Below, one piece after another: positions 1 through 64,000 of a DNA stretch of 64,000 bases (its first letter is position 1; every line of letters begins with the position of its first letter). The notes under the pieces are model-generated. The model saw only the letters and a program-made list of their open reading frames with translations. It had not been told where the DNA came from and ran no database searches. The translations under genes were made by a program, and so were the position numbers. Origin of the DNA: an uncultured Nitrospiraceae bacterium (GTDB lineage Bacteria; Nitrospirota; Thermodesulfovibrionia; Thermodesulfovibrionales; UBA6898); contig CAWEQH010000010.1 in NCBI GenBank assembly GCA_963811165.1, forward strand, positions 448,001 to 512,000. The letters run 5' to 3'.

Positions 1-168
1 GGATGCAACTTCCGCATTGGATGCCGTGGCCTTTATCCCATATGTGTCCTTAAGCTCCCGGCGTCTTTCCTCTCTCGGCTCCGAGACCAGGACGTCCTTC
101 ATCCCCTTTGCCGTCATTCCTTTGATCAATGCTTCAGCCATGTTTCCGCCGCCTATAAAACCAATCAT
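1..168 (-). CDS. proC: Pyrroline-5-carboxylate reductase, 5' part (runs off window)
   Basis: Manual translation MIGFIGGGNMAEALIKGMTAKG... with Rossmann GxGxM motif; ATG overlaps the yggS stop (ATGA); yggS-proC synteny. Confidence 0.9.
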   Translation of the reverse strand, partial: MIGFIGGGNMAEALIKGMTAKGMKDVLVSEPREERRRELKDTYGIKATASNAEVAS

Positions 169-900
169 GCCGCCTCCTTCTTCCTTTCGCCGAATATTGC
201 CGTGCCAACCCTCACCATGGTCGCTCCCTCTTCGACCGCGACCTCAAAATCATGAGACATGCCCATAGAAAGTTCCCGCAGGCTAAAGCCCATTGCCTCG
301 GCGCCGTCTCTTATCTCTTTCAATTCTTTGAAATAGGGCCTCACCCTTTCAGGGTCGTCAAAGAAAGGCGGTATAGTCATAAGCCCTTCGACCTTCAGGT
401 GCCTCATCTCTCTTAACCTATCGAGAGTCACTAACATTTTTTCCTGTGATATCCCATGTTTACTCTCTTCTTCTGAAAGTTTTACCTGAATAAGGATTCT
501 CTGCTTTTTGTTTACCTTCTCCGCCGATCTGTTCAGTATTTCTGCAAGCTCCTCAGAGTCGACGGAATGTATCAGGTCGAAAAGCTCGATCGCCATTTTT
601 GCCTTGTTCTTCTGCAGGTGGCCGATCAGGTGCCAGCAAGGCCTGTATCCCTTCAAAGTCCCTCCGGGAGGTACGCCAAGCAGATTTCTTACATCCGACA
701 ACTTCCCGCCAAACTCCTGCACCCTGTTCTCTCCGAAGTCCCTGAGTCCTCAGCTCGAGTGCCTTCACCACGACAGCCGCCTCCACGTTCTTCGTCACCC
801 CGACGAGTCTTACCTCGTGAGGGTCTCTGCCGACCTTCATCGTGGCATGGGCGATCCTCCTGTAGATGTTCTTTATGTTTTCCGAAAGTCCGCTTTCCAT
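165..900 (-). CDS. yggS: PLP homeostasis protein YggS/PROSC, split by a +1 frameshift near 750
   Basis: N-part MESGLSENIKNIYRRI...VGVTK (ORF 553..900), C-part WHLIGHLQKNK...LSMGMSHDF...VRVGTAIFG (ORF 165..722); removing one base at ~750 restores LGLRDFGENRVQE. Confidence 0.9.
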
Positions 901-1002
901 GTTTTTTTTTGGAAATATATAGTAGTATCTCTCCCGTGAAAATTCAATAAATATCCCACCAGGACATGATTAATCACGCCCCCACAAAATTTCTCACGGA
1001 TA

Positions 1003-1626
1003 TCACCTCACCACCCATGAGATAAACCATCCCCCAAAGACCATCAGGAAGAAGCCGCAGCCATAAAGCATGGACCTGTATCCCCTGTCCCCTATGAGAG
1101 TCCTGCCCCGGGAAACAGCCAGCGATAACAGGCTGTACCATGACAGGTCAGCAGCTATGTGTCCCGCAAAAAAGGCCGCAACTCCCGTAAAGCCGTACCT
1201 GGCTGAACTGACGAGATACCCCAGACCGGCTGTGGCCCACCATACCAGCCAGTAAGGATTCGAAAGACTTCCCACTACGCCTGCTATGACCGGATGAAGC
1301 CTTTTTTTATTACTCTCGGCCGTCATAACCAGCGTCGCGCCTGAGGCGTCTTTTATCATCATCCCGCCCATGAGAAGAAGAATTACGCCCCCTATCACGG
1401 CTATTGCAATCTTGGTCTTGTCCGCCGAAAAAAAAGGGGTGACGCCGGTCAGGAGAAGTACAACGAGGAACAGTTCAAGAATGCCGTGGCCAAGAATGAT
1501 CAGCGGACCCGCTACAAATCCCCGTTTTACCGATTCGCCGACGGTTATCGTAAAAAGAGGCCCAGGTACAAGCGCACCCGAGAAGGCAACGATAAAAGAA
1601 GATAGCGCGATAAGCGCGACATTCAT
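1003..1626 (-). CDS. LysE family translocator
   Basis: Hydrophobic 207 aa with LVPGP...GH and SNPYW motifs. Confidence 0.85.
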   Translation of the reverse strand: MNVALIALSSFIVAFSGALVPGPLFTITVGESVKRGFVAGPLIILGHGILELFLVVLLLTGVTPFFSADKTKIAIAVIGGVILLLMGGMMIKDASGATLVMTAESNKKRLHPVIAGVVGSLSNPYWLVWWATAGLGYLVSSARYGFTGVAAFFAGHIAADLSWYSLLSLAVSRGRTLIGDRGYRSMLYGCGFFLMVFGGWFISWVVR

Positions 1627-3254
1627 ATGCCCACCGCCTCTTTATATTCCATCCAGAGTTTTTCCTTGGGGACCCCGGTATCGATAAAGTCCCATGGCAG
1701 TATCTCTTGTCCGTCTCTATGCCTGAAGATGTAGAAATCCCGATCGAAGCCCGTCCCTTTTTTTGAAGATAGATCATTTCCTGAGGCGATGTACTCGGCA
1801 GTCCTTGAAACCCGCCTGTCCCCAAGTGAGAAGAGACCCTGCAGGTATGCATATTTCGGAACGTCATGGAAAACCCTTATGCCCCTTACAGACACGAGGC
1901 CCTTCTTTAACAGTTTAAGCTTGTCCTTCACTTCCTTTAAGGGCGCCATGGGGTGCCACTGAAATGGAGTGAAGGGCTTCGGGACAAACGTGCTGACACT
2001 GAGAGTGATATAGCCCCTGGCCGTGTTCTCACGCATTTTTTTGACGAGGGTGATTATCCCTTCGATATCGTCCATGGTTTCGGTCGGCAGGCCTATCATG
2101 AAGTAGAGTCTGAGGGTCTCTATCCCGCTGTCGAGAATGATCTTCGACGTCTCTAATATGTCTTCATCCCTGATCTTTTTATTGACGACGTCCCGGAGTC
2201 TCTGGGTACCCGCCTCGGGCGCAATAGAGACGCTCTTATGCCCCTTCATCAGACTTACTATCCGGCCGCTCCTGGGACTGGCCCTGAGGGAAGTGATAGA
2301 AAAATCCACACCCTCGATCGCCAGTACTTCCTCTGCATGAGGATAATCTGAAAGCGATGGACCTATGAGGCCGATTTTTGACGTAAGGGCTGAGGCGTCC
2401 TTTATCTCTTGCCTAAGAACGCCGATGTCCTTCCCCCTGGCAGGCTTGTATATGCGGCCGGCCACACAGAACCTGCATGACCAAACACAGCCCCTCATCG
2501 CTTCAATAAGAAACATGTCGGAAAACTCGGCCTCGGGCGTTGTGATGACGGGTTTAAGGGGTGATTTAGAGATGTCTGTGACTGTCCTTTTCCTGATGAC
2601 CTCCGGGGCGCTTGAAAGACTTCTCCGTGCCATAATCCCGCCGTTATCGGCGAAATACTCGACCTCATAATACCTGGGCACATAAATTCCTTCGATCCCT
2701 GCCGCCTTTTCACACAACTCGTCCTTCGATGAAGAGCCCCTGAAGACAGAGAGAAATTCCGGAAGCATCTCTTCGGCTTCTCCTATAAAACAGATATCGA
2801 AAAAATCGGCCAGCGGCTCCGGATTATAAAAGGCGCAGACGCCGCCCATCGCAACCACGGGATGTCCGGCGTTCCTTTCGGCACTGCGCGGCGGTATATT
2901 GGCCATTTTCAGGATCTTCACTATATTCGGATAATCGTTTTCAAAGGAGACTGAAAACGCTACGATATCGAACCTCGACAGTTGCCTCTTAGATTCGAGC
3001 GTAAAGATCTCCGTATTTGTCCTTAGGTGTTCCTCGATCTCATCGGGCCCCGGAAGGAAGGCCCGCTCGCATACCACGTCGTTCGTGGCGTTTAGCAGCC
3101 CGTAAATGCCCTGAAAGCCGAGATTCGACATCCCCACAGAATAGGTATTTGGAAATACAAGGGCTATCCTGATCTTGCCGCCCGGGTCCTTGAAAACAGT
3201 CCCCTTCTCTTTCGAAAGGAGATATTCGGCTCTCTCTAGTAATTTCTTATTCAT
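1623..3254 (-). CDS. B12-binding-like radical SAM protein (YgiQ-like)
   Basis: FPNTYSVGMSNLG and CERAF motifs, radical SAM motif RGCVWSCRFC, APEAG, FVPKPFTPFQW; start set at MNKKLL. Confidence 0.85.
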   Translation of the reverse strand: MNKKLLERAEYLLSKEKGTVFKDPGGKIRIALVFPNTYSVGMSNLGFQGIYGLLNATNDVVCERAFLPGPDEIEEHLRTNTEIFTLESKRQLSRFDIVAFSVSFENDYPNIVKILKMANIPPRSAERNAGHPVVAMGGVCAFYNPEPLADFFDICFIGEAEEMLPEFLSVFRGSSSKDELCEKAAGIEGIYVPRYYEVEYFADNGGIMARRSLSSAPEVIRKRTVTDISKSPLKPVITTPEAEFSDMFLIEAMRGCVWSCRFCVAGRIYKPARGKDIGVLRQEIKDASALTSKIGLIGPSLSDYPHAEEVLAIEGVDFSITSLRASPRSGRIVSLMKGHKSVSIAPEAGTQRLRDVVNKKIRDEDILETSKIILDSGIETLRLYFMIGLPTETMDDIEGIITLVKKMRENTARGYITLSVSTFVPKPFTPFQWHPMAPLKEVKDKLKLLKKGLVSVRGIRVFHDVPKYAYLQGLFSLGDRRVSRTAEYIASGNDLSSKKGTGFDRDFYIFRHRDGQEILPWDFIDTGVPKEKLWMEYKEAVGI

Positions 3255-3348
3255 AGGGAAATAAACGCTCCACACTATTATACTTTTTTTATTTCCCTCG
3301 GTAACAGTCGGTCCTTTCATTTGTTCTGCAGGCATGTTAAAATTTCGC

Positions 3349-3792
3349 ATGAAAATCGTTGCGCAGAACCGGAAGGCGTTCCATGATTATTCGATAGAAG
3401 AGACGATTGAGGCCGGCATTATCCTTACCGGGACCGAGGTCAAATCCCTAAGAGACGGCAAGGCCAATCTCAAGGACAGCTACGTGATCATTAAGGGCAC
3501 GGAAGTCCTGCTTCTTAACTGCCATATCAGTCCTTACATCCACGGCAACATAATGAACCACGACCCTGTGCGGACACGAAAACTCCTCCTGCATAAAAAA
3601 GAGATCGCGCGGATACAGGGCAAGGCTTTTCAAAAGGGGTACTCTCTCATCCCTCTTAAGATCTATTTCAAAGGCTCCCTGGCCAAGGTGGAAATAGGTC
3701 TTGCCAGAGGAAAAAAGATGTTTGAAAAAAGGGAATCGATCAAAAAAAGAGAGGCCGACAGGGAGATAGAGCGGGCGATGAAGACCCGCTAG
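3349..3792 (+). CDS. smpB: SsrA-binding protein
   Basis: [25 protein letters not shown], basic C-terminal tail. Confidence 0.97.
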
Positions 3793-3909
3793 CCCACATT
3801 ATTTATTAACGGTGGAACGATAAGGAGGGTTATAGTATTTTCGCTCATTCTCGCTGCGCTCCGGGGCTTTTGCCTCATGATCGAGGAAAAACATAAATAC
3901 TGTAGGTAT

Positions 3910-3931
3910 ACCTGCCTGCCGGCAGGCAGGT
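3910..3931. repeat. Perfect 22-bp palindrome ACCTGCCTGCCGGCAGGCAGGT
   Basis: Self-complementary sequence in the smpB-GT2 intergenic region. Confidence 0.85.
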
Positions 3932-4098
3932 CGGCAAAAGAAACCGCGCAAATACTATACCCCGCCTTATTTGACTCTATTTGTCTGAAATTCATGAATA
4001 CTGTGCGCAAACAGTTCCCTAGGCGGCCTTGTCTGCGTTTTGCCGTCCTGACTATATTTCATGTTGGAATAAGGTGATGCGTTTATTCCATAATAGTT

Positions 4099-5100
4099 GT
4101 GATGGGAAGGTCTATTTCCGTAATTGTCCCCAACTATAACGGCGGTCGTACCATAGGAAGATGTCTGGAGGCGCTCTTTGCCTCTTCTTACGATAATTTC
4201 GAGGTGATAGTGGTTGACGACTGCTCTTCAGACGGCTCAGCCGAGATCATCCGCCGGTTTCCCTGCAGGCCCGTTTTGCTCGACGAACGGTCCGGCGCAT
4301 CGAGGGCAAGGAACATCGGCGCCCAAAACAGCGCCGGCGAGGTCCTCTTTTTTATCGACGCCGACTGCATGGTACAGAGGGACACCCTTTCTCAGGTGGA
4401 CCGGACGGTTGACACCGGAGAAAAGGCGGTAGTGGGAGGGACTTATACCAGATTGCCCGGCGACGACCGCTTCTTCAGCATATTCCAGTCCGTTTTCATT
4501 CACTACTCCGAAACAAAAAAAAAGAGACCTGATTATATTGCAAGCCATGCGATGGCGATCGAAAGGGGCCTCTTCGAAAAAAGCGGCGGGTTCCCGGAAG
4601 ACTTTATGCCGATCATAGAGGACGTCGAATTCAGCCACAGGCTCCGCCGTACCGGATCCGTTCTCAGGATGGACCCCTCTATACTTGTAAGCCACTTCTT
4701 TGATTTCACCTTTATGAAGTCCCTTAAAAACGCCTTCCGCAAATCAATGTACTGGACCGCCTACTCATTGAAAAACCGCGATCTCCTGAGCGACTCGGGT
4801 ACTGCCTCGAAGGAGCTAAAAACAAATGTAGCAGCCTATTTTTCCGTCCTTTTCATCTGCGCCCTTTCTCTCATTATTCACAGGCCTGCGCTCATGTCGT
4901 GCGCCCTGCCCATTCTGGGCTTCAACGCCTATATCAACCGAAACTTTTTTTCAGTGCTCCGGGACACTCGGGGGGATGGATTTGCAATTCTGTCGGCCCT
5001 TTATTACCTGCTCCTCTATCCCCTGCCTGTAGGGGCCGGTTCAATAGCAGGTGCGATAAGGTATTCGTTTCGACTGGGACAGATCGAGGGGATGCGCTGA
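4099..5100 (+). CDS. GT2 family glycosyltransferase with C-terminal TM helices
   Basis: ISVIVPNYN, VVDDCSSDGS, FIDAD, EDVE motifs. Confidence 0.9.
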   Translation: MMGRSISVIVPNYNGGRTIGRCLEALFASSYDNFEVIVVDDCSSDGSAEIIRRFPCRPVLLDERSGASRARNIGAQNSAGEVLFFIDADCMVQRDTLSQVDRTVDTGEKAVVGGTYTRLPGDDRFFSIFQSVFIHYSETKKKRPDYIASHAMAIERGLFEKSGGFPEDFMPIIEDVEFSHRLRRTGSVLRMDPSILVSHFFDFTFMKSLKNAFRKSMYWTAYSLKNRDLLSDSGTASKELKTNVAAYFSVLFICALSLIIHRPALMSCALPILGFNAYINRNFFSVLRDTRGDGFAILSALYYLLLYPLPVGAGSIAGAIRYSFRLGQIEGMR

Positions 5101-6182
5101 TGTATTCGCCATTTAGGCATGCGGGCTCGATCATATGGAAAAGGCGGCCGATCCATCTCACCTTTTTCCTGACCAGAAGGTGCAACTCACACTGCCCCTT
5201 CTGTTTTTATCTGAAGGGCCGCGACGAAGTCCCGGATCGAAAACGTGAGCTTGACATTGAGGAGATCAGAAGTATTTCCGCATCTTTTGGCGACCTCCTC
5301 TGGCTGGCCTTCTCGGGCGGTGAGATCTATTTAAGGGACGACCTCCCCGAAATAAGCAAGATATTCTATGAGCAAAACCGCCCGCCCATCATGCTCTTCC
5401 CGACCAACGGGCTTCTGCCGGAACTGATCTTGGAAAGGACCGAACGCATCGTAAGAGACTGTCCCAAAAGCGTGATTGCGGTCAAGCTTTCAGTCGACGG
5501 CATCGGGGACGATCACGACAGGCTCCGTAACACGCCTGGCAGTTTTGCTAAGACGATGGAGACTTACCGCCTTCTTGCCGGCCTTATCGGGAAATATCCT
5601 AATTTCGAGCTAGGCGTAAATACCGTCTTCTGCTCTGAAAACCAGGACAGGATGGACGAGATAATCGATTTTGCAGGCGGACTGAAAGACATAAAGACAC
5701 ACACCATATCCCTCATCAGAGGGGACCTCGTCCAAGACGGGTTCAAACGGGTGGATATCGGGAAATACCGCGCCGCCATCGAACGGCTCGAACATAACCT
5801 TAAGGACAAGACCTCCCGCACGTACCGTTTCAAGGGCGCAAAGATCAAGGCCGCGCAAGACATTATACAGCGTAACCTGATCCATAGGACGATCCTTGAG
5901 AGGAAACGGCTTCTTGAATGTTATGCCGGAAAGCTGAACGTCGTCCTGACTGAAACCGGCGAACTCTTTCCTTGCGAGATACTTACGAAGTCCTTTGGTA
6001 ACATCAGAGAGCACGATTTCGATATAGGCAAGGCCCTCGGCACGGACAAGGCCAAGGCGATCACAAAGTCGATCGAAGACAGAAAGTGTTATTGCACTCA
6101 CGAGTGTTATTTCATGACCAACATACTCTTTAACCCGAGATTGTATCCCGCCTTGCTAAAGGAATATCTGGAGCTTCGCTGA
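5100..6182 (+). CDS. Radical SAM protein with SPASM/Twitch-like C-terminus
   Basis: CNSHCPFC, FSGGE, C-terminal CYAG...PCE...CYCTHEC; ATG overlaps the GT2 stop. Confidence 0.88.
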   Translation: MYSPFRHAGSIIWKRRPIHLTFFLTRRCNSHCPFCFYLKGRDEVPDRKRELDIEEIRSISASFGDLLWLAFSGGEIYLRDDLPEISKIFYEQNRPPIMLFPTNGLLPELILERTERIVRDCPKSVIAVKLSVDGIGDDHDRLRNTPGSFAKTMETYRLLAGLIGKYPNFELGVNTVFCSENQDRMDEIIDFAGGLKDIKTHTISLIRGDLVQDGFKRVDIGKYRAAIERLEHNLKDKTSRTYRFKGAKIKAAQDIIQRNLIHRTILERKRLLECYAGKLNVVLTETGELFPCEILTKSFGNIREHDFDIGKALGTDKAKAITKSIEDRKCYCTHECYFMTNILFNPRLYPALLKEYLELR

Positions 6183-7651
6183 TGTCCGGACCGCTCCAAA
6201 GGAAATTCCTCTACGGCGCGGTCTTTCTTATCTGGCTTCTTACCATGTCTGTTCTTGTTTTCAGACATTACCACCCCTTTCACGTTTCGCGCGAGACGGC
6301 ATCCGCCGGTTTGCCGGAGGAGTTCTTCGGTGAGCAATGGATGGGGGTCTACTTCAAGGGAAATAAGATAGGTCATTCAAGGAGACTGTTCGAAAAAACG
6401 GCCTTTGGCTACAGGATGTCCGAGACGCTCGACATCGACATGAAGATAATGGATGCACTAAAGAAGGTCGAAACCGAGACCGAAGTCCTGATGTCTAAGG
6501 ACCTCTCCCTTATGTCGTTTCGTGCCGACCTCAAAGGGGACGCAGACATAAAAGTATCCGGCGATGTCTCGGGCGCCGACCTTCGCGTGACTATAGAGGC
6601 TGCGGGTGGACGGATGACAAGGACTATCCCGATGAAAGAAGTGCCTTCGCTCAGCCTTTCGCTGGTACCGCAGATATTTAAGGGCGGGATAGCTCCGGGT
6701 AAGCGTTTCTCGATACCGGTGATTGACCCGGCCTCGCTTTCCCGGGAGATAGTACCGATAGAAGTAGCAGGGAAAGAAAGGATCGTCATCTCCGGGCAGG
6801 CTAAGGAGGCATACAGGCTAAAAGGCTCTTCAAAGAGTGCTGATTTTTCCATCTGGGTCACGGAGAGGGGAGAGATAGTAAAAGAAGAGAGCCCGATGGG
6901 GTTTACGCTCCTTAGGGAGAACAAAGAAGAGGCCCTTAGGAAAGGGATGGTCGCCTTCGACCTGACGGAGCGGGTTGCGGCACCTTTCAATATGAAATTG
7001 CCTGATAGGGTCCGCTACCTAAAGATAAGGCTTTCGGGCATTGATTTAGATGATTTCGGCCTGGAAGGCGGCAGACAAAGAAGATCAGGCAACAGTATCG
7101 AGATTCGTCAGGAGGACCTTGGCGCCTTGTCATTACGGCAGGGACCGAAGAGCGAAAAGGAAAAGGCGCGTCTTTCCCCTGAGTACCTTCAAGACACCCC
7201 GTTTGTGCAATCCAGGGACAGTCGGATAATCACCTTATCTAAGAAGATCGTCGGGACGGAAAAAGACCCCCTCAGGGCATCGAGGCATATTTACAATTGG
7301 GTCTATACACACATCGAAAAAGCGCCTGTGTTGAGCATCCCCATAGCGACGGAAGTACTGAAGACGAAAACAGGCGACTGTAACGAACACACAACGCTCT
7401 TTACCGCCCTTGCCCGGGCGTCTGGCATTCCCACAAGGATGGCCCTCGGCCTCGTTTATAAAGAAGGCAAATTCTATTATCATGCATGGCCCGAGATATT
7501 CGCAGGGGCCTGGGTAGCCATAGACCCTACGCTGGGGCAGTTCCCGGCCGACGCAGCCCATATCAGGCTCATTACCGGTGATATCGATCGGCAGGTAAGG
7601 CTTGCAAAGATTATAGGGAAGATAAAGATCGAAGGAATAAAATATCGGTAA
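6182..7651 (+). CDS. Membrane-anchored transglutaminase-like domain protein
   Basis: N-terminal TM helix; GDCNEH...HAWPE...IDPT Cys-His-Asp triad. Confidence 0.85.
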   Translation: MSGPLQRKFLYGAVFLIWLLTMSVLVFRHYHPFHVSRETASAGLPEEFFGEQWMGVYFKGNKIGHSRRLFEKTAFGYRMSETLDIDMKIMDALKKVETETEVLMSKDLSLMSFRADLKGDADIKVSGDVSGADLRVTIEAAGGRMTRTIPMKEVPSLSLSLVPQIFKGGIAPGKRFSIPVIDPASLSREIVPIEVAGKERIVISGQAKEAYRLKGSSKSADFSIWVTERGEIVKEESPMGFTLLRENKEEALRKGMVAFDLTERVAAPFNMKLPDRVRYLKIRLSGIDLDDFGLEGGRQRRSGNSIEIRQEDLGALSLRQGPKSEKEKARLSPEYLQDTPFVQSRDSRIITLSKKIVGTEKDPLRASRHIYNWVYTHIEKAPVLSIPIATEVLKTKTGDCNEHTTLFTALARASGIPTRMALGLVYKEGKFYYHAWPEIFAGAWVAIDPTLGQFPADAAHIRLITGDIDRQVRLAKIIGKIKIEGIKYR

Positions 7652-7684
7652 GCGGAGGACAAACCCTTCTGATATAATTTTGCT

Positions 7685-7915
7685 ATGAAGGTAAAGATAA
7701 AGCTTTTTGCGACACTGAGAAAGTTCGGTCCTGAGGAACAGGTGGTGGATCTGCCCGAAAACGCCACAATCGATGACGCCATAAATTTGCTAAACTTTCC
7801 GGAAAAAATCCCGCTGTTAAAAATCGTGAACGGTGAGCACAGGCCTCCCAAACACCCTTTAAAAGACGGTGACGAACTTGCCCTCTTTCCCCCCATCGCC
7901 GGCGGGAGTAAGTAG
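7685..7915 (+). CDS. MoaD/ThiS family sulfur carrier
   Basis: VKIKLFATLR...VNG...LKDGDELALFPPIAGG plus SK extension. Confidence 0.9.
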   Translation: MKVKIKLFATLRKFGPEEQVVDLPENATIDDAINLLNFPEKIPLLKIVNGEHRPPKHPLKDGDELALFPPIAGGSK

Positions 7916-7923
7916 GGATTCCC

Positions 7924-8760
7924 GTGGAAATTATAAATGCAAAGAAGAAAATTGAGAGCCTTAGCGTTGAGAAGGCAAAGGAATGGGTTGCGGGCAAGAA
8001 AAAGGATGATTTTATTCTTCTCGACGTACGTCAGCCTGAAGAATATAGGACGGGCCATCTTCCCGGGGCCGCGTTTATCCCGCTGCCGGACCTCATAGAC
8101 AAAGTTGGTGAACTTGATCCTGCGAAAGCCGTGCTCGCCTACTGTAGAAGCGGCAACCGAAGCAGGGCAGCTGCGGCATTTTTACTAAGCGAAGGGTTCT
8201 CTAAAGTGTACAGTATGGACGGAGGTATCACCGCATGGAACGGGCATGTTGCAACAGGAGACTACACTGAAGGTCTTGTTCTGCTCAAAGGAAGGGAAAC
8301 AACAGAAGAATTAATGTCACTGGCCCTGGCCCTCGAGGAAGGCAGCCGAATATTTTATGCGGGCATCGCAGAGTCAACGTCCGACGCGGAAGCGAAGATC
8401 ATATTCACTGCAATCTCAAAGGCCGAAGCAAAACATAAGACGAATGTCCTTCAGGCTTACACGCTGGTTACGGGAAAAAACGTCTCTGAAGATATTTTGA
8501 ATAGTGAGCCGCTAAAGGGAGTCATGGAGGGAGGTGTCAGGATTGAGGACGCCATTGGCTTTCTAAATAAGCAGGGCAATGCCTTGTTGGATACACTTGA
8601 AATCGCAATGCAGGTTGAAACTAACTCGCTTGACTTGTATATCAAAATGTTCCGGGAGATAGAGGACATAAAAGCAAAGAAAATCTTCGGTGGCCTTATC
8701 GAAGAAGAAAAACTCCATCTGTCCGGATTGGGAAATCTCCTTGGTGCAACGCTTCGTTAG
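7924..8760 (+). CDS. Rhodanese domain fused to ferritin/rubrerythrin-like domain
   Basis: LLDVRQPEEY, GHLPGA, YCRSGNRS, DGGITAW; C-terminal EEGS..FY / EAKH / ETNS..LY / EEKLH diiron-type motifs. Confidence 0.85.
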   Translation: MEIINAKKKIESLSVEKAKEWVAGKKKDDFILLDVRQPEEYRTGHLPGAAFIPLPDLIDKVGELDPAKAVLAYCRSGNRSRAAAAFLLSEGFSKVYSMDGGITAWNGHVATGDYTEGLVLLKGRETTEELMSLALALEEGSRIFYAGIAESTSDAEAKIIFTAISKAEAKHKTNVLQAYTLVTGKNVSEDILNSEPLKGVMEGGVRIEDAIGFLNKQGNALLDTLEIAMQVETNSLDLYIKMFREIEDIKAKKIFGGLIEEEKLHLSGLGNLLGATLR

Positions 8761-8763
8761 CCA

Positions 8764-9159
8764 TTATTCATAGTTCCTGTCTAATGTAACATCCAGCCAT
8801 CCCAGAGCGTCCTCTATGCGTTTGAAAACTGCCGTTTTGAGGCTAGCGCGATCAACAAGTGCCTGATGCACTCGTGAGCTGCCATATGCTAAATCCATCG
8901 GCGACACAAAAGCGCATCTCTCGCCGGTAAATATACTGGCAAGCTTTATCTTCTTATGAGCGATTGAATATGCTTCTTTCAAAGAAATTCTAATGCTTTC
9001 AATAGTTCTGTAATCAACGAGCTTTTTCATTGGCGCCTTGTACCTATCGTCCACGGCCAAGGCGTCAAGATGTCTTATTACATCAATACCAGTAATCACA
9101 CCGGAGCCTTTTGCCAGTATTAATTTTTTGTCCATTATGATGTCATATTCAATAGACAT
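8764..9159 (-). CDS. Hypothetical protein (STAS/SEC14-like), integron-cassette-like
   Basis: 131 aa with RBS GGAG; C-terminal VFKRIEDALGWL; flanked by a 10-bp inverted repeat. Confidence 0.65.
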   Translation of the reverse strand: MSIEYDIIMDKKLILAKGSGVITGIDVIRHLDALAVDDRYKAPMKKLVDYRTIESIRISLKEAYSIAHKKIKLASIFTGERCAFVSPMDLAYGSSRVHQALVDRASLKTAVFKRIEDALGWLDVTLDRNYE

Positions 9160-9865
9160 TTTATATCTCCATGGCTAACGGACAATGATCATATGAACTT
9201 CCCATTGGTGACCCCATGGACTAATATACCACAATGTAAAAAACTAGAGAAGAAGAACGCGAAGGAGGGGCCCCGATGGCAATGGGAAGTCTTAGATTCG
9301 CATCAAAACACGCGTCGAGGCATGCTTCCTGTACCCCGCAACATTCAAACCTGATATAATTGTGCACAGTACAACCAGAATACGTAGGGAGGGCTAATAG
9401 ATAACAGACCATGAGAAAACTATAGGCATAGTTTTTGAGATATTCGAGACCACTTTCTATTGCCTCTCTTTTTGCCATTGGCGCATATCTTTATAAAAAC
9501 AAAATACGAACGGCATGGCAGATACGTGCTGCCTTTTTGGCCCCAAATGATAATTGAATATAGGGACCACACAAAGACTAATGTCGGCCACATTGGAATC
9601 TGGTATTACATTTTCATTCTAGTGCGATTTTATCTTTGATATCTATTTTTGTTCTTTTATCATTTGATATTCATAGTCATTTCAATGCGTGAAAATTGCT
9701 GGATTTCACAAAGGGAAATAGTATTACTGCATACCGGCAGAAAAAGATGCTTTTCATAGAGGACTTTAAAGGCAAACATCTCTTCCTGAAATCGCGCTTT
9801 CAAAAAATTGAAAATAGTGTAACTTATTATCGTGGACCTACCCCCATCCTTTGTGCCATTCATAA

Positions 9866-10714
9866 TTAGAGTATCCCAACTGCTCTTTCCTCTTCAAGCC
9901 TGATAAACTCAGCTGGTGTTAGATCGCCAAATGAACTATGAGGCCGCTCATTGTTGTAATCGAGCCGGTGGTCTTCTGCGATCCCACGGGCATGCCCTAC
10001 GCTCATGAACCAGTGCAGATTCAGACATTCATCCCTGAACTTGCCGTTGAAACTCTCCATATAGGCATTATCAACAGGCTTCCCAGGCCGAATGAAGTGA
10101 AGCTTCACACCGCGCTCATACGCCCATGCATCCAAGGCGTTGCTTATAAACTCGGGGCCGTTGTCAACGACAATTCGGTCAGGCAGCCCACGAAACGCTG
10201 CTATCTGGCTTAAGACTGTACAAACCCGCTTGCCTCCAATCGATGTGTCCACCTCGATCCTGAAACATTCCTTTGTATACGTGTCGATTATCGGCAAGAA
10301 CCTCAGCTTCCTTCCGTTATACATTGCGTCATGGAGAAAATCCATCGCCCAGAGCTCGTTTGCTTTACTCGCCGCTGAGATTTCAACTCTTCGCTGTGAT
10401 GCCAGTTTCTTTCTCCTTCGAACCCTTAATAACAGCCGCTCCTCACGGTAGAGCCGTTCTGTCCGCTTATGATTGACCACCAGTCCCTCTCTCTTTAACA
10501 TTACATGCAGTCTCCGGCATCCAAATCGCTTCCTCTGCTCGGCTATCTCCTTCATCCGCTTCCGAAGAGCCTCGTCGGCGTCCGGTCTTGGTTCATATCG
10601 CAGGGTGTTCCTGCACAGTCCTATAAGGCGACTTGCCCGCCTCTGACTCAGCCCAAAGCTGCCTATAACAAATGCCACTGCTTCCCTGCGTGCCTTGGGC
10701 CTTAGAAGTTTTTT
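9866..10714 (-). CDS. IS3 OrfB, DDE integrase core, reached by -1 frameshift
   Basis: WAMDF, VDNGPEF, PGKPVDNAYMESFNGKFRDECLN, YNNERPHSS; slippery AAAAAAC at 10708-10714. Confidence 0.92.
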   Translation of the reverse strand, partial: KKLLRPKARREAVAFVIGSFGLSQRRASRLIGLCRNTLRYEPRPDADEALRKRMKEIAEQRKRFGCRRLHVMLKREGLVVNHKRTERLYREERLLLRVRRRKKLASQRRVEISAASKANELWAMDFLHDAMYNGRKLRFLPIIDTYTKECFRIEVDTSIGGKRVCTVLSQIAAFRGLPDRIVVDNGPEFISNALDAWAYERGVKLHFIRPGKPVDNAYMESFNGKFRDECLNLHWFMSVGHARGIAEDHRLDYNNERPHSSFGDLTPAEFIRLEEERAVGIL

Positions 10715-10969
10715 GAGACGACCGCCTTTAAAGCCTGATTATCAAGGGTCAGATCAGCCACAAGATGCTTCAGACGCCGGTTCTCATCTTCCAGCTGCTT
10801 CAGCTTCCTTGCATCGCTTACGGTCATCCCTCCGTATTTTGCCTTCCAGTTGTAATAGGTCTGATCGCTGACCCCATACTTCCGACAAAGTTCCGTTACT
10901 GAGAATCCCTGCCTCTGCTTCCTTGATTATGCTGATAATCTGTTCCTCCGAATATCTGACCTTTTTCAT
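10702..10969 (-). CDS. IS3 OrfA (HTH), with an extra +1 indel near 10905
   Basis: MKKVRYSEEQIISIIKEAEAG / VTELCRKYGVSDQTYYNWKAKYGGM...LKQLEDENRRLKHLVADLTLDNQALK. Confidence 0.85.
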
Positions 10970-11083
10970 CCTTGCCTCCCTGCTTAGAGTGTTTATATTA
11001 TGCCTACACTCTAATTACGTGTGGCACATTTTTCGGGGGGCAGGTCCTCGTTAATCAACTATGGGGAGGCCAAGCTTTTATCT

Positions 11084-11165
11084 GGCTAACATACAAATTC
11101 CGATATTATCGGAGCGGTTTCCGTCTAATAACTGCTTGAATAACATCGGATTTCCGTTGTTAGTG
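11084..11165. other. attC-like imperfect palindrome
   Basis: GGCTAAC...AAATTCCGATATTAT / ATAACATCGGATTT...GTTAGTG, 82 bp, one unpaired base in the left arm. Confidence 0.45.
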
Positions 11166-11279
11166 CAATTACGGTCTAATAACGTTTTTGCGCGGGGAAG
11201 AAGGTGAAAGAATAATGATGAATATCTACTTGATCGCGATATACATACCTCAATCAAGAACAAAGGATAATACATATAG

Positions 11280-12110
11280 AAGGATTTGGCAGATATCTCG
11301 AATATGTGCAACATTATTTCCTATTCTCTACTAAAGTCAAGTGATGATTTGACTTGCTATCATATTAGAATCTTCTTAAAACAGTCGCGTCTGGATGTTC
11401 GATGCCGTCCAAATATCTTATATCTAATGCCGCTATATATCCTTCACACTTGCAGGAACGAGCCTTATTCGAAGTTTCTATATATCTAGAGTGGATGTTA
11501 AAAGATAATACATTGGAAAAAGCTAAGTATTATTATGTAGCCAACTTAAGACAAGAACGGCTTTGGGCATTGAGGACTCAGGATGCATAAGTATAAATAA
11601 TGCCTTTAAAAACTGGTTACCGCTTTTTTATTATGGAATAAATATCTCCTCTGGAGTTGTGGGCAGCGTAAAAAATTATTAGAGCAAAAGACAAGCGTCG
11701 CAGTATAGTGAATATACTTTAATTAAGGAAGCTAATATGTGTCTTTAAACAAAAAGAAATTGAATTAGATCCTCCCGGCATAAAATTTGGACGGGCAACG
11801 TTCGTCAAAGAGCAATTAAAACCTCACGAATACACACTTTTCGTTAATTACAATCTTTTATGCACGCAACACGAAAAGGGTATGTCTTTTTAAAATGGGT
11901 TCATGTTATTTATCCTGTTAGATCCTTGAAAGACATCTAAGAGTTTTTCTTTATTCTATATCTATCGAATTATTAAAAATAGCTATACAACATCATTATA
12001 GGAGACGAGCGTACGGCGTATCTAAAAAATATGTTGAAGATTGGAGAAAGCCTTTTCGCAACATTAAGATAGCTAAATATTATGATGCGAATGAGTCTGA
12101 TCTAATAATT
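11280..12110 (+). pseudogene. Degraded AT-rich gene, DUF5677-like
   Basis: Fragment LISNAAIYPSHLQERALFEVSIYLEWMLKDNTLEKAKYYYVANLRQERLW; many frameshifts; boundaries approximate. Confidence 0.4.
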
Positions 12111-12266
12111 TAAACAGAATATGACAAGACGATTTTTATAACTCCTTCCTGTAACTGAGACATATGGAACACTTATTATCGACAACTATATTTACGGTAA
12201 CTTCATGGGTTAGCGTTGAACGAACTTAGTTTAGAACATTAGCAATCTCCGTGTCGAGGATTTACC

Positions 12267-13456
12267 TTGAAGATAGGTACGATAATATCAAACGGAATCA
12301 TCATTGTCCTTCTCTTGGCCTCGACATCTGCCGTTGCCCAAATACTTCCTGAAGACCCATCCAAAGGGGGCCAGCTGTTTGTAAGCAAGGGATGCGTGAA
12401 ATGCCATGCCGTCAAAGGTGAGGGAGGAAAGACCGGGCCGGATCTTGGCATTATCAGTCTCGGCGGCACCCAGACTGGATCTGGCAGCGGAGATCTGGAA
12501 CCATACTCCCTCCATGATCGCGGGCATGGAACAAGAGGGGATCACCAAACCAACGCTGACCGGTCAGGAATTTACCGAGATCACCGCCTATCTCTATTTT
12601 CTCAGATTCTTTGATAAGCCCGGAGATGCCGCTCAGGGGAATACCTCTTCGACTCAGAAGGGCTGCAACTCCTGTCATCGTGTCTCGGGCAGAGGCAAAG
12701 ACGGCGGGCCCGGGCTCGATGAGTTTCCCCGGAACGCTTCGCCGGTTTTCATGAGCCAGGCGATGTGGAATCACAGCCTGCGGATGATGGCCCGCATGGT
12801 GCGGAGCGGAAAGAGTGGCCCAATTTTGAACGGAAACTGAGATGATGGATACGCTGGCTTATATCAAGACAAAGGCAAAGGGGGCGGAAGAGCCTTTTTT
12901 CTTCAAACCCGGTAATCCCAAGGAAGGCAGGGCGGTCTTCAATGCCAAGGGATGTACCAAGTGCCATTCAGTCCATGGCGAAGGCGCAAAGGAAGGCATC
13001 GATCTCGGGAAAAGAGCGGAGTCCTTTTATACGAGCCTCACCCAGATCGCTTCGAGCATGTGGAACAAGAGCCCTGAGATGATCCTGTTCACGAGAGCCC
13101 CAACGCAAGTGCGAGGTTCCCCGGTTCACCGCGAAAGAAATGACCGATCTCCTCGCCTATCTTTACTTCCTCCATTATACGGATGAGCCCGGGGATGCAT
13201 CGAAAGGGAAAAAGATCTTTTCAGACTATCGGGTGCGCACAATGTCACGGACTGGACGGGAAACGCGGAACACTGATGTATATCGATCTCTCCAAATACC
13301 GGAACAGCCAGCCGACCGAAATCGTAGCCAGTATCTGGAATCACAGCATCAAAATGCAGAGAGGCGACAGGAGAGAAAGGTGTTCCCTGGCCTCAACTTA
13401 AAAAAGGAGAGATGGCGGACCTTCTGGAATTTATCCGGACTCCCGTAAAGAAATAA
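12267..13456 (+). pseudogene. Four-heme cytochrome c with repeated domains, about 5 frameshifts
   Basis: Signal peptide; CVKCH, CNSCH, CTKCH, CAQCH in successive frames, each followed by (I/M)WN(H/K). Confidence 0.8.
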
Positions 13457-13643
13457 CGGCCGGTCAAAACCTCCCCCGCGATCCCCTGAGTCTCGTCGTT
13501 AACGATTATGTTTAGAGAAATCATAATAGATTCGATATGCATGATCTATCATTATGTCGGTGCTATACGTAACAAAATGGATTGAACCTCAAGTGCACTG
13601 AGGGTCATGATAAATCCTGCTTTTTCAAATAGAAAGAGGAGGA

Positions 13644-14627
13644 ATGATGACCAAAGCAGGTTCAATTCTCAGAGCAATCGTCAGTGACATCGAAGTAGTC
13701 AATTACCAGCCCCCCATTGATCGTATTCTTCAGAGGATCTCTAAGTTAGACCTTCCCGGCAGAGAGCATTTCGAGAGCTACATGCGCAACAAGTGGAGAA
13801 TGAACCACAGGCCAAGTACTCTTAAAGGCAGCTTCGTCGCTGTGAGTTCCTTTCTCATTTTCTATGGTGGCCAGGGGAAGAGTCATATCGAGGCGATTGC
13901 CAGTAACGACCTGGAGGCGTTTGTCGAACGCGAGCAGGATCGGGGCTTAAGACAACACGTCCTGAACATACGGCTAGTGCTTTTTGCTTTTCTTTGTTTT
14001 CTGATCGAACAGGATATCATTACTGTCAGATACAAATACAAGATTTAAAATCGAAGATCCCGATTCCTGCCGAGGGCCATTGCGCCGGGCGATGTCAGAA
14101 AGATTCTTGGTGTCATTAAGGAGATTCGTGACCGTGCCCTAATCCTCGTGCTCTTACGGACAGGCATGAGAATCGGTGAGCTTCTCAGCTTGAAGATGAT
14201 AGATCTTGATGTCCGTGAGAGGAAGATACACATCTATGAGGGCGAAAAGAACTATCTTGGGCGAGTGGTTTATCTGAGTGATGATGCACTGATGGCCTTA
14301 GGGCGCCGGGTTAAACAGAGAAATAAACAATAAATATCTCTTCATGGTCTGAGGATACTTATGTTATACCTCGGCCCGAAAAACTTTACATAGTTTAGAG
14401 AAAAGGGCTCCAACACAAAGGCTACACAATCCACAGCCTTCGGCATACCTTCGCAAGTGAACTGCTCAATGCCGGCATGCGCCTGGAATGTCTTGCAGTT
14501 ATTGTTGGGCCACCGCGATATAGAGATGACCCGACGATATGCCCGTCTGACAGATAAGAGCCGTGAAGAGGAATACTTCCGTGCCATGGAAATCATCGAG
14601 CAAGGAGGCATTAATGGGGCTTACTGA
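13644..14627 (+). pseudogene. Tyrosine recombinase 1 (XerC/D-like), frameshifted
   Basis: RDRALILVLLRTGMRIGELL; HSLRHTFASELLNAG...LLGHRDIEMTRRYARL. Confidence 0.85.
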
Positions 14628-15496
14628 TCTGATTGCCAAGTACCGAAGGTTCCTAAAGCGAAGGAACTGTTCGGCCAACACTGTAAAAAACTACATGAAT
14701 ATCCTCGGTCACTTCAATGTCTGGTCGCAGGTTTCTTTGGAGCAAATAACCCACAAAGAAACCGATGCGTATATGGACCATCTATTGAGAAGGAGAATGA
14801 AACCAAAGACTATCAACTGTCATTTCGGCTGCATCCATGCCTTCTACGATTATCTGATCGAAGATGAGAGAATGCCTCTTACCAATCCGGTAAGAAAGAA
14901 TTATAGGCTTCGTCTGCCCAGGCCATTGCCCAAACATCTAAGAGACGAACAGATTGTGACTCTCTTTAGGGAGATCAACGACACCAGAGATCGAGCCATG
15001 TTCATGCTAATGCTCAGGTGTGGTCTGCGTGTTGAAATGTTGACGATGACAGTAGATGCGATAGAGTATCGAGAGACAGCTTTATGTCTTCAATGCAGAG
15101 GCGGCAAGGACAGGGTTGTCTACCTGAGTGAAGATGCCCAGAGTGCCTTAGAGGCGTATATGCAGAAACGGAAATGGTCGAAGGAGAAAAGAGTGTTCTT
15201 AGTGCAGAAGGGGCCGCTGAGGGGAAAGCCGATATCAGTTCGCGGCATTCAAAAGAGGATTGAACACTACGCACAGAGGACTGGAACAAGCTGTATCCTG
15301 TCATCACTTGAGACATACTATGGCGACACAGCTCCTGAACGCCGATGCCGATCTCGTTACCATACAGGATCTATTGGGCCACAGCCGGATTACAACAACT
15401 CAATGTTACTGTAGAGTCTCCAATCTCAAAGTACAGAGAGATTACTTCAAGGCCATAGAGATTGTATTGCAGAGGACCCAACCGATAAGAAGCTGA
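14614..15496 (+). pseudogene. Tyrosine recombinase 2 (XerC/D-like), frameshifted
   Basis: SANTVKNY, LPRPLPKHL, RDRAMFMLMLRCGLR, HHLRHTMATQLLNAD...LLGHSRITTTQCY; RBS GGAGG, start overlaps the end of recombinase 1. Confidence 0.85.
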
Positions 15497-15759
15497 TAAC
15501 TTTGAATGGGAACAAAAAGAGCTTATAAATAGTAGGCTTTAACCTACTGACAACAAAAGAAAAAGCAGGTTTTGTTACGTATAGCGTGGTGGATCAAACA
15601 AAAAGCCCGTGCGGAGTTCGGGGCGAAAGACGTGCCAGGGCATAAGATGAGATCTATGCAACATTCTTTTCTCTGAATCCTCGTCGCCGAACATGATATA
15701 ATTGCGAAGTTCAGTTGGCTCAACAGAAGCACATTTGCATTTAAACAAGTGGAGGGACT

Positions 15760-16023
15760 ATGGACACAAACCAATTCGGCATCATTATTGAGAGAGCATT
15801 CGCCCGTTATGTAGCTTTAAGCCTCATTGTTTCAGCCCCATTCACAGTTATAATTGCACAGGCGGCACTCGCGATAAGAGAAATTGCAATCAATTCCCGC
15901 AAGACATATAACTCCAACGATTCGGAGTACAATCTTATTAGATGGATCGGCATGGCACTGGTCTATATTGGAATATTCTCTTTTATCTTTGGGATTGTTC
16001 TCCTCTTACGAATGATTGAGTGA
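15760..16023 (+). CDS. Small hypothetical membrane protein (2 TM)
   Basis: 87 aa, RBS GGAGGG, two hydrophobic segments. Confidence 0.6.
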   Translation: MDTNQFGIIIERAFARYVALSLIVSAPFTVIIAQAALAIREIAINSRKTYNSNDSEYNLIRWIGMALVYIGIFSFIFGIVLLLRMIE

Positions 16024-16270
16024 ACACCTCACCGCTCTTAGTTCGGGCGAGATATGGCATACATAAACAAGCCCTCTGCATTTTACGCCTCCCGCGATAA
16101 CCATAAGAGGGGGTGCTTCCTTCCTGAAAGCCCCGATAAATGAATTTGGTATAATTTGCATTGAACACATGGCAATTCACAACCGGGCTTCAGTCAGGTT
16201 AGAATAATATCATGAAAGTTCGGATGCCTTGATTGACATCTTGATCAATGCGAAAGTGGATGGAGGGCAT

Positions 16271-16672
16271 ATGAAAAAAGTGTTGTCTCTCGCAATCCTT
16301 GGAGTTCTCGTTTTGCTGACGGCGTGTGCGAAAATACAGGGCACCAGCGATGTGCCACGCGTTACAAAGGACGCGCTGAGGGCTCAACTTGCGTCATCGG
16401 GTCTGGTTCTTCTTGATGTGAGGACAAAGAACGACTGGGAAATGAGTAACGAAAAGATTGCCGGCGCCGTACGAATGGATCCACAGACGGTTGATGCCTG
16501 GGCCGGCACCTTGCCGAAAGACAAGGATATAGTCCTTTACTGCGCCTGACCAAATGAGGGCACGAGCGCCCGTGTGGCGAAACAACTGATTGCGAAAGGC
16601 TTCAAAGCAAAGGCTCTCAAAGGTGGCTGGAGAGAATGGTCCGAGGCCAAATACCCCGTCGAAAAGAAGTAA
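16271..16672 (+). CDS. Rhodanese-like lipoprotein, probable selenoprotein (in-frame TGA 16547-16549)
   Basis: Lipobox LLTAC; LLDVR...IAGAVR...IVLYCA-TGA-PNEGTSARVA...ALKGGWREW; frame stays open to TAA at 16670-16672. Confidence 0.85.
16550..16577 (+). promoter_or_regulatory. Putative bacterial SECIS hairpin
   Basis: GCACG-AGCGCC-CGTGT stem-loop starting ~11 nt after the UGA. Confidence 0.55.
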
Positions 16673-16864
16673 TCGATATTAAGCCATCGCCAGCGGTGGC
16701 ATGTTATTCTTGAGGTCTTGAGGTAAAATCTTTTATGGAATCGATAAAGAACCCCATCCTCTAAGAATATATTTGCAGTATTGCCCGGGCCGATGCACAC
16801 CCAAGTCTTGAGGCATGCTTGTTCCAGCCGCTGATAGGCGGGACGAAATTTCAAAGGCTCACGC

Positions 16865-17377
16865 TCAGCCCTTCAGGTCTTCGATGGTGAGTTCCACTTC
16901 TCCGGTTGAAGGATTTTCGACACTCCATCTCAAGGCCCATCGCGAGACCGGGGTCTGTACCGCTATGGAAGAGCCGGAAGGCCGGTATTAAGCCCACGCC
17001 GCGAGCTCGAACCTCCAGTTCAGGGCCGCACGGTAACCAAACATATGGATCTTGCTGGCTGCCCCGGGGTGTGCAGGAATAAGGAGGTCGAACACATCCC
17101 AACTTGCCGTCCCGCCGGGACGGATTGATGAATAAGCCGATTGCAAGAAGGAACTCGTAACATCCTGGACGGTCCCTCCCTCCTGGCCGAGTGTGGCGTG
17201 CGGCTCAACGTTGACCACCTCGGAACCACACATATTGCGAATAGTCAGAATCGCTCTGGTAAAAGGGACCTCCCTGCCGTCACTCGCCCGTATATGTGAA
17301 GCCACTGACTGAAGTGAGATATCAAGACAACTGTTCCTTTCACCGGTTGTTGCGCCTTCGCCTGGTGTATCCGGCAT
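16865..17377 (-). pseudogene. Hypothetical protein with one internal TAA (16988-16990)
   Basis: RBS GGAGG; the frame continues after AAWA* as YRPSGSS...ELTIEDLKG*. Confidence 0.55.
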
Positions 17378-17461
17378 AATGCACGTCCTCCTTTCGTTTG
17401 CCTGTATTTATCGAAATTATAAGTTCGTTCGTAAATAAGTTAAAATGATCATGATACTCAC

Positions 17462-17586
17462 TGGATCCCCGCTTGAGACCTGCGGGAATGACAAATAAAA
17501 AACAAGCATTTAAGATTGTCATCCTCGGGCTTGCCCCGGGATCCATAGCAGAACACTGGATTCCCGGATCAAGTCGCCGGAATGAT
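17462..17586. repeat. Cluster of three REP-like palindromes (GTCAT.CC...GGATCCA / TGGATTCC...GGAATGA)
   Basis: Units at ~17462-17492, 17518-17545, 17557-17586; same family as 41204-41284. Confidence 0.75.
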
Positions 17587-17610
17587 AACTAACTCTTTTT
17601 TGTAAGCCCA

Positions 17611-18258
17611 CTACCCCTTATCTGAAGATACCGAAAGAAAAATCTGTCCCTTTCCTGACAACCATGCCGTATCCTGGAGTTCCCCGGCCTCCAGGGGTTT
17701 ACCATCGAGGATGATTCGTCTGCATCCCCGCCAGAAATCCTGAGATTGCCCGGTCGCGAAGCGGATAAATTCTTCGTTGCTGATGACAACACCCCTTTGC
17801 AGCAGGCCGGGGCCCAACTCAGCCATAAGGAGATTGAAGATTTTAATTTGTACAAGACCCTCTCCCTTAACACACTCTTCCTGTGTCTCTCTATAGGTGA
17901 TCGCATTGCGGAAGGAGGAGTATGTGCCTCCCCGCCTGAGCGTCGCGCCGACGAGTCCGGGCATGGCAGCTGAGAGGGCGAGGACCGAGCCGTCTTTTAT
18001 CACCGCTGATTCCAGGTCATCGACCGGGCTACCATCAAGGATAACGGATTGTATCTTTTTGATTGTCTCAATGTCCGTCCCAAGCTCTTCCCTGAGAAAT
18101 GCGGTCACGCTGCATCCGGTGCGGGACCTGATCGTCACCCCCTGTTGAAGCAGAAGGAAAAAATCTGACATAAGTGCTCCATCTACAATAAATGCTATAT
18201 GGGGCCACGATTCTATATTCTTTATGTCCATGTCGGTATGAGTAATCAGGGTCTCCAA
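17611..18258 (-). CDS. Hypothetical protein downstream of AOR, with possible beta-grasp segments
   Basis: 215-aa ORF; internal ILDGSPVDDLESAVIKDGSVLALSAAMPG; start uncertain. Confidence 0.7.
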   Translation of the reverse strand: METLITHTDMDIKNIESWPHIAFIVDGALMSDFFLLLQQGVTIRSRTGCSVTAFLREELGTDIETIKKIQSVILDGSPVDDLESAVIKDGSVLALSAAMPGLVGATLRRGGTYSSFRNAITYRETQEECVKGEGLVQIKIFNLLMAELGPGLLQRGVVISNEEFIRFATGQSQDFWRGCRRIILDGKPLEAGELQDTAWLSGKGQIFLSVSSDKG

Positions 18259-18292
18259 TTATTTGGTGCACCTGCATCTGCGGGGAGCACAA

Positions 18293-18320
18293 AAAAGGAG
18301 GGACGCCGGTCCCTCCTTTT
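18293..18320 (-). terminator. Rho-independent terminator after AOR (likely bidirectional)
   Basis: AAAAGGAGGGAC-GCCG-GTCCCTCCTTTT hairpin with T-tracts on both strands. Confidence 0.8.
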
Positions 18321-18340
18321 ATTAAAACAAATGTTCAGGG

Positions 18341-20077
18341 TCACCAGTTGAAGACCTTGTCCAAGTCTTCGTCCTTCACCCCGAAGGTAACGTTGTGAGG
18401 AGCAAACTTCTCTGACTTGAAATACTCCGGCAACCGGTCATGCTGAGCTGTGAAGCCGGCCCGGGCATTGAAATCCCGCTCCATCTTAAGGACCTTTTTC
18501 CCGAGATCGGTCACCCCGTCGCCGGTCAGGCTCAATCCATAGAAGGAATTGAGCAGATCTAAGAGCGCTTGGAACGTGTCGGGCTGATCGAGCACTGCAA
18601 AGGCGATAAAAAGACACATGCCGGTAGAGTCGATCGCAGCGGTCGCAATTTGGAGATTTCTCGAAAGCTCAACCTGTCCCTCGGGTTTGAGCGCATTAAC
18701 GTCGCCTCCCACCTTCAGGACGTTCTGGGCAACGGCGTATCCTGCTGTGTGGTCTGCGCCCATCGGGCTTGTAGCGTAGGTGACACCGATGCCCTGGACA
18801 GCGCGGGGGTCATAGGCAGGCATTGCCTGACCCTTGACCACAGGCACCCTCTCGACACCAAAGGCCTTGCCGGTGACAGCAGCGCCGCTGCCCAGGATGC
18901 GGCCGAGGTGCGTGCCTTTGCCGATCTCATGTATCATCCCGATAGCTGCATCGGCATCTCCGAACTCGGCCAGGCCCGCCTCCATGGCAACGGCGATGGT
19001 TGCTCCCGTCTCGATCGTGTCGATGCCGTAATTGTCATCGAGGAAATCCATCATGGCTATCTTGTCAAGGTCGCTGATGCCGCAATTGCCGCCATGGGCC
19101 CAGACGGTTTCGTATTCAGGCTGTTTGGTGAGGTAGTGGCCGTCCTTGTCATTATATGTGCCGGAGCACTGGATGACGCAGCCGCGGTGGCAGCCATGGG
19201 TCGGGTTCGCCCCGCGCGTCTTCTCGGTTTCGGCCTGTGTCTCACCGCTGATCTTTGAAGCACCGTCGAAGCGGCCTTGTTTGAAGTTATACGTGGGATA
19301 CCCTCCGACCTCGTTCAGAATGTTCGTCAGCACATTCGTGCCATAGGCCGGAAGTCCCTGGCCTGTTACTGCATGGCTCTTGAGGCCGTCGACGAACCTC
19401 TTGTTTGCCGCTTTGAATTCTTCCGGGTTCTTTGGCGTCCGCATCGGCATGCCGGTATCGTCAAGGACAATAGCCTTAACACCCTTTGAACCCATGACCG
19501 CGCCCAGGCCGCCGCGTCCGGCATGGCGGGTAGGCCGTAATTCTATATCGGTAAATGCCACTGTTGCGGAGGCCATCTTCATCTCTCCGGCAGGTCCGAT
19601 CGAGATGCAGGAGATCTTATCGCCGTATTCAGCCTTCATCTTTGCGACAAGATCATAATTGGGGAGCATTTTAAGACTGTTGTCGACTGAGATCTTTACC
19701 CCGTCCTTGTTGATAAAGACCTTGAAAAGGTCGTTGTTTTTCGGTTTCCCTTCAAGCACAATTGCGGCATACCCCAGCCGGGCCAGCACCTGGGAAGGCT
19801 GCCCTCCGGAGTTTGCCTCTTTAATGCCGCCGGTGAGCGGACTCTTGCCGCCCACAGAAATTCGGCCGGACATGGCGCTTGCGGTCCCGCTCAACATACC
19901 AGGGGCTATCACCAGCTTGTTTTCGGCCCCCAAGGGATGGCAAAGAGGCGGAACTTCCTGTGAGACTATCGCAGAGGTCATAGCCCTGCCTCCAAACCCG
20001 GCATATTGGCCCAAAGGTACTGTACTTGCCCTGGGACCCCCGTCGGCCCCCATATCGATCCTTAGTATCTTATCCAT
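18341..20077 (-). CDS. aor: Aldehyde:ferredoxin oxidoreductase (tungstopterin AOR family)
   Basis: KSPLTGGIKEANSGG, AGRGGLGAVMGSK, CHRGCVIQC, PEYET, GIDTI, YDPR, GADH, GMCLF. Confidence 0.93.
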   Translation of the reverse strand: MDKILRIDMGADGGPRASTVPLGQYAGFGGRAMTSAIVSQEVPPLCHPLGAENKLVIAPGMLSGTASAMSGRISVGGKSPLTGGIKEANSGGQPSQVLARLGYAAIVLEGKPKNNDLFKVFINKDGVKISVDNSLKMLPNYDLVAKMKAEYGDKISCISIGPAGEMKMASATVAFTDIELRPTRHAGRGGLGAVMGSKGVKAIVLDDTGMPMRTPKNPEEFKAANKRFVDGLKSHAVTGQGLPAYGTNVLTNILNEVGGYPTYNFKQGRFDGASKISGETQAETEKTRGANPTHGCHRGCVIQCSGTYNDKDGHYLTKQPEYETVWAHGGNCGISDLDKIAMMDFLDDNYGIDTIETGATIAVAMEAGLAEFGDADAAIGMIHEIGKGTHLGRILGSGAAVTGKAFGVERVPVVKGQAMPAYDPRAVQGIGVTYATSPMGADHTAGYAVAQNVLKVGGDVNALKPEGQVELSRNLQIATAAIDSTGMCLFIAFAVLDQPDTFQALLDLLNSFYGLSLTGDGVTDLGKKVLKMERDFNARAGFTAQHDRLPEYFKSEKFAPHNVTFGVKDEDLDKVFNW

Positions 20078-20153
20078 ATGCTTCTCCCTTTCTTCGAAAC
20101 ACAGATTACACGATTGGATTCGCTTTGATTCCTTGTCATCATTCCCTACTCAA

Positions 20154-20182
20154 ACTATAGATAAAAAGAAGTGCCTTGTCAA
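20154..20182 (-). promoter_or_regulatory. Sigma70-type promoter of aor
   Basis: TTGACA-17 nt-TATAGT on the minus strand, ~75 nt upstream of the ATG. Confidence 0.65.
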
Positions 20183-20346
20183 TCGGATCAATGGACCACA
20201 CCACCCATCTGTTGTCGCCGAATGTTTCCTCCAGCTAATTACCCGGGAAAAATTGAATCTTAGGCTGCCTGAGAAGGAAGGTATTATTTATTTTTTCGAG
20301 AGGGGGTAAATACGATAAGCAAAAGATTGCCTCTCCATACCTGAGA

Positions 20347-20688
20347 TTATCTGAGCCGGAAATGGAAACCGACGACCGCCCGGTAATCTGTGCGGCTGTT
20401 GTCTTTTGGCTCAAGGCCCGGATAAGGCGGCGAGGTAAGATCAAGGAAGGCATTGAGTCCCTCTTTCATTGGGACTAATAATCTCCGCACAGGGCTGGTC
20501 TCGCGATCTTTACTCTCCCCGGGAGTGCCCACTGTCCCAAGAAGACCGGCGGCTTCAAGATGGAGTACTGAGACGAGATCTTTCTTAGCTCCGTCCTGCG
20601 TCTCGGCCTTTGCTCCGCCTGTGACGACCAAAAAAAACACAGAAAAAACGACACTGAGAAAGCTTATGAGGATGCTACATTTCTTCAC
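20347..20688 (-). CDS. Hypothetical exported protein
   Basis: Signal peptide (AKA cleavage); C-terminal beta-strand YRAVVGFHFRLR. Confidence 0.55.
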   Translation of the reverse strand: MKKCSILISFLSVVFSVFFLVVTGGAKAETQDGAKKDLVSVLHLEAAGLLGTVGTPGESKDRETSPVRRLLVPMKEGLNAFLDLTSPPYPGLEPKDNSRTDYRAVVGFHFRLR

Positions 20689-20898
20689 CTTTTTTCATTA
20701 TACCAGACCCATACTAATAAATACACACATTTCTTTGTTTAATCTCTTTTCTCAGAAGGCAGGACCGTTGCCGGTTTCGCACCCGGGCACTTTCCTTAAG
20801 GGGTTGGTCCCGTTACAGGGAGGCAAACAGATCGTCATCATCAATACTCCATGATACCTATTGAATGCCGTAGCAGGAGATCACTGACTCGAGTATTC

Positions 20899-23800
20899 TT
20901 ACGCCGCTATCACCGTTCCACTTTTTTCAACGAGTTCCTCAAGTGCCCCGTACACCGTCTCATAAATTTTCTCCCACACATCCCCATTAAGATCGAGTTC
21001 GAACCCGTCAGGGAGGAATTTGACAGGCCTCTTTTTCTTATTATGCAGAGCGAAGATATTTTCCGGCTGTACAGGCGTGTCCGGCGAAAAGACAACTCGC
21101 ACCTTCTTACCTGCCTCCTGTATCTTCGTTATCGATAAGGCCCTGGCCAGCAGCTTTAGATGCATGATCTTAAGAAGGTTCGTCACCTCCTCGGGAAGTT
21201 TCCCGAACCTGTCTCTCATTTCATCCTTGAAATCGAAAACCTCCTTCGCGGATTTCAAAGAGGCGATCCTCCGGTAAAAACTGAGCCTCAGCGTCACGTC
21301 TTCGATGTATTCCTCGGGGATAAAGGCCGTGGTCTTCAGTTCGATCGCCGGCTCAGGCTCATCTTTTATATCCATGCCCTTTAACTCGGCAACGGCCTTC
21401 TCCAGCATCTCGATATAGAGATCAAAGCCTATCTCGTTGATATGCCCTGACTGCTCGGCCCCGAAGATCTCCCCCGCGCCCCTTATCTCCAGGTCCTTAA
21501 GCGCAAGCCTGAACCCCGCCCCCAGATAGCTCATCTCCTGCACGGCCTGGAGCCTCTTTTTCGCCTCCCCGGTCAGCACCGGCTCGGGCGGCGCAAGAAA
21601 ATAGGCATACCCTTTTACACTCGACCTTCCCACCCTGCCCCTTAGCTGATAAAGGTCGGCAAGTCCCATCCTGTCGGCCATATGTATGATGATCGTATTG
21701 GCCCTCGGGATATCCAATCCCGAACCGATAATGGCGGTCGAAACGAGGACATTGACCTCGCCCGCAAAGAACCTGTGCATCACTTCCTCGAGTTCCTTCT
21801 CCGGCATCTGACCGTGTGCGATGCCTATCACGGCCTGAGGAACGAGTTCCTGGATACGCCGGGATATCTTATGAATGTCCCATATCCTGTTATGAACGAA
21901 AAAGACCTGTCCGGACCTCTGAAGCTCAGAGGTTATCACTTCCTTCACAAGCTTGTCGTTAAATACCGTGACGATGCTCTTTACCGAAAGCCTCTCCTCC
22001 GGGGGCGTCTCGATGACGCTTATGTTTCGTATGCCGGAGAGGGCCATATGGAGAGTCCGGGGGATCGGAGTTGCCGTAAGCGTCATGACGTCGATATTTT
22101 TGCTTATCTCCTTTATCTTTTCCTTCTGGCCGACACCGAACCTGTGCTCTTCGTCTACTATCAGTAACCCAAGCCTGCTGAACTCTACCTTCTTCGAGAG
22201 GAGCCCGTGCGTGCCTATCACGATATCCACTTCACCCTTTGCGATGCCCTTTAACGTGATATCGATCTCTTTCCTCGATTTAAACCTGCTCATAAAATCT
22301 ATAGTTACCGGAAAGCCCGAGAACCTTTCTTTGAAGGTCCTATAATGCTGCTCAGCAAGGATGGTCGTAGGGACGAGGACCGCGACCTGCCTGTTGTCAT
22401 ACACCGCTTTGAATGCGGCGCGCATCGCAACTTCGGTCTTTCCATAGCCCACGTCCCCGCAAAGGAGCCTGTCCATGGGGACCTCGGATTCCATGTCTTT
22501 CTTGAGATCTTCTATCGCCTTCAACTGGTCCGGCGTCTCCTCATAGGCAAAGAAACTGTCGAACTCCCTGTGCAGATCGGTGTCGGGACTGAACGTAAAC
22601 CCCCGCGCCACCCTTCTGTCGGCATACAGTGCGAGGAGTTTTGCCGCCATCTCCTGCACTTTCTTTTTGACACGCTCTTTCTTTTTCTGCCAGGTCTTGC
22701 CGCCGAGCCTGTCTATTTTCGGGAGGACCCCCTCTTCCGAGCGGTACTTGGATATGATCTGGATCGACTGGACCGGGATATAGAGGCGACCGTCTTCATA
22801 TTCGATGAGCATGAGCTCAAGCTCGATGTCGTCCCTCTTCTGCCTGACAACACCGGAGAACCGCCCGACGCCGTGGTCCCTGTGTACGACAAAATCACCG
22901 GGAGTGATATCGTCAAGGGAGACCAGAAGGTTCGCCACCTTCGACTTTCGTATCGATCTGAAGGCCGGCCTCTCGCCGAATATTTCCTTTTCGGTAAGAA
23001 TAAGGAGTCCCCTCAGGAATACTCCGGAGGACAGCCCGCCTACTACTATTGTGATGCCGCCTTTGTAATCGCGAACTTCCCCGACATCGATGACAGGTAC
23101 GATCATCTCCCGGTCCCTGAACAAATCCTTGAGCCGCTCGGACTGTCCGGTGGAAGAGGCGACGATGACTACCTTGTTGTCTCTTGATATACCCCTGATC
23201 GTCTCAGGCAGGTCCTCTACACTCTTTCTTTCATCCGGCAGGATACCATGCCCTTTTACCGAAAGGACCCCCGCGTCTATCTGGGGGACCGAGATAGAAT
23301 CATCGTCCCCTTCGTCTTCGGGGAAAGGGCTGCCTGCTTCGAAGGAGAACCGTGAAAGATAGATCGTATCTTCGGGAAGTGCGTCTCCTTCAGATTCAGG
23401 ATAAAGAGAGAAAAACTTTCTGCCCCCCAGCACGTCGGTCAAATGCCTTATCTCTTGGGCTTCTTTCGCCGGGAAAAGCATGAATCCATCGAGGTCGGTC
23501 GTCGACCTCTGAGACCCCGTATCAAAAAACCTGATCCGCTCTATCTCGTCCCCGAAAAATTCGACCCTGATCGGGTCCTCGGACGTTGAGGGAAAAATGT
23601 CCACAATCCATTCCCTCCGGCTGTATTCTCCCTTTTCCGCAGCCATTGCGGTCCTCACATATCCCAGACTGACGAGTGCCTCTTCAAACCCGGCCCTCTC
23701 CCATGTAGCGCCCTTTTTAAGCTCCAGCATGTCTTCAAGGAGGGATTCGCCAGTATGCAATGTCGAGACAATATTGGCCGAGGAAGTGACCACAGAGTCC

Positions 23801-24084
23801 CGCTCTCCCATTTCGTACAGAAGCGCGGCCCTGGCCCCTGCCGCCTCCGGCCCCTCCGGCTCCGGCAGAACGACCACGGAACCGCCGCTCCCCGTTATCT
23901 CCCGATAAAAAAGGATATCTTTTTTAAGGAGGCGGGCGCCGGTCTCCCCCTGTTCTACGGCGACAAAGGGTTTCTCCTGAAGAGCAAGCAAGAGGGCGAC
24001 CGATGATCCCTTCAGGTTATAGATACGGCACGTCTCCGGAAACGAAGAAGGGACGACTTTATTTATGAGGGAAAGAAGTTCCAA
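20899..24084 (-). CDS. mfd: Transcription-repair coupling factor
   Basis: CarD-like VVHRDHGVG, GDVGYGKT, DEEHRFG, QLRGRVGR, TRCF domain. Confidence 0.97.
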   Translation of the reverse strand: MELLSLINKVVPSSFPETCRIYNLKGSSVALLLALQEKPFVAVEQGETGARLLKKDILFYREITGSGGSVVVLPEPEGPEAAGARAALLYEMGERDSVVTSSANIVSTLHTGESLLEDMLELKKGATWERAGFEEALVSLGYVRTAMAAEKGEYSRREWIVDIFPSTSEDPIRVEFFGDEIERIRFFDTGSQRSTTDLDGFMLFPAKEAQEIRHLTDVLGGRKFFSLYPESEGDALPEDTIYLSRFSFEAGSPFPEDEGDDDSISVPQIDAGVLSVKGHGILPDERKSVEDLPETIRGISRDNKVVIVASSTGQSERLKDLFRDREMIVPVIDVGEVRDYKGGITIVVGGLSSGVFLRGLLILTEKEIFGERPAFRSIRKSKVANLLVSLDDITPGDFVVHRDHGVGRFSGVVRQKRDDIELELMLIEYEDGRLYIPVQSIQIISKYRSEEGVLPKIDRLGGKTWQKKKERVKKKVQEMAAKLLALYADRRVARGFTFSPDTDLHREFDSFFAYEETPDQLKAIEDLKKDMESEVPMDRLLCGDVGYGKTEVAMRAAFKAVYDNRQVAVLVPTTILAEQHYRTFKERFSGFPVTIDFMSRFKSRKEIDITLKGIAKGEVDIVIGTHGLLSKKVEFSRLGLLIVDEEHRFGVGQKEKIKEISKNIDVMTLTATPIPRTLHMALSGIRNISVIETPPEERLSVKSIVTVFNDKLVKEVITSELQRSGQVFFVHNRIWDIHKISRRIQELVPQAVIGIAHGQMPEKELEEVMHRFFAGEVNVLVSTAIIGSGLDIPRANTIIIHMADRMGLADLYQLRGRVGRSSVKGYAYFLAPPEPVLTGEAKKRLQAVQEMSYLGAGFRLALKDLEIRGAGEIFGAEQSGHINEIGFDLYIEMLEKAVAELKGMDIKDEPEPAIELKTTAFIPEEYIEDVTLRLSFYRRIASLKSAKEVFDFKDEMRDRFGKLPEEVTNLLKIMHLKLLARALSITKIQEAGKKVRVVFSPDTPVQPENIFALHNKKKRPVKFLPDGFELDLNGDVWEKIYETVYGALEELVEKSGTVIAA

Positions 24085-24086
24085 TA

Positions 24087-24548
24087 TTACAGTTCTGTTT
24101 TGAGTATCTTTTCGATAATGCGCGTCGTGGAAGCGCCTTTTACATAAGGGAGACTGTATGTTTCCTTTGCGATATCAGACCCCACTATCTCTTTTTTCTT
24201 CCAATCCCCGCCCTTTACGAGCACATCCGGTCTCAACGACCTGATCAACGTGTAGGGGGTCCGCTCATCAAAGACAGTCACATAATCGACCATGCAAAGC
24301 GCAGCCAGGACCTCCGCGCGATCTTTCTGGGAATTGATCGGTCTTCCGGGCTTTATGAGGGCGACCGACTTATCGGAATTGAGCCCGACGATGAGCACGT
24401 CGCCCAGTTTCCTTGCCCGCCTCAGATATCTCACATGACCTTTATGGATTATATCGAAGCAGCCGTTCGTAAAGACTATCTTTTTGCCCTGCCCTGCCAG
24501 CCTGCCGCAGATTTCCCTGAGCGTGCTTCTGTCAACTACCTTTTTCAT
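24087..24548 (-). CDS. rfaE2: D-glycero-beta-D-manno-heptose 1-phosphate adenylyltransferase
   Basis: FTNGCFDIIHKGH, GLNSDKS, KGGDW, STT. Confidence 0.92.
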   Translation of the reverse strand: MKKVVDRSTLREICGRLAGQGKKIVFTNGCFDIIHKGHVRYLRRARKLGDVLIVGLNSDKSVALIKPGRPINSQKDRAEVLAALCMVDYVTVFDERTPYTLIRSLRPDVLVKGGDWKKKEIVGSDIAKETYSLPYVKGASTTRIIEKILKTEL

Positions 24549-24994
24549 GTACCCTTCCCGAGCTCTCCAAGGCGCGCCCTGGCCTTCTCAAGGATCGTCC
24601 TGTCGCCGCTGAAGCTGATCTTTTGCAACGCCGCTTCAAAGGGGAACCAGACGGCGTCATCGACCTCGGAATCATGCTGCGAGGTATTACCGCTTTCGTA
24701 TTCCATAAGATAAAAATGCACTGTCTTTCTGCACTTTGTGTTTTCTCCTCGTATGTAATACCAGTACGCGATCTCTCCGAGTTTATCGATGATCCTGCCC
24801 GACAGACCCGATTCCTCCCTCACTTCGCGAACTGCCGTCATCTCCGGGGTCTCCCCTTTGTCGACGATCCCCTTCGGAAGACACCAGTATTTCCCGCCCC
24901 TCACAGAGACAAGTACCACTTCCAAAACGCCCGGGCCCTTCCGGAATATTACCCCTCCCGAGGAGATCTGGCGTTTTAAGGAAGCGGGCCTCAT
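24545..24994 (-). CDS. NUDIX hydrolase
   Basis: Nudix box GIVDKGETPEMTAVREVREESG. Confidence 0.92.
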   Translation of the reverse strand: MRPASLKRQISSGGVIFRKGPGVLEVVLVSVRGGKYWCLPKGIVDKGETPEMTAVREVREESGLSGRIIDKLGEIAYWYYIRGENTKCRKTVHFYLMEYESGNTSQHDSEVDDAVWFPFEAALQKISFSGDRTILEKARARLGELGKGT

Positions 24995-24997
24995 CCC

Positions 24998-25423
24998 TTA
25001 TCCGTCCGTCATGCCGGCAAGCTGCGCAAAATCCTTGAATGCCCCGCTTATGTCACTTCTGAGCCTCATGGGCTTTAGGTTCCGGCCTACACAGCCGATC
25101 TTCACAGACCCCTCGACGATGCTCTCTCCGGTGCCCTCCCTGAGGACCCTGTGGCCGAATAGTATGGAGGCGGCACCGATCTTGCCGACCGAGGTCTCGA
25201 CGGAAAAAATATCGCCGTATCTTCCCGGGGAAAGGTATCGCAGATTTGCCTCCACGACGACAAAGAAAATACCTTCGTCCATGAGTTTCTTCAGGTCCAT
25301 GCCCCGGGATTCAAACAGCTCAGTCCTCGCCCGCTCGAAATACTTCAGGTAATTCGCATAATAGACAACGCCCCCGCAGTCCGTATCTTCGTAATAGATC
25401 TTTACCTTGATGAGATGTTTCAT
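24998..25423 (-). CDS. YbgC/FadM family acyl-CoA thioesterase
   Basis: YYEDTDCGGVVYYANYLKYFERAR. Confidence 0.9.
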   Translation of the reverse strand: MKHLIKVKIYYEDTDCGGVVYYANYLKYFERARTELFESRGMDLKKLMDEGIFFVVVEANLRYLSPGRYGDIFSVETSVGKIGAASILFGHRVLREGTGESIVEGSVKIGCVGRNLKPMRLRSDISGAFKDFAQLAGMTDG

Positions 25424-26505
25424 CAGGGCAGCATCTTCCCGGTCACCAGCCTGAGGATATCATTGTACAAGGCAAACACCATGAGGGCGACAAGCAGCGC
25501 GAGGCCTACCCTCTGGGCCACAAGAAGGACCTTTTCGCTAAGGGGCTTTCGCCTCACAAATTCAATCCCGAAAAAAAGGAGATGTCCGCCGTCAAGAAGC
25601 GGGATCGGAAGGATATTGAGCACACCAAGATTGATGCTTATGACCGCCATGAAGGTGAAGTAATTTGACGCTCCCTGGGAGGCCTGCTGGCCCGCCATCT
25701 GGAATATCATAATAGGGCCCCCGATCGTATCGGCGGGTATTATCTGTTGTATCAGTTTCACGATAAATACGAGCGTAAGCACGGAAAGCTCCCAGGTCCT
25801 TTGCACCCCAAGGACCAGCGCACCGATAACGCCCTCCTGTTTCAAGGCGGTCTTCCCCGAAGGAGCAATGCCGATCAGGCCGACATCCTGGCTCTTGCCG
25901 AAAAGGTCTTTCACCGTCTTTTTCTGCGGAGTGACCGCCACGGCAAAAGTCGTTGCCCCTCTTTTGATCTTCAGCGAAAGCTCTTTCCCCGGACTATTAT
26001 GGATGATGGCGGTCATGTCGTCCCATCTCTTAATAGGGGTACCGTTGATCTCCGCGACCGCATCGCCTTTCATCAGTCCGATCTTAGACGCAGGAGAGCC
26101 GGCAGTCACTTCACCCACTTCGGGAAGCAGGTAGGGGACGCCGTTTACAAATACAAAGAAAAATACGACGGCCGCAAAGATGAGGTTGAAGAGCGGACCG
26201 GCAAGGACGATCACGAACCTCTTCCATACCGGCTGGAAATTAAACGCCCTGTGTTTTTCCGCCTCCGGTATCTCCTGTGCCTCCGCAGGCATGTCCTCCT
26301 GTCCGAGCATTTTGACGTAACCGCCCAGCGGTACGGCCGATATCACGTATTCTGTTTCCCCGTGGGTCTTCCCGATCACCTTCGGACCGAAACCGAGGGA
26401 GAACTTAAGCACCTTCACCCCCATAAGTTTCGCAAAGATAAAGTGTCCCAGCTCGTGCACAAATATGAGGACCCCGAGAAGGACAAGCGCGTAAATCATC
26501 GTCAT
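25423..26505 (-). CDS. rseP: RIP metalloprotease RseP
   Basis: HELGH, PDZ domain, NILPIPLLDGG. Confidence 0.95.
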   Translation of the reverse strand: MTMIYALVLLGVLIFVHELGHFIFAKLMGVKVLKFSLGFGPKVIGKTHGETEYVISAVPLGGYVKMLGQEDMPAEAQEIPEAEKHRAFNFQPVWKRFVIVLAGPLFNLIFAAVVFFFVFVNGVPYLLPEVGEVTAGSPASKIGLMKGDAVAEINGTPIKRWDDMTAIIHNSPGKELSLKIKRGATTFAVAVTPQKKTVKDLFGKSQDVGLIGIAPSGKTALKQEGVIGALVLGVQRTWELSVLTLVFIVKLIQQIIPADTIGGPIMIFQMAGQQASQGASNYFTFMAVISINLGVLNILPIPLLDGGHLLFFGIEFVRRKPLSEKVLLVAQRVGLALLVALMVFALYNDILRLVTGKMLP

Positions 26506-27656
26506 CTTTTTGACTCCTTAACACATTTTTCAGCCGTCTCACGCGACCATCTGTCCGCATCCATCACATCTTCCAAGGCGGCAACGGGACCCGCCTTATG
26601 ACTGTCTACGGTCTTCCTGACCACCGAAGATATCCCGTTGAACCCGATCCTGCCGTCCAAAAATGCGTTGACCGCCACTTCGTTGGAGGCGTTTAATACG
26701 CAGGGCACCGTCCCGCCGGCCTTTATCGCATCATATGCATAGGAGAGACAGGGGAATGTCTCATGGTCCGGGTTCCTAAACGTCAGGCTCCCGATCGCAT
26801 CCAGTTCAAGAGGAGCGATAGGGTCGCCTATCCTGTCGGGATAAGAGAGCGCGTAGGATATCGGCCCCTTCATATCCGGCATGGACATCTGCGCAAGACA
26901 ACTCCTGTCTATGAATTCGACCAGAGAATGCACGATACTCTGCGGATGAATAAGCACGCTCACTTTCTCGGCGGGCATATCAAACAGCCAGCAGGCCTCT
27001 ATCACCTCGAGCCCCTTGTTCATCAGCGTGGCGGAATCGATCGAAATTTTTTTCCCCATACTCCAGTTAGGGTGTTTAAGCGCCTCTTTTGCCGTAATAT
27101 CTTTAAGCTCGGTCCGCTTTTTACCGACAAAGGGACCGCCCGAGGCGGTAAGGATTATCCTTCTGATACCGGCCCTTTTATGCCCCTCGAGGCACTGAAA
27201 CACGGCGCTATGCTCACTGTCGACCGGGATGATCTTGACGCCTCTTTTCCTTGCCTCGGCCATCACGAGCCCTCCGGCCATGACAAGGGCCTCCTTGTTG
27301 GCAAGGCCTACCGCCTTGCCGGCCTTTATGGCCGCCATCGTAGGCATCAGCCCGGCAGAACCGACGATGGACGATATCACAAAATCGGACCGTTCATATG
27401 AAGCAACACTGTTGATGCCCTCCGCCCCTGCAAGTACCTCTGGCCCGTTGACCCTTTTGCGCAGGGCCAGCGCAGTCCCCTCGTCAGCGACAGCCACGAC
27501 ATCGGGACTAAAGGTCTTTATCTGGCTTTCCAGAAGGTCAATATTTCTGCCTGCCGAGAGGGCCACGACCTTGAAGTCGTGCATGTTTCTGGCGACAACA
27601 TCAAGTGTGCTTCGGCCTATGGAACCCGTCGAGCCGAGTATCGTCAATCTTTTCAT
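26502..27656 (-). CDS. dxr: 1-deoxy-D-xylulose 5-phosphate reductoisomerase
   Basis: LGSTGSIG, LANKE, PVDSEH, HPNWSMG, NKGLE. Confidence 0.97.
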   Translation of the reverse strand: MKRLTILGSTGSIGRSTLDVVARNMHDFKVVALSAGRNIDLLESQIKTFSPDVVAVADEGTALALRKRVNGPEVLAGAEGINSVASYERSDFVISSIVGSAGLMPTMAAIKAGKAVGLANKEALVMAGGLVMAEARKRGVKIIPVDSEHSAVFQCLEGHKRAGIRRIILTASGGPFVGKKRTELKDITAKEALKHPNWSMGKKISIDSATLMNKGLEVIEACWLFDMPAEKVSVLIHPQSIVHSLVEFIDRSCLAQMSMPDMKGPISYALSYPDRIGDPIAPLELDAIGSLTFRNPDHETFPCLSYAYDAIKAGGTVPCVLNASNEVAVNAFLDGRIGFNGISSVVRKTVDSHKAGPVAALEDVMDADRWSRETAEKCVKESKR

Positions 27657-27706
27657 ACCACTAATTATACTAAATATGTTCCCTTCTGTTTTTTGTTTTC
27701 CAGCGG

Positions 27707-28498
27707 CTAACCGAGAAGACCGAGGCCTGTACAGAGCAAGTAAAAGACGGGCCCCGCAAACGTCACGCTATCGAGCTTGTCCAAGACGCCGCCGTGGCCC
27801 GGCAGGATAGTCCCCGAATCCTTTATGCCGGCGTCACGCTTGAACATCGATTCAACGAGGTCCCCGATGATGCTTGCGATGCCGATGGAGAAGCCCAGTA
27901 TGATTGCGTGAAACGGCGAAACCTGTCTCATCAGCATAGACCTGACAAGGAGTGCGCCCGCACCCCCCCCGATCACCGAACCCGCTGCTCCCGCCACCGT
28001 CTTATTGGGACTGACCTCCGGGTAGAGTCTTCTCTTGCCGAGACCTTTTCCTACATAATAGGCCGAGCTGTCCGACACCCAGACAGATACGTAGAGCAAG
28101 ACGATCCAGACAGGCCCGGCCTTCGCAAGACTCAGCTGAAAAGTGAGAAGGCCCGGTATGTACACCAGGCCCAGGACGACCGCAGCCACTTCAGAAAGGG
28201 AAGACGCGGGGTCCCTCTTCATAAACAGTCTAAGCCCCATAATCGCCATTGTGCAAAGAAGCAGCGTCTCTATAAAAAAATACTTCGCCCCGAAGAAGAC
28301 CGCGAGCATCGCGGCCCCGCTGGCCACACCCGCGTATTTGAGCGCAGGCCTGAGACGGAGCATACCGTAAAACTCGGTAAGCGCCACCGACGAGACGAGT
28401 ATGAGGAGAAAGAGCAGGTACTCTGCAGGCAGGTACATGATATAGAAATAAAAAAACGGGACAAGTACAGCCGCAACGATCAGCCGTTTACGATGCAT
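27707..28498 (-). CDS. cdsA: Phosphatidate cytidylyltransferase
   Basis: SPNKT, GDLVESMFKRDAGIKDSG, PGHGGVLD. Confidence 0.95.
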   Translation of the reverse strand: MHRKRLIVAAVLVPFFYFYIMYLPAEYLLFLLILVSSVALTEFYGMLRLRPALKYAGVASGAAMLAVFFGAKYFFIETLLLCTMAIMGLRLFMKRDPASSLSEVAAVVLGLVYIPGLLTFQLSLAKAGPVWIVLLYVSVWVSDSSAYYVGKGLGKRRLYPEVSPNKTVAGAAGSVIGGGAGALLVRSMLMRQVSPFHAIILGFSIGIASIIGDLVESMFKRDAGIKDSGTILPGHGGVLDKLDSVTFAGPVFYLLCTGLGLLG

Positions 28499-29207
28499 TC
28501 GACCTCACCGAAATGGCCCCGAAGCGGCGCTCCCTCCCCTGGAAGTCCTGTATAGCCAGCATCATCTCCGATCTGTCGAAGTCGGGCCAGAGCGTATCGG
28601 TAAAATAAAGCTCTGCATATGCGCTTTGCCAGAGGAGGAAATTGGACAGTCTTCTTTCCCCGCTGGTCCTGATAATAAGGTCGGGCGGCGGCATGCCTTC
28701 CGTGTCGAGATATCTGGAAAATGCATCCTCCGTCAACTCCTCCATGCTGCAGCCGGAGGCAACAGCCCTCTTAAGCGCCCTCAGGATCTCGTTCCTGCCG
28801 CTATAGCTCAAGGCCGTCACAAGGGTCATGCCCTTGTTGGCGGAGGTCTTCTCTTGAGTCTCTTGGATAAGGGCGCGTATGTTTTCCGGAAGCCGCCATA
28901 TCTCGCCGATGACCTTAAAGACAATATCACGGTCCACCAGTATGGACAATTCTTTCTTAAGATAGATCTCCAAAAGCCTCATCAGCACCGACACCTCTGA
29001 GGAAGGCCGCTGCCAGTTTTCGGTCGAAAAGGTATAGAGGGTAAGACACTTGATCCCGATCTCGGCGGAAAATTCTATGATCTGCTTGGCACGTTCCGCC
29101 CCGACCCTGTGGCCCTCCACCCTGGGAAGACCCCTCAACTGTGCCCATCTCCCGTTTCCGTCCATGATCACGCCGACGTGGGACGGTATATTTCCCGACA
29201 GACTCAC
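28488..29207 (-). CDS. uppS: Undecaprenyl diphosphate synthase
   Basis: IMDGNGRWA, FSTENW, RTSGERRLSNFLLWQ. Confidence 0.97.
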   Translation of the reverse strand: MSLSGNIPSHVGVIMDGNGRWAQLRGLPRVEGHRVGAERAKQIIEFSAEIGIKCLTLYTFSTENWQRPSSEVSVLMRLLEIYLKKELSILVDRDIVFKVIGEIWRLPENIRALIQETQEKTSANKGMTLVTALSYSGRNEILRALKRAVASGCSMEELTEDAFSRYLDTEGMPPPDLIIRTSGERRLSNFLLWQSAYAELYFTDTLWPDFDRSEMMLAIQDFQGRERRFGAISVRSNAS

Positions 29208-29213
29208 TCTCTC

Positions 29214-30866
29214 CTACCTCCCTTTTACGGAATAAATATATAATACAACTCCGAGAGGATTTTCGCCCTTGAGAATATTGCCGAACTTCACCCCCATAAA
29301 AGGGCTTGCAAGGACCATAATCTGGTCCCCGGCAACTGCGTAGTCCTGTATACTCCCCGGCACTCCCTCTATGAGGACGCCCTCTTCCATCGAAAACCCG
29401 TTCCACCAGTAGTTCCTTATCTCGGACTTCTTATAGCCCAAGCTCTTCGCCATATCGGTCAGCGCGAACCTCTTGACCGCAAGTACCTCCCTGCTCCTCT
29501 GGAGCAGCCTGTCTTTCACGGACCATGAGCTGGAAGGAACATAGATCGCTGGGGACTGTTTTTTGAATGTGGTAAGGAAACCGCCGTTTGATGAGCCGCT
29601 CCTCCAGACCCTGATGCCCTTTTCGTTATAGAGGTTCAGGTAGCCGTCGTCGTCATAGGCCAGGATGTCTTTTTCCTTCGGTTCGCCTTCGACAAAGACG
29701 AAATCATAGATGTTGACCCCCTTGGGGGTCTTTATCGTATCGCCTTTCGTGAATGCACCGTCCCACTTGACGGAAAAGATATCCCCCGAAAAACCGTCGG
29801 AGTAGGCCTGCCCGACAAGTCCGTCTCCCAACCTCCTTAGGAAGTAATTACCTTCCCACAATTTCTTGAAGTCCGGACCTTCCGCCTTATAGACGGAGGA
29901 GACAACGGCATCGTTTCTCATAGAGGTCACAACGATCTCGTCCTTCCCGTCCTTGTCGAGGTCTATCGTGTCGATCCAGATATGATCGTCTTTCGCCGAG
30001 CCTTTTATCTCACCCATAGGGGTGAGATCTGCGCCCGCCAGGTATATCCTTATGTCTTTGCCTGTGCTGAGAATGATCTCTTGTTTGCCGTCTCCGTAGA
30101 CATCTCCGACCGCGATGAACCTCGCCCCGAAGGAAAGGTCGAACATCGTCATAGCCCCCCCTGCACTCGGCGCAAAGAACTCTTCCCCGAATTTGAGGTC
30201 CTTCGCGTAATCCGCCGGGACTTTCACCTCTGTGTCGACGAACTTCGCCCCGTCGTCCACCCAGTAGAGCCTCTCTCTCATCAGTATCGCCTTATCGGCC
30301 TCTTTCGCCGTGACTATCAAGGCCACCTCGGCCCCGGCCTTCTTCGCTTCCGCCAGGACCTTTGTTTCATCATCGGTCTCAAGAGCAGTGTCCACCATCT
30401 CTATCCTGCCGGTGGATTTCAGCTTCCGGTAAAAATCATCGGCCAGGTACCAATCGATGCTCTTATCCTGGCAAAAAAAGAGTCTCACCTTTGTCTCGGA
30501 GATCCTGACCCGGTCGCCCTCCTTCGCCTCGCCCTCGACGATCCTGCCCGATGACGACTCTGCCTGCGCGTCCTTGATCTCGATCTTCCCGACAGTCGCT
30601 TCGATATTGCCCAGAAGCTCCTTTGTCACAGGATGCACAAACGGAGCTCCCTCTCTCAGTACCCTCAGTCTCATACCCGGCCTGAGACCTTCTTTTTCTC
30701 CGATGGAAACGAATACCTTGCCGTTTTCCAGACGCACGACCTTTCCGGACTGCGGCTTGAAATACGCCATGGTATCGTCTTTCAGTTTCGTAACAGGGTC
30801 CTCCTGGGCGCCGAACGCCTGGACCGAAATAAAGAGGGCTATAAGGACAAATACTATACGCTTCAT
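29214..30866 (-). CDS. Exported protein with FG-GAP/VCBS-like repeats
   Basis: Signal peptide MKRIVFVLIALFISVQAFG; GDVYGDGKQEI and DLDKDGKDEI repeats; start overlaps the GH57 stop. Confidence 0.75.
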   Translation of the reverse strand: MKRIVFVLIALFISVQAFGAQEDPVTKLKDDTMAYFKPQSGKVVRLENGKVFVSIGEKEGLRPGMRLRVLREGAPFVHPVTKELLGNIEATVGKIEIKDAQAESSSGRIVEGEAKEGDRVRISETKVRLFFCQDKSIDWYLADDFYRKLKSTGRIEMVDTALETDDETKVLAEAKKAGAEVALIVTAKEADKAILMRERLYWVDDGAKFVDTEVKVPADYAKDLKFGEEFFAPSAGGAMTMFDLSFGARFIAVGDVYGDGKQEIILSTGKDIRIYLAGADLTPMGEIKGSAKDDHIWIDTIDLDKDGKDEIVVTSMRNDAVVSSVYKAEGPDFKKLWEGNYFLRRLGDGLVGQAYSDGFSGDIFSVKWDGAFTKGDTIKTPKGVNIYDFVFVEGEPKEKDILAYDDDGYLNLYNEKGIRVWRSGSSNGGFLTTFKKQSPAIYVPSSSWSVKDRLLQRSREVLAVKRFALTDMAKSLGYKKSEIRNYWWNGFSMEEGVLIEGVPGSIQDYAVAGDQIMVLASPFMGVKFGNILKGENPLGVVLYIYSVKGR

Positions 30867-32938
30867 CTTTTGTCCTCCCCGAATCTCATCGTAAACCACA
30901 TTTTTTTCCTCCCCTGCAAATCTATATTTCTTATAAAGAGAAAGCACGTCCCCTGGTAGAGCCTCTCGACGCCGTCTTCCGAAAGGGAGACCGTCTCGAC
31001 CGGATAATGCCAGAGGACCACGCCTTCGTTAAACGTAAAGTCAATGACAAGGTCCAGGTACTTGTCCCTGATGCTGAAATCCCTCACGTTGTCGTGCGTT
31101 TCCGTGCTGCGGATGGCCACAGTCTTTGGGCCTCGTTTGATAAGCGCGTGAGGGGAACCAAGCAGCGACATATTCATCTCTACCGCAAACAATCCGGAGT
31201 AAGCGCCTGTGAGCGAGTACTCAATCCTGATCTCCTTCGGACCGACGGGGGTCAGGGTTTTTTCTATCGCCACCTTACGCCCTCCGGCGAGGCCCTGCCT
31301 TGAAAAGGAAAGAGAAAAGGCATCACCCTTTTTTGAAGAGCGAACTGCGTATATGCCGTCGACAAAATCGCCGAGTTCTTCGTGCGAAGACCGTGCGATC
31401 TCCCCGACGGTCGTGCCCGCAGAGAAAAAACGGTCTATCAGGGAGTTTCTCCGGTACGAATCATACACAAGGTGGTCGGACAGGCCCGCCTCCTTCACCA
31501 TAAGCACGTCGTGGATCGTCCTGGTTTCCCCTGAAGCGAAATGCGATGCCGCCGCAAGCTTCGCGTGATATGCCTCGGGCCGTCGTGAAACGATATCAAA
31601 GATATTTACCCCCTGCGTGTAAAGAGACAGCTCCGAGATGCTGCCTCCCTTTTCGGTGGCCGCCAGGGCGTAGTGCTTGGTAGTTACCAGGACGTCGTCG
31701 AATCCGTCGCTGTCAAAATCGCCCTCTAAGACGGTGGTGCGGCCTTTAAGGATAGCGGCCGCTGAAGATTCCGCCCTGAGGAGGTGACGGTAGAGCGAGG
31801 ACCTCAGGTGCGGCAGATACAGACCGCCAAAGACGCCGTGCCAATACGCGTCGTTACACTGACCTTTCCAGAGTTCCATGAGGGCATTGCGTCCTTTCTT
31901 GGGATCCTTCCTCGCGGCCGCATGCACCTTCCGGCTGATCATGAACATCCTTTTGTGGATGTGGTTGGACTCGGGGTACTTCACCATAAAAGATCGCCAG
32001 ATCCCTCCCCTAAGAAGCTGTTTTGCCCTTTCTCCGGAGATCTTTTGCAACTCCTCAAGGACCCGCTCGTACTCAAGGCCCTCTTTCGGGGGCAGCGCCC
32101 ATACCCCCATTTCCCTGTAGGAAGCGGTCGGAAGGTATGTCCTTCCGAGGGGGCGGAATTTTGAGCGGTACTCTTTGAAGGTCGTCGTTTCTATCCAGTC
32201 CGAATTGCTCTCTATCGCGGAGAAGAAGCTGTCGAGCCAGCGCTGCTCATACACGTGTCTGAAAGTATTAGGCCAGACGCCGAATTTTTCTCCGTCGTCG
32301 GCCATCGTCAGGAGCGGATCACCGCCGCGCATAGCTATCTCCCTGAAATAGGAGACGATATCGTCGACTGTCCAAAACGGTATCATATATCTCAGTTTCT
32401 CGCTGCCCGGGAATACGCAAATTTCGTTTCCCCCGTCCTCGGTAATGTAGTAGCCCATGAGATCGGCCTCTTCAAGGCCGGTCAGTTTGAAGTGATGATC
32501 GTCGATAGGGACATACTCGATGCCCGCCTTCGCAATGAACCCCGGCATCTGGGGCTCCCACACCCTCTCGGCAAGCCACATGCCCCTCGGGGATTGTCCG
32601 AAGCGCTTCCTGATGTACCGAGACATTTCGCTCACCTGAAGCACCCTGTCCTTCTCCGGCAGCACAGGCAGGACCGGTTCGTAAAACCCTCCCGAAAGAA
32701 GCTCGACCCTTTCGGTTTCTGCGAGTGTCTTTATGATATCGAACGCCTCGGGATGTTTTTCCTCCATCCAAAGCAGAAGGTTGCCTGAATAATGAAGGAC
32801 GACCTTCAGTTGCGGGTGATTGAGGAGTGTCTCGAGAAACGGCAGATAGGACTTCCGGTAGCACTCCTCAAGGACATGCTCGAAATTGCCCACCGGCTGG
32901 TGGTTATGAAATGCGAGGACAAGATGAAGTTTAGACAT
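30863..32938 (-). CDS. GH57 alpha-amylase / 4-alpha-glucanotransferase
   Basis: HNHQPVGN, WLAERVW, DDGEKFG, QCNDAYWHGVFGGLY. Confidence 0.92.
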   Translation of the reverse strand: MSKLHLVLAFHNHQPVGNFEHVLEECYRKSYLPFLETLLNHPQLKVVLHYSGNLLLWMEEKHPEAFDIIKTLAETERVELLSGGFYEPVLPVLPEKDRVLQVSEMSRYIRKRFGQSPRGMWLAERVWEPQMPGFIAKAGIEYVPIDDHHFKLTGLEEADLMGYYITEDGGNEICVFPGSEKLRYMIPFWTVDDIVSYFREIAMRGGDPLLTMADDGEKFGVWPNTFRHVYEQRWLDSFFSAIESNSDWIETTTFKEYRSKFRPLGRTYLPTASYREMGVWALPPKEGLEYERVLEELQKISGERAKQLLRGGIWRSFMVKYPESNHIHKRMFMISRKVHAAARKDPKKGRNALMELWKGQCNDAYWHGVFGGLYLPHLRSSLYRHLLRAESSAAAILKGRTTVLEGDFDSDGFDDVLVTTKHYALAATEKGGSISELSLYTQGVNIFDIVSRRPEAYHAKLAAASHFASGETRTIHDVLMVKEAGLSDHLVYDSYRRNSLIDRFFSAGTTVGEIARSSHEELGDFVDGIYAVRSSKKGDAFSLSFSRQGLAGGRKVAIEKTLTPVGPKEIRIEYSLTGAYSGLFAVEMNMSLLGSPHALIKRGPKTVAIRSTETHDNVRDFSIRDKYLDLVIDFTFNEGVVLWHYPVETVSLSEDGVERLYQGTCFLFIRNIDLQGRKKMWFTMRFGEDKR

Positions 32939-33061
32939 TAATTATCCCTTAAAAGAAACTTGCAAATACGTTACCTCTCAAAAAAAAACGAATAAAAACA
33001 TGAATAAAAAACAATTATACAATATACCACAAACCGCAGACGGGTGGAAAGAAAGGGAGGG

Positions 33062-33185
33062 AGCCGCAGGCCCCCTATCAGGTTACGGATGTATTCCCAA
33101 AAGGATTACCTTTTCAGACAGCACCCGGCCCTGATGACATCAGGCGGTGCTTCACCTGCTGGGGAAAAATGTGCTGCCTGAGGCC
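33062..33185. ncRNA. Candidate structured RNA, family unassigned
   Basis: Nested stems GCCGCAGGC/GCCTGAGGC, CCCC..CAGG/CCTG..GGGG, AAAAGG/CCTTTT, AGCACC/GGTGCT, CCTGAT/ATCAGG in an intergenic region. Confidence 0.45.
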
Positions 33186-33193
33186 ACAACAGA

Positions 33194-34291
33194 TTACAGC
33201 ACTACGAGGTTGTCGCGGTGGATCGCTTCGTCGGAATATTTGTAGCCCAGTATTCTTTCAATCTCGGACGTCTTCCTCCCCATGATTTTCCTTATGTCCG
33301 AAGATGAATAATTGACGATGCCTTTTGCGATGCGCCGGCCTCCAAGGTCCGCGCAATTCACCGAATCTCCAAGGTCAAAATCACCCTCCACTGAGACAAT
33401 GCCCGAAGGAAGAAGGCTCTTGCCCATGCCGGTTAGGGCCTTGACCGCACCGTCATCGAGGATGAGCGAACCCTTCGTCCGGCTGCTGTAGGCGATCCAT
33501 CCTTTCCTGTGTGAGAGCCTGCATGGCCCGGGCCTGAAAAACGTGCCGTGTTGTTTGCCGCTGAGTATCGCCTTGATCAGCCCCTTTTTCTTTCCGCTTA
33601 TGATGTTGACCGGGATACAGTGGGAGACCGCCTTTTTTGCAGCCAGCACCTTCGAATACATGCCGCCGGTCCCGACGCTGCTGCCTGTTCGGCCGGAGCT
33701 TTTTTCGATCTCCTTCGTGATCTCTTCCACACACGATACGAGCTCCGCCCGCGGATTGAACCTCGGGTCCTCCGTATAGAGACCTTCCACATCCGAAAGG
33801 ATCACGAGCCTGTCGGCCTCGGTAAGTACCGCGACGAGGGCCGCAAGGTTATCGTTGTCGCCAAATTTGATCTCGTCAGTGGCGACAGTATCGTTTTCGT
33901 TTACAATCGGCACGACGCCGTAAGAGAGCAACGTCAGAAGTGTATTTTTAGAGTTGATATACCGCTTCCTGTCCGAAAAATCCTCCTGCGTAAGAAGCAC
34001 CTGTGCCACCTTGGCATCAAACTCGCCGAAGCTTTTTTCATAGGCCCACATGAGGCTGCTCTGACCGACGGCTGCAGCGGCCTGCTTGAGCTGTATGTCC
34101 CTGGGCTTTTGCGTAAGCCCGAGCTTGCGCATACCTGCCGCGACCGCGCCGGAAGAGACGATCACGACCTCGTATCCCTCACTCTTCAGTTCCGCGATAT
34201 CTGCGGCGATGGACGAGATGCGTTTGGTATTGAGCCCTTCTTTTTCATCGGCAAGGATGTTGCTGCCGATCTTTACTACGAGTCTTTTCAT
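33194..34291 (-). CDS. proB: Glutamate 5-kinase with PUA domain
   Basis: VVKIGS, SSGAV, NENDTV, FGDND, GTGGM, IHRDNL. Confidence 0.97.
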   Translation of the reverse strand: MKRLVVKIGSNILADEKEGLNTKRISSIAADIAELKSEGYEVVIVSSGAVAAGMRKLGLTQKPRDIQLKQAAAAVGQSSLMWAYEKSFGEFDAKVAQVLLTQEDFSDRKRYINSKNTLLTLLSYGVVPIVNENDTVATDEIKFGDNDNLAALVAVLTEADRLVILSDVEGLYTEDPRFNPRAELVSCVEEITKEIEKSSGRTGSSVGTGGMYSKVLAAKKAVSHCIPVNIISGKKKGLIKAILSGKQHGTFFRPGPCRLSHRKGWIAYSSRTKGSLILDDGAVKALTGMGKSLLPSGIVSVEGDFDLGDSVNCADLGGRRIAKGIVNYSSSDIRKIMGRKTSEIERILGYKYSDEAIHRDNLVVL

Positions 34292-34361
34292 CCAGAAAAA
34301 TTATACATTACGGGACAAGTGGTTGTCATTACCGCCTGAATAATTCCGGCGGAAAAAGACC

Positions 34362-35930
34362 CTATTCTTCTCCTTTAAGAAGCTTGTAATCGACGCTGTC
34401 GACGAGCGCCTGGTAAGATGCCTCGATGATGTTCTCAGAAACCCCGACAGTGCCCCACCGGCTTTCTTTGTCGCCGGATTCCACGAGTACACGCACCTTG
34501 GCACTCGTGCCTTTGCCGGCCGTGAGGACCCTGACCTTATAGTCATGCAGTTTCACATCCTTCAGGCCCGGATAGAATTTCTCGAGTGCTTTTCTCAGGG
34601 CGTTGTCCAGAGCGTTCACCGGGCCCTTGCCGGTCGCCGCGGTATGCTCGATATGCCCCCCGACCTTGACCATGATCGTGGCCTCGCTGATAGGGTCTTC
34701 CCCCTCTTTTCGTTTCTCGACGATCAGCCTGAACCCCATGAGTTCGAAGAACTTTTTGTGAAGGCCGAGAGACTTCTTCATAAGCAGTTCAAACGACGCC
34801 TCGGCGCCCTCGAACTGGAAGCCCTGGTTTTCGAGGTCCTTCAGTTTCGTCACGATGTCCTGGATCTGGACGGAATCGCTCGATAGTTTTATGCCGAACT
34901 CTTCCGCCTTCCGCAGGATATTGCTCTTTCCGGCAAGGTCGGATATCAACACCCTCTGGGAATTCCCGACAAGCTCAGGCCTGATGTGTTCATATGTCTC
35001 TGGCCGCTTCTGTATCGCGCTTACGTGCATGCCGCCCTTATGCGCAAAGGCGCTGTCGCCGGTATAGGGCTGGCGTTTAAAGTGCCGGAGGTTGGCGATT
35101 TCCGTAACAAAGCGCGAGACGTCCCTCAACTTCTTAAGCTGCTCGGATGTAATGCACTGCATGCCCAGCTTGAGCTGGATGTTCGGTATGATCGATATGA
35201 GGTTGGCGTTGCCGCACCTCTCGCCGAGGCCGTTAATAGTCCCCTGAACCTGGGAGGCCCCCAGCTCTATACCCGACACCGAATTTGCAACTGCGCATTC
35301 GATGTCGTTATGGACATGCACGCCTATCGGCGTGCTGTATCCCTTTACCGCCTTTTTCACTATTTCCTCAAAGACGGAGGTGATGGTCCCGCCGTTGGTA
35401 TCGCAGAGCACGAGGCAGTCGGCCCCGGCATCCTGCGCAGCCTGCAGGCATTTGAGGGCGTACTTGGGGTTATGGATATACCCGTCGAAGAAATGCTCCG
35501 CGTCGAAGAAAACCTTGTCCGCGTGCTTTTTCAGAAAGGCCACGGAATCATGTATGATCTCGATGTTTTCCTCAAGCGGGACCCTCAGGGCCTCCTTCAC
35601 ATGGAAGTCCCATGTCTTTCCGAATATCGTGATGACCGGGGTTGCCGCCTCGACAAGGGCCTTCATCGTCTCATCGTGCGCAGGCTTTTTCTTGGGCCGG
35701 TGCGTGCTGCCGAAGGCGACCACCTTTGAATTTACCAGATTTACTCTGGAGACCTTCCTGAAATATTCGATGTCCCTCGGGTTTGAGCCGGGATATCCGC
35801 CCTCGATGTAATGGACGCCTAGTTCATCGAGCTTTTCGGTGATCCTCAACTTGTCCTCGACTGAAAAAGCAATATCTTCGGACTGCGCTCCGTCCCTGAG
35901 GGTCGTATCATATATTTCGATCTTCCGCAT
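34362..35930 (-). CDS. cimA: Citramalate synthase (LeuA family)
   Basis: YDTTLRDGAQ, FDAEHFFDG, GERCGN, AFAHKGGMH, GPVNALD. Confidence 0.92.
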   Translation of the reverse strand: MRKIEIYDTTLRDGAQSEDIAFSVEDKLRITEKLDELGVHYIEGGYPGSNPRDIEYFRKVSRVNLVNSKVVAFGSTHRPKKKPAHDETMKALVEAATPVITIFGKTWDFHVKEALRVPLEENIEIIHDSVAFLKKHADKVFFDAEHFFDGYIHNPKYALKCLQAAQDAGADCLVLCDTNGGTITSVFEEIVKKAVKGYSTPIGVHVHNDIECAVANSVSGIELGASQVQGTINGLGERCGNANLISIIPNIQLKLGMQCITSEQLKKLRDVSRFVTEIANLRHFKRQPYTGDSAFAHKGGMHVSAIQKRPETYEHIRPELVGNSQRVLISDLAGKSNILRKAEEFGIKLSSDSVQIQDIVTKLKDLENQGFQFEGAEASFELLMKKSLGLHKKFFELMGFRLIVEKRKEGEDPISEATIMVKVGGHIEHTAATGKGPVNALDNALRKALEKFYPGLKDVKLHDYKVRVLTAGKGTSAKVRVLVESGDKESRWGTVGVSENIIEASYQALVDSVDYKLLKGEE

Positions 35931-35935
35931 GAGCG

Positions 35936-37168
35936 TTATGCCCTGGCCGCTTCGGCAAGACCGAAGGCGTCGTGGAGCACCCTTACGGCAAGTTCCGTGA
36001 ATTTAAGATCGATGACGCAGGAGACCTTTATCTCGGAGGTGCTGATCATGACGATGTTTATCCCGTGGCCGGCGAGGGTCTGAAACATCTTTGCGGCAAC
36101 GCCTGAATGGGTCCTCATGCCGACGCCGACTATCGATACCTTGCTTATGTCTTCCCTCAGGTCCACTCTCTTTGCGCCGAGTTCTTTCGCTATCTTCTCC
36201 GTCACCTCGACCGCCCGCCTCGAATCGGTCCTGGGTGCGGTAAAGGAGATGTCCGCTGATTTGCCGTCGCTGCTGACGTTTTGAACAATCATATCGACCA
36301 CGATGTTCGATGAGGCTATGAGGTCGAAAATCTTGGCCGCGACCCCAGGCCTGTCGGGGACGTCCACGATCGTAATCTTCGCCTGGTTCTTATCATATGC
36401 TACGCCTGATACCACCACATTCTCCATCTCTTTATCCTCCTCAACGACAAGTGTTCCGGGGTTATCGTTAAAGCTCGACCTGACAACCACAGGCACATTG
36501 TACTTCATCGCGAATTCGACCGACCTGGCCTGAAGGACCTTCGCACCCAGACTTGCGAGCTCAAGCATCTCCTCGTAGGAAATCTTATCGAGCTTTCTCG
36601 CCTCCGGCACAATATTCGGATCGGTCGTATAGACGCCGTCGACGTCGGTGTAGATCTCGCAGAGGTCGGCCTTGATTGCAGCGGCAACCGCCACTGCCGA
36701 AAGGTCCGATCCGCCCCTGCCCAGTGTAGTCACGTCCGTATCGCCCTCGGTGATTCCCTGAAAACCCGCGATGACCACGATGTAGCCGTCGCTAAGGGCC
36801 TTCCTTACCCTCTCGCCGGTAATCCGCTCTATCCTTGCCTTTGTATGGACCGTATCCGTAATGATGCCGGCCTGCCTTCCGGTCATCGACTTCGCCTTAT
36901 GACCAAGCGCCTCAACCGCCATCGCAGTCAGGGCGGACGTCACGCGCTCACCCGAGGAGAGGAGCATGTCCATCTCCCTTTCGTTGGGCGAATGGGATAT
37001 CTTTTGGGCAAACCCGATAAGCTTGTCCGTCTCACCGGACATGGCCGATACGACCACCACTACCTGGTTGCCTTTGTCAGCGGTCTTTACGACACGCTCG
37101 GCGACCGCCTTTATCCTCTCTGTAGTGCCTACAGAGGTGCCTCCGTATTTCTGGACTATCAGCGCCAA
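35936..37168 (-). CDS. lysC: Aspartate kinase
   Basis: [17 protein letters not shown], two ACT domains; TTG start after RBS GGAGG. Confidence 0.96.
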
Positions 37169-37213
37169 CTTTCTCCTCCACACACATATGACTTAACGAT
37201 CAGGAGCGCCATA

Positions 37214-38425
37214 TCACTTCCCCTTGATAAAGAAGTCCATCAATGTGTGGCCTTCTTCGAAGGACATCGCATCGGCCCTCTCAGTGATCTTCTCATCGAA
37301 CTGCGTCCCTTTGTTCTTCCTCACGTCCCGGCTGTCAAACAGGACAAACGGGACGGGATCACCGGTATGCGTCCTCATTTCTACAGGCGTCGGATGATCC
37401 GGCAGAAGCAGGATCCTGCAGTCTCCAAGCGCCTTTGCCCCTTTCATCACGGTCCCGACCACGAGCCTGTCGAAGTCCTCGATCGCCGTTATCTTGTCTT
37501 TGATATTACCCGAGTGGCCCGCCTCATCAGGGGCCTCGACATGGATATACACGAAGTCCACCTCTGTAAGCGATTTAAGCGCGGCATCTGCCTTGCCTTT
37601 ATAGTTCGTATCGAGATAGCCGGTAATGCCAGGAACATCGAGTATGCGGAACCCCGCGTATATACCGAGTCCCTTCGTGAGGTCCACCGCCGATATAAGG
37701 GCGCCTTCGAGCAAATATTTCTTTCGGAACGTCGGAAGAGTCGGTTTCTTCCCCTGTCCCCATAGCCAGATGCTGTTGCCGGGGTTCTTGCCCTCTTCCA
37801 TCCTCTTTCTGTTTACGGGGTGGTCCGTCAAGAAATCCACGGAATCGATCATGATCTTTCTGATCAGTTCTTCGCCGCTCCCCACCGGCAGATAATCCAA
37901 AATGTTCTTGCCGATGATATCGTGGGGCGGCACGCATTCCAGATCGGACGACCCGTCGGACCAGACCATAAGGTGCCGGTAACTCACTCCGGGATAAAAC
38001 CTGATACGCTTGGAGCCCAGTTGGGCATTGACCTCCCTTATCAATTCCCGAGCCTCCTCCGTCGTGATATGGCCGCTGCTATAGTCCTCCATTATTGCCC
38101 GGGTCCTTCTCCTGTCGTACTTGAGCGTGACGAGATTGCAGCGGAAGGCGACGTCATTTTTCCCCAGTTTCACTCCGATGCTTGCGGCCTCAAGAGGCGC
38201 CCTCCCCGAGTAATACCTGTGCGGGTCGTATCCGAGTATGCTCAGATTTGCAACGTCAGAACCCGGATGCATGTCCTCAGGTACGGTCCTTACTCTCCCC
38301 AAAATGCCGCTGACAGCAAGCCTGTCCATGTTCGGCGTCGACGCCTTCTCAAGCGCAGTCTTGCCGCCGAGTTCCTTGAGAGGCCTATCAGCCATCCCGT
38401 CTCCGACTATCACGATATATTTCAT
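37214..38425 (-). CDS. apgM: Cofactor-independent phosphoglycerate mutase family (ApgM)
   Basis: GDGMAD, PGSDVANL, GVSYRH, HVEAPDEAGH, PDHPTP. Confidence 0.9.
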   Translation of the reverse strand: MKYIVIVGDGMADRPLKELGGKTALEKASTPNMDRLAVSGILGRVRTVPEDMHPGSDVANLSILGYDPHRYYSGRAPLEAASIGVKLGKNDVAFRCNLVTLKYDRRRTRAIMEDYSSGHITTEEARELIREVNAQLGSKRIRFYPGVSYRHLMVWSDGSSDLECVPPHDIIGKNILDYLPVGSGEELIRKIMIDSVDFLTDHPVNRKRMEEGKNPGNSIWLWGQGKKPTLPTFRKKYLLEGALISAVDLTKGLGIYAGFRILDVPGITGYLDTNYKGKADAALKSLTEVDFVYIHVEAPDEAGHSGNIKDKITAIEDFDRLVVGTVMKGAKALGDCRILLLPDHPTPVEMRTHTGDPVPFVLFDSRDVRKNKGTQFDEKITERADAMSFEEGHTLMDFFIKGK

Positions 38426-38491
38426 AAGATTTCCTTAATGACCAGAGCAACTTCATACAATAGGGCGCCGTTTCTCCGAAGATTCGCCCCC

Positions 38492-38728
38492 CTATTCTAT
38501 GACGTCACCCTCGACAAGTTCGACCTCAATACCTTTTCCCTTAAGCCAGTGTATTCCCTTATCGAGGTCTTCTTCCGTACCCTCGAGCTCAAGTATCATC
38601 TCCCCGACAGTCTCCGTCACCCTTGCCCTTCTTATGTTGGGCATTACATTAAACTGCCTTGCCATCGTAAAAATCACCGGCTCCTTGATGAGCTGCGGCG
38701 GGAATGTCAGTTTTACCCTCTTTTTCAT
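38492..38728 (-). CDS. NIL domain protein
   Basis: MKKRVKLTFP...EPVI...NIRRA...GEMILELEG; ATG overlaps the upstream TGA. Confidence 0.85.
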   Translation of the reverse strand: MKKRVKLTFPPQLIKEPVIFTMARQFNVMPNIRRARVTETVGEMILELEGTEEDLDKGIHWLKGKGIEVELVEGDVIE

Positions 38729-39042
38729 CACCCCTCCACGCACCGATGGGCGTCTCCCTGCAGACACGACGCGCCCCCTGCAATAGCGGGTACGATCGAG
38801 ACCTCGTCTCCATCTTTTACGACGGTCTCCTCGGCATTGAGGAAACGTATATCTTCGTCGTTTACGTAGATGTTGACGAACCTGCGGATTTTACCGTTCT
38901 CGGAGATCCTCTCTGCGATCCCGGGAAATTTCTTCTCAAGATCGTTGACGAGCTCGATTACCTTCCCGGGTACTGCTTCGACCTCTTCCTTCCCCTGCGT
39001 CAACCGCTGAAGAGGGGTCGGGATCCTTACCTTTACTGGCAT
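38728..39042 (-). CDS. MoaD/ThiS (CysO-like) sulfur carrier with C-terminal extension
   Basis: VRIPTPLQ...RFVNIYVNDEDIRF...DGDEVSIVPAIAGG-ASCLQGDAHRCVEG. Confidence 0.9.
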   Translation of the reverse strand: MPVKVRIPTPLQRLTQGKEEVEAVPGKVIELVNDLEKKFPGIAERISENGKIRRFVNIYVNDEDIRFLNAEETVVKDGDEVSIVPAIAGGASCLQGDAHRCVEG

Positions 39043-39062
39043 GTATTTTTCCTCCTTATCGG

Positions 39063-40304
39063 TCAAAGACCTTTGTTGATAGTTTTTAGGACCTCTTCAA
39101 AAGAGACGAGATTCGGCTTTATATGATAGGGGGAAGGCGTGTGTCCCTGCAGCGCCTCCTGCGTCTTAAGACCGTTGCCGGTAATGCATATCACGGTCAC
39201 TTCGTCTCTCTTGATCCTGCCTGCCTCGATAAGTTTCTTAGTCGCTGCGAGGGTAACGCCTCCGGCGGTCTCCGCAAATATCCCCTCTGTACGCGCCAGA
39301 AGCTTGATCGCATCGATGATTTCCTGATCGGACACGTCCTCCGCATACCCGCCGGTCTCCCTGACCACCTGAGATGCATAAAAACCGTCCGCGGGATTCC
39401 CGATAGCGAGGGATTTCGCTATGGTGTTGGGCTTTACGGGTCTTATCACATCCACGCCCTGTTTGATCGCCGCCGTAATCGGGGAACACCCTGTGGCCTG
39501 GGCCGCAAAGACGCTGCTTTGGAGTTCCTTGATGATGCCTATGTCCCTGAATTCCTTGAAGCTCTTCCATACCTTCGTCAGAAGCGATCCGCTTGCACAG
39601 GGCACAACGACATTGTCGGGCGCCTTCCAGCCGAGCTGTTCTATCACCTCGAACCCGAGGGTCTTCGAGCCCTCCGCATAAAACGGTCTTATGTTTATGT
39701 TCACGAAGGCCCACCGGTATTTATTGGCGATTTCGCTGCAAAGCCTGTTTACGTCGTCATAATTGCCGTCGACAGCGACAAGGTGCGGCTCGTAGACAAG
39801 AGATGCGATGATCTTCGAGGCCTCAAGCGATGCAGGGATAAAGATAAACCGCTTGAACCCTGCCCGGGCGCCGTGTGCAGAGACAGAATGGGCGAGGTTC
39901 CCCGTCGAGGCGCACGCCACTGTGTCAAACCCGAATTCCTTCGCCTTTGTCAGGGCTATCGAGACGACGCGGTCCTTGAACGAGAGCGTCGGGTGGACTA
40001 CCGTATCGTCCTTTATGTAGAGCTCATCAACCCCGAGCACCTTTGCAAGATTGTGTGCCTTCACAAGCGGCGTAAAACCGGAGTCCAGCCCCACCTGGGG
40101 CTCGCCGTCTATAGGGAGAAGCTCCCTGTATCTCCAGAGGTTCTTGTCCCTCTTCTCTATCTTTTTCCTGCTTATCTCCTTGGCGATGCTTTTATAATCA
40201 TATGCCACCTCGAGCGGACCGAAACAAAACTCGCATACATATATCGGTTCAACGGGATATTCCCTGCCGCATTCTCTGCATTTAAGACCTTTTATATATC
40301 CCAC
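39063..40304 (-). CDS. thrC: Threonine synthase (or thrC-like PLP enzyme)
   Basis: N-terminal CxxC/CxxC, PTLSFKDR, CASTGN, GSKT, ITGNGLKT. Confidence 0.9.
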   Translation of the reverse strand: MGYIKGLKCRECGREYPVEPIYVCEFCFGPLEVAYDYKSIAKEISRKKIEKRDKNLWRYRELLPIDGEPQVGLDSGFTPLVKAHNLAKVLGVDELYIKDDTVVHPTLSFKDRVVSIALTKAKEFGFDTVACASTGNLAHSVSAHGARAGFKRFIFIPASLEASKIIASLVYEPHLVAVDGNYDDVNRLCSEIANKYRWAFVNINIRPFYAEGSKTLGFEVIEQLGWKAPDNVVVPCASGSLLTKVWKSFKEFRDIGIIKELQSSVFAAQATGCSPITAAIKQGVDVIRPVKPNTIAKSLAIGNPADGFYASQVVRETGGYAEDVSDQEIIDAIKLLARTEGIFAETAGGVTLAATKKLIEAGRIKRDEVTVICITGNGLKTQEALQGHTPSPYHIKPNLVSFEEVLKTINKGL

Positions 40305-40453
40305 ACCGTATACCTCCCGCCTAAAAGTAAATCATATTTTACTTCATATCGCCCAATAATTCAAAGAGCGAGGCAGAGAGGATATAAGGCTTCAGTGACG
40401 GGGAGATATTTCAAACAAAATCCCCCGCATGGTGTAAAATAGTCTTCACCGAT

Positions 40454-41095
40454 ATGGAACTGATCAAGACGTTCTTCGATATCTTTATGCACCTGGACAA
40501 ACACCTGGCGGCGGTCATCCAAAACTATGGCGCATGGACCTATCTCATACTCTTTCTTATCATCTTTTGCGAGACCGGGTTGGTAATAACGCCCATACTC
40601 CCCGGAGATTCCCTCCTCTTTGCGGCGGGGGCGCTCGCCTCCACGAGTTCCCTGGATGTAGTCACCCTATTCGGCCTCCTGAGCTTCGCTGCAATCGCCG
40701 GCAATACGACGAATTACTGGATCGGTCATCTCATCGGGCCAAGGATATTTCATAAACAAAACGTTCGCCTTTTAAACAGGGAATATTTGGACAAGACCCA
40801 TCGCTTCTACGAAAAACACGGGGGGAAAACGATCGTCATCGCGCGGTTCATCCCGATCATTCGCACCTTTGCCCCTTTTGTCGCGGGCATTGGGGCCATG
40901 ACGCACTGGAGGTTCGCCCTTTACAATATAGTAGCGGGCATCGCATGGGTCGGCATATTCGTCTTCGCCGGGTATCACTTCGGCAACATACCCGTGGTGA
41001 AGCGAAACTTTACCCTGGTGATCTTCGCTATCGTATTTATATCGATGCTGCCGGGCATCATCGAATTCCTCAGACACCGCAGGCGGCCTGCGTAG
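40454..41095 (+). CDS. dedA: DedA family membrane protein
   Basis: FCETGL...LPGDSLLF, ARFIPIIRTFAPFVAG. Confidence 0.93.
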   Translation: MELIKTFFDIFMHLDKHLAAVIQNYGAWTYLILFLIIFCETGLVITPILPGDSLLFAAGALASTSSLDVVTLFGLLSFAAIAGNTTNYWIGHLIGPRIFHKQNVRLLNREYLDKTHRFYEKHGGKTIVIARFIPIIRTFAPFVAGIGAMTHWRFALYNIVAGIAWVGIFVFAGYHFGNIPVVKRNFTLVIFAIVFISMLPGIIEFLRHRRRPA

Positions 41096-41203
41096 CTGCT
41101 CGCCGGAATCTGATCCGGGCGTCGTCACTTTCGTGTCACCAAACGATAAAAAAGTGGTATTATTCTAATATTGACAACGCCGTAAAAAGTTTTTTTCAAG
41201 GCT

Positions 41204-41284
41204 GTCATTCCCGAAGTCCTTAATCGGGAATCCATTCTTTTTAGGAAGTACACGCCTCTGGATTCCCGCCTTCGCGGGAATGAC
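41204..41284. repeat. Paired REP-like palindromes (BIME-like)
   Basis: GTCATTCCCG..CGGGAATCCA ... TGGATTCCCGC..GCGGGAATGAC. Confidence 0.8.
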
Positions 41285-41349
41285 GACTTTTTACATGTGT
41301 ATCAATATTGTCTCACCCTGGAAAATGACTTTTCGGGGATAATGTTTTC

Positions 41350-42372
41350 ATGCCCGGAGATAAATTATTGACGGACACATTCAAAACAAAATGTATACTC
41401 TCGGCGGCGCTTATAGTCCTGATTATATCAGGCGGTACCCTGGGGTACGTATTCCTGGAGGGATGGGACCTTTTCGATGCCTTCTATATGACGGTCATAA
41501 CGCTGACGACAGTGGGGTTCGGCGAGGTCCATCCACTGTCGCGCATCGGGAGAATGTTCACTGTGGCACTTATCGTAGTCGGTGTCGGCGCGGTCTTTTA
41601 CGCGCTGAGTACCGGTGCCAAATTTATGCTTGAAGGTGAATTACAGGAGATATTCGGGAGGAAGAGATTGGAAAAGAAGATCAAAGAACTGACGGACCAC
41701 TTCATTGTGTGCGGCTATGGCAGGATGGGCAGAATAATCTGCAGGGAGTTGGGGGAGAAAAAGATCCCCTTTGTCGTCATCGAAAAAATGCCCGAGAAAC
41801 TCCTCGACGGGCAGGACGTTCTTTTGGTCGAGGGGGACGCGACCAAGGACGAGATATTGAAGGAAGTGGGCATAAAGAAGGCGAAAGGCCTGATATCGGT
41901 CCTTCCCACCGACGCCGAGAACCTTTACGTTGTGCTGAGCGCCAGAGGACTGAACCCCAACCTGATGATTGTGGCCCGTGCCGGGGATGAAGGTTCTGAA
42001 CAGAAGCTTATGAGGGCGGGTGCGGACAGGGTCGTCTCACCTTACCATATCGGAGGTCTTCGTATCGCACACACTGTTTTGAAACCCGCGGTGGTGGATT
42101 TCATCGAGTTTGCCACAAAGAGCGGTAATATCGACCTTCAGATGGAAGAAATAACTATTAAGGAGAACTCCGGACTCGTCGGTCTCACGTTAGATGAATG
42201 CGGGATTGGCAGGGACCTGGGTATCATCGTCGTTGCCATCAAGCAAGGCTCGGGGGAGATGAGGTTCAACCCCACATACAAGACTGCGATACAGGCAGGA
42301 GACACTCTGATCGCATTGGGCGAGATATCCAAACTTCAGACCCTGGAAGATATGGCGATACGGCAAAGGTAA
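41350..42372 (+). CDS. Potassium channel with RCK (TrkA-N/TrkA-C) domains
   Basis: TTVGFG selectivity filter, CGYGRMG, GDAT. Confidence 0.92.
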   Translation: MPGDKLLTDTFKTKCILSAALIVLIISGGTLGYVFLEGWDLFDAFYMTVITLTTVGFGEVHPLSRIGRMFTVALIVVGVGAVFYALSTGAKFMLEGELQEIFGRKRLEKKIKELTDHFIVCGYGRMGRIICRELGEKKIPFVVIEKMPEKLLDGQDVLLVEGDATKDEILKEVGIKKAKGLISVLPTDAENLYVVLSARGLNPNLMIVARAGDEGSEQKLMRAGADRVVSPYHIGGLRIAHTVLKPAVVDFIEFATKSGNIDLQMEEITIKENSGLVGLTLDECGIGRDLGIIVVAIKQGSGEMRFNPTYKTAIQAGDTLIALGEISKLQTLEDMAIRQR

Positions 42373-42439
42373 TAGTGTCTGTGCGTCATCTTTTGCCTCT
42401 TGATATATCACCGGTGAAATTTGCGGACCATAAGGAAAC

Positions 42440-42793
42440 ATGACCGCCTTTGTTGCGATTGCATTGATAGTGCTTCTGGGTGTTACCCTTCTCGTCCTTC
42501 TTTCCGGCATCGCCCTCTATGCCAGACTGATAAAACTCAGAACAGCGGTCACATCCGCGCGGGCGGAGATAGACAATGCCCTCAAGAAGCGACATGTGTC
42601 TCCCGACCTCAGGAGCGACACCGATTTTGGGAGGCTGCAGGATGGGCTTGGGAAGGTTGAAGACAACATAACGGCTGAGGCCCGCGCTTACAATGCGGCG
42701 GCTAGGGATTACAATTCAGCGATCGAAACCTTTCCTGCAGACTTAATCGCGAAGTGTTTCAGCCTAAAAAAATCCGAGTTCTTTGATCCTTAA
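42440..42793 (+). CDS. LemA family protein (short)
   Basis: N-terminal TM, IDNALKKR, EDNITAEARAYNAAARDYN...FP. Confidence 0.75.
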   Translation: MTAFVAIALIVLLGVTLLVLLSGIALYARLIKLRTAVTSARAEIDNALKKRHVSPDLRSDTDFGRLQDGLGKVEDNITAEARAYNAAARDYNSAIETFPADLIAKCFSLKKSEFFDP

Positions 42794-42873
42794 TAACCAA
42801 ATATTGTCAGAACCTCATGGTTTATGTTGTAATTGATATATTTCAGAAAGAGGCGTTTTACTAATCCTTACAT

Positions 42874-43272
42874 ATGACAAAATACGAGCCGCTGAATAAA
42901 TTTCTCAAAAACACAAGGCGCCACAGGAGATTTCCCGTGGAGGGGATGGACATCCGCATACAGTCAAAAGCTGAGGCTGAAACGTCTGGTCCTTCCCAAG
43001 ATTACAGGGTAATATCGATCAACCTGGGAGGGGCGCTTATGGAGGGAGAGAGTAGCCACCAACAGGATAACAAGTTATGTATAGAGCTCCTCCTTCCCGA
43101 AAATGTCCGCATCTCCCTTACCGGAAGAGTCACCTCCTGTCACCTCTCAAAAGCCAACGACAAGCGGTACGATGTGGGGATTGAGTTCATGTCCATGTCA
43201 GAGGAGGACAGGGGAAAACTAAAGCAATTTATTCAATGGCTCTACCTCAAAGATGCGGGATTCACGGAATAA
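42874..43272 (+). CDS. PilZ domain protein
   Basis: RRHRR motif, INLGG, GIEF. Confidence 0.8.
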   Translation: MTKYEPLNKFLKNTRRHRRFPVEGMDIRIQSKAEAETSGPSQDYRVISINLGGALMEGESSHQQDNKLCIELLLPENVRISLTGRVTSCHLSKANDKRYDVGIEFMSMSEEDRGKLKQFIQWLYLKDAGFTE

Positions 43273-43289
43273 ACATTCTTAAAAAGCTC

Positions 43290-44225
43290 TCAGCGTTCGG
43301 CTCTCAGCAGTTCAAGCGTCTTATTCAGACTCGCCATGTCCTCGACGTTGAAGATCCTCGCTGCAGGCTCTATCCTTTTAATAAGGCCCGAAAGCACCTT
43401 GCCCGGACCCGCTTCGATGAAGGTGCTTACGCCTTTATTTATGATATTCCTGATCGAGTCTTCCCATAAGAGCGGGCTATTGAGTTGCTTGACGAGTGAT
43501 ACCTTGATCTTTTCGGCGTTCATAAGAAACATCGCATCGGCGTTGTTTACAACCGGGACGACCGGATCTTTAAGTTCGATCGTATTGAGCAGTTCTCCAA
43601 GTCTGCTTGAGGCGCCGAGCATTAGCGTGCAGTGCGAAGGGGCGGATACGGCAAGCGGCAGCGCGCGCTTTGCGCCGGCCTCCTTGGCGAGTTTCATCGC
43701 GTCTTCGACAGCCTTCTTCTCACCGGCAATCACGATCTGGCCGGGACAATTATAGTTCGCCGGCGAGACATATCCTGATTCGACCGAAAGACAGATCTCA
43801 TCCACCTTGTTCCTGCCCAGGCCGATTATCGCCGCCATAAGCCCCTCGCCTTCCTTCACCGCCTCCTGCATGAACTGCCCTCTTTTTTCGGTGAGCCTTA
43901 CCGCGTCCTTAAGAGGGATGACGCCCGCTGCAACGAGGGCCGAATACTCGCCGAGGCTGTGACCGGCCACCACATCGGGAACAATCCCCTTGAGAGTTAA
44001 CACCGTATGCACCGCGATACTTGCGGTAAGAAGACAAGGCTGTGTCCTATATGTCTTATTGAGTTCTTCCTGAGGGCCTTCGAAGCTCAGCGCCTTTACG
44101 TCATACCCAAGTGCCGAAGATGCATCTTTATATAACGCCTTCACCTCATCGAAGTTTTCCCAAAGATCTTTCCCCATACCCACATATTGGGAGCCCTGAC
44201 CCGGAAATACGAAGGCCGTCTTCAT
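43290..44225 (-). CDS. fabD: Malonyl CoA-ACP transacylase
   Basis: FVFPGQGSQ, TQP, GHSLGEY, ANYNCPGQ, GPGKVL; start at MKTAF. Confidence 0.97.
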   Translation of the reverse strand: MKTAFVFPGQGSQYVGMGKDLWENFDEVKALYKDASSALGYDVKALSFEGPQEELNKTYRTQPCLLTASIAVHTVLTLKGIVPDVVAGHSLGEYSALVAAGVIPLKDAVRLTEKRGQFMQEAVKEGEGLMAAIIGLGRNKVDEICLSVESGYVSPANYNCPGQIVIAGEKKAVEDAMKLAKEAGAKRALPLAVSAPSHCTLMLGASSRLGELLNTIELKDPVVPVVNNADAMFLMNAEKIKVSLVKQLNSPLLWEDSIRNIINKGVSTFIEAGPGKVLSGLIKRIEPAARIFNVEDMASLNKTLELLRAER

Positions 44226-45409
44226 GCTCCCCTTATCTCCCTTATCCTCTTCGTCAGCATCGGGACAATCTCGAAGATGTCTCCGACGATCCCGTAGTTC
44301 GCCACAGTGAATATAGGCGCCTCGGGATTTTTGTTTATCGCAACGATGATGTCTGAAGACTGCATCCCTACGAGGTGCTGTACCGCGCCGGATATGCCGC
44401 AGGCTATATATAATTTCGGGCCGACCGTCTTTCCCGTCTGGCCTATCTGGTGCCTGTAGGGGATCCATCCTTCGTCGACAGCCGCCCGCGAGGCCCCTAC
44501 GCAGCCGCCCAAAGCCTCGGCAAGTTCATAGAGCATCTGAAAGCCCTTCTCGCCGCCAACCCCTCTTCCGCCTGAAACAATGATGTTGGCCTCCTGGAGA
44601 TTCACCGATACTTCGGATACCTCTTTGACCGTCTCGATCACCTTCGTCCTTGACCTTACATTGCCGGCCCCGACCTTGACGATCTCGCCCTTTCTCTGCG
44701 CATCATACTCCGCCCTTTTCATCACCCTCGGCCTTACCGTCGCCATCTGCGGCCTTGTGTGAGGACAAAGTATGGTCGCCATAATATTGCCGCCGAAGGC
44801 CGGCCGGACCTGAAGAAGGTTCTTCGTTTCCCTGTCTATATCAAGGGCGGTGCAATCGGCGGTAAGACCGGTCTTCAGCCTTGCCGCAACCCTAGGGACA
44901 AAAGACCTGCCGATAGGTGTGGCCCCCGCCAAAACAATCTCCGGCTTATGCAGGGTGATCAGATCCGAAAGAAGCGCAGCATAGGGCTCGTCGTTGAAGT
45001 TCTTTACTATCTCCTCGCCACAGTGATATACCCGGTCAGCGCCCCATTTTATGAGCTCATCCGCGCCGGTTTCCGAGGGGCCGAAGAGGACGGCGGAGAC
45101 CTTTGTTCCGAGCATACCGGCAAGTCTCCGGCCTGCGCCGAGGAGCTCAAAAGAAACTCCCGCTATGATCCCTTCACGCTGTTCGGCAAAGACCCAGACG
45201 CCGCTGCCCTGGCCCTTCTCTTTTTCGTCGTAATCTTCCCGGACCTCAGTGATCGCGCCTTCCGGGCATACGCTCAGGCATGCCCTGCAGAGCTGGCAGA
45301 GTTCGTTGATCTCGGCCTTACCCTCTTTTATAACGATTGCGTCATAAGGGCATGAGGAGATGCATGTCTCGCAGGCAGTACACTTGTCTTTCGTTATCCT
45401 TATAAACAT
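44222..45409 (-). CDS. etfA: Electron transfer flavoprotein alpha with N-terminal 2x[4Fe-4S] ferredoxin domain
   Basis: CTACETCISSCP, CQLCRACLSVCP, GLTADC, QIGQTG, GISGAVQH. Confidence 0.93.
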   Translation of the reverse strand: MFIRITKDKCTACETCISSCPYDAIVIKEGKAEINELCQLCRACLSVCPEGAITEVREDYDEKEKGQGSGVWVFAEQREGIIAGVSFELLGAGRRLAGMLGTKVSAVLFGPSETGADELIKWGADRVYHCGEEIVKNFNDEPYAALLSDLITLHKPEIVLAGATPIGRSFVPRVAARLKTGLTADCTALDIDRETKNLLQVRPAFGGNIMATILCPHTRPQMATVRPRVMKRAEYDAQRKGEIVKVGAGNVRSRTKVIETVKEVSEVSVNLQEANIIVSGGRGVGGEKGFQMLYELAEALGGCVGASRAAVDEGWIPYRHQIGQTGKTVGPKLYIACGISGAVQHLVGMQSSDIIVAINKNPEAPIFTVANYGIVGDIFEIVPMLTKRIREIRGA

Positions 45410-46182
45410 TTCAGCCCCACCAGTTCTTTTACGATAGAATCGATTTTTTCCTGGGTCGTGCCCTCGACCATCTTTCGGTCTTTCTTTGCATCGGGTGCAA
45501 AGATGTTCCTAACCTGGGTCGGAGACCCCTTCAGTCCGAGGCTGCTTTCGACAGCCTCGATGTCGGCGGCAGACAGCTTCTTTATCTCGGCCTTCTTGGC
45601 GGCCATCTTGCCCTTAAGCGACGGCATCCTCGGCACGTTCAGTTCTCTCACCACCGTCAGAAGCACAGGGAGGGAGGATTCTATCACATCGAAGCCGTCG
45701 TCCATCAGCCGCTCCACTATGATTCTGTCGTTTTGTATCTCATCGATCTTCCTTATATACGCCACATGCGGTATGTCGAGAAATTCCGCGATCTCGGGCC
45801 CGACCTGGGCCGTATCCCCATCTATCGCCTGTTTGCCGCAGAGTATGACATCGGCGCCCAAGTATTCCATTGCCTTTGAAAGCGCATAGGCGGTCGCCCA
45901 CGTGTCTGAGCCGGCAAAGGCCCTGTCGGTCAGGAGCACCGCATGATCGACGCCCATCGAGATCGCCTCCCTGAGGGCGGCCTCTGCCTGGGGCGGGCCC
46001 ATCGTGACTACCGTGACCGTCCCTCCGATCTTTTCCCTTATCTGAAGACCCGCCTCGATCGCATGCATGTCGTAAGGGTTAATTATGCTCTGCACACCGT
46101 CTCTGATCAGCGTGTTCGTCTCGGGATTGATCCTCACCTCAGCGGTGTCAGGGACCTGTTTTACACATACGACTATCTTCAC
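45400..46182 (-). CDS. etfB: Electron transfer flavoprotein beta
   Basis: VCVKQVPD, NPYD, GKQAIDGDTAQVGP. Confidence 0.95.
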   Translation of the reverse strand: MKIVVCVKQVPDTAEVRINPETNTLIRDGVQSIINPYDMHAIEAGLQIREKIGGTVTVVTMGPPQAEAALREAISMGVDHAVLLTDRAFAGSDTWATAYALSKAMEYLGADVILCGKQAIDGDTAQVGPEIAEFLDIPHVAYIRKIDEIQNDRIIVERLMDDGFDVIESSLPVLLTVVRELNVPRMPSLKGKMAAKKAEIKKLSAADIEAVESSLGLKGSPTQVRNIFAPDAKKDRKMVEGTTQEKIDSIVKELVGLKCL

Positions 46183-46299
46183 AGATTTTTTCCTCCAGAA
46201 TTATTGAAACGGCTCTATTATATCAAACTGAAACAACAAACTCTTGACACAAAAATGCATTTAGAACAAATAATGCAGAGACATGCGGAAAAAGTCGTC

Positions 46300-47463
46300 T
46301 TATTTATTATTTCTTGCGGCCTCTTTAATAAGCGCCTGCCCGATAACGTTCCTCTGTATCTGGTTCGTCCCCTCATAGATCTGAAGTATCTTTGCGTCCC
46401 TCATCATTTTTTCAACGGGGTATTCCTTCATATAGCCCGAACCTCCCATCACCTGGACCGCGTCTACCGTGACCTTCATCGCAACGTCCGTCGCAAAGAC
46501 CTTCGACATCGCAGACTCCTTGGAGACGTCCTTGGCGCCGCTGTCTACGAGCCTGGCGACCGCGTACACAAGGGCACGCGCGGCCTCGATCGAAGTAGCC
46601 ATGTCGGCAAGCATATGCTGCACCGCCTGGAAGGTTATGACCGGGTGGCCGAACTGCACCCTCTGGCGGGCGAATTTCACCGCCTCTTCAAAGGCGCCCT
46701 GAGCGACGCCCACTCCCTGAGCCCCCACTCCGGTCCGCGAATTATCGAGCGTCTTCATTGCAACGACAAACCCCATCCCTTCTTTGCCGATAAGATTGTC
46801 CTTGGGGATGCGGCAATTATCGAATATGAGCTCCGTAGTTGCCGAGGCCCTTATCCCCATCTTGTTTTCCTTCTTGCCGAAAGAGAATCCGGGCGTGCCT
46901 TTCTCAGCGACAAAGGCTGACGCACCGCGGGGCCCTTTTGAGCGGTCGGTTATTGCGATGATCGTATATATCTCGGCCTCACCGCCGTTGGTGATCCACT
47001 GCTTCGTGCCGTTTAGGATATATTCATTTCCCTCAAGACGCGCGGTAGTCTGTATCCCGCTTGCGTCGCTGCCCGCGTTCGCTTCGGTCAGGCCGAAAGC
47101 GACAAGTCTCTTTCCGGCGGCAATGTCCGGAAGGTACTTCTTTTTCTGCGCATCAGTGCCGAAGAGCAAAAGGGGATAGGTCCCAAGGGCATTGGCCGCA
47201 TAGGTAGTCGACACGCCCAGACACGCCCTGGACAACTCCTCGACCGCTATGGAAAGTTCAAGGCATCCTTTCCCAAGACCGCCGAATTCTTCTGGTATAA
47301 AAAGACCGAAAAGGTCGGATTGGGCCAACGTCTTCATTATGTCCCAGGGGAATTGCCCTGTTTCGTCGAGCTCGCTTCTTACGGGCACGATCTTCTCTTC
47401 GGCGATCTGCCGCGCAAGGTCTCTAATCATAATCTGTTCTTCACTCAAAAAATAATCCATCAT
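46300..47463 (-). CDS. Acyl-CoA dehydrogenase (Bcd-like)
   Basis: FGLTEANAGSD, NGTKQWITNG, KMGIRAS, IYEGTNQIQR. Confidence 0.95.
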   Translation of the reverse strand: MMDYFLSEEQIMIRDLARQIAEEKIVPVRSELDETGQFPWDIMKTLAQSDLFGLFIPEEFGGLGKGCLELSIAVEELSRACLGVSTTYAANALGTYPLLLFGTDAQKKKYLPDIAAGKRLVAFGLTEANAGSDASGIQTTARLEGNEYILNGTKQWITNGGEAEIYTIIAITDRSKGPRGASAFVAEKGTPGFSFGKKENKMGIRASATTELIFDNCRIPKDNLIGKEGMGFVVAMKTLDNSRTGVGAQGVGVAQGAFEEAVKFARQRVQFGHPVITFQAVQHMLADMATSIEAARALVYAVARLVDSGAKDVSKESAMSKVFATDVAMKVTVDAVQVMGGSGYMKEYPVEKMMRDAKILQIYEGTNQIQRNVIGQALIKEAARNNK

Positions 47464-47612
47464 TACCTCCAGAATTTCGCTCGCCCGATCAAATAAAGAT
47501 GTTCCAAATCATGGATCGTCACACAACTGCCAATTTTACCAGAATTGGCATACTTTTTGGAAGAAAAGTAAAGAATCAGCGCCCGGTGCGGGACATACCC
47601 GCACTCCCGCCG

Positions 47613-48458
47613 CTAATGTCTGCCCAGTTGTTCTTTCGACGCGGTCACGCCCCCTAGCCTCGTTTTCTTCGAGGCCTTCCCCTTCTTTCCTAAAGTCCTG
47701 TAAAGATCGAAAGCCCTTTGAGGGGAGGCGTTTTCATGAACAACAGCCCTGACAGCCTGTATCATGGCGACAGGGTCATCGGCCTGGAAGATGTTTCTCC
47801 CCATGTCGACCCCCGCCGCTCCTCTTTTGATCGCATTATGGGTGAGTTCGAGCGCTTCCAACTCGGGCAGTTTCTTGCCGCCGGCCATCACAAGAGGTAC
47901 GGGGCAGGTCTTTACCAGTTTCTCGAAGCCCTCGCAGTAATAGGTCTTTACCACGTGGGCGCCCAGTTCCGCCGCGATACGGCAGCAAAGCGCAAGATAC
48001 CGGGCGTCCCTCGCCATGTCCTTGCCGACGGCCGTCACCGCAAGGACCGGAATACCGAACCGGTGGCCTTCATCTATCAGTTTAGTCAGATTAAGGAGCG
48101 TCTGTTTTTCGTTGGGAGAGCCGACATATATGGACAGGGCCACCGCAGAGACATTGAGCCTCACCGCATCATCCATCGCCACCGTGATCCCTTCATCCGA
48201 AAGCTCGCTCAGGATACTGTTGCCGCCGGAGACCCTCAGGACTATAGGCGTTTCGGTAGATGCATCTACCGAAGTTCTGAGGACGCCTCTTGTGGGCATA
48301 AGCGCATCGGCATATGGCAAAAGGGGTCCGATCGTTCTGCCCGGGTCTTCGAGCCCTGAGGTGGGACCAAGAAAATATCCGTGGTCGACCGCAAGCATCA
48401 CTGTCTTGCCGTCGGGTTTGATTATCCTTGAAAGACGGTTTTTAATTCCCCAATCCAT
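47613..48458 (-). CDS. lsrF: LsrF-like class I aldolase/thiolase
   Basis: MDWGIKNRL, AVDHGYFLGP, VKTYY, AGGKK, GVDMGRNIFQ. Confidence 0.88.
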   Translation of the reverse strand: MDWGIKNRLSRIIKPDGKTVMLAVDHGYFLGPTSGLEDPGRTIGPLLPYADALMPTRGVLRTSVDASTETPIVLRVSGGNSILSELSDEGITVAMDDAVRLNVSAVALSIYVGSPNEKQTLLNLTKLIDEGHRFGIPVLAVTAVGKDMARDARYLALCCRIAAELGAHVVKTYYCEGFEKLVKTCPVPLVMAGGKKLPELEALELTHNAIKRGAAGVDMGRNIFQADDPVAMIQAVRAVVHENASPQRAFDLYRTLGKKGKASKKTRLGGVTASKEQLGRH

Positions 48459-48486
48459 AATATGTCCTCCTGATATTTTTTCCGCC

Positions 48487-49509
48487 CTAGGGCGTGATGA
48501 TTACCTTTAGGGATTCCCCGGCAAGCTCGACAAGACGAAACCCTTCGGCCGTATCCTCAAGGGGCAGTCTGTGCGTAATCATGTCGCGCACATTCACCTT
48601 TCCCTGTCTGATGAGTTCCATGGAAGTCATATGCTCGCTATAATTGGCGGCGTAGGATGAGGTGAGCGTTATCTCATTACGCCAGAAGAGGTCGTTTACC
48701 GGAAGGGGGACTGATACCCCCTTGTCGGCGGGCGCAAAAAAAAGGATCGTACCCCCCCGGTCCACGGATTGAAACGCCTGCATAATGGCCCTTTCCGCAC
48801 TGGTCGTAACGACAACGATGTCCGCAGGTCTGCCCTTGTTTATATTTCTGAAAGTCACGGCCACGTCTTCCCCTGCATCGATCACCTCGTCCGCTCCTAA
48901 TCTTGCGGCGACCCCGCGTCTGTATTTATTAATGTCCGTCGCAACAACGAGAGAGGCCCCGAGTGCCCGGGCAAGTTGCACATGCAAAAGTCCGGAGATA
49001 CCGCTGCCGATGACCAGAACACTCCTATAACCCTGCGTTCCGGCAATCCTCTGTCCGCGATACACACAGGCCAGCGGCTCTATAAAGGTCGCTTCTTCAA
49101 AGGACATGCCTTCCGGAAGCAGATAGACTCCCCTGTCCACATTGATGGACGGCAGCCGCACGTATTCGCTGAACCCTCCGGGATAAAAATTCGTGCTCCT
49201 TAGGGTATCGCATACCGTCTCGTGCCCCTTCCGGCAGTAATGACATGTGTTGCAAGGTACATGATGTGATGCGCTGACCCTGTCACCGGCCTTGAAAGCG
49301 GTCACCCCTTCGCCTACCGCAGCGACCTCGCCCCCGATCTCGTGGCCGAGTACGACAGGCCCCCTGCCCTGCCTGTACCAGTGCATCACGTCGCTTCCGC
49401 ATATTCCGCTGGCCCTGATGCGGATGACCACCTCTCCGCGTCCGGCGCCGGGAACCGGCATATCCTCGATCCTTATGTCGCCGGAGCCATAGTATTTTGC
49501 CACCTTCAT
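48487..49509 (-). CDS. Zn-dependent alcohol dehydrogenase family protein
   Basis: GICGSD, GHE, CNTCHYC...C, GSGISG; start at MKVAKY. Confidence 0.9.
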   Translation of the reverse strand: MKVAKYYGSGDIRIEDMPVPGAGRGEVVIRIRASGICGSDVMHWYRQGRGPVVLGHEIGGEVAAVGEGVTAFKAGDRVSASHHVPCNTCHYCRKGHETVCDTLRSTNFYPGGFSEYVRLPSINVDRGVYLLPEGMSFEEATFIEPLACVYRGQRIAGTQGYRSVLVIGSGISGLLHVQLARALGASLVVATDINKYRRGVAARLGADEVIDAGEDVAVTFRNINKGRPADIVVVTTSAERAIMQAFQSVDRGGTILFFAPADKGVSVPLPVNDLFWRNEITLTSSYAANYSEHMTSMELIRQGKVNVRDMITHRLPLEDTAEGFRLVELAGESLKVIITP

Positions 49510-49531
49510 GGCCGTTCTCCGATTAACGCCT

Positions 49532-50872
49532 TCACGCGCTGATATCCACACCCGGGATTATAAGACTTGGGGCCCCGATATTTCCGTAGAACCTAAGGTC
49601 GTCGCCGACGGCCTCGATCTTTTCGAAGAACTCAAGGATATTGCCTGAAAGGACGGCCTCTTTCACGGGGAATGCAATTTCTCCTTTTTCAACCCAGAGT
49701 CCTGTCACTCCCACGGAGAAGTCGCCCGTAATAGGGTTTGCGGTGTGGATCCCCATCGCATCGGTCACATAGAGTCCCTTGTCTATCGCGCCAAATAACC
49801 TTCCCTTCGACACGACATGGGTCCCGGAAACCGGCTCCAGGAAAAGGTTCGATGCCCCCACAGAGGGCAGGGACGAAAACCCTCCTCTCGATGCATTCCC
49901 GGTAGAGACAACACCTGCCTTGCGGCCGGTATAGGTGTTGAAAAGATACGTCTTGAGAACTCCTTCCCGGATTACCGTCTTTTTTTGCGAGGGAACTCCT
50001 TCGTCATCGACCGGGCCGCTTCCGAGCTTACCATCAAGAAGACCGCTGTCGATCAGATTTATTCGGGAACTGACGACCTTCCTGCCGAGCCTCCCCGCAA
50101 GAAGGGACTTGCTTTTCTGCACCGCCTCCGAAGAAAGCGACGAGGCGAATATCCCCAGGAATTCGGCCGTCACAGAGTTGTCTATAATCACATCGCCCTT
50201 GCAGCCTGTGATTTTTCGGGAACCGAGCAGCCATGTCGCCCTTTGTGCGGCCCCCCTCCCCACACCTTCGAATGAAATACTCCTAAGAAAACATCCTGCA
50301 TCATAATCCCAACCGACCTGGCTCTCTCCGTTTTCTTCTGCAATCGCCGTCACCTGCGCGCTGCATGAAGTGGAGCCATAACCGACCTTGACCCCTTTAG
50401 AATTAGCGATCACCGTCTCGTAAAACCCAAACGAGCCGGAGGCCTTTCTCACCTTTTTGATACGACTATCGGACTCGTAGACAGACCTCTCCATAAGCAT
50501 GACCGCTTTGATCGCCTCTTCTTCGTCGGTCGTCCTCAACAGCGGGTCCATGACAGAAACATCCGCGGGCACCGCGGCTTCAGGCAGCCCAAGAAAGTCA
50601 TCAGGGTCCGAAAATCGCGCCGCCCCAAGGGCGTTGGCTACTACGGAGTCCCTGTCGTCTGCTTCCGTCGCATAGGAAAAACCGAGACGGCTGTCCCGGA
50701 CGACACGGAGCGAATACCCGAGGCCTGTAGAGGACTTAAGCGACTCGACAACTTGTTCTTTGATCTCGACCGTGAGGCTTTTTGATGTACTCACGTAGAC
50801 CTCGGCCTCGTCGGCCCCGTCCTTTATCGCCCTGGCCATGACCTCTTCGGCGAACCCCGTATCAATCTTCAT
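49532..50872 (-). CDS. TldD/PmbA family protein (PmbA-like)
   Basis: DDEGV, STGNASR, NPITGDFS; no HExxxH motif. Confidence 0.9.
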   Translation of the reverse strand: MKIDTGFAEEVMARAIKDGADEAEVYVSTSKSLTVEIKEQVVESLKSSTGLGYSLRVVRDSRLGFSYATEADDRDSVVANALGAARFSDPDDFLGLPEAAVPADVSVMDPLLRTTDEEEAIKAVMLMERSVYESDSRIKKVRKASGSFGFYETVIANSKGVKVGYGSTSCSAQVTAIAEENGESQVGWDYDAGCFLRSISFEGVGRGAAQRATWLLGSRKITGCKGDVIIDNSVTAEFLGIFASSLSSEAVQKSKSLLAGRLGRKVVSSRINLIDSGLLDGKLGSGPVDDEGVPSQKKTVIREGVLKTYLFNTYTGRKAGVVSTGNASRGGFSSLPSVGASNLFLEPVSGTHVVSKGRLFGAIDKGLYVTDAMGIHTANPITGDFSVGVTGLWVEKGEIAFPVKEAVLSGNILEFFEKIEAVGDDLRFYGNIGAPSLIIPGVDISA

Positions 50873-51233
50873 AATATGACGCTGAAGCGCTTTCCGATTC
50901 CCATACGGTCACCGCGGCGGTCCGCAGGTTTCCGTTGTTGATCTTCTTCTTAAGAGAATCGAATATCCATTTCGCTACGTTTTCCGATGAGGGGTTCTTT
51001 TCGGTAAACGGGAACACATCATTTAAGAAGGCATGGTCCAGCGGCGCAACGACCTCCTGCGCGATCTTCTTGAGGTCGTGAAAGTCTATCGCAATATCGA
51101 GTTCGTTGAGCCTTTCGGCCGAAACACTTATCTGGACCCGCCAGTTATGGCCGTGCAGGTTTTCGCATTTTCCTTTGTACCCCCGCAGCTGATGCGCGGC
51201 GGCAAATCCCACTTCTATTGATAATTCGTACAT
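50862..51233 (-). CDS. queD: 6-carboxytetrahydropterin synthase
   Basis: FAAAH, CENLHGHN, LDH, PSSEN, VWES. Confidence 0.95.
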   Translation of the reverse strand: MYELSIEVGFAAAHQLRGYKGKCENLHGHNWRVQISVSAERLNELDIAIDFHDLKKIAQEVVAPLDHAFLNDVFPFTEKNPSSENVAKWIFDSLKKKINNGNLRTAAVTVWESESASASYYED

Positions 51234-51247
51234 GAGCTACCTCCGGA

Positions 51248-51769
51248 CTAAGTCGTCTTTTTGAAAATGGATATATAGGGCAGGTTTCTGAATTTGTTGT
51301 CGTAATCGAGGCCGTATCCCACCACGAATTCATTAGGTATAGAGAAACCGACATAATCGAGCGGCACCTGCACTTCCCTCCTGCCGGCCTTGTCGAGGAA
51401 CGTGCAGATCCTGAGGCTTCTCGGGCCCTTCATGAGTATCCGCTCCCTGATGCAATTGAGCGTTATGCCGGTGTCTACGATGTCTTCCACGAGAAGGACG
51501 TCCTTATCGGCGATCTCCTCCCTTACGTCATAATGCAATTTCACCTCACCCGTCGAGCCGCATTTGAGATAGCTCGACGCGATCAGAAAATCGACCATAA
51601 GCGGCGTTCTGATCATCCGTACGAGGTCGCTGAAAAAAACGAACGCCCCTTTCAGAATACCTACCGCAAGGAGGTCCTTTCCCTCGTATTCCTCGGATAT
51701 GACATCCGCAAGTTCCTTCACCTTCCTCTGTATCTGCTCCACGGTCAAAAAAGGTCTGCCGACTACCAA
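51248..51769 (-). CDS. hpt: Hypoxanthine phosphoribosyltransferase
   Basis: ILKGA, VEDIVDTGIT, FVVGYGLDY. Confidence 0.95.
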   Translation of the reverse strand: MVVGRPFLTVEQIQRKVKELADVISEEYEGKDLLAVGILKGAFVFFSDLVRMIRTPLMVDFLIASSYLKCGSTGEVKLHYDVREEIADKDVLLVEDIVDTGITLNCIRERILMKGPRSLRICTFLDKAGRREVQVPLDYVGFSIPNEFVVGYGLDYDNKFRNLPYISIFKKTT

Positions 51770-51941
51770 TTCATTCCTCCTCGGTCAATGTATACGTTCT
51801 ATATTACCTGCCGGCGTTGACTATTCTCAACAAAAAACATCGGCGAATGGCGTGGAGTTTATCAAAAATGCCTCGATAAAGCCCGGTTCTTTTCAGGGGC
51901 AACTCCTGGGGGGAAGACAGAGCGTACGCATCTGAGCAGAT

Positions 51942-53210
51942 TCATTCAGTAATACACTTTTGGCCGGTCCGGCTGTAATTCACCCCTTTTTCGGCCCCTT
52001 CGATCCTGAAAAGCGGCTCTCCCTTGATCAGTTCCCCAAGCCTTTCGGGCGCCAGATGATTATAAAAAACAGGCTCTACCAGGTCACCGCCATTGCGATA
52101 GCCGATCACATTTTTTCGTAACCCCTCATCCTTAAGAATAATATCCGTGATCTGGAGTTTTCGGTAGAGCCTGATGTAGGTATTGATCCCGACGCTGTCG
52201 GGCTGGACCCTTCTGAAGAGATCGAGATAAAAGAAAAGCGTCTCATCCTCCTCATAGGGAAAACCGCAAAGAAAATCCACTACAATCCTGAGCCCGCTTG
52301 ACTTAGCGAGGAATATGATCTTTTCGATGTCCCCCCAATATAAAGGACACTTTTTCCAGGAATCCACGGCAAGCGTGATGAGAGATACCCCGCTCTCCTT
52401 CATGAGCCTGAAGAGCTTCTTATTATAATTAGCAGGTTTCATATAAAGGGCCCATTCAATGCCCAACCCTTCTTCCTTCAATGCCTTGCAGAAATCCAAC
52501 GCGTAATCGAGGTCTTCGTTAAATTCGGAGTCGCAGAGGTGGAAACGCTTACATCCGGAACCGGCGAGATGCCGGATCTCTCCGACAACATCCTGAATTT
52601 TCTTGAACGACACCTTAGTATTCGCTTCGCTGCAATACACACACGACGAACTGCAGCCCTTGTGGGTATCGAAGCCTGCAATGCCTCCGCCCCGGAAATA
52701 TCTCCCGTAATCTATTTTGTCGGGCCTGCGCGGACACGAAATATCATATCGATAGTTTCGGAGACGTATCCGTTTATTCAGGTTCTCTCCCCGAAGGATG
52801 TCTGCAAGCAATTCGTTGATGCACCCTTCTGCAGGACCCGACACCGCGTAATCGGCGCCCAGATATTCGAGAACGCCCTCGGGATCGGTCGTCACGCCCG
52901 TCCCCCCCACAATCACCTTCAGCCCCCAGAGCCTTCTTATGTGGGATATGAGATCTCTTACCCCATCGAGGAAGAATTCGTTTGTCTGGTACAGGACCGT
53001 ATCCACATTCCTTACGCTCAGCCCGACAATGTCAGGCTTGAATGAAACCACCGACTTGTCCATATCTTCGCAAGGCGAATCCGAAAAACAGAGGTCGAGT
53101 ATCTCCGTCTTGTGACCGGATTCATCAAGCGTGCCGGCCACGTGCTCGAGCCCTATCGGCGGCACAGGCGGATATTTATACCTGTTGGGGTTAATCAGCA
53201 GGACCCTCAT
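51942..53210 (-). CDS. B12-binding radical SAM protein
   Basis: PPIGL, GLSVRNVD, KGCSSSCVYC, CDSEFN. Confidence 0.85.
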   Translation of the reverse strand: MRVLLINPNRYKYPPVPPIGLEHVAGTLDESGHKTEILDLCFSDSPCEDMDKSVVSFKPDIVGLSVRNVDTVLYQTNEFFLDGVRDLISHIRRLWGLKVIVGGTGVTTDPEGVLEYLGADYAVSGPAEGCINELLADILRGENLNKRIRLRNYRYDISCPRRPDKIDYGRYFRGGGIAGFDTHKGCSSSCVYCSEANTKVSFKKIQDVVGEIRHLAGSGCKRFHLCDSEFNEDLDYALDFCKALKEEGLGIEWALYMKPANYNKKLFRLMKESGVSLITLAVDSWKKCPLYWGDIEKIIFLAKSSGLRIVVDFLCGFPYEEDETLFFYLDLFRRVQPDSVGINTYIRLYRKLQITDIILKDEGLRKNVIGYRNGGDLVEPVFYNHLAPERLGELIKGEPLFRIEGAEKGVNYSRTGQKCITE

Positions 53211-53335
53211 AGCACTATTGTAATTATCGGGCGATGGGAATGTCCAGACACCCTCGCTTTCGGAGATGCCTTGTTGTATCGGCTCCTGTAATGAGGTAAT
53301 CTTATACTAACTTCTGCAGTTTCAAGGAGGTTTGA

Positions 53336-54568
53336 GTGTCTCATCCGAGGATCCTTGCGTTTGTCCTTGCCGGAGGCAGGGGGAAGAGGCTTTTCCCTTT
53401 GACGTCATTCCGTTCTAAGCCGTCTGTCCCGTTTGGCAGCAGGTATAGGATAGTCGATTTCGTTCTGAGCAATCTCGTGAATTCACGGATCTATTCGATC
53501 TACCTGCTTGTGCAGTACCAGTCGCAGTCTCTCATTGAGCATGTAAGGCAAAACTGGGTGCTTTCTCCCGTCCTCAGGGACCATTTTATCACTGTCGTCC
53601 CTCCGCAGATGAGGACGGGTCCCGAATGGTTTGAGGGCACTGCGGATGCGGTCTTTCAGAATATCAACCTTATCCGTGCATTCAACCCCGAGTTGGTCGT
53701 GGTCTTCGGCGCAGATCATATTTACCGGATGGACATCAGGCAGATGATTGATTTTCATCTGAGCAAAGACGCTTCGGTGACCGTTGCGGCAAGGCCTGTC
53801 CCTGTCGGGGAGGCCTCGTCTTTCGGGGTCATCGTATCGGACAGCGACCATCGGATAGTCAGCTTTCAGGAGAAACCGCGGCAGCCGGTCTCTATGCCCG
53901 GTGATCCTACGCGCTCTTACGTCTCGATGGGCAATTACATTTTTAACAGGAAAGTATTGGAAGATGCACTGGCCCGGGCGCAAAGGAAGAAACAGAATGA
54001 TTTCGGTGCTCACGTGTTACCGGACATCGTTGATACTGGAAAAATATTCGCCTATGATTTCTCGACGAATATCATAGCGGGCACGACGCCCCACGAGGAA
54101 AAAGGCTATTGGCGGGACGTGGGAACAATACCGGCCTTCTTCGACGCTAATATGGATATTCTGGGCCGTTCTCCCAAGTTCGCAATCGATAATGCGAACT
54201 GGCCGATCCACCCCTCCAGGTACGAAGGTTCCTCCGCCAGAATAGTGAGGGCGGATATCAAAAACAGCATACTTACCGAGGGGGTCTTCATCCAGAAGGC
54301 CCGCATAGTCAACTCCATTATCCGCAGCGGGGTGACTATCGAAAGCGGGGTGAGTGTGGAAGACTGCATCATCATGGACCGCGCGGTTCTGAAGAGGGGA
54401 TGCAGGCTTAAACGGGTAATCGTGGACAAAATGAATGTCATAGAAGAAAACGAACGGATCGGATTCGACACCGAGGCGGACCGTTTCCGCTGCCACATAG
54501 ATTCTTCGGGTATAGCCATCGTGCCGCGGGGTGGCAGGACGAAGAAAACGCACCGCCCGAAGGGATGA
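53336..54568 (+). CDS. glgC: Glucose-1-phosphate adenylyltransferase
   Basis: LAGGRGKRL, KPSVPFG, GTADAV, DHIYRMD, EKP, SMGNYIF, YWRDVGT. Confidence 0.96.
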   Translation: MSHPRILAFVLAGGRGKRLFPLTSFRSKPSVPFGSRYRIVDFVLSNLVNSRIYSIYLLVQYQSQSLIEHVRQNWVLSPVLRDHFITVVPPQMRTGPEWFEGTADAVFQNINLIRAFNPELVVVFGADHIYRMDIRQMIDFHLSKDASVTVAARPVPVGEASSFGVIVSDSDHRIVSFQEKPRQPVSMPGDPTRSYVSMGNYIFNRKVLEDALARAQRKKQNDFGAHVLPDIVDTGKIFAYDFSTNIIAGTTPHEEKGYWRDVGTIPAFFDANMDILGRSPKFAIDNANWPIHPSRYEGSSARIVRADIKNSILTEGVFIQKARIVNSIIRSGVTIESGVSVEDCIIMDRAVLKRGCRLKRVIVDKMNVIEENERIGFDTEADRFRCHIDSSGIAIVPRGGRTKKTHRPKG

Positions 54569-54593
54569 TAACTTCTCCTTAATTGCTCGCATT

Positions 54594-55496
54594 CTATTTG
54601 ATAAAAGTGCCGTTTCGGTATTCTTCAAATGCGACTTCCAGTTCCTCCTCCGTATTCATCACGATCGGGCCATACCACGCCACGGGTTCGCCGATGGGTT
54701 TGCCCGATATGAGCAGGAACCGGACGGGTTCCCCTTGGGCGGAGACTGTTACTTGATCTCCGTCGTCAAAGAGCACCGCAGTCCCGTTATGGATGTAGGG
54801 ATCACGCTTCATGTCAAAATAGTTCTCGCCGAGGGCATCGTAGGCAAAGGGGTTCTTCTCATTGCAAAAGACGCCCTTGCCCCCGATCACGTAGGCAAAG
54901 ACCGTGTGGCCGCGTGGGGTCAGGTGGACGAACTCGGAAAGGGCCGGAAGCGAAATATCGAGATATTCAGGCTCGATTACGATGTCCATGACCGGGCCCT
55001 GCCTACCCTCTACCGTTCCGCAGATGACTTTTATCTTCGCACCACTCTTGGTGACGACCTCCGGCACCTGCGAACTCTTGATATCACGGTACCGGGGTTC
55101 CATCATCTTGTGTGATCCGGGGAGGTTGGCCCAAAGCTGAAATCCCTCCATGACCCCGTCGTTGTCTCCCCGCGGCATCTCCTGATGGATGATGCCGCTT
55201 CCCGCAGTCATCCACTGCATGTCTCCAGACGTGATGACGCCCTTGTTGCCCATGCTGTCTCCGTGCTCCACATCGCCCTTGAGCACGTAGGTAATCGTCT
55301 CAATGCCGCGATGCGGATGCCAAGGAAACCCCTTGATATACTGATAGGGATCGGTGTTGCGAAAATCGTCGAGCAGTAGAAAGGGGTCGAAGAGCGGGAC
55401 CTCGCTGTTGCCAAAGACCCGCCTGAGATGGACTCCTGCGCCTTCCAGTGTGGGTTTGCTTTTGAACACCTTTCTGATCTTTCGGTTTTCAGTCAT
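54594..55496 (-). CDS. Pirin family protein
   Basis: DPFLLLD, HPHRGIET, WMTAGSGIIHQE, QLWANLP. Confidence 0.95.
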   Translation of the reverse strand: MTENRKIRKVFKSKPTLEGAGVHLRRVFGNSEVPLFDPFLLLDDFRNTDPYQYIKGFPWHPHRGIETITYVLKGDVEHGDSMGNKGVITSGDMQWMTAGSGIIHQEMPRGDNDGVMEGFQLWANLPGSHKMMEPRYRDIKSSQVPEVVTKSGAKIKVICGTVEGRQGPVMDIVIEPEYLDISLPALSEFVHLTPRGHTVFAYVIGGKGVFCNEKNPFAYDALGENYFDMKRDPYIHNGTAVLFDDGDQVTVSAQGEPVRFLLISGKPIGEPVAWYGPIVMNTEEELEVAFEEYRNGTFIK

Positions 55497-55640
55497 GGTA
55501 CCCTCCTTTTAACGCGCCGCATCCAAGCGGATAAAGCGTTTTTGGTCACCGCCTCCCTCCGGGTGTGTTCGTCGCAACCCGGACAAGTAGCCGCCCTCAT
55601 GCGAACTCCCTCCAAATGCCGGGACAATGAAACCCACAAA

Positions 55641-56045
55641 TTAGCGATGGCGGCGGAACTGCTGGTGAGGGATCCGTCGATAGTGCCAAGGATGACCATT
55701 CCACATGCGACTCCTGTAGTAGCCTCTCCAACCTGGGTTTACATGACGATAGAAGCCCGGGACACCACGACTATAATAACCCCAGCCCCGATCATAATAG
55801 CGCGAGCGATACCAATGACCTCCCCAAGGACGCCACCACCACCCATTCCAGAAAAAGAGGTCTACCCCAATCTCAGGAGCAACGTAAACACCAGGGGCAT
55901 CAGGCATCACTACCAGATCCGGTGGTGCGGCAACGATGGGCGGCGGCAGAGCAATACCAACGTTTACATTTACCCTTGCCATCGCGGGGATATGAACCAA
56001 CATCAAAACAAAAACCGAAGCTATACACAATATTAACTTCTTCAT
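55641..56045 (-). CDS. Secreted Pro/Trp/Gly-rich protein (YXWGXW-like)
   Basis: Signal peptide, VNVNVGIALPPP, WWWRPWGGHWY. Confidence 0.7.
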   Translation of the reverse strand: MKKLILCIASVFVLMLVHIPAMARVNVNVGIALPPPIVAAPPDLVVMPDAPGVYVAPEIGVDLFFWNGWWWRPWGGHWYRSRYYDRGWGYYSRGVPGFYRHVNPGWRGYYRSRMWNGHPWHYRRIPHQQFRRHR

Positions 56046-56134
56046 ACAGCCTCCTATTCTAAAAATATCCCGAGCACTCTCAGGATTTAATCCTCATTCG
56101 TAATCACATTTTTTAATTCGCTTACATTAATTGT

Positions 56135-56485
56135 TCATCCTATCATCTGTTGTAGTGTAACGAGCAAAGAAAGCATTTTTAGGCTTAGCGTTTCAAATGT
56201 GATCAATGCCTGTCTGACAGCCGCGGTATCCCTCTGCCCCCCGAGTCTGACGATGCGCAGGGCAGTTTCATGGAGCTGCTTATGGATGTCCTCAATTTCA
56301 GCAATTTCTCTCATTGTCCCGTATCGGCTCAGTCCCTCAGAATAGAGCCATTTTCCAAAGTCGCAATCTTTGTGAGAGCCGATGTCATATTCAGTGACAT
56401 TATCTTTATCCTCAAGAAACCCCCTCAGTCTTACTCTCCATGAAAGGTAATGTATTATTGCATCCAGAAAATCTATATTTGCCAT
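56135..56485 (-). CDS. Stand-alone CZB (chemoreceptor zinc-binding) domain protein
   Basis: H...W, SHKDCDFGKWLY, HKQLH. Confidence 0.85.
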   Translation of the reverse strand: MANIDFLDAIIHYLSWRVRLRGFLEDKDNVTEYDIGSHKDCDFGKWLYSEGLSRYGTMREIAEIEDIHKQLHETALRIVRLGGQRDTAAVRQALITFETLSLKMLSLLVTLQQMIG

Positions 56486-56984
56486 TTCGTAAGCACCACG
56501 ATCAACAGCATCCTAGCCTAAAGTATTGTCGTTTTCTGTTTCATAATCCGGCACTTTAAAGAAATTATTATTATTTCTCTTCTCCCAAGGGTCTGGGTTT
56601 GTTAAGGATTGTATCTTAATTTCATTTAACCATAAAAAGTGCAATTGTCAAACTGTAACCTCCGTCGGGTCAGGCTGCTTTCGATGAGTGTCAACTGCAT
56701 TTTTTCGCTAGGCTGCCGCCGCACACCCATCATAACTTTTGTCCTCCAAATTCAGGATTCGTGAAGCAATAAACTGGAGAGGAAATCAGGTCTCCTATTC
56801 CGGTCGTAATCTTCGCATAATTTCGTCCCGCCTGAAACTATCGGTTGGTGAAGTCAATAATTCCAGGGATATAATGCTTCAGGGTCAAAAGTCATGGTCA
56901 GAGAGTTTGCCATCCTTACTTTTCCGATTTGCGCCCGCAGTGGCATTATTATTGAAAATGACTCTGAAAAATAACAGACGGACA

Positions 56985-58703
56985 TCAGTCGGCGTCGAGG
57001 AAATGTACGAGCGTCCCCCGCTTTTGCGCGCCGTATCTGAATATGGTTATCCCCTTGCAGCCCTTCTCATACGCCAGGAGGTATGCGCTGGCGACGTCCT
57101 CCTTTTTAGCGCTCTTCGGCAGATTGATCGTTTTTGAAACCGCATTGTCGGTATATAATTGAAAGCGGGCCTGCATCTCTATGTGGTCGGCATAATTAAT
57201 CTGGTGAGCGGTCTTGAATAACCGTTTGACCTTATGGGGGACTTCCCGGACCCCCCGGAGGTTCCCCTGCAGAAGGATTTTTTCCTTCAGTTCTTCGGAG
57301 TAGAACCCGAGTTCCTTCGCGGTCTCAAAAAAATGCCTGTTCAACTCATCCAGTTCAGTGTCCATAATAAGTCTCTTGTACGCAAGGGCAAAGAGCGGTT
57401 CGATGCCGCTTGAACAGTCGGCAATAATTGATAGCGTGCCTGTCGGTGCTATAGTCGTAGTCGTAGCGTTTCTCACCGCCGGCATTCCGGTTTCATCGTA
57501 TATGGAACCCTTGAAGTTGGGGAATACGCCCCTTTTGTCTGCAAGGTCCGCAGAGCACTCTCTTGCCCTGTCTCTAAAGAACTTCATGAAATTCTCAGCG
57601 AGGTTGAACGCCTTGGGGCTGTCGTAGGCCACCCCCAAAGATATCAGCATATCTGCCCAGCCCATTACCCCAAGTCCGATCTTCCTGTTACCCTTGTGCA
57701 TGGCCTCGATAGCGGCCAGTGGATATTTGTTGATATCGATCGTGTCGTCGAGAAACCTCACGGCGGTAGCGATATCTTCGGAAAGCGCGGTGAAATCTAT
57801 GGCCGTTCGACCCGCCTTTTTTGTCACATACTTGTTGAGGTTAATCGAGCCGAGCACGCACGCCTCGTTGGCCAGAAGCGGCTGTTCCCCGCAGGGGTTC
57901 GTCGATTCCATCCTGCCTATATGCGGAGTCGGGTTTGCCCTGTTTATCGTGTCGATAAACACTACCCCCGGATCACCCGTTTCCCAGGCGCTCTCCACGA
58001 TCTCGTCAAAGACATCCTTCGCCCTGATTCTCCTGTATACTTTCTTCGTCCTCGGATTAAGGAGTTCGTACTCGCCGTCCCTGCGCAGGACATCCATAAA
58101 GGCGTCCGTCACAGCAACGGAAATATTGAAATTTTGCAGCTCCTCCGCATTCCTTTTGATCTTTATGAACTCCAGTATGTCGGGGTGCTCGACGCTCAAT
58201 ATACCCATATTCGCCCCACGCCTTGCGCCCCCCTGTTTTATCACTTCGGTCGCGGTATCAAAGACCCTCATAAAGGACACCGGACCGCTGGCGATACCGC
58301 CCGTAGAGCGGACAACGTCGGCCTTCGGCCTCAGGTGCGAAAAAGAAAAACCCGTTCCTCCCCCGCTTTGAAGGATCATCGCCGCGTCTTTCAGAGAATT
58401 GAAAATGCTGTCAATCGAATCCTCCACCGGAAGCACGAAACATGCGGCCAGCTGGCCGAGCCTTTTCCCCGCGTTCATCATGGCAGGAGAATTCGGGAGA
58501 AATTTGAGGTCCTTCATAAGATCAAAAAAGCGTTCGGTCCAGTGGCCCGCATCCCCGCCGTATTTATTTTCCGCCGCTGCAACGCTCCGGGCGACTCTTA
58601 AAAACATCTCCTCCGGCGTCTCAGTTATCCTGCCGGTCTCATCCTTCAAAAGGTATCTGTTCCTCAGGACAACCTTTGCATTCTCACTCAATGCCATAGG
58701 CAC
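56985..58703 (-). CDS. nrdJ: Adenosylcobalamin-dependent (class II) ribonucleotide reductase
   Basis: FLPNSP, ACFV, QGGARRGANM, TNPCGEQ, APTGT, SKTIN, KGITIFR. Confidence 0.93.
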   Translation of the reverse strand: MPMALSENAKVVLRNRYLLKDETGRITETPEEMFLRVARSVAAAENKYGGDAGHWTERFFDLMKDLKFLPNSPAMMNAGKRLGQLAACFVLPVEDSIDSIFNSLKDAAMILQSGGGTGFSFSHLRPKADVVRSTGGIASGPVSFMRVFDTATEVIKQGGARRGANMGILSVEHPDILEFIKIKRNAEELQNFNISVAVTDAFMDVLRRDGEYELLNPRTKKVYRRIRAKDVFDEIVESAWETGDPGVVFIDTINRANPTPHIGRMESTNPCGEQPLLANEACVLGSINLNKYVTKKAGRTAIDFTALSEDIATAVRFLDDTIDINKYPLAAIEAMHKGNRKIGLGVMGWADMLISLGVAYDSPKAFNLAENFMKFFRDRARECSADLADKRGVFPNFKGSIYDETGMPAVRNATTTTIAPTGTLSIIADCSSGIEPLFALAYKRLIMDTELDELNRHFFETAKELGFYSEELKEKILLQGNLRGVREVPHKVKRLFKTAHQINYADHIEMQARFQLYTDNAVSKTINLPKSAKKEDVASAYLLAYEKGCKGITIFRYGAQKRGTLVHFLDAD

Positions 58704-58797
58704 ATTATATCAAACGTCCGGCGACTCACAAACGAAACGATTAATTAATAGCAAAATACGTAAAGCCCGAAACCAGCAAGCAATCCAAATAATGAAG

Positions 58798-58851
58798 CGT
58801 TACACAGCCATGACTGTTTGAACCCGAAGGGTGAGTTTCATGGCTGTAACG
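58798..58851. repeat. Intergenic hairpin (REP-like)
   Basis: CGTTAC-ACAGCCATGA ... TCATGGCTGTAACG stem with an inner ACCC-GAA-GGGT hairpin. Confidence 0.55.
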
Positions 58852-58946
58852 GAATGAACTTAGAACCTCAGGAAAAGAGCCTCCTAAGCGAAAGACAGCC
58901 CTTCCACCTCCCCGGTAGTCGGGTCTGAGTAGTCTGAAAGAAGGGA

Positions 58947-59504
58947 TCAGTTTTTGTTGAACTTGTTCATCGCCTTTTCAACGCCCTCGGAGATGATGAA
59001 CGGGATGGAATCGGCAGCCCTTCCCACGGCCTCTTTGAGCAGCGGTAGTTCCTCTTTCGTGAATTTCGAAAGTACGTATTTCTCTACGGGGACGAACCGG
59101 TCTCTGCCGATTCCAACCTTCACCCTAATAAAATCGGACGATCCGATGTTCTGGATGATCGATTCCACCCCTTTATGTCCCCCCGATGAACCCCTTCTGC
59201 GGATCTTCAGTTTGCCTGTTTCGAGGTCGAGATCGTCATGCACCACGATAATCCTTTCAGGCAGGATGACGAACCTGTCGGCGACCCTTTTGACGGCGGC
59301 GCCGCTTCTGTTCATAAACGTCAACGGCTCCAGGAGGGCGGTTTTTTCGCCCCCGATGGAGCCGTTACAAATCTTGTAGTCGGGTTTTTCCTTGAACTCC
59401 AGGCCCTGTCTTCCCGCTAGTTCCTCTATAACCAGAAAGCCGATGTTATGGCGTGTTCTGGCATACCGGCTGCCGGGGTTTCCGAGTCCTACCAGGAGCC
59501 ACAA
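58947..59504 (-). CDS. pth: Peptidyl-tRNA hydrolase
   Basis: VGLGNPG, TRHNIG, FMNRSG, HDDLDL, GGHKG. Confidence 0.97.
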   Translation of the reverse strand: MWLLVGLGNPGSRYARTRHNIGFLVIEELAGRQGLEFKEKPDYKICNGSIGGEKTALLEPLTFMNRSGAAVKRVADRFVILPERIIVVHDDLDLETGKLKIRRRGSSGGHKGVESIIQNIGSSDFIRVKVGIGRDRFVPVEKYVLSKFTKEELPLLKEAVGRAADSIPFIISEGVEKAMNKFNKN

Positions 59505-59507
59505 ATA

Positions 59508-60179
59508 CTATTTCTCCTTCTTCTCAGAACCTTCCTCTTCCTTCTTGCCCTTCTTCGCCACTTCAGGCTCAGCGGGAGCAGCCACCTCGGCCACCGCCTC
59601 TGCAGCGACAGGCGCCGCCTCGACTACGGCCTCGACAACGGTGACGATCACCTCATTCGGATCGGTGAGTACCTTGATACCTTCTTCAAATTTCAGATCA
59701 CTCACGTGAATGGACTGTCCCACCTCAAGTGCAGAGATATCGACCACCGTCTTTCCCGGTATCTTGTCCGGCAGACATTCAATCATGACTTCTCTCAGCG
59801 TGTGCTGAAGAATTCCGCCGTCCCTCCTGACTCCGATGGGTTCGCCGGTCGTCGTCACATGGATGGGGATTCTCACCTCTTCCGTAAGCGACACCTCGAA
59901 AAAATCGGTATGCAGCAGTTCTCCCCTGATAGGGTCGATCTGGTAGTCTTTGAGCAAGGCGAGTTTCTTCTCGCCGTCGTTGAACTGAAGATCGACCATG
60001 ACCTGCTCACCGGACATTGTGTTTATGAGTTTCGCCAGATCCTTCTTTACGAGCTTAATCGACTGTGAACCCCCTCCTCTATAAAGGACCGCAGGGACCA
60101 TGCCGTTTCTCCTGAGTGAGCGGGCAGCACCCTTCCCTTGTTCTTCCCTCTTTTCTGCGACTATACTAAGCCTTTCCAT
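59508..60179 (-). CDS. rplY: 50S ribosomal protein L25 (Ctc form)
   Basis: GKGAARSLRR, VPAVLY, HTDF, GGILQ. Confidence 0.95.
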   Translation of the reverse strand: MERLSIVAEKREEQGKGAARSLRRNGMVPAVLYRGGGSQSIKLVKKDLAKLINTMSGEQVMVDLQFNDGEKKLALLKDYQIDPIRGELLHTDFFEVSLTEEVRIPIHVTTTGEPIGVRRDGGILQHTLREVMIECLPDKIPGKTVVDISALEVGQSIHVSDLKFEEGIKVLTDPNEVIVTVVEAVVEAAPVAAEAVAEVAAPAEPEVAKKGKKEEEGSEKKEK

Positions 60180-60199
60180 TTTTCCTCCTCTGGCCGTTG

Positions 60200-61144
60200 C
60201 TATACAAACAGCGAGCTTATTGATGATTCTTCATGAATTCTCTTTATCGCCTCTCCTAGGAGAGACGCGATGCTCAGCACCGTCAATTTCTTTAATTGTT
60301 CCTTCTTGCTGTCAAGCGGTATGGTATTGGTGGCGATCAGTTCTCCGATAGCCGAGTTATTGATCCTCTCCACCGCGGCGCCGGAGAGGACGGCATGGGT
60401 GCAGGCGGCAGAAATGTTTCTTGCGCCTTTTTCCTTCAACGCGGCCGCCGCCTGGGTCATCGTTCCCGCCGTATCGACCATATCATCAAGGATAAGTGCG
60501 TCCATTCCGGAGACATCGCCGATTATGTTCATCACTTCGCATTCATTGGCCTTTTCGCGACGTTTGTCCACAATGGCGATGGAACACTGGAGTCTTTTCG
60601 CAAAAGACCTTGCACGCTCGACGCCTCCTGCGTCCGGCGACACGATGACCAGATGTTCCGTGTCATATTTCTTTTTGATATAATCAAGGAGTATCGGGCT
60701 TGCATAGAGGTTATCGACAGGTATATTGAAGAAGCCCTGTATCTGTCCTGCGTGGAGGTCTACGGTAAGTACCCTGTTCGTTCCGACAGCGGTGATAAGG
60801 TCTGCCACCAGTTTTGCCGATATCGGTACCCTCGGCTGGACCTTTCTGTCCTGTCTCGCATAACCGTAATAGGGAATGACGGCCGTTATTCGGCCTACAG
60901 ACGCCCTTTTCAGCGCATCCGTAATAAGCAGCAATTCCATGATATTATCATTGACGGGCATCGAGGTCGGCTGAAGAACAAACACATCGGACCCCCTCAC
61001 ATTTTCATTCACTCTGACCATTATTTCACCATCACTGAAGGTCCCGACGGTCGCATCGCCCAGTTGAATGCCAAGACAGGAAGCGACTTCCCTCGCCAGG
61101 TCCGTATGTGCCGTCCCCGTGAAAAGTTTCAATCCTTGAGGCAT
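60200..61144 (-). CDS. prs: Ribose-phosphate pyrophosphokinase
   Basis: [41 protein letters not shown]. Confidence 0.97.
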
Positions 61145-61250
61145 GTTACCCTCTCCTTCTCATAAAACCATCGGGACAAAATACTCTATTCCTCGTCGAC
61201 ATCTTCATTCCCTTTCTCCTTCGGCCCACCTAATCCACATCAACCGATAC

Positions 61251-61325
61251 TGGCTGGGGCGGGAGGATTCGAACCTCCACATGGGAGATCCAAAATCTCC
61301 TGACTTGCCGTTTGTCGACGCCCCA
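61251..61325 (-). tRNA. tRNA-Gln (TTG)
   Basis: Cloverleaf TGGGGCG...GGAGA-TTTTGGA-TCTCC...GGTTCGAATCC...CGCCCCA-G-CCA; usual position between ispE and prs. Confidence 0.97.
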
Positions 61326-61396
61326 AACACTTTCGGGAAAATAATGGACGGGACATAAAATTCATGATGCCTCTATCCTCCGTTCCATCTGTGCGT

Positions 61397-62233
61397 CTAT
61401 ACAAGCGTCCTTACGACCCGGCACCAGTGGTCTCCCATCCGCATTGACGCCCGACGCGCCTCTTCTTCCGACCGAAATACACCGAACACGACAGACCCGC
61501 TACCGCTCATCGAGGCGATTTCCGCGCCGTTTTCAAGTAGCATTTCTTTTATATCAGCGACGACCCGGTATTTTTCGATGACCCCTTTTTCGAGGTCGTT
61601 AAATACCATTGGCCGGAGCGCAGTAAAGTCCTTCCTCTCAAGAGCAAGACAGAACAGTTTAATATCAACGGCTTTTTTTGTCAACTCCGCAGTGTACTTG
61701 CCATATGCCCACGAAGCGGAGACGCCGACGTCCGGCTTCACCAGAAGCATCCAGACAGGGGGCCCTGTCTTGAGCTTCTTCACTATCTCGCCGCGCCCCT
61801 CCACAACGGAAAAAGGCCCCCCTATAAAAAAGGGGACATCGGACCCTATGCCGGCGCCGAGTTCCATCAATTCTTCCTCTTTCAGGCCAAGTTCCCACAG
61901 CCTGTTCAGCCCTATGAGGGTCTGCGCGGCATCGCTGCTGCCTCCCCCGAGTCCGGCCGCAAGGGGAACATTCTTCTTAAGGACGATCCTCGCCCCCCCC
62001 GCATACGAAGCACTCTGCTTCAGCACTATCGCGGCCTTATATACAAGGTTATCTCCCGGCGGGATGTCGAGGTCGGAGACCAGCTCAATTTCAGGGGCTT
62101 CTTCGAAGGAGAGGACGTCAAATAAACTCACGCACTGCATCGGACTTACGATGTCGTGATAGCCATCGTCCCGTATGCCCTTAATAAAAAGGAACCAGTT
62201 GATTTTTGCCGGCGCTTCTATAGAAAATTTCAT
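61397..62233 (-). CDS. ispE: 4-diphosphocytidyl-2-C-methyl-D-erythritol kinase
   Basis: APAKIN, GYHDI, AGLGGGSSDAA, GSDVPFF, MSGSGS. Confidence 0.96.
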   Translation of the reverse strand: MKFSIEAPAKINWFLFIKGIRDDGYHDIVSPMQCVSLFDVLSFEEAPEIELVSDLDIPPGDNLVYKAAIVLKQSASYAGGARIVLKKNVPLAAGLGGGSSDAAQTLIGLNRLWELGLKEEELMELGAGIGSDVPFFIGGPFSVVEGRGEIVKKLKTGPPVWMLLVKPDVGVSASWAYGKYTAELTKKAVDIKLFCLALERKDFTALRPMVFNDLEKGVIEKYRVVADIKEMLLENGAEIASMSGSGSVVFGVFRSEEEARRASMRMGDHWCRVVRTLV

Positions 62234-62267
62234 GGTACCGCGGACAACAACCCAAAAGGGCGAAAGG

Positions 62268-63974
62268 TCACATGCCCCTTTCGGACTTCACATCCCTGAT
62301 CTTCTTTTCAACCCTCTCTTTCAACCCTTCTTCCTTCTCATGATACTCAAGTGACTTCCTCCAAAACTCCACGGCCTTTTCAGCATCACCCGTCGCGTAA
62401 TATACGTCTCCCACGTGCTCGAGCACGACAGGATCGTCCTTCGTCAATTCGACCGCTTTCTTTAATACTTCAAGCGACTTTTGAAGTTTCCCCTCTCTGA
62501 AGTAGATCCAGCCGAGACTGTCCATGATAAAACCGTTGTCGGGTTTGAGCTCAAGGGCGCGACTGACGAGAGATTCGGCCTCATCGAGGTTGATGTTTTT
62601 TTCAGCGAAGGAATACCCGAGATAATTCAATGCATCTGCATTTTTTGGATTTGTCTCGACCGCCTTCCTGAGGTAACTCACCATCTCGTCGAACCTCCCG
62701 GCCTTGTCCGAAAGAATCCCGAGATTGTAGTAAAAATCGTCATTTTTGCTGAACTTCGAAACCCCTTCCCTGAGCACCTTTTCGGCGTTCTGATAATCCT
62801 TCTTATGCATATACGCCGACGCAAGATAAAGATAGATATCGGGTTCGTCCTTTTCGAATTCCAGAATCTCTTCGTACATCTTTATCGCGTCGTCATCTCT
62901 CTTGAGTTTGGCATAGAGATAGGCCAGATGAAGAAAGGCGTTCGTATTCTTGGGCTCTCGCGATATGACTTCCTTCAGTTCTCCCACCGCCTCGTCATAG
63001 TGTTCCGTCTCCTCAAGCACGAGAGCGAGATAATAACGGACAGAACTAAGTTCCGGTTTGACCTTAAGGACAAACCGGAACTCGTCCAGCGCCCTTTCAT
63101 ATTCCTTTTCCTCAAAATAAAGCATGCCGAGTCTGAAATGCATGTCCACATTATCCGGTTGCTCCCTGCTGAGGGCCTCGAACTCTTCAATGGCCTTCCC
63201 ATAGGATTTCTGTTTCAGATATACCTGTGCGAGCCTTTCCCTGGCCTGACTGTTATGGGGGTTGAGGCCGAGCGCCTTCTCATAATTTTCAATCGCTTCG
63301 TCGAAGCGCTCCTTGATTTCGTTGATCAGGCCCATTTTGAAATAAGTCGTATCGAGGCCGGGCCTGACCTCGATAGTCTTCTTCAGATATTCTTCCGCCT
63401 TGTCGTATTCTTTCTTGTCTACATATAAAGAACTCAGGTAATCCAGCGACTGGTAATCATCCGGGTCTTTCTTGAGGAGGGAGGTGAATATATCGGCGGC
63501 TTCATCGGCCTGATCATTACTGTAGTAAAGCCTTCCCAAAAACCTGGCCGCATCCCGGTTATCGGGGTCTATCTTCAGTATCTTCTTGCAGACCGAGATC
63601 GCTTCGGGAATTCTTTTCTGCCCGCTGTAGATATCCGCAACCAACATCAAGGCGGGGACGTAATCCGGATTGTCCTTCACGACTTTTTCCACCGTTTCGA
63701 GCGCCCCGCCACGATCGCCTGAGCGATACAGCGTCACGCCCAGCTGCGTCCTTAAATAGGCAGACTTCGGGTCCTGTTCCAGGGCCTTCCGGTAATATCT
63801 GACGGCATCGTCAAACTGATACGAAAGGGCGGCCTCGTACCCGAGCATAAAATAGTAATCCGCCTCGTAGGAATGGGCTGGGGTCGTCTTTTCGGCCTCG
63901 GTCGGCCTCACCGGCCCGGCGGCGCAGGCCGACACAAGGACCAGGATTACTGCAATGATGATTCTGTTTCTCAC
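62268..63974 (-). CDS. TPR-repeat lipoprotein
   Basis: Lipobox LVSAC; many TPRs; ALNYLGYS, DSLGW, EHVGD; upstream of ispE. Confidence 0.9.
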   Translation of the reverse strand: MRNRIIIAVILVLVSACAAGPVRPTEAEKTTPAHSYEADYYFMLGYEAALSYQFDDAVRYYRKALEQDPKSAYLRTQLGVTLYRSGDRGGALETVEKVVKDNPDYVPALMLVADIYSGQKRIPEAISVCKKILKIDPDNRDAARFLGRLYYSNDQADEAADIFTSLLKKDPDDYQSLDYLSSLYVDKKEYDKAEEYLKKTIEVRPGLDTTYFKMGLINEIKERFDEAIENYEKALGLNPHNSQARERLAQVYLKQKSYGKAIEEFEALSREQPDNVDMHFRLGMLYFEEKEYERALDEFRFVLKVKPELSSVRYYLALVLEETEHYDEAVGELKEVISREPKNTNAFLHLAYLYAKLKRDDDAIKMYEEILEFEKDEPDIYLYLASAYMHKKDYQNAEKVLREGVSKFSKNDDFYYNLGILSDKAGRFDEMVSYLRKAVETNPKNADALNYLGYSFAEKNINLDEAESLVSRALELKPDNGFIMDSLGWIYFREGKLQKSLEVLKKAVELTKDDPVVLEHVGDVYYATGDAEKAVEFWRKSLEYHEKEEGLKERVEKKIRDVKSERGM

Positions 63975-64000
63975 GTGGTGTCCTATACTATTTTTTTCAT

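Follow-up and report, generated by a model that had tools for sequence, protein, structure and literature searches.

A rhodanese gene on the plus strand of the window (the whole stretch of 64,000 nucleotides analysed here) contains an in-frame TGA, and the corresponding UGA is almost certainly decoded as selenocysteine (Sec). The selenoprotein gene is real and its family is already catalogued; what is gained is a corrected model of the gene. From the ATG at 16271 the frame reads MKKVLSLAILGVLVLLTAC...IVLYCA up to the TGA at 16547-16549, continues for 40 open codons (PNEGTSARVAKQLIAKGFKAKALKGGWREWSEAKYPVEKK) and is closed by a TAA ending at 16672. When the TGA is read through, translation gives a 133-aa product, called P0001 below, with Sec at position 93; the list of open reading frames ends the gene at the TGA, with a predicted product of 92 aa. 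A hidden 133-aa selenoprotein with Sec93 two residues past Cys91, its rhodanese C-terminal LxGGW motif supplied by the stretch behind the TGA, had been proposed in the earlier note. Both parts of the proposal were borne out: the frame is open to the TAA and contains the invariant residues of the motif, and the conservation of TGA or Cys at position 93, together with the Sec genes of the host, agrees with Sec93. The features of the gene are as follows.

16262..16266, + strand: GGAGG motif resembling a ribosome-binding site, 4 nt 5' of the ATG (putative function)
16271..16672, + strand: coding sequence of the CxU rhodanese P0001, with the TGA read as Sec93 (translation; 162.9 bits against NCBIfam NF041203, cut-off 115)
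16271..16327, + strand: predicted lipoprotein signal peptide, with MKK, a hydrophobic core (residues 4-17) and the lipobox L-T-A-C, Cys19 being at 16325-16327 (sequence pattern)
16541..16543, + strand: Cys91, the first residue past the last core strand (86-90 in the model) and the usual catalytic position of rhodaneses (Cys in 40 and TGA in 4, giving UxU, of the 44 loci with TGA at 93)
16547..16549, + strand: in-frame TGA, predicted Sec93 (conserved in two overlapping sets of matches; three DNA runs)
16616..16630, + strand: LKGGW motif of the rhodanese C-terminus, 3' of the TGA (G118, G119 and W120 invariant in the 29-row alignment A2)

P0001 matches NF041203 ('rhodanese_LYCAU, rhodanese-related (seleno)protein') over residues 13-133 (profile positions 5-126 of 126) and Pfam Rhodanese (PF00581) over residues 33-126 (positions 2-102 of 102; 49.3 bits, cut-off 22.2). 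Since both matches are completed by the read-through, the read-through is not due to chance. The protein carries the literal LYCAU motif (LYCA-TGA-PNE), that is, the C-x-U version of the C-x-U (or C-x-C) motif by which NF041203 is recognised, and it is the only one of five NF041203 matches in the genome to exceed the cut-off. The next-best named family, the chromate-resistance rhodanese ChrE (NF033833), reached 51 bits against a cut-off of 120, and the GlpE and PspE models gave no match to P0001 at E 0.001. The family is listed as rhodanese-like selenoprotein form 3, CxU, with TKB26178.1 as the example (PMC13188914), and as COG0607 form 2, CxU, among predicted selenoproteins (PMC9312934). No paper under the name 'rhodanese_LYCAU' and no biochemical work on the family were found in a literature search outside of which most subscription papers lay.

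The TGA across the phylum and the Sec genes of the host

The Sec genes of the genome (95.4% complete) all score above their cut-offs: selA with 612.5 bits, selB with 375.2, selD with 349.9 and tRNA-Sec with 69.5. It can be seen that selB lies about 540 bases downstream of selA, that selD itself has one in-frame TGA, and that the tRNA-Sec has the anticodon TCA, the only one of this kind found in the genome. The machinery on whose presence the earlier note had made its reading depend is present, and at position 93 homologues show TGA or Cys instead of the Trp, Arg or Gly that were to count against Sec. In this genome and 40 relatives, 19 of 19 over-cut-off matches (from 17 of the 41 genomes) have an in-frame TGA inside them, as have 24 of 24 (again from 17 genomes) in 201 genomes drawn across the phylum; three loci are common to the two sets. 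Altogether 44 distinct TGA loci and 85 Cys loci were collected, and the coding sequence behind the TGA is conserved across the phylum. Database homologues, judged by their protein ends with the stop codons out of view, end exactly at YC[AST] in 74 of 87 cases. Of the remaining 13, ten extend over the full length and carry Cys at 93, another shows Leu there, one stops two residues before YC[AST] ends and the last is divergent. A scan of the genome collection used a Cys-bearing pattern, so that it returned Cys forms only and is silent on the spread of the Sec form, and the search of representatives returned mostly multi-domain rhodaneses.

The distribution of selA was compared with that of the TGA in the 26 genomes of the phylum that have a match, a comparison in which kin are not independent. 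Of the 20 genomes with a TGA-bearing match, 18 gave a selA match, the other two being 86% and 89% complete; none of the six with Cys-only matches did. Outside the phylum, all three of the Cys-form genomes tested have selA, so the Cys form does not imply missing machinery. Among the 41 nearest genomes the comparison is uninformative, selA being present in 40.

Tandem pairs of TGA-bearing family genes, one YCDU and one YCAU, were seen in four genomes (G098:C277, G125:C67, G148:C25 and G209:C159; L146, L149, L150), and in genome G018 three copies exceed the cut-off.

Contigs from three DNA runs, two of them at least 99% alike, span the TGA, and no other letter is listed there. This support matters because the assembly appears to be frameshifted elsewhere. 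A dsrA match lies in four pieces in different frames (G000:C8:231910-234154), and that of the following paralogue in two. Together with a fabF-like gene (L058:1939-3185) and the cytochrome c and integrase frames at 12267-15414 of the window, the split dsrA suggests indel errors of the assembly; the dsrA-like gene also suggests sulfur metabolism in the host, although its match is fragmented and below the cut-off.

These frameshifts, the point at which gene callers end most homologues and the weakness of the hairpin described below in this genome might speak for the TGA as a true stop or an assembly error, and for the gene as a pseudogene or a 92-aa fragment. However, 44 distinct loci of the phylum share this TGA and have conserved coding sequence after it, the three DNA runs agree on it, and a 92-aa fragment would lack the active-site helix and the last strand of the model. 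As far as alignments can tell, conservation has already largely refuted this reading, and we hold it to be highly improbable. Decoding of the UGA as Cys or Trp by a suppressor tRNA or an altered code is just as remote: a second tRNA-Sec-like gene exists (57.3 bits), and tRNA-Cys of the selC* class, reported from Nitrospirae among others, can have a UCA anticodon and insert Cys (PMC5389517), but the second tRNA has the anticodon GCA and TCA is found on tRNA-Sec only, TGA terminates other family members at their normal C-terminus, and Trp occupies position 93 in only 2 of 46 single-domain representatives.

The second tRNA-Sec-like gene (G000:C4:471036-471125; L002; L058:5037-5126) scores over the cut-off of RF01852, is additional to an ordinary tRNA-Cys on C1 and resembles the selC* class. 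On one side of it lies the gene of a LysR regulator associated with selenium (NF040786, 290 bits), on the other are those of a CMD-family protein, a double rhodanese and the selenium-metabolism protein YedF (TIGR03527, 194 bits). Another call, a 92-nt 'tRNA-Cys(aca)' of ARAGORN at G000:C4:644207-644298 (L059), has a badly paired acceptor stem and is probably false.

A short conserved hairpin behind the TGA

For Sec insertion, the earlier note had drawn a hairpin from GCACG (16560-64) and CGTGT (16571-75). The letters are present, but the pairs are not conserved, and this hairpin was rejected. Its five pairs have an ensemble probability of about 0.001; in 21 distinct homologous stretches 65.7% of the cells are paired as against 65.8% in shuffles, with 304 of 500 shuffles as high; the closing pair is broken in 17 of the 21; and the loop is merely 15 nt from the UGA. 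Free folding of the sequence of this genome 3' of the UGA gave no excess of stability over shuffles in four windows (z from 0.57 to -0.75). The signal described next came from the alignment alone. A RNAalifold consensus of 22 rows (L041 and L057, which do not fit the motif pattern, were left out) has a stem of columns 21-24 with 30-33, equal to 16567-70 with 16576-79 of the window, which overlaps the hairpin first drawn.

16565..16579, + strand: conserved SECIS-like hairpin, with AG, stem CGCC (16567-70), loop CGTGT (16571-75) and stem GGCG (16576-79) (RNAalifold, pair counts, comparison of Sec and Cys loci)

With one outer pair included, 91.4% of the cells of this hairpin are paired; none of 500 shuffles, a test that ignores relatedness, was as high, and controls slid along the alignment gave 22-59%. 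Pair 21:33, both sides of which are third codon positions (Ser99 and Ala103), is U-A in 15 stretches, C-G in five and broken in one. All four pairs are present in 39 of 44 TGA loci versus 17 of 85 Cys loci, and a loop G in 44 of 44 versus 45 of 85; the inner C-G pair is kept in every TGA locus. The codon of Ser99 is AGY in all 44 TGA loci, AGY making up 30% of the Ser codons in long frames of this genome, and the codon of Ala103 ends in a purine in 35 of the 36 TGA loci with Ala there, versus 62 of 84 Cys loci. These comparisons are to be read with the nature of the Cys set: it comes from distant taxa, was picked by the pattern YCAC[PS][NH]E (the best 80 of 185 hits plus 6), consists mostly of DedA-length fusions (81 of 86), and has AGY in 19 of its 26 Ser-99 codons as well. 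L061, the Cys form nearest to the TGA loci, has the whole hairpin intact despite its Cys codon. Four loci with two TGA codons (U-x-U; L042, L056, L154 and L157) have the single conserved hairpin behind them. In two runs, the match of distant contigs is confined to about 16538-16579, and their loose ends begin at 16578-16580, where the stem ends.

A published SECIS model asks for a loop of 3-9 nt with G in its first two positions, a stem of 4-16 bp and a spacing of 16-37 nt (PMC13188914). The hairpin has a 5-nt loop C-G-U-G-U, in which the G is followed by U, a 4-bp stem, and a spacing of 21 nt between the UGA and the loop, all of which agrees with the model; the same arrangement is found behind 764 of 126,199 TGA triplets of the genome (0.6%). 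When enforced, the hairpin folds with -7.4 to -5.5 kcal/mol depending on the window and so falls narrowly short of the -7.5 that the published model sets as its limit. In this genome it is not the minimum-energy fold: with the upstream bases included its pair probability is 0.00-0.01, a competing stem that uses bases 16558-61 being preferred, and it rises to 0.85 after removal of the first 12 nt past the UGA. A ribosome that sits on the UGA would be expected to mask bases 3' of the codon. SelB may bind the hairpin at 16567-16579 while the competing upstream bases are masked in this way. What the comparison yields is the probable SECIS of the family, a minimal hairpin of 4 bp that is held by synonymous codon choice and that energy-based searches would miss in this genome.

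Fold, active-site loop and export

An AlphaFold2 model was built from the 29-row alignment with Sec as Cys (pLDDT 89.3, pTM 0.77); besides the last core strand it has a helix at 97-108. All top hits listed by Foldseek and VIA-align are rhodanese domains, the best being 3ict (Z 17.4, rmsd 1.6, 103 residues aligned); GlpE (1gmx) aligns with Z 14.7 and rmsd 2.6 over 105 residues. The modelled protein also has the marks of a rhodanese fold, namely the DxR motif (D49, R51) and the C-terminal GGW segment. No solved structure of a close relative was found, the best being 6mxv (E 7e-10).

Active rhodanese loops are of the type Cx4R/T or Cx5R (PMC10135228). Counted from Cys91, the Cx4R/T position is occupied by Glu96 and the Cx5R position by Gly97, so that neither pattern is present; Cx5R, the type of Cdc25/Acr2 phosphatases or arsenate reductases, would have Arg at Cys91+6, which only 3 of 44 TGA loci have. 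Counted from Sec93, the loop is of the Cx4R/T type, position 98 being Thr in 35 of the 44 loci and Ser in 8 more (in the same count, positions 96 and 99 are partly fixed by the search pattern). Sequence alignments are also split: the catalytic-position Cys of 3tp9 and of 4ocg falls on position 91, that of both 6mxv domains on position 93, without a gap in HMMER. Of 46 single-domain representatives with Cys91, 29 have Cys at position 93, 8 have Ser and 9 a different residue; six further single-domain representatives without a pattern match were left out of this count. This variation at position 93 favours Cys91 as the primary site, with Sec93 as its helper.

The best-ranked reading, to which we give slightly less than an even chance, is that P0001 is a CxU rhodanese of the known family, its UGA read as Sec, exported and lipid-anchored, in which Cys91 serves as the carrier site for sulfane sulfur or selenium and Sec93 as the resolving residue. 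The periplasmic sulfur/selenium transfer suggested in the earlier note is retained in this form, although it is weakened by a loop that, counted from Cys91, lies outside both active patterns, and by neighbouring genes that are not conserved.

A second, rather less probable reading is that Cys-x-Sec forms a redox module or a module that binds or senses soft metals or metalloids (under arsenite, mercury, copper or chromate stress), standing alone outside the membrane or attached to a transporter. This would fit a loop that has Glu96 and lacks the Arg of thiosulfate sulfurtransferases, ChrE as the next-best named family, the fusion of the domain to DedA/VTT, and the VTT, HD and Na/H-exchanger fusions among the structural neighbours in the Atlas. 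However, no metal-resistance or redox gene recurs in the 101 neighbouring frames that were scanned, ChrE stays far short of its cut-off, and PMC10127716 calls it unclear how a fused rhodanese relates to DedA function.

It is also conceivable, if unlikely, that the protein has the same carrier role but with Sec93 as the nucleophile, U93-P-N-E-G-T98 being the canonical six-residue C-x4-T loop headed by selenium and Cys91 the resolving residue. Thr or Ser at position 98 and the gap-free alignment of the 6mxv Cys with position 93 point to this reading; against it, Cys91 directly follows the core strand in the model and is the position onto which 3tp9 and 4ocg place their Cys, and position 93 is dispensable in part of the wider family.

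With Cys91 as the carrier and Sec93 as the resolving residue, the protein, after export and lipidation at Cys19, would face the periplasm, where Cys91 may accept sulfur from polysulfide or a protein persulfide, or bind selenium derived from selenite. Sec93 would then attack the loaded Cys91, the atom would be released or passed on, and the Cys-Sec selenenylsulfide left behind might be reset by a periplasmic reductant. All steps beyond the predicted fold are what we infer.

The N-terminus was compared with the lipobox consensus by pattern match. The sequence LLTAC, in which the earlier note had recognised the lipobox of a membrane-anchored protein, occupies residues 15-19 and follows a hydrophobic stretch. 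The proposal suits the close clade: under a permissive pattern, 72 of the 74 close homologues that end at YC[AST] have a lipobox-like Cys at the same place. A crude rule sorted 41 stand-alone TGA loci into 10 that combine a hydrophobic stretch with a lipobox-like Cys, 23 that have the stretch alone and 8 without any signal, so that an N-terminal hydrophobic stretch is present in 33 of the 41. In view of this split, the lipid anchor is a trait of the clade and export is common, neither being required. Lipobox, plain signal-peptide, signal-less and DedA-fused forms occur across the family; since 8 of the 41 TGA forms lack a signal and DedA fusions exist, export is not essential to the domain. 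P0001 itself is very probably exported and lipidated, to judge from its N-terminal residues.

The gene stands alone. On one side is the frame of a small membrane protein, with IS pieces and a broken integrase upstream; on the other lies a convergent unit whose first gene encodes an aldehyde ferredoxin oxidoreductase.

16683..16700, + strand: terminator-like hairpin 11 nt past the stop codon, which would fit a stand-alone transcript (4 terminator-like sites in the region, 1.2 expected)
16176..16205, + strand: weak sigma-70-like promoter match, TTCACA-18-TAGAAT (1 found, 1.3 expected in shuffles)

The promoter match, being not above chance, was dismissed. An RNA run was also set aside as evidence of transcription: its short pieces, of 90-95% or lower likeness, derive from relatives, and no transcription of the gene is shown by them. 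An all-against-all BLAST of 156 frames around 21 loci gave neighbours common to close kin only. A Pfam scan of 101 of 130 candidate neighbouring frames (E 1e-8, flanks mostly of about 1.5 kb) gave no recurring partner; the matches were to housekeeping families of various kinds, with isolated hits to DsrC, a redoxin and enzymes of Cys/Met metabolism. Just upstream, 9866-15414 of the window holds an IS-type transposase, fragments of cytochrome c genes and tyrosine-recombinase pieces, with lower G+C (0.35-0.50). A second rhodanese, with a canonical CRSGNR loop and fused to a rubrerythrin/ferritin-like domain, is at 7924-8760.

P0001 and related systems

Gene callers truncate this protein after residue 92, and 74 of its 87 close database homologues fare likewise; the gene model is now corrected, and a selenoprotein specialist would find nothing surprising in the gene. 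The soluble domain of 115 residues, with natural CxU, UxU and CxC versions, offers an easy test system for the role of selenium in rhodanese chemistry and is useful also for asking what an exported selenoprotein does. That the Cys-x-Sec rhodaneses form a distinct catalytic class, and are more than thiosulfate sulfurtransferases in which selenium replaces sulfur, is a proposal that we put forward with little confidence: a U-x4-T loop headed by Sec93 would serve a selenium-based relay of sulfane sulfur or selenite, in a portable module of anaerobes that is lipid-anchored at the periplasmic face, as P0001 would be, or fused to membrane transporters such as DedA. If true, it would provide a tractable candidate for the periplasmic sulfur-transfer parts of polysulfide respiration that PMC13510729 leaves open.

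P0001 and the NF041203 family have in common the score over the cut-off, the LYCAU motif, a single rhodanese domain and one Sec, and no defining difference was seen. The lipobox is a feature of the clade of P0001, whereas it is not universal in the family at large. In the main text of PMC13188914 the words 'lipoprotein', 'periplasm', 'signal peptide' and 'secreted' do not occur, yet the profile match starts inside the signal segment (residue 13). A rhodanese-related sulfurtransferase of Olavius symbionts has a second Sec, which gives UxU (PMC1976440), as in 4 of the 44 TGA loci; P0001, in contrast, has Cys at position 91, and family identity with the Olavius protein is suggested by the motif alone.

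The C-x-C fusions of DedA/VTT with rhodanese have the same C-x-C/U-P-N-E loop, and NF041203 matches their C-terminal domain with 68-89 bits. Fusions from the phylum of P0001 closely resemble named Nitrospira records, which makes Nitrospirota the likely phylum. Unlike P0001, they have a membrane domain attached, fall below the family cut-off and mostly carry Cys. Three fusions of the same phylum (L159, L163 and L166, from G194, G219 and G182) have C-x-TGA followed by the same hairpin and are probable membrane selenoproteins. The words 'DedA' and 'VTT' are absent from the main text of PMC13188914, and a link between DedA and selenite was met in the title of a reference only. ExtH of Geobacter sulfurreducens is likewise an exported rhodanese-like lipoprotein, tied to selenite handling (PMC13510729, PMC5877670); in contrast to P0001 it is of 49 kDa and belongs to a conserved cytochrome cluster, and the likeness is one of analogy by description.

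The single-domain thiosulfate sulfurtransferases GlpE and PspE, as well as Sud (1qxn), share with P0001 the fold, the strand-end Cys and the DxR motif. PspE and Sud are periplasmic proteins. P0001 differs from all three in a loop that is two residues longer before the conserved Ser, in having neither Arg nor Thr at Cys+5, and in a second chalcogen at +2.
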